The position numbers were made by a program, and so were the translations under genes. The notes under the pieces were generated by a model. The model was not told the DNA's origin. It was given only the letters and a program-made list of their open reading frames with translations, and made no database searches. From Schmidtea polychroa (lineage: Eukaryota): 64,000 nucleotides of DNA. The DNA lies in assembly GCA_044892525.1 (NCBI GenBank), contig CM097888.1:53816001-53880000 (forward strand), read 5' to 3'. Below are positions 1-64,000 of the stretch, in pieces (positions within the stretch are counted from its first letter, which is position 1; each line of letters opens with the position of its first letter).

Positions 1-219
1 CAAGCGAGGGGAATAAGTTCAGTTTTGTTTTATTATTTAGAAGATGAAGAAATATTTTAGAACAATTTAAAGAAATTTAATTTACATTAAATAAGAAATT
101 AAACTACATGAGATATGATTTAAATATATTTTATAATTTAAAGGACTCTGTATCCTCTTTATAGTCAATAAAACACAATCTGTATGGCAGTAAGCGGCTA
201 CTGCAAATAAATGTCACAT

Positions 220-344
220 TTAACCAAATCGTAATTCAGAAATAAATGGCCCATTAAACCGATGATGCTGGGGCTTGTTGTAATTTTGTAACAGAAATTC
301 TCCCAATGTCATCGCTGCTTTCTTGACGTTTCTTCTTTGAATTT
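220..344 (-). CDS. Putative terminal coding exon of an unidentified minus-strand gene; frame ambiguous (IQRRNVKKAAMTLGEFLLQNYNKPQHHRFNGPFISELRFG* or NSKKKRQESSDDIGRISVTKLQQAPASSV*)
   Basis: Acceptor ttttgattcag| ends at 345. Less AT-rich than its flanks. Two frames are open (40 and 29 codons). AATAAA lies downstream on the minus strand at 29-34. A possible 39-bp upstream exon at 679-717 (GTAAAA donor, weak acceptor) is open in both compatible phases. Confidence 0.4.
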
Positions 345-1940
345 CTGAATCAAAAGTTCATAGTAAATAATTTAAAAATGAATTTATAATTTTTAAACAC
401 TAACTCAAATTTCATTGTTGGCTTTTGAAGAATTAAATTACTTTTTAAATGAATATTTGTTTAATTTTAATTATTTATTTAATATTTTTTAAAATTTTAA
501 AAATTTTACCATAAATTCTCAAATTATTATATTATATTAAATTTGTTATAATTATTTAAAATTTACTACTACTATTAAGTACTATTGAATAGTAGTACTT
601 TGTAATTTGTGTACTAAACTTTTAAAATATATTTTAAAATTCTGTATAAAATATAACAAAGTTTAGTTGATCTTTTACTTGATGACAAACGTTCGGATAC
701 TTTGTTTATATGGGACCCTGTTTTGTGTATGTTGTTAAATTATTGTAGTATATAAACCGGTTTATTAAACTAATTAAAATTCTAAAACTTTCAAAAATTC
801 CAGTTTCTAACAACTCATATTTTATCAGAAATATAAATATTATTTTTCAAGTCAAAGCAGAATTATAAAATATTTATTGTGAGAATGTCATTAAGTTAAT
901 TAATTAAAGCGATTAATTAAATTAATTAACCATTTAATTAAAAATTGATTAATACGTGTTGTTGATTAATGATGTTCTTTGAGTTAATTATGTATATATT
1001 ACTTCTTTGAAAGAAATTTTTCGAGAGATTTGTTTGAATAATATTATAGAAAAAAAGAACTATTTGAATTAATAAAATTTAGAAAACTGTAAACACTGTA
1101 AATGAAAAAAGAAATGTAGCCAACATATTTCCATATGATAATATATCCATGTAACACAAGGTCATTGTAAAATTAGTATTTAGAATGAGATGTCAGTTCA
1201 NNNNNNNNNNNNNNNNNNNNNNNNNNNNNNNNNNNNNNNNNNNNNNNNNNNNNNNNNNNNNNNNNNNNNNNNNNNNNNNNNNNNNNNNNNNNNNNNNNNN
1301 NNNNNNNNNNNNNNNNNNNNNNNNNNNNNNNNNNNNNNNNNNNNNNNNNNNNTTATATAATGAAAAATTATTGTGAATTTTATTTTATTTATTGAGATAT
1401 AATATTATTATTATTATAATTTTTAAAATGATGATTTCTTGGTAGCGACATTAATTAAATGTTAAAAAGTAAATGATAGGATAAGCCATTTGCTGCTTAT
1501 CATTTACTTGTTTAATAATATTATTATACAAATTCATTTTAAATAAGCTATGCAAATTTTTAAGCAGAAAATGCTTGAAATAAAAAATACTAAGAACAAT
1601 TATCAAAATTTCAATAAAGAAAATTTACCGACATGATTTGATTAGAAATCCGATTTAGCTACTGAATTAAATAGGTAAAATGAAATTTATATTTTAGTTA
1701 TTTTTTAAAATTAAATTCATCCAGTTAAAATTTGAAATCATCTAAAACTAAAATAAAGTAATTTTTTAAAAGCTTTTAATCAATTTGTGAAAATTCTGGA
1801 CTANNNNNNNNNNNNNNNNNNNNNNNNNNNNNNNNNNNNNNNNNNNNNNNNNNNNNNNNNNNNNNNNNNNNNNNNNNNNNNNNNNNNNNNNNNNNNNNNN
1901 NNNNNNNNNNNNNNNNNNNNNNNNNNNNNNNNNGCAGCAT

Positions 1941-2089
1941 TTATTATTTAAAACAATAAAGTGATAAATTAAGCCTTTTGCTGCGAATAATGTACTTAAT
2001 GAAAATATTTTCGACTATAAGATTATTTCATTAAATACATTATTCGCATCAAAAGACTTAAATTATCACTTTATTGTTTTAAATAATAA
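1941..2089. repeat. Long imperfect palindrome / hairpin MITE-like element
   Basis: Arms 1941-2007 and 2024-2089 are reverse complements with 4 mismatches and 1 indel; spacer about 16 bp. Confidence 0.8.
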
Positions 2090-3519
2090 TAGTAATGATA
2101 ATAGTAATAATAATAATAGAAATAAAATTAATAGAAATAAAATTATTATTATTATACAAATAAACAAATAATACAAATAATAATATTAATGAATATTTTT
2201 TAATATTGAATGATTTAAAAATAATATTCAGCTTCTCAAATCCAGGTCAACCTTTCTCATCTGTGACTTGAAAATCATAAAAGCCCCCTGACAGTTTGTA
2301 TTTATTTTGAAGAAATATTTGAGGATATTTTATTAGTGGCTCCAAGCAAAGGAATGGAATTATTTATCATTAGCTTCAAAGAAAAATTGGATGAATTTTT
2401 GGATAGGAAATCAAAATTACGAACAATTATCATTGAAATAAAACTTGTACTCGTTCTTAGAAAATAATGAAAAAATCTGAAACTGATATTTATAAATTGA
2501 TCAAAATAGAAGTAAAATGTGCAATAAGTCATAAAATAGTGAATTTAGAAACAAAAATTCATATTTTATTTATTATTGCCAAAGGAATTTAGTGACCCTA
2601 ACATAGAGAAACGTGCAATAAACCTATTTCTATAAAAATAATTTATATTTAATAATTTACACAGAGTTGAATCCAAATAAAATGTTCTAGCATAAATATT
2701 TTAACCTGAATACTTAGAAAGTTTATTTTATATATATATATGCAAAAAATAAATACATTTTTAAGAAAAATAATTTTTTATTATATAATTTATTGAATTT
2801 TTTTTTAATATTATGAACAGTTTTTATCATATTTTTGCCAGTAGTTTTAATATTTGTCATTATTTCAAGTAAGTGTATTTATATTTTCTAAATATGAATT
2901 AATTGAATTTCATAGTATACCTTAATTATGGTTAAACGTACCGTAATTTATGGGATTCGGTGAATAAGCCAATATTTAATATAATGCCTATAATTTAATG
3001 TCAAATTTGGCTATTATACACATCCATTTATTATATGTATGTTTTTATATATTATTGAAACTTTAAAAGAATGTCATTTAGATCAGGACTTTTCAAACTG
3101 GGGTCCGCGGACCCCAAGGGTTCCGTGAGCGATTTTATGAGGGTCCGTATCGATTTTAAATATTCTTAAACAAATAATAAGATGCACACTATTGATTCAA
3201 TTTTTGTGTATGTCTGTGTTATTTAATGATTTTTATTGCATTTAATATTAAAACATTTTACGTCTCTCAACATCGAAAATTGTCTAGTTTATATGTGGTG
3301 TTTTGCATTTATACTTTTGGAATCAAATATAAATTATCTGAAATAAAAATTTATGTGTTTGTATTTTAAATATACTTAAATATCATTTGTTTTGTTATTG
3401 TCCTTATGTATTAATGATTATACTGAAATTTTAAAACTAAATGCAAATTTTCGTTTTAATACATCATTTAAAAAGCTGAAAAACAAATTATTGAAATTAA
3501 TTTGCAATTACTGTAATAT

Positions 3520-4374
3520 CTAATTTCCAGTTATTTCATAAGGCCCTTCATAACGTTCATCCACCTTTCTAGTATTTTCTTTTTTAACCAATACTTGGTC
3601 TCCAACTTCAAAATTCCTATAATTTTGTGTAATTAAATTCTTTTCTATGTTTTGATTATGTTTAATTCCCTCCACAATCTCCCTTCTCCGATTATTAGCA
3701 TCATTATTTTGTATATCCAAATTCTCTTTTTCCATCCATTGTCTACAAATATTCCGCCCAAATATTATTTCAGAGGTCGAAAATCCGGTTGTCTGCTGTA
3801 TCGTCGCATTTAACATAAATTCCACATCTGTCAATATTTCTGCCCAATCTTTATGCCGTTTGTCTTTTAACGTAATTGCAATTGCATCCCTTATAGTTCT
3901 AAATTGCCTCTCAACTAAACCGTTTGTACTATGATGATATGGGCTTGAATATATTATTGTAATATGATGCGTTTTCAACACTTTTAAAAGGAGTTGAGAT
4001 TCAAATGTTTTTCCTCTATCGGAGTGAATGATTTTAGGGGCACCAAATTTCAAAATCCAATTTTCTCTTAAAATCTTTGCCGTCGTCTTTTCATCCTGAT
4101 AAGCAACTGCCGTCAATGATATATACCTACTGAATTGATCAATTATAGCTAAAATATATTGTTTTTCATGAATTGTTTTCTTAAATGGTCCGCAGAAATC
4201 AATAAATATCTCTTTGAAAACTTCATCTGTACTCTGTTTAATCAGCGGTTCTTTTGTTCGTCTTGTCCACGTCTTCCGTTTCTGACACTGTTCACAATTT
4301 TCAATCACTCTTCTAACTTCATTTTCATATTTTTCCGTGCATAATCGTAAATTTTTTTTACCCCTGCGTGACAT
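3520..4374 (-). pseudogene. Gypsy integrase (DDE), truncated in the C-terminal GPY/F region
   Basis: CEQC of the HHCC finger, FIDFCGPF, IHSDRGKTFES, NGLVERQFRTI and YEGPY are present. The stop codon comes from flanking CTAAT. Frameshifted relative to the upstream ORF inside the HHCC motif. Confidence 0.92.
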
Positions 4375-5927
4375 AAGTCTTTATGTATATTAAAAATTAC
4401 ACCTTCATTATTTACTTTTATTTCTTGGTCCATATTTTCTATGGCCAATATTTTAGTTTTATTTTTATCTACCTTGGCGTTTTCATGAACTGTTTGGCAC
4501 TGACTACATGAAGTACAGTCTTTCCTTGATAGGGCATCTTCGTTAGCATGCAATTCTCCTTTTCTGTATTCTAATTTGATATCTAACCCACTTAAATAGT
4601 TAATCCATGTCTGGAATTGTGCTGTTATTGGCTTTTTTGTATTTATCATAAAGGTTATAGCTTTATGATCGGTTCTTAAAGTAAATCTTTTTCCATATAG
4701 ATAGTGTTTGAAATGCTGAGTAAAATGATAGATTGCAAGCAATTCCTTTCGCGTAATGCAGTAACCGATTTCGTGCTTATTCATTGTCTTTGATCCATAT
4801 GCAATAACTTGTTCTTGTCCATTACTACTCAACTGCGAAAGCACTCCCCCAATCGTATCGAAACTAGCATCTGTATCTAAAATAAAGGTTTTTCGTAAAT
4901 CCGGAAATCCTAGTACTGGGGTAGACGTTAACGCTTTCTTTAGCGTGTTGAAATTTGTTTCACATTCTTCAGTCCATATAAGTTTATCTTTGTTAGACCC
5001 ACATAACCTTTCTAATGGTCTTGCATACTTGGCGTAATCTTTAACAAATTTTCGATAATAATTTGTTAAGCCTAGAAAGCTTCTTAAACGTTTAATACAT
5101 TTTGGTTTTTCATATTCTTGCATTGCTTTTATCTTTTCATAATCTGTCTTAATACCATTTTTATTTATAATGTGTCCCAAAAATTTTATTTCTAGTTTGT
5201 TAAAACCACATTTTTCTAAGCTTATTTTCAAACCAGCTACTTGAATCTTTCGAAAAACTCTTTCTAGTCTTATTTTATGTTCGATTTCATTGTCTGCAAA
5301 TATAAGGATATCGTCTAAATAAACAATTGCTTCTCTCCAATTAAGATCACCCAAAACTTCAGTCATTAATTTTTGAAAAGTTGCTGGGGCAGCTGCAATT
5401 CCAAAAGGCATTCGGTTAAAACAATATTGACCATCTTTTGTTGAAAATGCAGTCTTTATTTTTGATTCCTCTTCTAATTCCACTTGATAATAAACATTAC
5501 CAAGATCGATAGTGCTAAATATCTGTGCTCCATTTAGGATATCCATCATCTCTTCAATATTTGGTATTGGAAATCGAGGTCTCTCCGTAATTGCATTTAA
5601 TGCCCGAAAATCCAAACATATTCTAATATCTGATTTATTCTTTTTTAACACACATACCAATGGGCTATTCCACACCGAGTCACATTTTTTTATAATTCCT
5701 GCTTCTTCCATGTCTTTTAGCATGTCTTGTATTTTGTGAGCAATATGAATCGGCTGACGTCTAGGATTAATTGTCACTGGGCTACCTCTAGTAACTATCT
5801 TATGTTTAATTAACTGTGTTTTTCCTACATCCCATTTATTTTTCATGAATATATCCGAAAATTCTTTAAGTAATTTATTAATCGTTGGGTCGATAATTCC
5901 TTTCAAATTGTTTTCCTCTAAATTCAT
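4305..5927 (-). pseudogene. Gypsy reverse transcriptase-RNase H ORF
   Basis: WNSPLVCV, RICLDFRALN, FNRMPFG, IVYLDDILIF (YLDD), FLGLTNYYRKF, FILDTDAS, RKELLAI, LRTDHKAI, then a CxxCxxC motif and the first integrase His residues. Confidence 0.95.
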
Positions 5928-6604
5928 TAATTGATTTTTAATTTTACTTTAGTTACTGCCTGTAATTTAATATCAAAACAATTCATCATTTCTACGCCTG
6001 CAATTACGCTCGGGTTAATCTTATTTGCCACAAAGAATCTTATTACCAATTCTAATCCCGAAATTCTCACTTTTAGTAATATTGTTCCTATGATTTTAAG
6101 TGTGCTCTCGTTTGCACATGTAACCATAATATTGGATTCCCCTATTTTATCATGCATCTTTAATTTACTAACAACATCTTCGCTAATCACGTTTATTCTA
6201 GCCCCGGTATCCAAAAGAAAATCAACTTTTATTTTATTTTCCAGCCAAATACCTACACTAGGTCTGCCATTCATTCTTTCGTAAACGAATTTAGGTGCAA
6301 AAGCTCTATCTTTATTTTCATTAACTTTATTATTAATTATATCGATACTCATAATCTTATCAATTTTGTTATTAATTTCATAAAAACTATATTCAAAATA
6401 ATTTTCAAAGTCAAAACATTCACAATCATTCACAATTACAACATTAATTTTTAAATCATCTTTAAATTCATTCATTAAGGAAATCTTGAAATCACAAGCA
6501 TTCAAATTCAAACATTCTGTGTCAACAATATACTTACTTAAACCAAATTTATGGCTCCTAGCAACTCCCTTGAAACTGGAGCCTCCCCTTTTAGCTGTTC
6601 GCAA
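5927..6604 (-). pseudogene. Gypsy pol N-terminus / aspartic protease, in the -1 frame relative to gag
   Basis: FLLDTGARINVI catalytic motif and VIAGVEMM (ILG-like). Overlaps the gag 3' end. Its stop overlaps the RT ORF ATG (TAATG). Confidence 0.9.
6544..6550 (-). promoter_or_regulatory. Candidate -1 ribosomal frameshift slippery heptamer A AAU UUG
   Basis: Fits X XXY YYZ in the gag frame, one codon before the gag stop, inside the gag/pol overlap; pol is in the -1 frame. Confidence 0.6.
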
Positions 6605-7592
6605 TCTTTTTGCATGTCATCCTGTTGAATCAGCTCTCCTTCCTCGTATTCGTAGTCGTATATCGCATTGCATTGTCTTCGATGTGGTCCTCTGTCTGAA
6701 GATTAGTTTCTGCTTTGATATTGTCCTCTGGATCCAAATTGTTTTTGATTTCTATCATAATTTCTTCCGTTGTAATATGCTTCTGTTTTAACTGAATTTC
6801 TTCTGATGTCCCAACATTGATACTTGAAATGACCATTTTTGGAACATTGAGAGCATTTTACGTTTGGGCATTCTGCTCGAATATGTCCTTGCTCTCCACA
6901 CGCCCAACATCTCTGCAGTCTAAATCGCCTGGTCCCGTTCTTCCAGTCACTTTTATTTGGCATATTGAAGTTCACGGCCTCATTGGTTCTAGAGTTAGAA
7001 AATATTGGCGTCTTATTCTGTTGGTACAACTGAGTTTTTCTCGGACTTTTGACTGTCTCCGCATATGATTTATTTTCATGTAGAGATGCTAATGATTGTT
7101 CACTTGAAAGCTCTTTTTGAATTTCTTCCATTCTTGATATCACTTCCTTGGCCTTATCTACTGATTTAACTTCTCTTAATTTCAATTCTTTTTTTGTTTC
7201 CATATCTTCCATTGCATTCTGCATTAAAAATAACATTAATGCCGGTTTTGTTAATTTGTGTCGAAGAACATTGTCGACGAGCTTTTCCACTTTATTGAAA
7301 AATTCGGTGCACGAGTCATTTCCTTTTCGATATCTTAAAGCTGCGTCTAGATCCATGGCTAGATTTTTCCTTGGCTCGAACGCTTTTCTTAATCTTTCTT
7401 CATAGCCTTAATAATCGCTCTGTACTTCTTCATATTTCTGGATCAACTCTACCGACAGAAAGGCCTTAGTAACAATTTCTTGAGTTTCTTGTGATTGTTG
7501 AGTGAATTCGAAAAATCTCTTCAATTCCAAAATAAAAATTTCTAAATCACCATTTGGCAGCAATTGATTAGGTGGCTTGATATAGTTCTGGA

Positions 7593-7610
7593 GTCCTGGC
7601 GTGGTCGCCA
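7593..7610 (-). promoter_or_regulatory. Primer binding site TGGCGACCACGCCAGGAC, probably for tRNA-Arg(UCG)
   Basis: Starts directly after the LTR terminal CA. Its complement GTCCTGGCGTGGTCGCCA reads as a tRNA 3' end with CCA. The isotype is assigned from recalled eukaryotic tRNA-Arg(UCG) acceptor stems (GACCACG/CGTGGTC-G). Confidence 0.8.
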
Positions 7611-7876
7611 TGTTAGAAAAAGACATAGTTTCACAGAAATATTTATTCACTACAAAAATCTAAACGGAACACACAATCGTTATACTATTTATAGTACATT
7701 GAATTGCGTAATCTACAAAAGGGAAAATTATTAGTTTAAGTGATACTGTTGACACAGAAGACAAACATACTTACTTAATTTAGTTATACAAGCATTCCCG
7801 CATCATTCAATAGATATCAAGGTCTAGTGACCTGGTTATGTAAGTAATTCTTTGGAAATTATTATATCATCTTACA
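7611..7876 (-). repeat. 5' LTR of the Gypsy element (266 bp)
   Basis: TGTAAGA...TCTAACA termini. TATAAATA at 7686-7693 (minus strand) followed by AATAAA about 40 nt downstream. Abuts the PBS. Confidence 0.85.
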
Positions 7877-7974
7877 CTAATATTAAATATTTTATTTATT
7901 ATTGTGGATGGATAAATATGTGAAACGTAAAAAACTAGATATCTCAGAATGCGAGACAAACGAAAGGTAGGAAA

Positions 7975-9789
7975 ATGCGCAATCAGAAGAAAAAGTTACT
8001 ATTTTTTTCAACAAGAAAGCAAAAACAATCATTAAAAGTAAGAAAATATGATAAAGATTACATCAAATACGGGTTTATCGAATGCTCCTCAAAACCAAAC
8101 AGCCCTCAATGTTTAATTTGTGGCAAAATTTTATCAAACGATACAGTAAAACCAGCTAAATTGCAAAGACATTTAATAACAAATCATCCTGATGTAGCAA
8201 ATAAATCGAAAAAACTTTTTGAAATAAAAAGGGAAGAACATGTTAACCAAATAATTTTTTTAAAATCAACATTAATATCAAAAGAAAATTTGCTAAAAGC
8301 ATCTTTTTTAGTGGCGTTGAGAGTCGCCCGTGCTAAAAAACCTCATACGATTGCCGAAGATTTAATTTTACCATCTGCAATTGATATGTGTAAAACTGTT
8401 CTGGATGACAAATCTGCTGCAAAATTGAAACAAATTCCTTTATCTGATAACACGATCGGGCGAAGAATTGAAGAAATATCAAATTATATAAAAATACAGT
8501 TAATCGATAGACTTAAAATGGGATATTTTTCGATCCAGTTGGATGAAACTACAGATGTTGCTAATCAGTCACAATTACTGGCTTATGTGCGATATTGTTG
8601 GGAAGGTGAAATATTAGAAGATTTTTTGTTTTGTCAACCAATGCATTGCAGAACTACTGGAGAGGAAGTTTTTAATGTGATTGATAAATTTTTATCACAG
8701 TCACAACTGTTGTGGAAGGACTGCATTGGCATATGCACAGATGGTGCAGCATCAATGACTGGGAAGCATATGGGTGTTGTGAGTCGTGCAAAAAGACAAG
8801 CACCAAATATTACAATTACACATTGCTTGATTCATCGTGAATCATTGGCAGCAAAGAATATGCAAGAATCATTAGCTCAAGTGCTATTTTCTTGTGTCAA
8901 AGTGGTAAACCTAATTAAAACAAGACCTTTGTACACTCGTACTTTTGCAAATCTTTGTGATGAGCTTGGTGCTGAGCATTCTAACCTTTTACGCCATACA
9001 GAAGTACGTTGGCTATCGCGAGGTAAAATAATACAACGTGCATATGAGCTTCGAAACGAATTGTTAATTTTTTTGACTGAGTATGATTCAGATCTTGCTT
9101 TACTCTTGCTTGATAAAATTTGACTTGGCAAACTTGCTTATTTAGCAGATATATTTAATTTATTAAATGAACTGAACACATCCCTCCAAGGAAGAAATTC
9201 AAACATAGTACGAAATCACGAAAAGATAGCAGCATTTAAAAAGAAGCTTTCTATATGGAAAACAAGAATTGAAAAAGGGATTTTTGATATGTTTCCAACT
9301 TTAGATAATCACATCAACAGCTCTTCTTCTAATACGTTTGATTTAGTAATTTGTGATGTTAGACAACATTTACAATCACTGGCTGAACATTTTGATGTAT
9401 ATTTCACAAACAAAAATACTGAACATTATGACTGGATCCGGTGCCCCTTTGAAGTTGAAAGTACTAACCTGTCCGGTCGCGCACAAGAGGAACTGGCCGA
9501 ACTGTCATCTGATCGAATTTTTAAAAATATTTTTAAACAACAATCACTGTCCTCTTTTTTGTTGTGTGTTGCCTCGGAGTATCCGATATTATCTGATATG
9601 GCTGTCAAAGTTTTGCTGCCATTTTCAACGACATATTTGTGTGAAATTGGTTTTTCAACCCTTACGAATATTAAAACCAGGTATAGATCAACACTTGTTG
9701 TTGAAAATGACGTGAGAGTATGTTTATCAAAAATAGCACCTAGAATTGATAATTTGTGCAAAAACAAACAATCCCACCCTTCCCATTGA
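7975..9789 (+). pseudogene. Buster/ZBED5-SCAND3-like hAT transposase (604 codons) with a single in-frame TGA at 9121-9123
   Basis: BED finger (CLIC...HLITNH), IQLDETTD, ICTDGAASM, HCLIHRE, HTEVRWLSRG, YLCEIGFS and a C-terminal dimerisation region. ORFs 7975-9123 and 9289-9789 are in the same frame, with open sequence between them (DKI*LGKLAYLADIF, where Trp is expected). Confidence 0.95.
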
Positions 9790-10290
9790 CATTATTTTCA
9801 TAATTAGAATTAATTTGCATGTAAATATATGAAATTTATTTTATTAAACGTATTTAGTTAATGTTCTATAATAATTTCTTTTTAATAAATTTAATTTTAT
9901 AAAAATATTAATAATTATATATCAGGTTTTACAAACAAAATAGTAATTTTTTAGTAAAATGGTCCGTAAACTAAGCGTAATAAAAATTAGGGGTCCCTTG
10001 TTTAAAAAGTTTGAAAAGCCCTGATTTAGATCATTACCAACTGCGGTTTTTTGTAGAGGTCATATTTAATTAAAAAAGATCTTATTTAATGTTAATTTTT
10101 GTAATGACACACAATTATAGGCTAGTTTTTTGATTTATTATTAAAGGTCTTGTCAAAATTGTCCTTTTAATTGTGCACAGATGAAGTTGTCTTACGAAAT
10201 AATGTCTTTATTATCTATACAACTCAAAGTTGAGTTTTCGGAGTTTTCGGTCATTATTTTCTAAAAATTTGTAAAAATGTCTGTAAATGA

Positions 10291-10460
10291 TTTATTATAG
10301 TGCGTTTATTCATTACAACGATTCTACATATCGAAATTTTGCATGTATTTTTTACTACGTGTTGTGATTGTGTGTGTCAGTTTATTTTTTCTACCCCTTT
10401 CTCACTTTCTATATTAAATGCGTTTGTTTATTGCAACGCTAAAAATTAACACACAGATAA
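10291..10460 (+). repeat. Interspersed repeat, copy 1 (copy 2 inverted at about 29935-30112)
   Basis: TTTATTATAGTGCG...ACGATTCTACATAT...GTGTGTGTCAGTTTATTTTT...TTCTCACTTTCTATATTAAATGC is shared with the reverse complement of 29935-30112. Confidence 0.75.
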
Positions 10461-12663
10461 GTTCGTATGTTTATATAATATACACGCATTGATTTTTATT
10501 TATACATTATAGATGCGTTTTGTTCACTGCAAACGGGTGTATTCCACGAAACCCGATGTACTTCTGAGTTTGATAAGTCATGTTATTATGTCAAATAGTT
10601 CTTTTAATTTAATAATAAATAAATAAAATCAAGAAACATAATTATTTAAATGCATGAATTATTGCTGTCTGATATTAAGTTTAACTAAAAAATTAAAGTT
10701 CTTTTATCTTTTTTGCCATTCCGTACTGCATTCTCTTTCCGGGAAAATGAAATTCTTAATTTTATATGATCAATTCCTAAACAAAAATTCTAGAAATATC
10801 GTCTGACCGATTTCCAGAAAACATGAGAATTAAGTATAAACCTATTTCATCATTTTGTAATCATAAAAATTCATCATCCACATGTCTAAGCATGAATTAT
10901 TTATTATTAATTCTAACAATTTTATAATTATAATGCATTTTTACCAATTAAGAATATTTTATAATTTACATATTAATTGACAACATGCTCTGTTTGTTTC
11001 AGCTTAGCATTAAAAAGTAAATAAATTATTATAAATTTCATAATTTTTATAATTTGCGACAAATTTTATTTGTAATTTGTTTTAGTATTCGATTTTTAAA
11101 TGATGAATATTTTATATCGCTAATTCTACAAGTGAATAAACAAAAAGAAAATAATTATTTTATTCATAAAAAATAATTTCAAGTATTTTCCCAATATAAT
11201 TGTTTTTTTTCTCTTAAAATGTCTCAATTGTATACTTTGATAATTATATCTTTTCAAAACAATGGACAATAGTGCAGAGGCGAGTGTAGCAGAAACAAAA
11301 AAGTAACACAAAAAGATTTTGTATTTTGTAAAAGTAAAATTTATTTAAATGACTGTTTTAAATTGTTTTTAAAATGTTCACTATTTTGTAATATTCAGTA
11401 AATATTAGATTAAAAAAATAAATCAATAAAAATAGAAAAACAAATAATTTACAAAGAATTTACAAATTAAAAAAAAATTTTATAATAACTTAATTTTTTT
11501 CTCGAAAATGAGTAAAAATGAGAATCCAATTAAATTTTATTATTAAATAAATATTAATAAATAAAATCATATTTTAAACGTATATAAAGGACATCATATT
11601 TTATTAGGGCGATACCAAAATTATTTTTGTTAATTAATTTTTTAGTAAATTATTTCTATTCTGATCTCATATTGATTTTAAAAAGCAAAGGAAAGAACCT
11701 TTTTTCAGCAGATTTACGGCCAAGTATTGGTTCAGAGTTCATAGAAATTGGCATAAAGTTAAAATATAACGAAAGTCAAAATACAAATATTAGATGAATA
11801 ACTAAATGCAGTACCCAAAGAAGATTCAATGTATTCTGCAAAGGATATGACAAAATGTCTCAACATAAATAATTTAAACATTCAATGGCAATTAAAAAAT
11901 ACTTTTACAGTTTAATTATTGTTTATGTAAAATGAGTTTAGTTCAATAAAATAGAAATATAAAATTTCCTTTAACTTTATTTTATATCAGACTACAGATC
12001 AATATTTTGTTTTATATTTAACGTGAAATTTTGCTGGCCAATCAAATTTTCTGAATATAATCACCATAAGCTTACTGAAAAATATTACGCAACGTAATAT
12101 TACAATAAATTAATTTAATAATATATCTAAATGACTTTAATTAGTAAATTTAAAAGTTATGAATTTAGAATTGATATGTAAAATAATTTATTTATTTTAA
12201 TGTTTTATTAGCATTTAAAACTTTTCATAAATATTTTCGAAAATGACAAAATTGGTAAATAATTTCTATGATTTTGTAATTTTGAAATTATTTTAAATAT
12301 TAATACATGCTTCAATTTTAACAAAAACAAATTTTGTTTGACTTTATTTACTTTTCAAACGAATTTAAAAAGAATGAATATAAAAAGAATAAAAGATAAA
12401 TGGGGAAAATTTTTAAAAATTACAATTAATTCTACAATAAATTATATATCAAAATGTTATCAGAATTAATAAATAGAAACAATTATAAAAGTTAAATTTA
12501 ACAAAAGAGAAAAAATTGTTCAAAATACGAACAAGATTAAGCTATATGAAGTTAATGAAAACTTTTCATTGAAAAGGTAAATTGAACAAAAATACGATAG
12601 TTTAAAGCACAAGGCGGTTGTGGATTTCAAGTATATAAATAGATTAACAATGATATTTATGTA

Positions 12664-12890
12664 CCGTATATTTCGGCGTATAAGACGACCCTTAAAGTCA
12701 AAAAATCACCCTTGAAAATTGTGGGTCGTCTTATACAACCGATATAAAAGAAAGTATTACAGTACAGGTAGTTGTATTTATACTAGTTGTATTTATACTA
12801 CTACAACCGATATATGATAAATCATAAAAATTTGCACTAATTTTGTACCTCGTCTTATCTGACGGTCGCCTTATACGCCGAAATATACGG
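12664..12890. mobile_element. Tc1/mariner-superfamily (Tc2/pogo-like) MITE, 227 bp
   Basis: 27-bp TIRs CCGTATATTTCGGCGTATAAGACGACC with 1 mismatch; TA on both flanks. Confidence 0.9.
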
Positions 12891-13688
12891 TATTTATTTG
12901 TCATTTTAATGAATGTGAATAGAACCGAATGTATTTAGTATTTGTACTTAGGTATATATATATTTTTTAGGTATATAAAGAAGTTTTAGAAATTTTTTAT
13001 GAATTTACTTACATTAAAAATGATGTTTTAATTGTTTGAAAGTTTTGAAAGATTTAAATTATTGAATATTTAAACAAAAAAATTAATTTAATACAACTTC
13101 ATTTCTTTTATTATGTAAAATTTTATTATAAAATTGGAAATTTTAATTTAATAAAAATCGGAAAAATAAATTTCAAAATCTGTTTCCATTAATTTATAAA
13201 TTTAAATAAAATTTTTTATTTTAAAATTATCGTAAAAAAAACATAAGTTTTACAGAATCAAATTTAGTGAATTTATTTTTCCAAAAATACTTTAAGAAAA
13301 AAGTGAAAATTTAGTAATTGCAAAAATAAAATATTACACTGGAATATTAATCTGAATTTCAGAATTCTCCATCAAATAACCAATTGTGTTTTTTTGATTG
13401 AAATGGTAATTTTATTGAGAGTTGATGATTATTTCGTTTAAATTATTTCATGCAATATCGCATTACTTTTCTGGATGTAAATAATCATAAATTTCAATTT
13501 AAGTATAATATTATGCTGAAACCTCTTTTGGGCTAATTAATTTGTTTATGAATTTGAATTACATAAAAATAAAAGCTTGAGGATTTTCAAAATAATAAAA
13601 GAAAACTTGTGAGATTAATTTAGGGCTTCATAATTTAAAAGATCTACATAATAAAACAAAGTATAAAGATAAGAATATATAATCTAAT

Positions 13689-13877
13689 GTGACAGTAAAA
13701 ACATGTATGAGGCTAGAAGCTGCATTAAGACATAAGATATTGAATCAAAAAATGTTTCTGATCCAGATGAAAACAGATGTTGATGATAAAGCTCAGAATA
13801 TGGAACGTTTCTTTAGTGATTCAATCATTGACTCCTTGAACGAAAATAATATTCCATGGAAAAATTTAAACCAGTGA
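13689..13877 (+). pseudogene. Heavily decayed hAT (Buster-like) transposase fragment
   Basis: FLIQMKTDVDDKAQ resembles FSIQLDESTDVxxxAQ; SLNENNIPWKNL resembles the xxxNNIPWxNL segment that precedes TDGA. Confidence 0.5.
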
Positions 13878-14883
13878 ACACAAATCTAAGAATTTAATGA
13901 ATTTCAAAGATATGCATTTCGTAAAATATCGTAATATATCTTTAAATGTCTTGTAATTCCATTTGAAGTTATATTCAACAGGATCTATATATAAGTAATA
14001 ATTNNNNNNNNNNNNNNNNNNNNNNNNNNNNNNNNNNNNNNNNNNNNNNNNNNNNNNNNNNNNNNNNNNNNNNNNNNNNNNNNNNNNNNNNNNNNNNNNN
14101 NNNNNNNNNNNNNNNNNNNNNNNNNNNNNNNNNNNNNNNNNNNNNNNNNNNNNNNNNNNNNNNNNNNNNNNNNNNNNNNNNNNNNNNNNNNNNNCACCAC
14201 GTTTATATGAATATACATATTTTAGTTCTTAAATATTATGAAAACATACTTTCAAAATGATAAATTAAAACAAATTAAATTAACTATTTTCATTAATTAT
14301 TTAATTTATTAACATTTTAAATATGTCGGGAGAAATTAGATGAAAACATATTTTGACTTTGCAATCAAACAATAAAGATTTTAAATGCAATACAAATTGC
14401 AATAGTTAAGCTAAGCTTCCTAATAGACTAAAAATAAGTCCTAAGGCAAAAGAATTAAAAAAACAAACGAACCGACTATGTAAGAGTTTGATGAGAAAGA
14501 CCTGCCATGACCAACCTGTAACGAGGTGATCTTGCAAAAAGGCAACAATCACTTTGAGTAAATTAATTGTTCTTGAATGTAATTTTATTTTTCATCCAAA
14601 TATTAGTTCTTGTGTCACTTATATCACGATCTCTTTAATATATACAGAAAAACCTTTTCATTATAATCATAGTAGAGCAAACTGTTATCAAAGTTGACAT
14701 GAAAGATGATGGAGAGAGGGACAGGAAAGATTTGAGGGTCCTACTTACAGTACTTTTCAAATTAAACTAAATGTAATATTCAATTATTCAGATATTCAAT
14801 GCAAAGCGCGTGCTGGAAGTAAGAAAATGGAAAACTTTAATAGAAACTGAATAATGTTAGAAATGTCACCAACGGGAAATGGC

Positions 14884-14886
<3 letters not shown>

Positions 14887-14958
<72 letters not shown>
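14887..14958 (+). repeat. (AAT)24 microsatellite
   Basis: Direct count. Confidence 0.97.
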
Positions 14959-15959
14959 TTTAAACAGTAAAAGTAATTAGTATCTATTATTTTGGTAATT
15001 TTTTCTTTAGCAGTTTACATCAATAAACAAAAGTAAAAGTTTTCAATGTAACTGAGTAATTAAAATTATTAATTAAAATAAATAAAAAATATACATAAAT
15101 AATATATAAATAATTTTATGATTGAAAATTGGAATCTAACTAAATTTTAAAAATTGAGAAAAAGCAAAATTTGGTTTGAAATAAAAATATTTTTCATTGA
15201 TACTTTTTAATTATTACATAATTTTTTGAAGTAAAAGTGGCTGAAACCCTTGTGCATCAAGCGAGAGTAACTGAATGCTGAGTTGGACATCGACAAAAGC
15301 AATAGCTGGAGAATGAGAATGGATAAAACTATAACCTGACCACTGGGAAACAAATCACGAGTTTATAACAAATACCAGTAACAAACCAAAAGGAACCGAA
15401 CGACGTCAATTGATTTCATCGAGTCTATTTATTCCAGTATTGGAGATTTAGATTGTCTTGAATGACTTTGCATGTTATAAAAGGATGTTTCTTAATATTT
15501 TTTACAAATATATTTTTCAAATATCCATGCGTTTGCCATTTCTCGATGATCGTATAAAGTTTGTTGTACATCTTTAACACTGACATATGTTTCATACTTG
15601 TTGATTATACTCGCAGAGGTACTCTGCTGCTTATCCTAAGCTTATGCAATATCAATTTTCCCTTCCTCTATGAAAGAGGTTCTCCATTTGTTCTCGAACT
15701 TTACAGAAAAAGTATTTTTTTATAGGAATGATACGTCATGACACAAAATAATGATCGACAAAAAACCTTATTTTCTTGACAAATATTAAATTTCTACATA
15801 TTAAACATTTAAGATAGAAACAAATTTTTACTGATTTCTTAATATTTCTATACTTTTTTAACTCGAAATTTCATAGTTGTGATAAAGTTTAAAGAGCACA
15901 ATGAGTATATTATATTAAAAAAATATATATGTGGAATAGTTGATAATTGCTTACGTATC

Positions 15960-15998
15960 CCACCTCTGAGGTGTGATACCCCACCGTGGGAAACACTG
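15960..15998. mobile_element. Isolated hAT right terminus
   Basis: ...CCCACCGTGGGAAACACTG followed by ACCTAGTG (central TA); partner end not found. Confidence 0.5.
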
Positions 15999-17222
15999 AC
16001 CTAGTGTACTATTAGAAGCCCACATAAAATTGCACTAGAAAACAATAAAATAAGGTCACTATTATTATTAATACCAAATTATCAATCAAGAAACAGTTTT
16101 TCAAGTAAGGTTTTCATACATTTTTTTCTCATTGTACATTAGGAAATTTCATAACAATAATAAAGTCTAGATAATCGGATAAATCAAGATCTCGTGAAAT
16201 ATTATTTTAAAAATGAGAAATAAACAAAAATTTTATTCCGAAATATTTAATTGATTTACAAAATAAATTTCTTAATAAAATTTTCAATTTATAATTTATT
16301 TATAATGTTTGTAATTTACTATATCTGTGTGCCTGTTCATAATTCATTATATTAAATTTAGATTTGACCTTAAGTTTTGTTTTAAATCGATAACATGGCA
16401 TTTTTATTTCAATCTTTTCTGAAAATCAACTTTTCTCTATATATGCGAAATTTGTCTAAATTATGTTTTTTAAACTGCTACTTTTATAAATGTAATATTT
16501 CATAAATAAATTTGTTTAAATAATGACTCTAATTATGTAAATTTCCAATTTGATAAATTATAATCAGGGTATGCCAACACTGCCATATGAAGGAAAAACC
16601 AATCTAGTATAGTATAATTTTGAATATTTTCTAAAAATAAAATTTCTTGAAAATAAATTCAAAATCTTTGCCATTCAAAAAATTTAGAATTTTTCTGTAG
16701 TTATAAAGCTCTAGGCACTGTAAAAAGATGACATTAATAAAAATTATTGCTAAAATTTAGTTGTAGCCTCGAGAAGATGAAAAATGTATTTAAAATTTTA
16801 AAATTATTATTTTCCTAAAATGATTGCTAATTTCAAGATATCAAAGAATTGAATAAGTATTTCGTGTTCATTAAAAAGATCACCCAAAAAGAAACGCCAT
16901 GCTCACAAATTGAGTGAATTTTTAGGAAAATATAATAATTGAAAGAATGCTTCAAAATATTAATTAAGATTTAGCAATTCTTAATTCTTTTGAAATAATG
17001 TTATCAAAGCTGCGTATTTCCTTATTGTTTCTCTTTAATATTTTCTTGTTATAAATAAATTAACCCCTAGAATAATCACGTTCTAGTGTTTTCCAGGGCC
17101 CACATTTTATTGAAACCAGACTTTCAATTACATTTTAAATTGAGACGTTCTTTGATTCAGATAATTTAACCATTTGCTATGTAATCTATTTACTTGAAAT
17201 TCTGTATACTATATACACCATC

Positions 17223-17557
17223 CAAGGCCGGCCGTGGGTTTTGCGGGGCCTCGGGAAAATATTATATGCGGGGCCCTTTCCTAAAAAGGAAGAAATGATA
17301 CATGAACATAATTTTATCAATTTATTTAATGAAATATTTATTCTTTCAATATATTCAAAAATATACATACATAAACATAATATTTATTCCTTCAATATAT
17401 TCAATAATATACATACAAAAACATAATATTTTTTATTCTTATTTAGAACCAACATTTTTTACGTTGCATTTGGTGTCAAAAACTTGCACTAGCTACTAAT
17501 AATTGTTCGACATAGTTGGGAAAAATCACCAAATTCCCGACCCATGAGCCGGCCCTT
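17223..17557. mobile_element. Degenerate hAT (Ac/Tip100-like) MITE
   Basis: GC-rich ends CAAGGCCGGCCGTGGG and CCCATGAGCCGGCCCTT are imperfect inverted repeats; GGGGCC subterminal motifs; no clean TSD. Confidence 0.45.
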
Positions 17558-18784
17558 AAAATACCAAGTAAAAAAAATTAAGAATAAAACAAAAATTAAA
17601 TTATTAAAACAAAAATAATAAAATTACGAAATGCAAGCAGTTGCACAAGAAACATATTTTAAACCATAAAAATAACAAAAATCGCCGAAAAGACAAAAAA
17701 ATACTTATTCATAAGATAAGAATAGTAAGATTGAATCTTTTTCATTATTTTATATAGATATTATAGATTTTCTTTTTTTTCTGATTCTTTTTCTTGTTAG
17801 ACTTTTAAACCTTACTTGTTGCTGCCTTTTTTATGACTATTCCACTAACGTTATGTACCATATTCAAATAAATAAGAAAGAATAATCTCAACAAGATAGA
17901 AATTTTTTTTTAATTTTTTTAAAATTTTTTAAAAATTATTCTTTAAAAATCAATCAATTTTTTAAATTTTTTTACTTCAAAACACAATTTTCTTAATTAC
18001 AACATAATAAAATTTCAACATTCAAAAGTACAACATGGATATTGCTAATAAATTAAAATATTAATGTTCCATTCATTTATTAACCCATTACCTCCCAGAT
18101 TTTAAAAATTACTATTTTTGCAAAATTACTTTAATATTAATGAGTTATATAGTATGTGCTATAGTATGTAAAATAGACCAATCTCCATTTGGGGATTACA
18201 GTAACTAAAATATTGCCCAACATTCGAAGTCCGTATCTATTCAATTCTTTATATTTAGATGAAGAATAACGTACGCTGCAGTATTTTAACCGGTATTTTA
18301 AAATGTATGCTTTTGGTTATGTGCAATATTTAAGTCGAGACGCCAGTGAACGTATTTCCTAATAGAAAAATAGCCCCCCGTGGAAGAGTTAAGGATTGAC
18401 TAGTAGTTATCCGTCAAATGTGATATCACAACTATTGAAATATTAAGAAAATTGTATATGTATTTACTAATAAAATTAATTTAAAACCCGCTAATGCAAT
18501 GACTGTCACTGAATTCATCGTTCTGAAGAGTATATGTTCAATATCCTCTATATTCACTTTCAGACTATAAATTAATATTTTCTTTTGTTTAAAAAGAATT
18601 GTCGTTCCGAACGCTATTAATCATTTTTCGTTATTTTAAAATTAAGAAAATTATTTTTCAATTAAAAACAACATCCTGTTGTCTTTAATATTAACAACTT
18701 TACATTTCCACTTGTTCCAGTTTCGAAAATTAGACTGGTTTCAGCTGAATTGCTTTTGTAAACAATCCAGCTGTACTAATTTAC

Positions 18785-18886
18785 CAAGAAATTTATTAGT
18801 CAATAAAAACTTTTTGATGACATCAATCATTTCTTTTGAGAAAACAACATCGGCAAATTTGTCAAGTACGGTGGCGGCATGTCTAA
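18785..18886 (-). CDS. Putative 102-bp phase1-phase1 coding exon (V)RHAATVLDKFADVVFSKEMIDVIKKFLLTNKFL, weakly HEAT-repeat-like
   Basis: Acceptor tttttactactctaccacacag|, donor |gtaaat, only one frame open. A 50-bp GT-AG segment (18887-18936) upstream matches the host short-intron size. Confidence 0.35.
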
Positions 18887-19112
18887 CTGTGTGGTAGAGT
18901 AGTAAAAATTTATGTTTATTTATTTAGAGATATTACCAAAAATTGCTGATCTGACTCATAGAATCGAAATGATGATTGTATAGAAAAGACAAATTTATTA
19001 AAAATGCAAGTTATGAGTTATAAAGAAGAGTTCGTCATTGCATAATTGCATAATTAACGAAGTATGAAAAGCATCATCCTTTTATAAAATTTAGTTAGCT
19101 TATACCCTAGTT

Positions 19113-19769
19113 CGGGGGTGCCCAACCCGTTTGATCCTTTGGGCCGTATAAAATTTTGCCAAAAAAAATTGGGTCACATAAACACGAAACTATTTTGGCA
19201 ATCTTTATTACCATTATTTTGTAACTGTGATTACAACCGATAAAATCTGGATAATAAAAAAATATCATAATAATTAATAATTGAAATATTTATTGTAAAA
19301 AAAATACAAAATTGTGTACTTAGATGAAATTTTTTATTAAAAAAATATTAATTCATTTTTAATGGAAACTTTGACAGACTTTTTTGAAATCAATAAATCA
19401 ATTTTGGGTATGATGGAGCTTGTAGCAATTCTTAAAGAATTTTCGAGATGTTCATTGTTTGTTCTTAATTTTCCCTTCGTAAATTTTATCCTAGAAAAAA
19501 GTTGTTCACAAATATAGGTACTTCCAAAAAGCGATGCCATGAATTAGACATGATTATGAAGCAGGAGATATTTAGTTTTCGGAAGATACATTTTGTAATA
19601 ATCTAATAAAAAGACACGATCGAATTTCTCTTAGTTGCATGTCAGTTTGCAATTTGATGCACTCGATTTGGAAATGTTCTAGTAACTGATCTATTTTGAT
19701 GGGAAAAGGTGTCCGAATATATATATAATAGTTATTTATATTTTCAGAAATCTTGAAATCTATTTTCAA
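19113..19769 (-). mobile_element. hAT (SPIN/GTF2IRD2-like) 3' remnant: terminus plus decayed dimerisation domain
   Basis: Terminus CGGGGGTGCCCAACC preceded by CCCTAGTT. Fragments LFGSTYICEQLFS...LENSLRIATS and FQIECIKLQTD. Confidence 0.8.
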
Positions 19770-21271
19770 ATTCCTTGATCAACTCTGAAAGCAGTGTAGT
19801 ATATAGAATAAATATACTGATACATATATCTTGTAAAATTTTCGGATTTTTATGTGAAAAATATTACTTTTTTTGATTGAAATTTGTATTAAAATTGGTT
19901 GTCAATTTCTATAATTGTTAGTGAGAATATGCTTCATTGGTTAGATATTAGAGTTCTTATATATCAATTTAATTTATTATAATGTTTAAATATTTTAACT
20001 TTATCTAATTTTATCCAATATACTAGCTTTGACCCGTACAAGATCAAGTGATGTACCGAAACAATTTATAATAATAGTTGTCATGAAATTGTTACTTTGC
20101 AACTTAAATAGTGTTGCTATATATAATTATGCTAATTTCAATCAAATTTTTGGACCTACATACAACGACAATTATAATTATATATGATTAATTAAACAGG
20201 ACATTTAGTGAAATATTTGTAAAAATAATATTTAACGATATTCTACTTATAATTAATAAATAGATAATAATTATAAAATAATAGTTGCAATTAATCAACA
20301 GAAATTATGCATTTACGTACAAAGATAATTATAGATGTTGATTATGTTAATTATATATCTTTATGCTGAAATAAAGATATTTTAGGAACTGAATCTATCA
20401 AACCTATTGAACCCCACCATAAATTTCAAATCAGAATGATTTGTTAATGATGTAAAATAAAATCTTAAGATGTAGCCGCATGATTAGCTTTTTTACAATA
20501 CATTATAAATTTTTCAAAAAATGTCACTTAATTATTTAATTGTTTTTATAAATTCATGTAAAAATCAAGTGTTTATTTTTCATTAAAAATAAAATGTTAA
20601 TTTTTTGAAATAATTTTGTAATTATTTAGAAATTCTATCAAAGAATTTTAATGAAATGTATTTATTTATTAATTATGAAACATTAATTGTATAAATCGAA
20701 ACGATAATTGAAACAAAGAAATAATTCTTATAATTCCTCTTATTGCATTTTTAGCAAAATATAACCTCAATTATTTTTATTATTATTTTTATTATTATTT
20801 TTATTGTAGTTTTTAATATTATTAATACCTAAAAAATATTAATATTATACAAAAACTAAATATACAAAAATTTGTTGATTTTATATTCATTTCTTATTTG
20901 TTTTATTCAAATTAAGTTTTAGAAATTAAATTTTCATTTACTGAATTCATAATTAATAAATCATGTATTTTCATTAAGTAATTTTAAAATAATATTACTT
21001 TTATAATTATGAGTTTTAATATAAAATATATTATTATTATTATGAAATAACTTTATAAATTTAAAATTACATCAAACTTAACTATAAAAACACTATTACT
21101 GTTATAAATAATATCACATATTTCACGATATCTAATTAAAATAAATTAATTGATTTGATTCCGTTATTTTCAATTAATAATGAAATAAAAAATTAATTAT
21201 AAAAAAATAGAACTATATAGTATGATAACTATATATTTAAATTTAACTCAAAGAAAGAAATAATAATCTTT

Positions 21272-22040
21272 TATTGGGGTAATGTAGAAATGCACAAAAT
21301 AAAAATTGAAGTAAAAATAAAACTAATAAAAATATCTAAATAAAAAAAATCCAAAAATTAATTAAAAATATATAAAATTTGAAAAATAATATTGATCGGG
21401 GGAAATGGGTATGATTGAACGCCAAATCGTGAGACAAACCCAGGAATAATAATAAAAACTTAGTGAGTGGTCCATAGAAAAGGTTATAACGTAAAAACAA
21501 ATTAATTAATCAGATATTTGGAAGTTTGAGTCAACAGGAAGCCCGAGCACTGTGAAAACCCGATGCCAAGAAGTGAGGGAAGGCAGAGAGATTAGCAAAC
21601 GATCAGAATGAGTTTAGGTAAAACATTACAGGTGGCTCCGAGCAATTTCCTTATTGTTAAAACAATTAGACCCGATATGAGGGAATTATTGTTGGATAAC
21701 AATTAAATTGTTTTTAAAGACGAAGTATAAAAAGCGAATTGCCAGTGGGTCGAATAGAGTGGTAAAGAATCTGTGAACGTTTGCGAGAGAAATAAAAGAT
21801 AAAGTCTCAGTGAGATTAAAGAAAATTACGAATTACCTTACCAGAAAAGGTGATTGGAGAGCCCATTGAACAACCTACCTTATAGATTATTTAGAGATTA
21901 AGGTGCAACTACAGCGACAAGTCGTAATTGTGATAAAAATTGAATAAAGTGATCTGATTTGGGTTTTTAGTTTTTCGATTGTATTAATAAAGGACACGAG
22001 GAGTCAGAAACTAACCGACTAGTTAAATAATAACCCAACA
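21272..22040 (+). mobile_element. Solo LTR (about 770 bp, degenerate), related to 44867-45659
   Basis: Ends CGAGGAGTCAG...ACCGACT...ACCCAACA like the 45 kb copy. Starts TATTGGGG (TG mutated). Internal TATAAAAAG...GAATTGCCAGT and AATAAA. Flanks CTTT/TTTT. Confidence 0.6.
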
Positions 22041-22064
22041 TTTTTAATAAATACTACGGTAGTA

Positions 22065-22790
22065 GTAAGATGTATCATTGCTAGCCCACCTCCCCTCTCT
22101 ATTGGGAAAACATTTGCCGACCAATCAAATTTGATATGTGATTCATTAAAGTTCAGTTGGATTGAGTAACAAATAATTGATGGAAGTTAAGGGAATAACA
22201 ATGAAAGGTACTGACAATTGATAAAGGCATACAATAAGAGAAATTGGGCCGAGAAGAATAAAAGTCATGCTATTGCTATCCATGCTATATGAATACTATT
22301 GCGATAAAAAAACGGAAAACAAACTACGAAAAAGATAATTTATGATAAAACCCTGTTTTGTTTAATAAATTTTATCATAAAATACCTTAGTAATTTTTAT
22401 TGTATGAATGAATTTTGTAATGAATTAGTTAATGTTACCAATAATAGGAAACTTTGGAGTATGTATATATAATCAATTTATGAAAACAAATTTAGAACAG
22501 TTAGAAGTAATTATTTTGTTCAATAATTATGTATTTACTGATAAATGAAGTACACCAATAATAATTATTAATTATTGCGTCAAAATTTATTAAAATATAT
22601 TTCAAAATCCTGCCAGGCCGATATCTTTGAGTCTCCGCGAATGAAAATATCAATTAATTTTTCTCCGCCAAATTGAAATTAACTTAAAATCCAAGCGAAC
22701 TTTAGTTAAACACATGTCAAATTTAATTGGTCGGCAAATATCTTCACCTAATAAGGAGGAGAGAGGGAATGGGCTACACATTCTTACATA
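22065..22790. repeat. Degenerate inverted-repeat pair (about 22065-22170 and 22685-22790)
   Basis: TAGCCCA...TTTGCCGACCAATCAAATTTGATATGTG on + matches the reverse complement of CACATGTCAAATTTAATTGGTCGGCAAATA...TGGGCTA. Confidence 0.65.
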
Positions 22791-23479
22791 TTTAACTAGT
22801 GATGGTTTAAATAAATAACTAAAAATTATAAATAAATAAATAAACCATTAAAAATATTTATGAATTGTGTACTTGGAATAAATTCATGTGCATTATATTT
22901 CGAAACTCTTTTATTTAATTACTTTTGAATTTATAAATTATATGGCTCTAATAAACTTTATTCTTTAAAAACAATCTTCAATACCTAAGGAAACCTTGGT
23001 GTTAATATTATTTTTTTAATTTTTTATTTATATTTATTAATGATTTTTTTAATGTTTTTATAGGAAATATTTTGGTCATTTACCTCAGGGAAACTAATAT
23101 TTTATTTGTATGTTTTTTAAAACATTTGTTTGTTTGAAATAAAAGGAAAATCCAATGGAAATATAACGCAATGAAATATTGATAACAAGAAAACATGTTA
23201 TTATGCATTTATGAGCTCAGTCAGACCGGCGTAAAATTTTGCGCTGAATCAAAAACAAAAGAATATTTAAATAATTTTATTATTATAAACAGATTATCAC
23301 ATATCAAATAGAATGATAAAATATTACTAAATAATTTTTTTAGCTTTTTTCGCTACAAAGTCATTAATTACATGATACAAATATACGTAATTTACTTCCT
23401 CGCTTTCAATACTAAAAATAGCTAGAGATGTAAAACGGTATTGGCTTACAAGAGATCGAAGGTAATTCTAAATTAATTT

Positions 23480-23602
23480 TAACCGCGAAAAACTACGCTT
23501 GACTCAAGCTCCGGCGTATTTACAAATTGTAACGCAACTCATTTATAAAGCGCGGGCCGGGTTCCGGTGAACGCATTGAACCTGCTTCGCGCAGGCTCAT
23601 AG
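23480..23602 (+). mobile_element. Helitron/Helentron-like 3' terminus
   Basis: GC island with hairpin TGAACCTGC-TTCGC-GCAGGCTCA directly followed by TAG|T (degenerate CTAG|T). Confidence 0.4.
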
Positions 23603-25082
23603 TGCAATGTTTAGAAAATGAATTGTGAACAAAATTTACAAATGCTTTTACGATCATTTTCCGATCGCTACAGATCAAAAACGTATTTTTAAAGTCCACT
23701 TGAATCAAAAGTGTTTTATGAATATATAATAAAAAAATTATATAAAAAATGTATACAATGCGACTGGTAGTTTGATTCTTATAATAAATTATCAACAGGC
23801 TTCCTATTCCTAATAATTAGATTATCCATCAAAACTTTCTCGACATAATTTAAACAAAATAACTTGTCTTATTTTCAGAGGAAATATATTTTACTTTCAT
23901 CTCTAAAGAAAATCAAAGAAATATCTTGAAAATCTTCCATAACGACATATGGATGTCAAATATATCGTAGCTCTTATTTGATAATTTAATTTTAATTGTG
24001 CATTAATTTAAATATTGGCTTCAATTATTAATTTATGAATAATAAACTTCAAAATATTTTTGAAAATATTTTTTAAAACAAGAATAAAATTTATTNNNNN
24101 NNNNNNNNNNNNNNNNNNNNNNNNNNNNNNNNNNNNNNNNNNNNNNNNNNNNNNNNNNNNNNNNNNNNNNNNNNNNNNNNNNNNNNNNNNNNNNNNNNNN
24201 NNNNNNNNNNNNNNNNNNNNNNNNNNNNNNNNNNNNNNNNNNNNNNNNNNNNNNNNNNNNNNNNNNNNNNNNNNNNNNNNNNNNNNNNNNNNNNNNNNNN
24301 NNNNNNNNNTCAAATGTGTAAATAAAACATTTTTAAAATTAAATATTAATTTATGAGAATGACTTATTTTTATAATTAAAATTAACTTCAAAGTCTAACT
24401 TACTAACTTTTAGAATAATAATTTTCTGGGTTAAACTCACTTTCTGAAAATAAGTCAGATTCGAATGAGCAGATCGCAATGAGGAGGTTTGCAAGGAATG
24501 CCACCATGAACATTATATGAAAATTCATTTTTCTAATGAACATTAAATAAACCATTTAAATTATTTAAAATTCAAAAATATTAAAAAATTTATCTATTTT
24601 AAGAAAAAATAAAAAAATTACTTCGAATAAATAAAGGAAAAACGATTTATCCTCTTCACGCAGACGGTTTAAAATTATTCTAAATTCAACATTCCAATCA
24701 TTTTATATGGAAATTTCTTTATCGAAATTTCTCCAATCACATTGCTGTTTACGCAAAATTTCTTCGCATTCGGAAGTTCATTAAATAATTTAAAATGTTG
24801 CATTATAATCTTGTCTGAACCTAAATTATTTTTTATAAATTTTGTAATTATTTATAAATAATAAATAAGCCAAACAATAAATTTATTTGATAATATTTAT
24901 TAATATATACAAAATATAATTACTGCTATAATTATAATAATTATTATTAAGTGATGATTCCTTGGGTAACAGCATTAATTAATACATTGAAAAGAACTAT
25001 TTTTCTAGTTGAAATTTTATTAAATACATATTTCTCAGTAAAAGGCTTAAATTATCATGTAATTATTTAAAATTAATAACAA

Positions 25083-25083
<1 letters not shown>

Positions 25084-25137
<54 letters not shown>
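25084..25137 (+). repeat. (ATT)18 microsatellite
   Basis: Direct count. Confidence 0.95.
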
Positions 25138-25139
<2 letters not shown>

Positions 25140-25752
25140 ATATATATTATTATTATCTAGTTAATGTATACATTGTCTAAGTTTATGCTTTACCTGTAAT
25201 CTCACTTGTGGTCAAATATTGTCAAAATTATGTATCATTATTTTCTGTTTCTCTGTTAAAATGCTTCAAAATACATTTTCGCCCTACGCATTTTTCTCAT
25301 AAAAATAGTCAGCCTATCATTAAAATAAGTAAAGTAATTGATAGTTAGGGCTTAGGAATCATTACAGAATTGAAGATTTGTCGGAATTCATTTAAAGTAC
25401 CAAGTCTGAGAATCAAATTAAATTTCAAATCCTTTCAATTGGAAACGTTCTGTGATTCTCTGTTAATTAATTTCATTACACTGAAATTTCATCATTATAA
25501 AGGCAACTAGGATTTATTTTTTGTAAATCAAATTTAATTCATTATTTATATTTTTTTGTCAATTTTTTAAATATAAATCTGTAAATATCAAAGAAAGGAA
25601 TACACACTTGATAAAGGCTATACCAAAATATCGAGCAACTTATTTATTGTTTTATCTGTAATCTTACTAATATTAATATGAGAATAGTTGAATTTAAAAA
25701 AAGATCAAAGTTGAAACCAAAAGATAAATGAAGGAAGATATTGAAATTTTAA

Positions 25753-25994
25753 CCTCTTAAGTAGCTATGACGGATATATACGTCATCAACTAAATCGACC
25801 TAAATTGACAAAATATGTTAAAAATATATCATAAATATTACTTTTGTTAACATATCATCTTAATAAATATCATCCAATAAGATATTATTTTATTTTTTGT
25901 AACATTATGCCCAAGACGTATCTATACTCCAGAGGATAACAAAACTCACCACTGAAGAGCGCATTTCGTTTGACGAAATAAACCACTTAAGAGG
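25753..25994. mobile_element. piggyBac-type MITE, 242 bp
   Basis: TTAA on both flanks; 10-bp perfect TIR CCTCTTAAGT; subterminal GACGGATATATACGTC. Confidence 0.8.
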
Positions 25995-26863
25995 TTAAAA
26001 AATGCTTTAAATTTATTTCTTAAACTTATCAATGTAATTTTTGTTATATTTTTATTTTTGTTAAAATTAAGTTTAGGGGAATTGAGGTAATTTTCGAAAC
26101 TGAATGACAAAATACTTTCAGTAGAGGTCCATAGTGTGGAATATGAGACACTTTTTTATATATTTTTATACATTTTTATTTATGTTTGTGAGATAACAAA
26201 TTTTAAAATATTTAACTTCAAAAATGTTAAAATATAAAAATTTAAAAAATTGAATATAAAATAGAAATTTAAAATAAAAATGAAGTGAAAAGAATTTCAA
26301 ATGGTGAAAAGTGAATTTAAAAGTAAATATATTTAAAATTTCCATAAAAAGGATAAAATTATATTCTAATATTTAAAATAATAATTAATTCAAAAATAGT
26401 AAGTGTGTTGAAGGAATCGATGAAAACATTGCTGAGCATTTATAAATGTCCTTGAACTTTGTTTATTTAAAGTTGTGATAAATAACAAATATTGAATAAT
26501 TTTCATATCAATATTTGTAAGACTATTGATCAAAACAATATATAAGATAAATGATATTTCGGCTCAGCCTTTATCATGTGTGTATTTTTATTTCTGTGTA
26601 TTTCTTTATTCAAATTTCTTAGTTATTAACATATGTCTTAAATTCAAAAAGTTTCGAAAAAAACTCTAATAATGCATATCTTTTATCTTATTTTATAACA
26701 TAGGATGAGCATAAACTTTGCATAATATTTTAAGAAAACTTTGTGGAAATAAGTTTAAAAATGCGTTTAAAAATATTTGTTTTCTATTTATTGAGTAAAT
26801 GGGTTTTTAAAAACTAGCGATGGCTTATTATATATTTTTTCTATTTAGAATGACAATCTAGTA

Positions 26864-27113
26864 CAGCCATGGCCAATCGGTGGCCCGCGAAGCGTTTTGA
26901 TGTGGCCCGGATACAAATTTAAACATCAAATCAATAATTGTCTTTTTTAGAATTCATATTCGAATTAAGCATGTTTTAATTTAAAAAATTGATTCTAAGT
27001 TTACTTGAATCGTAAAAACGAGTTATATTTATTTAAATGAATTTATTGTGGCCCGTGTGATAGTATTTTTCCGAAAATTTGGCCCTTCGATTGATTTGGG
27101 TTGACCACCACTG
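26864..27113. mobile_element. Buster/Charlie-type hAT MITE, 250 bp
   Basis: Perfect 8-bp TSD ATCTAGTA. Ends CAGCCATGGCCAA and TTGACCACCACTG. Repeated TGGCCC subterminal motifs. Confidence 0.88.
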
Positions 27114-30100
27114 ATCTAGTACTATCGTGAACCTGCAATATTTATTATACAAATTTAAAATAATTAAAAGAAATTTGTAAACGTAAAAAAATAATATTCT
27201 CATCCTTTCATCAGAGGATTAAAATAATTATGTTATTTATTGCGGTTTGAGCGGCATAATAAATCCTTTCAACTATATTTATATTAAATATAAATTGTCT
27301 ACATTTTTCTGGGCAATATTTAAATTGGTTAATAAATACATTGAATAACTCAGATGGTTACTGACGAAAACACGAATAGAAAATAATAGAAAATTTTAAT
27401 CATATATTTTATATAGTTTTAACAAAATTTATTAAAAAGCTTGACCAGTAAATCAGTAAATATATCGATGTTTTTGATATTCACCAAATTTCAGCACTGC
27501 CTTTTTCAAGTGAAATATTTTAACAAAATATTTGTAATAAATGTTGATAAAGACTGTGCAGAAAATTTGTGTATACATTGGAATTGTTGGGATCGTCCAG
27601 ATGAGTAAGTTTTAGTGCAAAAAACTAAAAAAAATGTTACAAAATTCAAAAATAATTAAAGCAAAAAAAATTAATTAAAATTTTAAAAAAATTAAAAATT
27701 GATATTTTTGGGAGGAATGGCAAATAATAAGACAAACATGGAAATACAAATATAAAATCGATTGGAGGTCCTTAGATAAAGTTATTAAAGAAATACAAAC
27801 TCCTTGTAAGGAGATAATCTAATAGAAGTTTTGATGAGGTGACAGTTCCTATAAAAGGAGTTCTCTACTCCGTCAAATTGCCAGTATGTCCAAAGACAAA
27901 TTTGAGAGTGAAAGCTGAAATTAATTTAAATAAAAAACGTGTTGTTGAGCAACGTCAGATTCACTTAATCAATTTGCTCGAGGCGGTCTCCCATATGGTT
28001 AGCTGCCCCTAGATCTAGCAAACTTTTTTAATTGCATTCATAAAATACTAAAGACTGTAAAGTGTATTATCAATAAATATTACCAGTGTTGAGTCATTTC
28101 TTCTATCAAGATCATGTGGAGTTAGACAATCGAAAATCCTACCGAACTATTGAAAAATACTCAACAGAATGAATTTTGCGACTAATGAAGTGAAACAGAA
28201 AAGATAAATATTAATTCCTAATAAAACTAATTTAAAAGAATCAATGAAAACAAAAAATAAAAACAATTTTGTAGATGATTTATATAATTAGTTTGTTTAA
28301 ATATTGTATTTTGGTATCATCAATAAATATAATTTATGAACGAATGAATGAGTTCGATTGAAATAAAAATCTAAAGTGTTTTAAAATTCAAAAAATTCAA
28401 TTCTGACAATCTTACCCCTCGTTTAAAACTCTGAAATTTTCTTATAACACCATAAACCTCCTATCTCCAAGGTATTTAGAGTTATCATTTACATTTATCA
28501 CTATGAAATCGTCTACTGCAAATATGCTGTTCCATGGCCTGGTGCAATTGTAACTGATGTCAATTCGTCTACTAAGGTGGAGGTTTACGCTGGAGCGCGT
28601 CACATCCTGGATATTTGAGAAATATGAAAACAATGAAAGCATGTTTGGGAAAGCTTGTTTTGAAAAATATATGTATTGCGACAAGGAGTCAAACGTTGAT
28701 TTAAAAAAAAATTCCCTTTCGCCTTGATCAGTGTGACTTGCATACCTCGTACTGATCACGGGAAATATGATATTAAATTTTGCTTTAATATTCAGTTTTA
28801 TGTGATTATTAGCTTTCATTTTTGCATACGTGGCTCTTCCACGTAAAAAATACAAAAATAGACTATTTTAGAGTGACATGAAATGATCCCATATTTAGTT
28901 TTCAACGCCATTGACGAAAAGCCCTTATCACAGAGCTAAAGCTCAACGAAACTGATTATGATTTTCAAGATTTCTGTGAATAATTTCCGTATTCATTTCG
29001 ATAGAAAAGCCAAAATTTACATAAAATTTGTAAAATAGTTCACTGAGTACATTTTGTCTCAATTGGTAACTTCGCAGTTTCAACAAAGTTTTTCAGGAAA
29101 GTGCGAAATATTATTTTTATTTATTTTTAACGTCTTGGGGCTTCGGAGCTAAAAAGTTTGAAAAACATTTCCTGGGTTGATGAATAAAATAAAATCAAAT
29201 TAAATTAATCAAATAAAATAAAATAAAATCAATAAAAATAATTTTACACTTTTAAACCCAAATTACCTTGAGTTCATACGCAATTTTCTTACATTTTAAA
29301 ATGAAGAACAAACATACTAAAAAAACCCTCCATGTTAGGACTCTTTTTCGTTATTTTACAAGTGGTAAAATTCCTTTCTCAATAATTTTACTTAAAATTT
29401 AAATTAACCCAGGAATTAATGTAGAATTTAATTAAATTATAAATTTTATTTCAATAAATCCAATTCAAGGAACTAATTATAATTAGAGAATTAAATAATT
29501 TTTATTAAAAATAAATTTGAAACGACTTATTTTTTTATAAAATCAATATGTAATTTATAATCCTTATTAATTAAAAAAATTATATTTAATAATTTATAGA
29601 AAATTATTTAAAATACGAAAATTACGAAAAATTGTTTCTATCACAATATAATGAATGTTAATTTAATTAATTAATCTAATATTGCTAACAGCGGTTATTT
29701 TAAAATTACAATTAATTTTTTTATCGCGCTTTTAATAAAGGACTGAATGTCTGTGGAACTACATCCGTTTCTAATGATTAGAAAGCTTCTATAATCTAAA
29801 AAACCGATAAAATTATAGTATCGGTACACACAAACTTACCTGTTTCTAAATATTTAATGCTTTAGCTAACAAAAGTTTTTACACCTGTTTGCAATCAATC
29901 AATCAATCAAAAACCAATAAATTTGGATTATATAAACACACAAACTTCCCTCTGTGGTGAATTTTAACGATGCAATGAATAAAGGCATTTAATATAGAAA
30001 GTGAGAAAGTGTTAAAAATAAACTGACACACACAAACACAACCCATGGTAAAAAATACACATGAAATTTTTATATGTAGAATCGTTCTAATAAATAGACG

Positions 30101-31624
30101 CACTATAATAAATTATTTACAGAAATCTTTAGAAGAAATAAGCGAAAACAATTTTCGAAGGAAATTCTGAAAATTCATCTTTGAGTTGTAAAGAAAAATT
30201 ATTTCGTAAGATTAATCTACAATTTTTAATAAATTTAATAGTTTTTTAGTATTTCACATTGTCCAGAAAAATCTTTATCAATTTTGCCGTCCAAAGTTGA
30301 TGTTGGGAAGAAAACTAGAAAATCGTAAATTTTATTAACTTAAATTTTAAATCGAATATTTCCTTAAATTTTGTAAAAAAATAGATGTCTTTGGGGATTT
30401 GTTAATTAATTACTTTAAAAATAATAGAACTCATTGTATCGAAATAAATGAAAATGTTTATTAATAAATACCTAAAAATCCTCAAAAATTAATTATAAAT
30501 AATTTATATTGGAAAATGTTGAGAAAAAGTAATATTAAAAAGTAATAATAATTATATAAATTCGAAATTCAAGCCTTAAAATTTACTTAAAATTAGAAAT
30601 CATACTAGAAAGCCATTTCTAAAATTAAATAAATCAACTTACAAACCTCATTTTCAAATGGTGAGTTACCTACAATTGATGTACACACCAGCGTGTACTA
30701 CACCAAACACCACCGAGATACATTCTCTATAGTGGTGGTTGGCGTGTACAGCAATTTCTCACTCACCAATTCATTTACAATTCATGTACTGAATTGCTCA
30801 TCATCAGTTATGTATTTTGGAAATTTATTTTAGCCATTTTACAAATGGCTTTCAAGTAATTTTTTTTATTTAAAGTAAATTTTAAGACTTGAATTCTAAT
30901 CCATATATACGATATGAGATCATTATTCAAATTCTTAAATATTGCTTGTAATCTACAGTATAATTATAAATTATTTTTTATTAATTTTCAGGGTATTTTT
31001 TTGGAATTTTATGACATTTATCTTTATTTTGGAATTATTTCGAAAAAATGTGAGTCCAATATATTTTTAATTATAATTAATTAAATAAATCAATCACCAA
31101 AAATATGTATTTTTTTAAAACATTTTGCGAAAAATCGATGATTAAAATAATTTTTTTAATTTTTTTTGAGCTCAATATGAGGGGCTTCTTTCGGGAAATC
31201 AAATCTTGATTGAAAAGATATTGAACCAAATTCATCTGCTCTTGATATTTTCATTTAAAATATAATTTTAAAAATTTACAACGATATTTTTTTCTAAAAA
31301 TTGTCTAAAATAAAGTTATTATAGAAACGTATCTCATCGTTACATTTCTACGAATCAAAAGTTTGTATGTGTTTTTTAGTGTGTGTTGCGTTTGTGTGCA
31401 GTTTTTAATTTTTCTTCCACTTTTCAGATTTCTATAGTATAAGATGTATCTCACTGAGCTATAAATCAGAACATCAACGTGAAATCAAAGTAAGTATGTA
31501 TGTTTCTATAATGTAATATTATTGATTTTTTTGTTATATTATAGGAAACGGTTCTCAGTGGTGTTTAGTGTATAGAAACTTTTAATCATTGAAACTAGGT
31601 GTATGTGTCAAAAGGTGTGCCACT

Positions 31625-32697
31625 TTAGTGATACAGCAAGAGCTTGCAGGTCATAGGGTACCATGGAAGTGTTAAAGATTTTTGAGAAATTATATGATCA
31701 AAACGAGGTTCAAAGCTTGTTGTTGCAATGCGCAGGATTGTCTGAAGATGATTATCAGTTAATTGTGACCTCATCTTAGATTTTGTGATATTCATTGTAG
31801 AAAATGTTTTTTCACAGATGTATGTGAAAATGAAAAGTGATCCAATACGCTGAGCATGTCGTCGAATAGACGGGTAAGCCGAAACCAAAAGGCTTTGATA
31901 AAATTCCATCAGGCCTAGTGAATGACATGAAGTTTGAGCCTCTGAATTTTCCAGCAAGTCTATCAGATCTAATTGCAAATCAGTTGACGCAATCTTTGGC
32001 TCACAAGTAAACGGGTTCTGGAAAATGACAAATGACTGTTCATGCAATCTGAAGTCAGAGAAACGTCGGGCAAATTCAGATAACAGGCTGCCAATAATCT
32101 CGAAATATTTGTCAGAACACAAAAGTCCAAAAGCTTGTCCGTTTTGGTTTAAAATCTCCGTGGAAGCCGCGAAATAAGATAAATTTCCGTCCTTCAGTTG
32201 TTTTTTTAGTAAGGTTAGGTTTCTTACAAACGATTTCACACTGTCCACTAAAGTAGTAATAAATTTTCCAAAGCCTTGCATTTTCAAATTAAGTTCGTTC
32301 AAAAGTGAAGTGATGTCTACTAAAAATGCTACATCAATCAGCCAACCAACATTTTGTAGTAGACCTAAACAATTTTGTTCATTTGCTTTCAATTCCTTTT
32401 GATTTTGGTTTTTATTATTCAGAAATTCAGAGATTTCGTTTCTGAGATTAATAAAACGTTTTAGTTTTGCATCTCGGCTTACCCATCGAACAGGTGTAAA
32501 ATAAATCACATCACCGAAATCCTCTTTAGATTCTTAAATTTTAAATTAAATTAATAATATTGAGTTTTATTAACGTAACTATGATGTTACAAAAACAATT
32601 TATTTTTACCTTCAAAATTTGAAAATTCCACCAGGGGCAGCATTTGACCTGCTTAAGGGCCGCATTTGACCCGCGGACCGCAATTTTGGGACCCCTG
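31625..32697 (-). mobile_element. Internally deleted hAT (SPIN/GTF2IRD2-like): one terminus plus the C-terminal half of the transposase (ORF 31625-32509)
   Basis: VRWVSR, WLIDVAFLVDITSLLNELNLKMQG, TYICEKTFSTM and LRIATTSFEP. Terminus TTTTGGGACCCCTG ends at 32697, followed by CCTTAGAA. Other end not found. Confidence 0.85.
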
Positions 32698-35210
32698 CCT
32701 TAGAAATTAATAAATTTGAATTTGAATGAATGAATAAAATAAAATGAAATATGAAATAAAAATTTATATTAGTTTATTGTAATTTATTTCAGTTATATTA
32801 TATTAATTAATTCATTTTTCAATAAGTAAATAGAAGTAAATAATATTAAAAACAATAAAATATATGAGAAACTATTAACAAGAACTGTTAAAATTTGTTT
32901 ATTCTGTCACATTTGTGTCAAAAAAGATTTTCTATTCGTTATTTTTTTATTTTCATTATTCATTGACATTTTATTATTATTATTATTGAAGTTTTTATTA
33001 ATTGGCTAATTATTTGTATTAGATTATAAATAAATTAAATAATTACGGACAAGAATAAAAGTCTAACAAAAAGAAATTCATATTTATAAATAATATTTTA
33101 TATAATTAATTAAAATTTATTAATTAAATATAATTAATATCATTTAATAACCAATGTTTTTACTTTTATAATATTTAAAAGTTTTACTTACCATTAGACA
33201 ATTGGAATCGAACTTTTCTTGCTTAAAGTGTTAAAGATTTTGGAAAAGAAATAATGAATAGATTTTTAAAAACATGATTCATTCTAACAAAACATAACGA
33301 CAAAATGCGCTTTGGTTATATTAGTGCTACTTGTTCGATGTTTATAATGAGATTTTGTATTGCAAGTTTGTATATTCCGACATATAGGCATACATACCAA
33401 TGAAATTATTATATTAGGGAATAAAAATTTTAAATTATCTTTTTTTCTAACTGATTATTAATATTATATTTTGTAAATTTATCCATTAATTAGAAACTTG
33501 GGGTTTACAAATATTATTCCACAATACATAATTATTAATATAAGTTTTTATGCATTTTTTTCTTGTTCTTAATTTTTCAAATTTTGATGAAAGGGGTATT
33601 CATTTCATCAAAAACTTTCAATGGATTTTTTATTAATTATACTTTTTTCCATTGCTGCTATCGCCCTTTGGGAAATCTTTGTCACGGATGAACAGTTTAT
33701 TGTTTTTTATGTGATGCAAGTTTTGTGGAAACTTTTCAATTGTTTTGTTTATATCTGTTAAAAAACTAACTTAAAANNNNNNNNNNNNNNNNNNNNNNNN
33801 NNNNNNNNNNNNNNNNNNNNNNNNNNNNNNNNNNNNNNNNNNNNNNNNNNNNNNNNNNNNNNNNNNNNNNNNNNNNNNNNNNNNNNNNNNNNNNNNNNNN
33901 NNNNNNNNNNNNNNNNNNNNNNNNNNNNNNNNNNNNNNNNNNNNNNNNATTGTATTATTGAATTCTTTAAGAATATAAACCTTAAGTCATGTTGTGGACT
34001 GTCGTCATGCACGATTTTTGTACTTTATTTCACTGATTTGTATCAATATTTGAAAAATTGCAGAAACGAGTAATGTAAAGAATATTAAAATTATTCCTTC
34101 TATAAATTTTTATCAATATTTATTTTTTAAATAAAATAATCACCTGACAAAAGATTTTTTAATATATGAGCACATATTTTCTGTTTCAATATTAGCAAAT
34201 AAATTAAGATTGTTCAATAATATTTGTAAAGGTTGTTCGGAAAATTCGTGCTAAATAAATTTAAATATTGATCTATAATTACGGTGACCATACGTCCTTT
34301 ATTTCACTGCTCTGTCCTCTGACTTTATTTATTTTCTAAAATAACCATTTGTCCATTTTTTTGTTCAGACGACGCAAAGTTTAAAAAACTTTTTTATATT
34401 ATATTGAACAATTTAGGTTCGTGTACGCATGTTACAGTTTTACTGTTGAGTGTCTCTTATCTTTATAGTACACTCTTTTCCTCTGGACAGTACACATGTG
34501 GACTTCTCATCAGTTATTACATTTTTACTTAGCGTTAATTAGTTACATCTGTTTATTTTATGACTTTATAAAGTGTGAACTAGTGCTATTAAAAATAATA
34601 CTACTACTATAAAAGAATCAAAATTAATGTTATTTAAATTTCTACAATATGTGTATGTATGTGTAATAATTAATATTGTTTAGATTTTTAATGTATGCAT
34701 TGTTGTAGGTTACTATTTTCCTAATAAATGTTATAATAAATGTTATAATGTTATTATTATAAACTTAAGAATTTTTATAAAATATTTATTTAACTTTCTA
34801 CAATATGTTCTTTATTTTCCCAAAAAACTTTCACAGTATCTATTATAATTTCCAATTCAAATATATATAAAGAAAATCTAAAATTTATTTTATCCGACTT
34901 TAATTTGCTAAATTAATTTTGAAGAAAAATTTTAATCTTTTAATATTTAAATTTATTTCATATTAAAGTTTACAACTTTATATAAATTTAAAAATCTTAA
35001 TAATATTTATGTATTTTATTTAAATTAATACATCATTATAATTTTTGTTTTAATATTTGATATAAATTCTGTATCCATGTTAATAGTTTATAAATAATAT
35101 AAATCAAACTCAACAATATTTATAATTTGATATTTAAATTTAATTGATAGTAATTATATATAATAAGAGATAATATAATTTTTTAACATCTAATCCTACA
35201 AAATTTTTAG

Positions 35211-37996
35211 ATATCAAATATAGAACCTTTTTTCAATCAAACTCACAATGAATCAGATTTTCAAAAGTCAGATTGGTGGGAAACAGCATTTAAACCTAAG
35301 TTCTCAATAAAGGAATGCCGGGATATTTTAGATATATCAATTGGTTCAACTGATAGTTCTGTAACATTGCCATCAGATGAAATTAACAATTTTAAAAATG
35401 TCAAAGAAGTGTCCAAGAACATTGACAATGATCAAAATCTCTACAGGCGATTATGGCGTGAACAAAGATTTGTTTCAAATGATTTTACGAAGTTGAAATC
35501 AGCTCTAAGTGAAAGCTACTTATCTAAACTCGTGCATGTTGATGAAGGTTGTGAAAAGTCCACCCAAACTAAAGAATGTATTTGGAATGCTAACGAAATT
35601 AAAATAATTCGCAGTTCTATAAAAGATTTCAAGAAAAGAGATATAAAACTAACAACTCAGGTTAAAGAGTTGACTGCTCGGTAAATATTTTTTTTGAGTT
35701 AAAATTACAGTTTATTAATTCTTTTTTATTATGCTGAATTTAAAATGCTTTGGAAATATTTATCATTAGATGAGATTTTTTAATGGTACCTAAATTTTTA
35801 GTTATAATTAGAATAATTATCTGAATCATGAGGAGACGACATTGTGAATGGGCGCGGGGGGTGGCAGCAGTAATAAACGCTTTCATTTGGATTTTCACTG
35901 TCCTTTAAATAATAATTTGATATAAATTGCACCAGACTGATTACAGAGGTAAATAATTACACAAATAAGCTTCCATGCTTTCTGTATGTTTGTGGTGTTA
36001 GTGGAGTCAAGAGAAATGACTAGAAGGAAAGAGTCGATTGGAAGTTTCCCTGACAGGAAATTCAACGGATTTCTATTGAGAAAGCAAATTTGATATTGGG
36101 GAAAAGCGTTAGGAAAATGTTGAAATTGAATGGATTATCTGTTGGTATGTTTCAGCTGAGATTCTGGCGCAACATGATAATGAGTAATATAATATTTAAT
36201 TTTTTATAATGTTCAAATGTTTTCCACAACTAACATTTCTGATAATAAACTTTTCCATACGATTATAATTTTAGAAAAATTATTTAAATTTGAATTTTGA
36301 AGAAATTTAAAATGTTAATTTTAAAAATCATTTAAAATTACAACTTTTTTATACTTATTTATTATTAAATATTAATTATAATTACTATTAATTGTTATTA
36401 GTATAATTTACTAGAATTTATTATTTTTAATATTATTTATACTTATTGATTATTTTTTTGTTATTTTTATTATTTATTAATTATTAATAATTTCTATCAA
36501 TATAATTTATTTTATTTATTATTTTTATTATTTATTATTAATATTATTTAATATCATTTTTTATTATTATTATTTATTATTTTTATTAATTATTATTATT
36601 AATTTTCAATTTTTTTTTATTATTATTTTCATAATTATTAATTGTTATCATTATAATTTAATAGAATTTATTATTTCTAATTTACTTCTAAATTTATTTT
36701 ATTATTCATAGGTATTAATTATTATTTTCATTTATTATTTATAGTTATTAATTAATATTTTCATTTAATATTTTTTTGTTATTTTTATTATTTATTATTA
36801 ATATTATTTAATATCATTTTTTATTATTATTATTTATTATTTTTATTAATTATTATTATTAATTTTCAATTTTTTTTTATTATTATTTTCATAATTATTA
36901 ATTGTTATCATTATAATTTAATAGAATTTATTATTTCTAATTTACTTCTAAATTTATTTTATTATTCATAGGTATTAATTATTATTTTCATTTATTATTT
37001 ATAGTTATTAATTAATATTTTCATTTAATATTTTTTTGTTATTTTTATTATTTATTAACAATAATAATTTTTATTATTATTTTTAATTATTATTAGTATT
37101 ATTTACTATCAATTTTTTAATTTTTATTATAATTATTTTCATAATTTAATAGTATAATTTAATAAGAATTTATATATTTTTGTTATTTTTATTATTATTA
37201 TTTTTTATAATTATTGATTATTATTTTTATTTATTATTAATATTATTATTATATTATTATTATTATTATAATTATTCTCAGTCGTATAATCTTTATTGGA
37301 TAAAAACAAAATAAAATAGAAAATTAATCTCTTAGTTGTTCTCGTCACGAAAATAATATCAACAAATTACATTTCTTAGTTATAATTTCCTCTTGCTATT
37401 TAGAAACGAATATTTAACAGGGAAAATAGAGAACTTGCATAAAAGATTTGAGAAAAAGAAAAACATTTTAAATGAAGCAGTTAAGGCAAATGAGCGATTT
37501 CATATACTCTCTGAAACTTTGTCTTCTCAATTAGAAGAATCAAAAGCCAGAAATACATTTTTACTCAATCATAAAACTGCTCTATCGGATCAGTCGAGTA
37601 AAACAAATATTCTAATCGAACAGTTGAAAGAACAAATCGTGGAGAAAGATTCAGAGCTTCATAAGTTGCAGGTATAAATGTGAGATGCGATGGAGAATCC
37701 TTTAGTGTTTGATTAATTATTCACTCAAGAAAATCATTCATGAAACTGAGAAGAAATTCCAGCATAGAATGGACATTCGAATATCGGATTTGGAGAATAA
37801 ACACAAATTGCAACAAGATTCATTACAAACTCAACTCGATGAAATGAAAATAGAACTTTTTAAAGAGAAAGAATTACACTCGGCTACCAATCGAGGATTC
37901 CAGCAATTGCTGAAGCATTTCTCTGATAAATCATCAGTAACGACTCCAGATAGAAACGCGATTGATATTACGCGTTTTAAATTCACACATTCATGA
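35211..37996 (+). CDS. Coiled-coil protein, CCDC160-like; exons 35211-35680, 37404-37671, 37730-37996 (334 aa, start exon not identified)
   Basis: GT-AG junctions with compatible phases (2, 0) and a 58-bp last intron. Heptad-rich central region. N-terminal WWETAFKPKFS and C-terminal KIELFKEKELHSATNRGFQQLLKHF resemble recalled CCDC160 ends. Confidence 0.7.
36521..37057 (+). repeat. Tandem duplication of a 260-bp extremely AT-rich unit inside an intron
   Basis: 36521-36797 recurs at 36781-37057, apparently identically. Confidence 0.85.
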
Positions 37997-38149
37997 TTTG
38001 GAACTTCCTTTTGATTTGATGTATTTCCTTAATTATAAATGCGCTCGACTTTGATTTGAATTTTTATTATATTTTCTAATCAGATTTTTGTTTAATTTTT
38101 ATTTGAGTTTTTTATTTTTTTTATATATTATTAATTAATTAATTTTTTT

Positions 38150-38940
38150 AGTGCTGGATACGGGCAAAGTGATCGAATTATTCAAATATGTTATCTAATG
38201 GTCTCAGTTGAGAGTTACCGGTTATTACGAGAGTATTATCTTAAGTTGATTGTTATTTTAATTTAATGTTTTGTGTGTAAGAGAAATACGATAGAGCCCA
38301 GCGGAGTCACCAGTAAATAAACTGTCTCGGGACAGCTGGGGTGAATGTGTGTACTGCACGTTACAATAAAAAATTAATAATAATAAATGAACAAAATGTA
38401 ACTAACGAACTACAATTCTACTTTTTATTGTAAAAGACAAAAATAGAACCTTAATTAATTGTTCTCAGCGATGGATCGGATATGAATACTTTCGCGTAGT
38501 TTGTTGTATAGATCGACACTGTGATTATTCTCTGAATACTTTCGTGTAATTATCGCTATATAGTTTTTTAAAACATTTAATTTCCCAAACACTACGGCGG
38601 CAAAAATGATAATTATAAAAACCTAATTGAGTTTTTGTTTTAATCCGTAAAAACAAATAAAAATATAATATTCTACTACAGTCTCAATTTGGCGTGTTGC
38701 ATCAGGCCCTCGTAGCAACTTTGTGCAGCCTTTATGCATATATATTTTCGTTTATCACTGACTGACTAACTGTGTAACGCTATTACAATTTATATACAAT
38801 TTAGATTTTAAATTTGAGGACCCCAAATTTAAGTGGATTTATCACAATCAAGAGTTTGAAGTCAATTGAAGGTGTATATTGAATCGAATCCACAGGAAGG
38901 AAGATTATTGAATGACGAGAGACAATTCACGCGCAATATA
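38150..38940. mobile_element. Probable LTR-retrotransposon-derived remnant
   Basis: Less AT-rich block with TGTAAG...CTACTACA followed after 9 nt by TGGCG (PBS-like); no TSD or ORF. Confidence 0.3.
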
Positions 38941-40743
38941 GTATTTCAATAGGCTTTTCATTTTCTCGCAGATTTTAAAATTTAATATTTTTTTTGTAAA
39001 ATTTATTTTTATTAGTATAAAATACATTACCTAACCTCAAATGATCCAAAGCACATTGTAACTTAGTCAATTAACAAATACATTAATAATACTTCAATAT
39101 TTCCTTCAAATTCTGACTCTGAAAGGGGCATTGGCAGAATAAATTTTTAGAAAGTGAACAATAATATTACATATTAAATTAGTAATAACAATAGTATTAT
39201 AAATGATGGTTTCTTGGTTGGGTTCAAGATAGGGTACTTATTAATATTGAAAGATGTAGATAAATTCATGTGTTGATATCTCTTTAGTCATTGCACTTTT
39301 TCATATCCTTGAATTAATATATATTACTTTAATATTACTGGTTAAATTAAATTTTTGTAGAATTTCGATTTTTTGAATTAGGTCAAAGATTTCTATGTAG
39401 CAACAGACCTGTGGTCAAAATCTCACCTACCGAATAGTTCTGTAAATTAGAATTTTTTGTAGCAAATTTTAAATATTATTTTTTAAGAAATAAAATGTCA
39501 ATCAAGAATATTCTGAAGAAACAAAGATCGATTAAGATATTTATGTGTATTTATTTTTGTATTTAAATATTGTAACAATTAATGTTTGCAATCGAACCTT
39601 GTCGGAAGTCTATAAAATGCTTTATTTCAATCATAATTAAGTAATTGAAAATCGGCAACTAAGTATATTAAAATAGAACATTGCTACTTATTTCGACAGT
39701 TTAACAGTATTCCTGAGGCTAGTATTAATAACAACTAAATGAAAATAAGAATATTCAAACAAATCAACAAATAATAATCGTAATCAAATTGTATCAAACT
39801 AAAAATATTTTAATAAAATTTTTTTGAAAATAAAAAAACATTTTTTAATTATAAAACTTATTATTTTAATTAAAAAAACGTACAAAATTGTTGATATTCT
39901 CATACAAAACATTTTTTAAAATTAATCAAAAATAACCTTCAATTTAAATAAAAATTTTTTAAAAATTTAACATACAATAACATTCTAAAATAGTAAATTA
40001 TTTAAATATATTCAAAATCACTGCAGACAGGTTACTTTGAATATTAATTATAGGATTTAAAAATCTAATTAGCAACGCCTCGCACGTTACTTATTCCCAG
40101 TAATTACTCAAATTTTTCGACAAAATCTTAAAACCAGAAATACTTATTTTTTACTGGTACACTTCCTAAAATGATCACTGGTGCGGGTCAGTCCATTCTA
40201 TGCATTGTGACGGAATGGATTGACACATATTTTTTTAATTTTTATATAAGATCATCAAATTAAGATTCTGAAAACTTCAACACATAAACAATTAATTATT
40301 ATTCATTAGCTATTTAACATTTTTAAATTTGTATTTTATCACAATTTTGCAATTTTCTTCAAAATTTTGCTATCATTCTGGCCCTCCTTTGTTTCTGAAT
40401 CAGCTCGTCGTCCAAAGCAATGGTAAATTCTTAAATTATCTTAAATAGATTTCCAATAAAAGTTTAATAAATTGTAAAAATTCCTGTTTTCTAAATGTTT
40501 CAAGATTTTTATATTTCGTCTACTTATTTAAATAATTGCTTAATTTTTGTTATTTATATCTGTTAGTAAGTTAATGATAAAATAAAAATAAAATCATTTG
40601 CTCTAAATGAATATTTTTTCTATAACTATATTTTGTTTTACTAAATAAAATTCATTTAACCTTACTCGAATTTGTATTTAAATTTCATCTTACGTGAAAT
40701 TTCTATTTGAAAAATATATTTTAATAAGAATAAATTTTCACTA

Positions 40744-43700
40744 ATGACGCGGAATTCCATTACTGGAAACGATAAAAAATCAAATGATGCCCAGGAAGAT
40801 AAATGCCAGCTGAAGAAAGAAATTACTTTGACAAATGGGATAGGCATTGTTGTTGGTTCAATGATTGGCTCAGGTATTTTTATCAGTCCGACTGGAGTAT
40901 ATTTGAAGGCTGGCAGCAGCGGCGCAGCCCTTATTATTTGGATGTTGTGCGGTGTTTTCTCCATGATTGGAGCATATTGTTACATCGAACTGGGTTGCTT
41001 AATTAAAAGATCCAGTGGAGATTATGCGTATATTTATCAAGCATTTGGACCATTTTTAGCATTTGTCCGATTATGGATCGATGTAATTGTAACAAGGCCT
41101 TGTTGCATAGCCATTGTCTCATTGACTTTTGCTGAATATATTTTAGAGCCAATGTTTCTGAATTGTGTACAACCGATTATGGCTCGAAGGTGTTTAGCAG
41201 CATCATGCATATGTAAGAATAGTTTAGTTTTTTTATTTCACTAAATCAGGAGTTTTAATTTAATAGAAAATACTAAGGAAAAAAACAAGTATGGGCTTTT
41301 ATTTGGTGCTAAATTTTAAATCAGTGATTTTTTTGAAATATATTATATACACAATATATTATATTTGAAATATATTATATTTGACCTAATAACAAACAGC
41401 TTTAATAATATTTATTTTAAAATTATAAGTCGTTAAAAATGAAACCATTAACAAATATTGGTGAATCCTCTAATTTTTAACCAACAATCCAAATTGCACG
41501 TTATAATAATATAATTGTTTATGATCTTTAAAAGTTCAAAATGAATAAATGCGTTATAATAAAAATAACCATTGTAGCAGAAATCCAAATCTCATTGGAT
41601 GTTATTTTGTGTGGGTGTGCATGATGAAATAATGATGAAATCTAATTAATATTTCCCTATCACATGGTACTTTTGAAATAACTAATTTAAATTTTGTTAA
41701 ACCCTAGATAAATGGAAGTTTTAGGGAGATTATCATTTTTTAAAATTATTGTCTATATTTAGATTTGTTGAAAACATTAAAATTTTGCCAAAAAGATAAT
41801 TTTTTCTCTCTGAAAAGCGTGATTTATATTAAAAATTTATTTATATATATGAAATTATTTCTAAGACATTTATTGAAAATGTTGATTCAATGACACTCCT
41901 AAGACTTTTCTACCAATCAAATTGCTTCAAGTTGTTGTGTTTGTGTGTATTGTTGAGTTTGACTCATTAATTTCCAACCAATGACTCATCATCAAATTTG
42001 TTCAATTATTTGTTCCATTTTATGTTTCATCAGTTAATAAGAAGTGACTCATTGAAACATGTTCAAATTATTTTGGCTTTACAAAGTTGCATATTTTTAA
42101 AAATATTTATTTTTTATTGATTAAAAAATTTTTATTGATAAACATGGCAATTAATTAATTTAAAAATGCTCTACTCAAAATTTCGTTTACGGGATATTTC
42201 GATAGTTTTCCTGTCATCATAAGATAGGTTAAATAAACCTATAAATATAGATTTAATAAACAAATTTTATTAATAAACAAATATTTTTTAATTTTAACAA
42301 TTAATAAAATTCGATTTGGACTGTTAAAGTTAAAATTATAATAAAATATTTAGAAATTTTTAAATATAATTACTTAAAAGCTAACCGTAAAAACATAGTT
42401 TTTGAAACTCTATATCTTACTCTTGCATTCTCTCAAAATTAAAATTTCAATATCCCTGCTCAATACTATGAAATATTTAATATTACACAAAATCACATAG
42501 TTAAGAAATTACTTTGATATCTTTGATGAACATTTTATTAATATTTTGAAAGAAATTTTGAAAATATTAAAAAAATTGAAAATTTTCAAACAAGTTAATT
42601 ATAACATTAAAAATAGGCTAAGTCGAATAACAATTGATTATTTAAATTAAATTTTAAAATATTGTTATAATTATTAAAATTTGTTAATATATATTATAAG
42701 AAGACTTTGCAGACACATAATTTATTAATATCAAAAAACTAATTATCCCTCTGGAGGAAGTAATTATATTGCCAGTATCCTGAGCAAGATACCCAAATGC
42801 ATCAATAATACAATATTACACCTTTGACATTCATGCATACATTACATAATAATCTGACATACAAATTCAACATGTAACAATATTATTTCAAACAGGTATA
42901 ATTTTTAATTTTCCTACATCTATAATTTTTTCTATTTAACCTTACAATGACAGAAAAACTGTCGAAATATAATATCAAATAGATATTTTTTATTTATTAA
43001 TAATTAAAAGAGAAATTTAATTATTAATTATTTCAGTGTTGCTGACATTCGTAAATTGTTGGTCAGTCAAAGCAGCTACTCGAGTTCAAGATATATTTAC
43101 ATATGCAAAACTGTTGGCATTGGTCATTGTCATATTAACTGGAGTAGTAAAATTGTGCATGGGTACGTCTTACTTTTCTATTCGAAATCTGTAAATAATT
43201 AATACTTTTAATGCTGCTTACATTAGTACTCTAAAACCTTTTGCCATTTATGGCACATTCTACCTCTTCCATGAATTCCGCTGTACAATGCATATAAACA
43301 TGAAAGTGTATAAAGTGTATAACATTTCCTTATAGCATCATTTGTTGAATTGCTTCTGTTGAGGATCCAATTTAAAATAAGTAAAAATTAGAAAATAAAT
43401 GATAATTATTTGGTCATTAATTTTTGAAGAAAAAAGCTAATAAAATAAATCAAATTAGTATTTGAAGACCCTTAAAACCTAAAGTAAAAGAAAATTTATA
43501 TTCAAGATAAAAATTAATCACGAGTTATAATCGAAATAGATCCAAAAAAACATCAAAATAAATATAAAAAAAATACAAGATTAAAGAAATCACAATTATT
43601 TCCTTACGCCAACGCCGTTCATCGAAAATTGAACCGAAATTGTTTTCTCCAGATTTACATGAAATTTGTAACAAAAATAAGTTGAATGAAATGGATCAAA

Positions 43701-46700
43701 AGCTGTAGAGAAATTATATTTGAGTGAAAAATATTGTTTTAAATTTATTTAGTGTCAGAAATATTTTAGTTAAAATTATTATCAAATTTATTATTTGATA
43801 TCATATCTATTAAAAAGTTTGACTATGAATCAGTAAATATATCGATGTTTTTTTTATATCTTTAATGATTCATAGTCAATTTTTTAATAAATATTATGTC
43901 AATTGAAAATCAAAAGAAGTTCTTATCTGTTTTAATATTTTAAAATTATTTTGATTAATTGATGAATGTAAAATCTGTTTTCTTATACAATGTCATTTAT
44001 TTTATCCAATTTTTAATAATACATCGTTTTGACATTGTCTGATCAGTGATTTATTTTAATCAAATTTATTATTATTATTTATTTATTCTACTTTTAATGT
44101 AGGATTCACATCCAATTGGGAAACTCCATTTAGTGATACGAATACTGATATAGGACAACTGACAATGGGATTTTACAACGGATTATTTGCATATTGTGGA
44201 TGGAATTATTTAAATTGTATGATGGAAGAAATGAAAAATCCAGTAAAAGATTTACCGAAGGCTGTCCTTATTTCATGTACCATTGTTACAGTCGTGTATA
44301 TGCTAGCAAATGTCTCATATTTCACAATTTTGTCACCCATCGAAATCAGATTGACAAACGCAGTTGCAGTGGTAAGTCATTTTCATTTATTTTCAAGTAA
44401 TTTCAGAAAATAATTGGAAATTAATTTTATTTTTGGTGATTTTTTTGTAATAATTTTATTTTCATTGAAAATATTTCATAATACTGAACTTTTAATTATT
44501 ATAAATAATTAAAGATACATGACAACGATTTAATTATAAGCATTCGTTTTACAATATATTTCGACAGTTTCTCTATCATCAGGTAGGATAGAATAACTAT
44601 AGAAATTATAGATTTTATGAACAAATATGTAAATATAAACTTTTATTTTAAAACCTAAAATTTTATAAAATATATTTGCATTAATTTAAATGTTTAACGT
44701 GATTTTTCTAGTAATTATAAAAGTTTTTCTCAAATACAGCATTTTTTTTGCTTAACCTGTTCATATAATGGGTTCATTGTTTCTTAAAAAAATGCTAATA
44801 AATAATAAATATCTTAATTAATAACCAATTCTGACCAGCTAATTATTTAATATATTAATTTTAATATGTTGGAGTTCGATGAAATAGATACAAAAACAAA
44901 GTGAAAATCAATAAGAATAATTCACAATAATAATTAAAAGTACAAAACTATTAATTCAAAAATCAAAAAAATTAAAAATGAATATTTCCCGGGAACAATG
45001 AGACGATATATATATAATAAAAATAAAGTTAATGGGGTCCCTACAAGGAAATAATTACAAAAAACTAAAATTAATTAAAAATTAATTAGCTAATAGAAAA
45101 CACGAGTGATCAACGTTATTATTTAATTAGATAGAGTAAAATTGGGGAATGAGGAAAAAACGAAAGAGCTGAGACATGACGGGAAATAAATTCGACCTGA
45201 AGGTTACAAATTTAAAACCAATTTGGTCGACAAAGGAAAGCCTGGAGAAATATCCAAAAATAACAAAATTAATTTGATAGGGAAATAATGTAATTATAGG
45301 ATGGGTATAAAAAGAACAGGGTATAAAGTCAACAGAATTGCCAGTTGCTCAAAGAAAAAGCTCAGTAAATTGGAAGGGAATAGAAAGCGATTTTAAAACT
45401 TAGTGCTCATCGAATAAATTTGAGTCTTAGCATACCAGAAAGATGATCTCCCGTTGGAAGATATATCCCTGCGCCAGACTGAGGTTGAAATTGAAAAGTG
45501 TGCAGATTAAAGAGTTGCTTAAAGTGGTGTAAACTGAAATTGTTTTATTAAAGTGTGTAATAAATAAAAGTATAATTGTGGTAATTTCGAATAAATATTA
45601 TTGTGTTGGGTTGTTCGAGGAGTCAGGCAGTGATACCGACTTATACAGAATGACCAACAAATATATAATAAATTAAATTTCTTTTATTGATGTTAAGCAC
45701 GATTTTTTAAATATTGGAAATTTTTTTTGTAATAATCTGGATTTTTCTTTATATTAATTTGAATTTTCTTTATAAAAATTGAAAGTTTTGTATTAGTTTA
45801 ATGGTATCTAAAATTATTTATCATTAATTATTTTTTATTTTTTAAAGTTTTTCCATGAAACCAACCCAATAATGTATATGTACAAGGCTAAAATTGTATC
45901 AAAATAACTAGAAAAGTTGATAATATTTGACATGGAAATAATTACTGTAATAAATTTAATGGAATAAACTGATATTTTTTTACCTATGTAACTTGAGCCT
46001 TAGCAAATTCTGCTCAATTTCCGTTTTTGGAGATTATTTTATATAATATAATTCTCGATTTGAATCCAGCTCCTTTTTTACTAAACATATAGAAATTGTG
46101 AATTATTATTACGTAATTATTTGACATGAAAAATATTAATATTTTAAAATAAATTTTAATCGACAAGATGATATTTTTATTCCAATTTTACTGGAGAATG
46201 AATTATTTTTATTGAATGATGCATAATTTTTTCATTTTCACCAAATATTTCTTTTAAATCTATGTTACATATTAAAGATTATTTTTAAGAAAATTTAACT
46301 TGATTTTAATTTTTGTTTAATAGTATTATTAGTTTGTAAAACAATCATTTTATGACAAATACTTATGCTGAGGTTATTATTATTATTAAAAATAGAAGTT
46401 ATACTGAAATATTATTATTATGATATTTGCATTCCACAATAAAACCATTTTATGAAGGGATATTTGTTTGAAAATAAAACCCAATGTCTTTGTATTTTTA
46501 ATAATTATTCACTAATTACTTTCACTTATTTACGATTCCAAAATGATAATCTTAAATTTCGGCAGTGTAAATTATTACAAATCATTTAGATTTTTTGATT
46601 TCACTACAGTTCAGATAAACGAATATCTGGAAAGAATGTTCTTAATGATTTCGGCTTGATAACTTTGTTATTGGGTGGTAATTGTACCGTATGACTTTTT

Positions 46701-49700
46701 ATATCACACTTTACACGACAAGGAGGATATCAGATATACATTTTCTACTTCAAATAACTACTGAATGAATGAGATTGATGATTATGTCATTTGATCGGTA
46801 GATTTTTCATCGTGCACTTTATCAATAATTAATTAATTTAATTATTTTTTTTTTGAAGAGATATTGTTAAGAGGCTTTTAAGGCGTTTAGGTATAATTAA
46901 AAAGCAATATAAGATATAATAGAAAGTAAATTAGTAAGGATATCGATATTGAATATGAAGAAAACAATAATATATGCAGTAACAAGTGAAAGGAAATGTG
47001 CAAACAGCATAAAATTACGTTAGAAGATAAATCAGAACAAGTATTACTATGATGTGAAAAAATTGTTAACAGCCGTGGGCTGACTTATTATGGCCATTTG
47101 TAGGTTTAAACTAAGTTATTTTATCAAGGAAATTTATTATATGATCAAAAATATTTTATATTTTATTATGTTGAATAAGGTTAGATTAAATTTGTATTTG
47201 ACTTCATTTTAAGATATTTTGATCCAATGCAAAAATTTTTCCTTTATTATGACCAGCACGTTTTTAAACATAAAAAATAATATTTAACGAAAAGCCAATT
47301 CATCAAGCCAATTCTAACTTTTGTTAAAAATATCCTGCAACTAAGGAAACTTTCCATAGCCGTAAATATTTGTTTTATAATCATTAGAGCTTGAGACAAC
47401 CGTTTCTTTGTCCTTTCTTATATTTTGAAACTCGCTTTTAGGTTAATTAAATCATTTATTTCACACAAAAAATTTATAAAATTCAAAATCCCTAATAAAG
47501 TCCGACTTGCATAATGTCAGTTGAGATATTACAGAAATATTTTATAATTTTATTTTAATAAATATTCAGCGTCACCTGTTTTTGTTAAAAAATGTCATTT
47601 AAAAAAATAGGAAAATAATAATATTTAAGTAGGAAATAATTGTTGTGCTTAATTCATTTCAAGCAGTCTAAATGATTGGGTTAGGGGTTTTAATTAATCT
47701 AAAATTAAAAAATGGCTTTGAATTGTGAATGACACTTATAGAAATATTGATTTGCGCTCAAATATATACACGGGAATGTTTAAATACGGGATTCATAATT
47801 ATTGATATTTAGCTCAAATCTAAAAAACACAAAAAGCGAACTTAAATTGTAATCATGCGTATCAATAAATTGTTATACATTGTTGAGTGTTTGATATTCT
47901 TACATCATTTCTAAATTGAATCTGCTATAAGCAAGCAATTTGTACGACACATTCACGTGACATCTTTTATGATTATTGTGAAGTTTCTGATTTGTAATAA
48001 TTTAATACTTCATGTAATAAATTTTTATTTAAAATAATTCCACAAGACATTTGAAATTATCATAAGTACTCTGTGAATCTGTTTATTAACTATTTTAATG
48101 AAGGATTGTATTTGTTCTGATATTGATTGGAAGTTTTTAACTTCTGGAATTCTTTTTTATAAGTAGTGTATATTTTTCTTAACTGATATTTTTTTCTGTA
48201 TTATTAAAACAAACTTTCATTTTTAAAATAATTCTTGATGTTTTTTATAACACTGGATATGTTATTTTAATATATTGTTAGTATTTACAGATACTGATAA
48301 AATTCTACTCTATTGGAAATATAATTATAATTGAATTATATGACCAGTACAATTATAAAGAAAATATACTAACATTAACTCAAATTTGCTTGTTCGTTTG
48401 TCATTTTAATCGACGTGTATTAAATTTTATATATATCATATTCATCCTACGACTCTGATTGCATGTCACTAAAAAGTAGGTATACATTTTCTGCTTATAG
48501 CATATTGAATTTGGAAATTGTATATTATTAAAGCACTAAAATACACCGACAAATCCGTCTGCATTATGCATGCAATTCAACATTAATCATTTTTGCAATT
48601 TTTTATTCTTTATTTTATTTATACACAAAAGAACATTAACCAATCTGTTAAAAATAATTTGCTGATACTACCGAAAATTTTTTTCGACTAAAAATAAATA
48701 ACTGCAAAACCGTTTAGTGGATATTTTAGGTTGTAATTAGATGTATACGTATTAATTAGCTGGTACGTAGTAATTGGGGTGCGTGGAACAAACACAGTTT
48801 CTTGTGCCCCAGTTAACTCGATTCAATGTTCATTATTTTATTTATTAACTTTAATTTGAATTTATCCAAATAAATTCTAGAGAATCGGCCTGGACAATTT
48901 TAGTATAATGTGGTGGATTATACCGGTGTTTGTGTCTATGTCAACATTCGGAGGGGTCAATGGTATCATCATGACCACATCTAGAATGTTTCTCGTAGCT
49001 GCACAAAGCGATCAAATGCCTGCCTCATTGGCGATGATAAGCACAAGTTTGAGCACTCCGATTCCGTCAGTGGTATTTGTGGTATATAATTCGTATTACT
49101 GTTCTGACCTATAATGATATGCTTTATTTATTATAGTCTGTCGTCTCGATGGTTTATTTGTTATATCCAGACATGTATGCCCTTATGAATTATGTTGGAT
49201 TTGTGACATGGTTGACATTTGCATTTGCCATTTTAGCACTTTTATACTTCCGATTTTCTAAGAAATATACACACTTTGTAAGACCATTTACGGTATGTAT
49301 ATTATCAATTTTCATTTTATTATTATTAATAATAATAATGTTAATAAAAAAAAATAATAATGAAAAAATAAATTTAATTAATTGATTTAGGTTCCTTTGA
49401 TATTCCCAATTGTTTATCTATTAGTGTCAGCATTCATAATTGTTTTCGCCTTCGTCGGTGGATTTTACGAATCAAGTGAGTCTGTTTTTGGCATTTTGAT
49501 TATATTTTGACCTCTTAACATTTGCACCGTTAAACTTGTCATAATAATTATGCATTAGTTTTATTTCTTAACAGTAGGAAATATTTCGAAATGTTCAATT
49601 TGTTATTTTAAGATATCTTAGGTTAGTAATATTAAAATTGATACAATGATTTGCTTTCGAATTTGAAAAAAAATAATGATGCAATTTTGTAGAGAATTTA

Positions 49701-52700
49701 ATTCTATCTATATATTGTTTGAGTGAAAATATTTGAAATTGTTTAAAATGATGTGTAAGTTCAAAAATGGTGTACTAAAAATGGAATTTCAAAACGTTGA
49801 TTACGTAATAGACTCATAAAATATAGTTTAATTTCAAATATATATTCGCTTAAAAATAAATTTGTGGGAGTCGAGGATTCCTGTATGGCTGGAGTCCATT
49901 CTATCTATCTACTCTGCAATATAATAAGATAAATTTAATAAGATAACTATTATCTAAAAATATTATAACTAAAACAAACTATAATAATAAAATAATAAAA
50001 AATAATAAAAATGACAGAATCGGAAAACTGGACTTGTAGGAAATTGTGATTAATTTTCTGACGTGAAGTCTAGCAAGCAAATGCAATTAAGGAACGTTTT
50101 TAATTTAATTATTTTTTACTTTTTTTGATTGATTGATTAATTTTCATTAAATTTTGAAATAATATAAAAGCCAAATATTTAAAATAGAAAATTTATGAAT
50201 TATTTTTAGAAATATATAAAAAATAGTAAGTGGATTAGAATTAACAAATACTTTAAAAATTCTGTTTCGGAAATTTGTGTTAAATATGAAATATAAACGA
50301 AAAGAAAGGATAATGAAAATTTAATGCTGGGGAAATTAAAATAATTAAACGAAAACTATTTCGAGAAAATCTCCTCATCTGCAGTCTGTCATATCTTATC
50401 CAATGTAGAATACCAAATACGATTTATTGAATTAAATAAATAATTTCAATCAAATTATTGCTAATTGAATGAGCACATGAACAATTAAACCAGCAATTAC
50501 TACGAACGTTGATAAAAAGTATACAAGGTTGCCATTGAGGAAAAAATGAATAAACAAAAGTATATATATTCAACGCGCCTAGAATCAACATATTTTTTGA
50601 AAATTTTTTAAATTACATTTTTATCTAATAAAGTTAATTAAAAATATAAAATTTTTTTTTCTAAATATAAATCAAATTTAGTCGAGCAACATTGAAATTA
50701 ACAGTGCCGAAAGCTTATGTTGAATAGAAAACATAATCCACCAGAAGGAAGCAAGGTTTTGGTTTTGATGATGTCGGGAATAAATGGACGCTTTTTACTG
50801 TTGTGTAACTTTTACCATACAAATGCTAAAGTAGAGGAAAACATCCATAAACATTTTCTTGATAGAAACCTTTACTTAATGCTTTAATAAATATTATGAT
50901 TAGGTGATATTATGATTACGTTTGTTTTACCAATCTGGACAGCTTTAGGCATTTCTTCTCTTTTTACACGAGCTATTTTGATTTTACATGAACCCAAAAT
51001 TCTAAGGATTTTTTTCCTAATAATTTTCTTGTTACATTTGCAATTTCTATTTGTGGGAGAATTCCCCCTTTTATGTAACTGTAATTAACTTTACTTTATT
51101 ACATTAATTTCCCGCGAACCTATTTATAATGTAAAACCAGAATTGAGTGTAATGGGGGTAACAAAACAAATATAAAAGGCGTAACCACGTTTGATGATTG
51201 CAAAACGAAAAATGAATAACGAGAAGTAAGTTGTTCATTTGAATAGTTTGGAGCCCGCCGAGTCAGATATAAAACAAAATTCTATAATTACTATTTGTCC
51301 GACTTTTATTTTCTATTGGGCTCATGGTCGTGTTGGGTTGTACAATTGAAAGCTCCTGAAATCAATCTATCCTTTATTTCTCAAAATGCTTTACCTTTGC
51401 ATTTTGGGTTACTAATTGTTGTTATGGTTTTTTCAATCAACAATATAAGAAATAATTGTGTTGACAACAATTATATATTATGAGCTTTATTTTCTCATCC
51501 GTTAACGATAGAGTCATTTATTAATAAATCTAATTGATTTCGTAACGTTAATTGATCACATTTGTGTCAAATTTATTGATTAATTATAGATATATTTTAG
51601 TGCCAATCATTTGTAGAATTACTGTTACCACTTGCTTTTATAACGGGTTCACATAACACATATTAATCGCAAAGCCCCAGAATTTATATACTTTATGAAA
51701 ATTTATCAAATAGTACTATTTCTATTTGACTGGTGCCAGCAACTAAAATTGCAGAAAATTTATATTTCAGCAATTATTTTGAAAATATTAATATTTTTAG
51801 CATGCTTTTGAGTTTACGAGTAACAAGTTATAGATTGAATTGCAACTTTTCACGTTTAGCTGCACTAGGTTTATCTAATATATAAAGATGAAAGTTTGTT
51901 TGTATTTTACCCATAGAATTACCCACCGTTGGACCTAGGGTGCTGACATTTTGCATGTAATCCTCTTTTGACTCGCGACAGGTCATAGGCTATGTTTCAA
52001 CCCAAGGTGACCACCCCTAGGGTACCCTAACCCTACTCAGGGTCACCTTGATTTACTACAGTAGATATCCCCAGCAGATACGCATTAACATTTTTCAAAT
52101 TTTTAAAGTGCTATTATACTTAGTTTTTAATTCCATCTATACATTGCACTACTGAAAATTGCATCAAAAGTCGGCTTCCCACTGTAAAATGTGGTCCCAA
52201 AAAGCAACTTTCTAGATTTTTTTAAATTAAATTTTAATGTATTTTTTAAATTATTTTTTTTAAATGAATGAATTGAAATAAATATCTTTATTTTGAATCT
52301 GTTTACTATATTTTAAATCGTGCAACGCCGGGTACCCCAGCCAGTTATTTATAAATTTGAATCTTAATTTTATTTATTTAATACTTTATACCAGAGGTCG
52401 GCAACCCTTTAATTGCAAAGAGCCAAATATTAAATTTTGATCCAGTTTAAAAAATGAAAGAGCCACATGAAAAAATACCATAGTATATACCTCATTTAAT
52501 ATGAATACAGTGGAACTTAAATAATATAAGAAACAAAAAAAATGAATTACTGCTTTATTACACAATAATTAATACAATTTTTCATTTAAAAAATTCAGAT
52601 AAATGTGACACAAAAATCTTCATCTTCAACTTTTCTCTTTTTTGTCATTTGTTTTTAAAAAAAGTTTTGATATTTTTTTTGTAAACAAATTGTTGCATTT

Positions 52701-55700
52701 TGACAAATACCGTATTTTAGCGCATATAACGCGCGCGTTATACGCATTTTTACAAACCGTGCACCCCCCATGCGCGGTATCTGTGGGTGCGCGCTTTATG
52801 ATTTATATTTTACACGTTCATTATTATTTAATTATTATTTAATTTTCTTGAAATTATTATCAAGTTAATTAAAATAAAATAAATCAATTTAATTTAATTA
52901 AATTAAATATTAATTAGCAAAGTAATCAATTTTCAAGAATATCTTTATTGTTTATTAAAACTAAAATTGAATGTGAATATTTTTAAATGAACCTATTTCG
53001 GAAAAATAGGCAAGAGCTGCAGATTCGTGACCCCTGTAAAATTTATACCATTCTTCGGACCTGCGTAAAATTGTCTTAGATTACGCTAATGAAACAAGAA
53101 ATTCTTTCAAAACCGAAAATCGTATTTATTATAAGAAAGCAAAGATTTAAATCGAAATGGTAAAAAAGCAGAATTGATACGATAGTATACGATGTTAAGT
53201 CTCTAGTAAAGGAAGGGTTACTGGTATAAAAAGAATGATATGTTGAATGAATTAAAATTATTTCCAATTAATTGAAATACGTATGTTCACATATGTTTCA
53301 CAATGAGAATCGCATAAGATGGTGCATTTGCTATCTATATATATTTGCTATCTATAATTTTTTATCTGACTGAATTTCCATTCATTATCCACGCCCAGAA
53401 TCTTACTGCGACTTTAGACTATGAATTTAATATTGTCAAAATGTTTTCCATGTTCTTTTTTTTGCCTGTTGGGCAAACAGATGTCGATTGAAATTTGTAC
53501 AACATGCCATTTATCTAACATTAATCCAGTTTAAAATCAAAAAATATTTATTATATATTATTTATTACTTATTATATATTATTTAAAATTTAAGAGTAAG
53601 ATATTTTAATAAATTAATTTGATTTATAAAAGTGAAAATATAAACGTTAAAATGACGAAACTTTATTTTTGAAAAATATCCGAGCTGATCATTATGTATT
53701 GGTTCATAACGTGTATACCATGAGACTCTTGTTAAAACATTTTGACTCTACTATAGACAAAGGTTCATAATGTTTACCAGTTGCTCTGACATTTTGCTCA
53801 TGACTCAATTACGAAAACAATCTTTTTACTAAAAATAAATTTCATTGGCTTTAAAAAAACATAATCACAAAGTATAAGTACAAGTTAAATTGATTTATAT
53901 TTAACATTATTTAATCGTAAATAAATTATTTAAAATATTTTATTGGCAAGTCCCTGACTAAAAGTGATAAATATTAAATATGTAAATAATTTCATTTAAT
54001 TAATATTTAGTTTATACTAATAATTTTAAGGTTTATAATACAATATATAAGATATAATATGAAAAACTAATATTATCAATTTTTGTGCGACTCCTGGTAC
54101 ACATCTATCACTAAGTTTTATGTAAGGATGAAACACTTTTAATTGGATTAAATTTGGTTTATATGTATAGTTAAAATGCTACGATATCATCATATTTATT
54201 CACTTAACTCGAGCACGTTGAGTGACGCAACATTATTAGAGATATGCTAGGGTTATAAGTCTTCTATTGTATGTTAAAATTATTTAATTGTCCACTAAAT
54301 GTTATAAGCGTAAGCAGTGCTTTTTTTCTGACGGAACGCTCCGGAACGGCGTTCCGGCACCTTTTTTTCGCTGAATGATTTAAAAAAATTGACATGTTTT
54401 GGTTTTTTGCCATATCTCTATTTCTGACATTTCGAATAGTCAATTACAATCAAATTAAAAGTAGTAGTCGTACGCCAAAGCGAGTGAATCATAACTCCGT
54501 ACTTCCTATGTGTTATTACTATTATATAAAACACGCTCACGGTAAATATACGCCATTAATATATTAAAATCGTTTCCTGTCGTCGGTAATAAGAGTATAT
54601 TTTGTGTCCTGCATAATTATTTTATTTGTTAGCTAATTTCAGCGTCATTTTTTTGCATATAAAGGATAGTACAGATACGTTCCGGCAACTTTTTCTCCAT
54701 AAAAAAGCACTGAGTGTAAGCAATATGTCGAAATAATTAAATTTGATTTCAATTTCAGAAAAATAAACATCAAAATGAAAACAGCAGATCAAAGATCATA
54801 TTTTTGATACAATAATGAGTAACCGTTTAATATTTAACCGCTTGGCACATAAAGCGAACAGATTTCGTAAACATTCTTCATTAATGACCTTATACAAATC
54901 TGATTAGGACTTTAAATTTGTGTATATTCTCTAAATGATTCATTTATAGACAGAACTATATTTTTTGTTATTTGTTTCATTTATTAACTTGATTGTCACA
55001 ATTTCGGTGTAATAAACAGTGTAATAAATTTTGCTAGTTATCCTTCAATAGGCTTGTCATTTAGAAAGAAAACTCTATGATATTATTTTCATAGTACTTT
55101 CCAAATTGTTTTTACACGTGTATGTTTTAATATGAATTGATAAAGTAAAATATTATTTTCATGACAAAACATTCCTATTAATTTTAAAATGCCATTTTTT
55201 AAAAACAAGTTTTCTAAAGGTAATCATGCAATCTCTACTGGAATTAAACACTGAGAATATTACTATATGTAAAAGTTATCTAGCAACTTTTGATTAAGAA
55301 ATTATTAAGGATTATTGTTATAATCGGAAATTATTTCATTTTATTATATGTTATAGTTAAAGCATAAACCTAAACAATGTATACATTAANNNNNNNNNNN
55401 NNNNNNNNNNNNNNNNNNNNNNNNNNNNNNNNNNNNNNNNNNNNNNNNNNNNNNNNNNNNNNNNNNNNNNNNNNNNNNNNNNNNNNNNNNNNNNNNNNNN
55501 NNNNNNNNNNNNNNNNNNNNNNNNNNNNNNNNNNNNCAGTTTATTACAATCTTACATTCCACCGTCTCCTTACTATAATTAAGATAACCTAAGTTAAAAC
55601 ATTTATTATTTGTATGTCATTCATTAAAACAATCTAAAAAGTTGATAAATTAAAAAATTTTTAGTGAAGACTTTCATATGCAATCTTTTTTAAACCGATA

Positions 55701-56133
55701 CCATCATTTATTTTAATCAGGTACCCACTCGAGTAGATACAGAATATTGAAGCTATGTTCAAAAATATAAACAATATAAAATTTTCTTAAAAGATTTTTA
55801 TTTCAATTTAAAATAATAAGATATCAAATAATGTTTCTATCGTTGGATTTCTTTCAAAAAATTTGACATTAATTTATTAATTAACGGGCAGTTTTGATTA
55901 ATCAAATAATGTTTCAGTGATGGGAACGATAATAATGTTGACGGCAGTCCCGGTTTATTTGATCGGAGTCAAATGGAATAAGCCTAAGGCATTCAATAGG
56001 AAATTGGGTATGATTCGGATTATTTTATGATAATTCGTTGAATCACTTTCTTCTAGATGATTTTACAAAATTCGTTCAAAAGTTATTCATTGTTGTAGCA
56101 ACGGAATCTGACGAATCTCTGAAATTGTGCTAA
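40744..56133 (+). CDS. SLC7 family L-type amino acid transporter light chain (LAT-like), 490 aa; exons 40744-41212, 43037-43162, 44103-44371, 48881-49081, 49137-49292, 49391-49475, 55918-56007, 56057-56133
   Basis: All junctions are GT-AG with consistent phases; total 1473 nt. Motifs [15 protein letters not shown]...[52 protein letters not shown]...[21 protein letters not shown]. Extracellular Cys (FLNCVQP, 41164-41166) sits where light chains link to the SLC3 heavy chain. A possible extra ATG exon ends at 40422, spliced to 40729. The specific SLC7A ortholog is not assignable. Confidence 0.95.
43808..43889. mobile_element. 82-bp hairpin MITE; longer relatives at 27428-27500 and 59529-59801
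   Basis: Arms TATTAAAAAGTTTGACTATGAATCA and TGATTCATAGTCAATTTTTTAATA. The core GAATCAGTAAATATATCGATG is shared with the other copies. Confidence 0.75.
44867..45659 (+). mobile_element. Solo LTR (793 bp) in SLC7 intron 3
   Basis: Perfect TGTTGG...CCAACA termini; 4-bp TSD AATA (44863-44866, 45660-45663); internal TATAAA and AATAAA. Confidence 0.85.
52136..52344 (+). mobile_element. Non-autonomous Helitron, about 209 bp
   Basis: A|TCTATAC 5' end; 3' end CGTGCAACGCCGGGTACCCCAGCCAG|T (CTAG mutated to CCAG); inserted between A and T. Confidence 0.55.
52392..53036. mobile_element. Degenerate Buster-type hAT MITE containing a one-ended Tc2-like fragment at 52710
   Basis: Left end CAGAGGTCGGCAACC preceded by CTTTATAC; right end GAGCTGCAGATTCGTGACCCCTG; TSD not matching; internal TA|CCGTATTTTAGCGCATATAACGCGC. 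Confidence 0.55.
54315..54712. mobile_element. hAT (Tip100/Ac-like) MITE, 398 bp
   Basis: 12-bp TIR CAGTGCTTTTTT; 8-bp TSD AGCGTAAG/AGTGTAAG (1 mismatch); subterminal GTTCCGGCA repeats. Confidence 0.85.
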
Positions 56134-56766
56134 AAACCTTGTTAGCCATAAATATGGATCGTTTTATGTTTTGGTGTTTTTATTCGTAAAATATGATTAT
56201 TTCTATTGTGGTTTGATTCCATTACATTTCACATGTTAACTGGAGAATTTAGTTTTAAAAATCTATTTCTGAATGTAAAAAAATCAACCAATAATTAGTA
56301 TTTACACTTATAATTAATGAATACCAACGGAAATGAATGTATTTGTTCACACGATAAGTATGCTTGGGAAACACAGTTAATAGACAAATAGTAATTAAAC
56401 TAAGTGTAATTTTTAAACTAATAGAGAATATCGGGAAAACTAAGCCCAATGGCAAAACGATTAAAATTCCCATATACTTTTTGTCCTATATCAGATTGGA
56501 TATCAATTAAATAAATATATATTTAACTACAATATATTTCGACTCACTGTCATCGTCAGGTAGACTTGAAATTCAAACTAAATCAATCTAAATTGCTCTT
56601 TTTTGAACAAAGCAATTCATTAATGTCTTTCAATATAATTTTTCTAAAAAATCATAAAATTCTGTTTTCTCAATTCAAACTTTTAAAAATTTTAAAAGTT
56701 TTAAAATTTTAAAATTTTCGAAATTCACAAAAGTTGAAATCAAAAAACATTTCAATAAACTTTTCA

Positions 56767-57016
56767 CAAAATTGTGTTTACTAATATTAATCAATTCCTT
56801 CAGTCGATAGTGATCAGGAACTTGAAAACAGAGATGGCAGGCAGAAACCGCCTTACAACAATGAATACAAAATTTCTTGTTCAAAAACCTTTACGCAAAC
56901 TATATAACATTCCAAATACAGAAATGTAAACCTAAACATGAAATTGTGTTTACTGATATAAATCGATTCCCTTAGTCGACAGTTATCAAGAACTTGAGAA
57001 CGGAGATGATGGACAG
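56767..57016. repeat. Two diverged ~75-bp direct repeats 174 bp apart, possibly Penelope-like 3' remnants
   Basis: AAATTGTGTTTACT...AGTCGA.AGT.ATCA.GAACTTGA.AAC.GAGATG occurs twice; the minus-strand translation RL(K/R)E(L/S)I(N/Y)ISKHNF is kept in both copies. Confidence 0.55.
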
Positions 57017-57782
57017 TCCAACTTATTTGAATGAGTCAAGTCCAACTGACAAAGTAAGCTATATCCCAAAAAATAATATAAAGATAAACAGTTTATGCTC
57101 TGTATTTCAACTTTTCAATATATCAACAAATAGACCAAATTTTCTTTGTACTTTTCTTAATACTTAAAAACAATATGTAATTAATGTTTCTGTAAAGAAA
57201 TTATTTTTCGCAAACATAAAATTAGTGACCCTACTCCAGGAAACCTTAAATGACACAAGAACTAAATTCTATTTTTCTTTGTTCAATAACAACTATAAGC
57301 CCTTACCTAACTATTAAAACATGACTTTCAGTATTATCATATTTACTTAAATAAAAAAAACATCTCTCCACTCATTTTCCTTGACATATTTTTTAACCAC
57401 TGAAGCACCTCATTTTGCATTTGAAACATTACTTACTTAATTTCTGGATTTGCACTGTTAATTTAAATTTATTTATTTTCATTATGACAAAAGATTAAAA
57501 CAAATGAAATATCAAAAAAGAAAAAACAGATCAAAGGTGACAAAAAATATTAATTATTTTACTGAGATTTACTAATCAATTTAATATTTAATTTTGAAAA
57601 ATAAAATCAAGGAAATTTTAATATTAATTTTCATTATTTATATTAATTATTAAATCTAATATATAAAAATGAAACTGTCTGTGTTTGTATGTCCGGATAT
57701 ATAAACTTCAAATTATGGGTAAAAGGTAGACAAATATATTCAATTTTTCAAGTTATAAACGCAAAAGACCGAACTTCAAATT

Positions 57783-58178
57783 CTAAAAAAATGTCAAAAT
57801 TATCCGATAAAATAACAAGAAAATTCGCTTTTCAGACGATTTTAGAACGTTTATTTTTTTTTTACATTTTCTCTTTTTTTGTCTCTTTAATATTTCATTC
57901 TCTCGGTACGGTATATTTGATGGGTATGATATGGTAGGACGAGGTATGGCTGAATAGAGTGAGATTGTAATTTTGTGATTTTTGAACAGAAATGAAGAAA
58001 ATAATGAACTTTTCATGTAATTATCTTTTTCAGTTAGTTTAATATCACTGCACGGGGCCGCTTGTAATATTTTTTTATATTCCAAATAGCTCCTGACAGC
58101 ATCTAGTACATTAAAAGTCTTTAAATAGTAGCGGGTACTTTTTGGAGACTCCCAGCCGACTTCTTTTTTTGCGAACAT
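57783..58178 (-). CDS. Unassigned 131-codon ORF
   Basis: ATG-initiated and long for this base composition; basic KRQKKRKCKKK patch; no recognised domain. Confidence 0.2.
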   Translation of the reverse strand: MFAKKEVGWESPKSTRYYLKTFNVLDAVRSYLEYKKILQAAPCSDIKLTEKDNYMKSSLFSSFLFKNHKITISLYSAIPRPTISYPSNIPYRENEILKRQKKRKCKKKINVLKSSEKRIFLLFYRIILTFF

Positions 58179-61100
58179 CCAAAATTATTTTTATCAGTAA
58201 TTACGTAATATTTTTTTTAATTTTGTTTGGATAACTGAATACGTCATCAAATTTGATTTTTATGAGAATTGTTTACAACTATATATTTGACATTAACTCT
58301 CTATTTAATGAGACTATGGCGTAATCAACATTTTGAAATTTCATTTTTAGTATACCATTTTTGAATTTACATATCATCACAATTTGAAATATTTTCACTC
58401 AAACAATATATAAATAGATTTGAATTCTCTACACAATTTATAATTATTAAATTTAAATAAATGAAATATAATATTTTATGAAATTAATATTAAATGTTCA
58501 ATTCGGCATTCGAAGATGTCAACAGTAAAAATATTATGTCACTCATAATTATTACACGAAATTAATAAGTTGCGCATTATTTATTTGCAATTATTTGAAA
58601 TGAGAAAATAATCTTATCAAATTTGACAGTTTTGAGAAAATATATTCAGTTTACCTTCGAATTATATAATCATTTATTGAAACTGTTTCAAAGTGTAATA
58701 AATACTGTCAGGTCCTATAGACATGATAACATATATATTTATGCGTGATTTTTCCATGATAGTCCAAATATAGGATATTTTAGATATTATTTTCACGTTT
58801 ATTTACAATAAAATTTTACAATGTCCTGGACTTCTCATTTATTATTCAATGTCCATTAGGAAAAAATAATATCAGCTAGAAAAAATTTTTTTTCTGGTTA
58901 AATTATCATTGAAAGTTTCATGGAAACATTATAATATAACCATCTAATTGAATTATTAAAAAAGTTTGGAAATAGAATTTTTTAGTGAAAAATAAAAATA
59001 AAATATTGATTTTTTGATTTCTATTGAGATTAAAAGATATAATTATATTATGAATTAATATTAATTTTAAAATAATTATCAATTATAAAGTATTGTTTAA
59101 TATTAACACATTAGCTTCCCTGATGTTTTATTATTTTTTAATATTTAAAATTTAATTTTATACAACAAAATTTATATAAAACACTTCTAATGTTGTTCTT
59201 AATGTATTTTTATGTTGGACAGTTTGCCTGCTGCACAAGTGCACCAAACAAAAATATCTAACATACACGACAAAATTTTCGAAAACTCTGGCAGTTAAAT
59301 TAAATCTATTTGATTAATGCTCAAAAAGGATTATTGAAAGTTGTTTTAATAAACAATATTTCAGACAAATTTTTATTTAAAAAAATATGTTATTTTATTT
59401 TATATATAATAAAACAGTTATTTTTGTTTTTAAAATGACATCAAAGATTAGAGGAATCGGATAAGGACCAACTGAAGCCATTCTGCTTACTCCACAGCAG
59501 TCATCACATATTACTAATATCCCATACGTATTTATTAAAAAACTTGACTATGAATCAGTAAAGATGTCGATGATTTTCTTTGATATTGACGAATTTTTGG
59601 CACTGNNNNNNNNNNNNNNNNNNNNNNNNNNNNNNNNNNNNNNNNNNNNNNNNNNNNNNNNNNNNNNNNNNNNNNNNNNNNNNNNNNNNNNNNNNNNNNN
59701 NNNNNNNNNNNNNNNNNNNNNNNNNNNNNNNNNNNNNNNNNNNNNNNNNNNNNNNNNNNNNNNNNNNNNNNNNNNNNNNNNNNNNNNNNNTTTAATAAAT
59801 AAATAGCCAATACCTTAATAAAAATGAAGAGAATTCATTGGGAGTTATTCGATACAATTATTAATGTCTTTTTGGTGAAGGAGAGTGCATGATTGATTAA
59901 TATCGAATAACACAAGTGCAGCATGACATCCTCAATTCTTATTGTAATGTAATATACCGATTTTGAAAATTTATTTCCCCCTCCAGCTTATTCATCCTTA
60001 TTCATTTCGATTTAAAGAGCCAATAATTAATTAATTAAATTCATTCGTCAAGTGGATTACATAAAAATATTTAATCAAATATTAATTTGATAAGAAATTG
60101 CAAAATAAGTTTTAATGAAATGGGATTACGAAAAAAATGCATTTTTTAATGTTTTAATTGTTAGGGAAATATAACTCGTTATTAAAGTGAAATAGGAAAA
60201 ATATTTATGCTAGCTATATTGCATCAGAATGGAAGTTCCCAGGCTATGTCACCATAAGGATACCCATGTTGCAATGGAGAATAAATGTTTTTGTATGATC
60301 AGCATAAAATTGTCACCACTTAAAAATGGTCTACTTTAGGAAAAAAAGTAAATTTTTAAGGTATAGTCTCTTTCGACTCTGCTATATCTGGTTAATGTTG
60401 ATTTATTTTTTATACTATAGTTTTCTTGATATTATTTTACTTTCTATTATCTTTATTTCCCTTTAAATTTTTGTTTAAATTGAAAATTATGTAACCAAAA
60501 TAAGAAAAAAATCCCCAAAATAAATTTCAATGAAGTCATTGGAGTATCATGATTCATTGAGAATGATCCAGTTCTTTAAGATAGAAATAATCATAATAAC
60601 AATCATAATAATCATAATAATATCAACACATTATAATCGGGGACAAATAGTTTATAAAACCTTTACATACTAAATTAATCGCGAAACATGTTCAAAAGAA
60701 TTGTAAATATAAGCATTTAAGTGTGTAAAGCACAAATATGCGCACTCGAACTGTAACATTTACATATTTATATATACAAAAAGATTTGTTTTAAATGGTA
60801 AAAAAATCAACCATAAAAGATGATTTTTGAAACTCTCTATATTTCACTTTGTTAATTTCAACATATTTAAGATATAAATACGTTATCTCTTTAATCCGAA
60901 GTTAATGAATAGATAAGAATTTATATTGAAATAAGGAAACAACACTAGATTTGACATATCAATATTTTTTAAATTAACCCACTTTCCGTGATCGGATCGT
61001 TCTGAAATTTTGATAGCATGCAGTGTTCTCGACACCAAATAGACTTGCCAAATTTTCAGCCCAACCCGGAAAGTAAGTTAATTTGGCCTCACAAAATTTG

Positions 61101-64000
61101 TGTTGCACATACAAAAATTCCATCAGCGAAGTTAATAGAGAGAGAGAGTAAAAATATTGATCTAAATGAAGATAAATGAAATTCAAATCATATATCCGTG
61201 CATTCAGCTGCATTTGGCGTATTTTCACGTGAAGAATTGTGGAGATTAAAGTCAACTGATGTAAATTTAAATGATTTTAAATGATAGACGACAAATTTAA
61301 TTTAAATATTCATATATATTTGGATTTATAAAAACAAATTTATGAAATAAATTATAATGATATTAAGTTATCAGAATGAATTTAATAAAATTAATAATTA
61401 ATTTACATCAGTAATAAATAATTCAATACAATAAAATATAATTTTTGAAATGGCGTGTTTTTGTTATTTTGTTTGAATTAATCGATTTTGTAAAATATAA
61501 ACTTAATGGGTTTAATTCCCAAAAAAATACTGAAGGGAAATGAAATGAGAATTTGGGAGAAATCTGTTAAATTATCACGAAATATTGATTGAAAAATAAA
61601 AATGTGGTTTTTTTAAGACAAAATGTTTAATTGGAACAATTTTTTGAATAGGAAATACGACTGATGACTGAAGGAAATGCTTATAGAAATTTACAGACAG
61701 ATTATACTCTGTCAGTTATTGTTAAATCCATGCTAGAAATACGGACATAAAAAATTTAATATCTCTATTTAAATAAAGAAAAACAAATTAAATACATTTT
61801 TTACTTAAACAAATTTTTATTTAAATTCTAATTTTTGAGAAATAAACATTATAGAAAAATTTAAATAAATAAAAATTTATAAATCACCAACTTCTGAGCT
61901 CCCAAACAAAATTGGTTTTGTTGTATACATTAATATCTTATTTTCCTATATTTCGGTGAAAAACTATCAACAAATTAGAAAATAAAATATATCATAAATT
62001 ATTTATTTATAGTCTGATTATTTCAACTCATTTCAACTCTTACATAACATTTTTGGTTTATATTTTTGTATCGTTGAAAATGTATAATTCAAAATAAAAC
62101 TAATTTCAAACAATGAGGATGGCGATTTCATTGATATTCTATATATTAAAGACAAATATATAACATTGTGCTAATTAAAACAAACATTATGATATCTTGT
62201 TAAATGAATATATATATATATATATATCAAAGATTTATAGTTTATGATGGAATAATATTACAAGTTGAAAATATTTACACTGACATAAAAATTCCAGGTG
62301 AAAAAACTGTTGCTGAAGCTCACCACCTGAGAAGGTTCAGAAAGTTTTTTATATTGAAATTAATATTAAGTTTGTTTGCTATTTAAATAATTAATTTTCC
62401 CTGGATTTCCTTCTTAATGTCAGAATTCAAAACTAATTATATCATGCCAAATTAAGCCTCTTTCCTATATGAAACTTATTATTTCATTTTAGCTTGATTT
62501 CCCGAAAATGTGTATGAAAATTACATCAAAAAGAAAAGAATATCATAGCTTTCTATAATCATTTACAATACATTCCACAATAATTAAAAAAAATCACAGG
62601 TAAAGGGTTAAATTATGGAAAATGCTACATAAACCAAATAATTTACAGAAATCATGAAAGAAGTCAAATGAACAAAAGTTGTAGAATGAAATGTTTATGA
62701 ATTAAATTTCTACTCAAAAATGTCATGCACTACAAAATGCTTACGGTTAAAATGTCGGTCGAAACATTATCTTTAAAATTTTGTTTTAATAAATATCCTA
62801 AAATGTGAAATTATTTCAAAGATTCAATTGAAATATTGGAAAGCTGAAAAGACATTATTTTTTTCAAATAATTAAATTAAAAATAACTTGTTCTTTAACG
62901 CAGTGATTTTCAAGCTTTTTTTCTTTCACGGAACCCTTTTAATTATCTACAAATATCAAATATCAAATGTAATTGTACTGTAAATAAGACTACTCGTATA
63001 TATGTATTATTATTTATCTATTTCTCATTTATTGTTTCAGATACCAAAGATTATGAAATAATGTTTTTGATAATAGAAGTTTATTTTCCTTATATATGCT
63101 ATTTCTCAATTGCTTAGTGACAAATATATAATAATAATAATACTTTTAGATGTACTGAGCTAATGTTGTTTTTGCACTAAAACATGGAATTGAAAATATA
63201 TATATCTGAAGGTTCTAGTACAAATCTTAGTTGCCAATCATTACCTGAACATATTTTGTACAAGATGTTCACCGTTGCATAGCAGATGAGCCGTTAGCAC
63301 TTCAAGTTTACCAACGAGTGCGATTTACACTGAAAATATTTGACCAATTTTTTTACTAATTTTATGTTAACTNNNNNNNNNNNNNNNNNNNNNNNNNNNN
63401 NNNNNNNNNNNNNNNNNNNNNNNNNNNNNNNNNNNNNNNNNNNNNNNNNNNNNNNNNNNNNNNNNNNNNNNNNNNNNNNNNNNNNNNNNNNNNNNNNNNN
63501 NNNNNNNNNNNNNNNNNNNNNNNNNNNNNNNNNNNNNNNNNNNNNNNNNNNNNNNNNNNNAAATAAATTTCATTAGATTTTCAATTTATAATGAACAAGC
63601 ATTTAACTGTAAATTAAATTAGCCGATAATTAAAAGTTAATCAAATAATTAAAAAATAAGTTTTTATTTTTTAAAATATATCGATTTAGGATTAATATTT
63701 TAAAATTGACAGTAAAAATATCTGAAAATTAGTATTGTTTAATTTTGCAAAATATAATTAAATATTTTGATTACATATTCGGATGAAGTTATTTTTGTTA
63801 ATGAGGAAATATATTTTCAATCAAATTAAGAATTAACCCCTTTCATCTCACTTAAAAAACAATTTAATGTTTTATGTAAATTTGTTTTTGATGAAATACC
63901 AGAGAAATTCATGAAATCACACACCAGGTTAATTTTGATGTAATTTTTAACAAATTTTTGAAAATCAAGATAAAACGTTTTATTACGTTTCACATTAAGA

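Follow-up and report, generated by a model that had tools for sequence, protein, structure and literature searches.

A candidate frameshift pseudoknot split between the gag stop and the U3 region in a clade of Ty3/Gypsy retrotransposons related to an element of Schmidtea polychroa

A compact Ty3/Gypsy retrotransposon of Schmidtea polychroa and several related families carry, at the stop codon of gag, a segment that is complementary to the U3 region of their own long terminal repeat (LTR). We regard it as almost certain that this is a real and conserved long-range RNA pairing. Judged from sequence comparison, its role is probably that of a -1 frameshift pseudoknot that is split across the element and has its last strand in the 3' U3. 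The 17-nt match through which the pairing was noticed is best read as a bridge that would deliver a second stretch of U3 to a hairpin located upstream of the gag stop. If this is true, U3, which is usually treated as promoter DNA, works as RNA in translation, Pol synthesis is tied to full-length RNA, and a route exists for handing the RNA from translation to reverse transcription.

The window, i.e., the whole stretch of 64,000 nucleotides that was analysed, contains on its minus strand a Ty3/Gypsy element (family A) in which zinc knuckle, protease, RT, RNase H and integrase domains were found, and which is nested inside a DNA transposon that we take to be of the hAT/Buster type. The assignment to Ty3/Gypsy is based on LTRs, primer-binding site (PBS), PPT, target duplication and the pol order PR-RT-RH-IN, with the evidence for PPT and 3' LTR taken from full copies of family A, as the copy in the window spans 7876 to 3524 and has neither. 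Full copies measure 4.73 kb, with LTRs of 266 bp and target duplications of 5 bp, and their two LTRs are 99% identical; the 5' LTR of the window's copy stands in for the absent 3' LTR. Near-identical copies are abundant in the genome, with 268 first-look candidates for an internal probe and 738 for an LTR probe. Given that pol ends within the first bases of the 3' LTR in full copies, U3 constitutes the sole 3' untranslated region before R. The features of the window, in window coordinates, are as follows.

3082..10022, plus strand: hAT/Buster-like DNA transposon (presumed name) hosting the Gypsy copy, with terminal inverted repeats and a weak zf-BED match
7939-9789, plus strand: hAT-like transposase ORFs, interrupted by a stop, within 3082..10022
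3524..7876, minus strand: compact Ty3/Gypsy copy of family A, 3'-truncated, from domain matches and full-copy comparison
7611..7876, minus strand: 5' LTR of family A, from comparison with full copies
7743..7759, minus strand: U3 arm of the main bridge helix (17 bp, one G-U), from complementarity
7734..7741, minus strand: U3 arm of the basal bridge helix (8 bp with 6543-6536), from complementarity
7719..7725, minus strand: distal strand of the predicted pseudoknot stem 2, pairing with hairpin loop 6571-6565
7713..7714, minus strand: candidate splice acceptor AG in U3, from sequence motif
7686..7693, minus strand: TATA-like box, from motif
7642..7647, minus strand: candidate poly(A) signal AATAAA, from motif
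7594..7611, minus strand: PBS, with an in-frame gag ATG over the LTR/PBS border, from sequence
6538..7611, minus strand: gag ORF with zinc knuckle and, in the window's copy, two premature stops; stop codon 6540-6538
6589..6595, minus strand: place homologous to the C CCA AAH slippery site of the relatives, G CTA AAA in family A, from alignment
6553..6583, minus strand: hairpin with predicted stem 1 (6583-6578 with 6558-6553) and purine-rich loop 6571-6565, from comparison
6544..6550, minus strand: A AAT TTG heptamer, second candidate slip site, specific to family A, from sequence
6532..6537, minus strand: GTAAGT, 5' splice-site-like, directly 3' of the gag stop, from motif
6515..6543, minus strand: internal bridge arms (6543-6536 and 6531-6515), from complementarity

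Some further traits of the locus can be mentioned here. The PBS is translated, the in-frame gag ATG being formed by the last LTR base and the first two PBS bases (window 7594-7611), and the same ATG across the LTR/PBS border occurs in L001, L021, L036 and L075, a layout that is thus common to several families. At the other end of the element, pol reads through the PPT with no separate 3' leader (L001 4760-4782; also L036 and L040). The hAT-like element (window 3082-10022) would be about 2.6 kb long without its insert, and the 3' end of the Gypsy copy was lost inside it. Elsewhere in the window there is an inverted repeat of 71 nt, 90% complementary and with arms 7 nt apart (1941-2089), and a MITE-like inverted repeat of 42 nt around 173 nt (12649-12905).

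The inverted match reported by the first-pass annotation was confirmed: 6515-6531 and 7743-7759 are reverse complements at 16/17 positions, and the helix comprises 13 contiguous Watson-Crick pairs, or 17 contiguous pairs counting one G-U. It is longer than first noted, with 6543-6536 and 7741-7734 adding 8 bp that cross the gag stop. Within family A alone the match is modestly above chance. When the LTR was shuffled 1000 times and compared with the whole internal region, a 16/17 match arose in 12/1000 shuffles and a 17-bp helix allowing G-U in 128/1000. The neighboring 12-mer direct repeat is located as described (6530-6541 and 7767-7778), but a repeat of at least 12 nt was found in 189/1000 shuffles, and it was rejected as a meaningful unit; within U3 it may fold into a small hairpin that competes. 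The arms are conserved among copies, the internal arm being identical in 20/20 fetched copies and the U3 arm in 31/32 LTR matches, but these copies are 97-99% alike and the identity is therefore no evidence of selection. The distance of more than 3 kb between the arms is borne out by full copies, in which the U3 arm lies at LTR position 118 and the 3' LTR starts about 3,120 nt past the gag stop, whereas the placement of the arms in U3 is inferred from their position upstream of the TATA-like box and AATAAA and not from mapped transcript ends.

Stronger evidence comes from other families. Related elements were gathered from the same genome by RT similarity and by degenerate patterns, the latter giving 662, 1050 and 306 matches versus 1, 0 and 0 for reversed controls, and nine metagenome loci were added; RT identity of the relatives to family A is about 56-67%. 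For each of the six bridged families (A, B, C, D, F and G), the most stable pairing of the 45-nt segment at the gag stop is with the LTR of the same family, at -25 to -35 kcal/mol versus -12 to -21 kcal/mol for foreign LTRs, and the observed value was reached by 0/200 shuffles in each family (scans used a 5-nt step for the observed sequences and a 10-nt step for the shuffles, and bridge ends were set by eye from the output). In every one of them the gag stop lies within the bridge or next to it. Among windows placed along the whole element, the one after the stop ranked first of 91, 97, 97 and 90 in the four families tested (A, B, D and F). As the arm sequences differ from family to family, the compensatory change that the first-pass annotation had suggested looking for among copies is present at the level of families, where the bridge covaries. 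Families D and G are sisters, so that the six bridged families amount to about five independent cases.

Other relatives do not show this pairing. The bridge was tested in four of them (E, H, M41 and M44), whereas I, M42 and M45 offered no usable LTR. No bridge-like pairing was seen in E (123/200 shuffles), M41 (85/200) or H (15/100), with the LTRs of E and M41 taken as the 334 nt upstream of the primer site, and no bridge was found farther downstream in E, M41 or M44. M44 has a weak U3 match (8/200 shuffles). At locus L044, the strand that could serve as a local stem 2 (gag stop +5..+30) can also pair with positions 149-186 of its LTR (8/200 shuffles), and it is possible that this U3 pairing is a competing or intermediate state.

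All 13 types, bridged or not, have a hairpin just upstream of the gag stop that was absent from the first-pass annotation. Its stem 1 is paired in 65/65 cells over five positions, one of which has changed on both sides. In the six bridged families, the loop of this hairpin has a Watson-Crick partner of 5-9 bp in U3 (7, 8, 9, 5, 6 and 5 bp), located 3-12 nt past the bridge, and none of these families has a local loop partner of over 4 bp. Shuffled windows matched this stem 2 in 0-5/400 cases by energy and in 0-18/400 by length; its core is Watson-Crick in 30/30 cells across five loop positions, four of which have changed on both sides. In family A, 7719..7725 and 6571-6565 form seven Watson-Crick pairs in the common variant, with one G-U in the window's copy, and 7719..7725 possibly doubles as a polypyrimidine tract. 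The LTRs of families F and G fit the three-helix arrangement, which had been framed before they were inspected. Stem 2 is not family-specific by energy, as a foreign U3 window was equal or better in 3/6 rows and tied in a fourth, and a nested fold is also conceivable in which the U3 pyrimidines of the window's copy pair with the spacer rather than with the loop. A variant of family C (L091 and L092) has an altered loop, its own LTR being missing.

The seven remaining types (E, H, I, M41, M42, M44 and M45) carry instead a C-rich local partner of 4-5 nt at 17-29 nt after stem 1. This is a conserved CTCCC-containing stretch 17-23 nt after the stem in E, I, M41, M42, M44 and M45, and TCCTC 29 nt after the stem in H; the automatic register search misplaced or poorly placed the partner in E, M41 and M42. 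Such stretches can pair over 4-5 bp with the purine-rich loop and would form an ordinary H-type pseudoknot. At the sequence level, the H-type arrangement is seen as a loop that pairs with a strand 3' of its stem, with covariation. Close relatives that possess local and distal forms of the same partner thus represent a natural experiment, if the proposed role is true.

Pol lies in the -1 frame and overlaps gag, and C CCA AAH occurs in the gag frame 6 nt upstream of the hairpin in 11/13 types, with one old copy being one base off (C CTA AAC) and family A having the non-canonical G CTA AAA at the same position. The A AAU UUG heptamer that the first-pass annotation had chosen is still a candidate in family A, but the slip site is upstream of the hairpin in 12/13 types. 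The heptamer was created by a two-codon extension, is located after stem 1, and lies 0 nt from the basal helix and 12 nt from the main helix; the same pair of codons is seen, at the protein level, in the related Gag P0002. Family A may use either of the two places. The long-range frameshift idea itself gains from the covariation among families, while its parts have to be rearranged: the 17-mer becomes a bridge to the hairpin, the slip site moves upstream and the repeat drops out as a chance occurrence. No positive support emerged for RNA circularisation in the service of strand transfer, or for dimerisation.

We propose that the three helices would form together in the full-length RNA. Stem 1 would be the hairpin 6 nt past the slippery position, stem 3 the bridge that joins the segment at the gag stop to U3 and loops out about 3.2 kb containing pol, and stem 2 the pairing of the hairpin loop with the U3 stretch just past the bridge. 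Such a knot would pause ribosomes, some of which would then shift -1 into the pol frame. The bridge, and with it the knot, would be undone both by a ribosome that has shifted and by reverse transcriptase once minus-strand synthesis reaches U3. Pol would accordingly be made only from RNA whose 3' end is intact, and no longer from RNA that is being copied, and an RNA without its 3' end would yield Gag only. Frameshift reporters made from the gag-pol junction alone would then miss the signal.

Kilobase-range frameshift stimulators have been described for plant RNA viruses. Long-distance (ALIL) -1 stimulators are covered, for barley yellow dwarf virus, red clover necrotic mosaic virus and pea enation mosaic virus RNA 2, in part of one source (PMC5009743), and CY1 umbravirus-like RNA provides a further comparison (PMC10602861, in part). 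The likeness is that a stem-loop about 6 nt past the shift site pairs kilobases away near the 3' end, and the notion of traffic control, as set out for barley yellow dwarf virus (PMC5009743), could apply here as well. Unlike ALIL stimulators, however, the one proposed here belongs to an LTR retrotransposon and would use its apical loop, pairing it with a U3 strand brought in by a separate bridge of 15-30 bp; in relatives the same partner is found locally. Nor did these elements show a conserved hairpin at the distal site that would present the partner. The split pseudoknot, as predicted, would work like the ALIL stimulators but is not one of them. Three-stemmed H-type pseudoknots, as those of SARS coronavirus and Rous sarcoma virus, also have stems 1 and 2 plus a third inside loop 3, but there stem 3 is local (PMC5009743, in part), whereas the loop closed by the proposed stem 3 of these elements would contain all of pol and span about 3.2 kb. 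Ty1 CYC5/CYC3 and the bipartite primer site of Ty3 are likewise LTR-retrotransposon cases in which a distant segment pairs with the 3' end of the RNA; as far as the relevant portions of these sources go, those pairings concern the 5' end and reverse transcription, and Ty1 and Ty3 shift +1 without such a structure (PMC9503155, PMC11381356). In Ty1 cyclization the 5' partner adjoins the primer-binding site, but that of family A sits at the gag stop, some 1,080 nt 3' of the PBS. In agreement with the first-pass annotation, a literature search, with the main survey (Gao et al., 2003) and supplements outside its scope, found no equivalent in LTR retrotransposons.

It can be argued that the bridge mainly serves splicing, moving an acceptor in U3 close to a donor that sits at the gag stop so that pol is removed as one intron and a gag-only mRNA results, as in Drosophila copia. 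In that case the hairpin loop, by pairing with U3, would cover the acceptor region and control the splice, and such a function can coexist with a frameshift role. The GTAAGT motif noted earlier is indeed present directly after the gag stop of family A, and GTAA occurs at +1 or +3 past the stop in 6/6 distal families, in two codon phases, and in 0/6 local types tested, the expectation being 0.026 per family. This motif tracks the distal form exactly and is left unexplained by the main frameshift model. A YAG is found 0-23 nt past the bridge in 6/6 families, in LTRs where YAG is common (2-7 per LTR). Spliced gag-only RNAs with a donor near the gag end are known from copia, BARE1 and EVD, the copia intron being all of pol (PMC5580714, in part), but these are Copia elements with one ORF, while here the donor and acceptor motifs came with no splicing in four contig sets. 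Compared with a full copy, 4/4 sets lacked a joint between gag stop and U3; these sets are only guessed to be RNA and their contigs drop rare forms; contigs from two runs cross the gag stop unbroken, and a genome search for a processed junction copy returned two matches, both point variants. Moreover, the position of the AG relative to the stem-2 strand varies among families (before, within or after it), the donor is partly or wholly paired within the bridge, and splicing does not account for the local loop partner of the relatives. We therefore consider splicing as the main function unlikely. The motif would also fit U1 binding that blocks early polyadenylation, by analogy with EVD (PMC5580714, in part). 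Somewhat less doubtful, though still speculative, is a master switch in which the paired fold would give Gag-Pol and hide donor and acceptor, the unpaired RNA would be spliced to a gag-only form, and the last strand of the pseudoknot would, within the clade, have switched more than once between a local position and the LTR.

The remaining alternatives fare worse. Fold-back of a poly(A) end toward the stop codon can shield RNA from nonsense-mediated decay, and the bridge might protect in this way an RNA with a 3.3-kb 3' region, or serve packaging or reverse transcription like Ty1 CYC5/CYC3. Its position at or next to the gag stop in all six families suits shielding, and end-to-end pairing matters in Ty1 and Ty3 (PMC9503155, PMC11381356, both in part), but local-type relatives lack a bridge although their 3' region is just as long, the 5' partner is found at the gag-pol junction rather than close to the primer site, and shielding leaves stem 2 and the local/distal swap unexplained, which makes this account decidedly improbable. 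Still less credit is due to a change confined to family A, in which, as the first-pass annotation had proposed, slipping would now occur on A AAU UUG, downstream of stem 1, with the bridge helix acting as the stimulator. Family A has lost C CCA AAH and gained the two codons that make the heptamer, with Gag P0002 showing the same pair of changes. Against this, the heptamer lies 12 nt from the main helix and 0 nt from the basal one, the usual spacer between slip site and structure being 5-9 nt, and stem 1 and a perfect 7-bp stem 2 have been retained although both would be melted before the ribosome reached the heptamer. As for a chance match or a functionless template-switch scar, the single match in family A is only modestly rare (12 to 128 of 1000) and the direct repeat is at chance level, but six families have different arms at the same place, with 0/200 shuffles each, and a second helix covaries. 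Six different sequence solutions at one place rule out the scar that the first-pass annotation had put forward as its alternative, and the probability left to this explanation as a whole is close to nil.

Two observations on intron-like motifs can be added. U3 positions 7713-7774 make up a 62-nt intron-like unit with GTAAGT, a branch-like CTAAT, pyrimidines and AG, which encloses both bridge arms and the stem-2 strand, and no such joint was seen in the four contig sets. Local types carry GTAA 43-57 nt past the gag stop instead (L051, L041, L042 (+43), L044, L082 (+57)).

An unrooted RT tree was built from 17/22 loci and 18 proteins, with five loci dropped for want of an RT match or for a short one, and with family I absent. 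Families B, D and G fall into a well-supported group together with the local types H, E and M41-45, E being a long branch, and A and C+F are located outside. The distal families thus do not form one group, and from their separate placement it follows that the distal form was either ancestral and lost, or gained more than once. With regard to wider distribution, viral contigs contained no relative by protein, and the one viral-contig pattern match (L090) turned out to be a phage region without RT. With P0003 as Gag query, the matches were in essence family A once more. In metagenome and Logan assemblies the clade is large (P0006-P0077, 58-79% RT identity), and named database proteins among the matches are only 33-43% identical. 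Head-to-tail arrays were also observed, with a spacing of 4.74 kb for family B (G000:C2:119596056-119615625 and C1:94026696-94036223) and of 9.1 kb for family F (C1:189012097-189075864).
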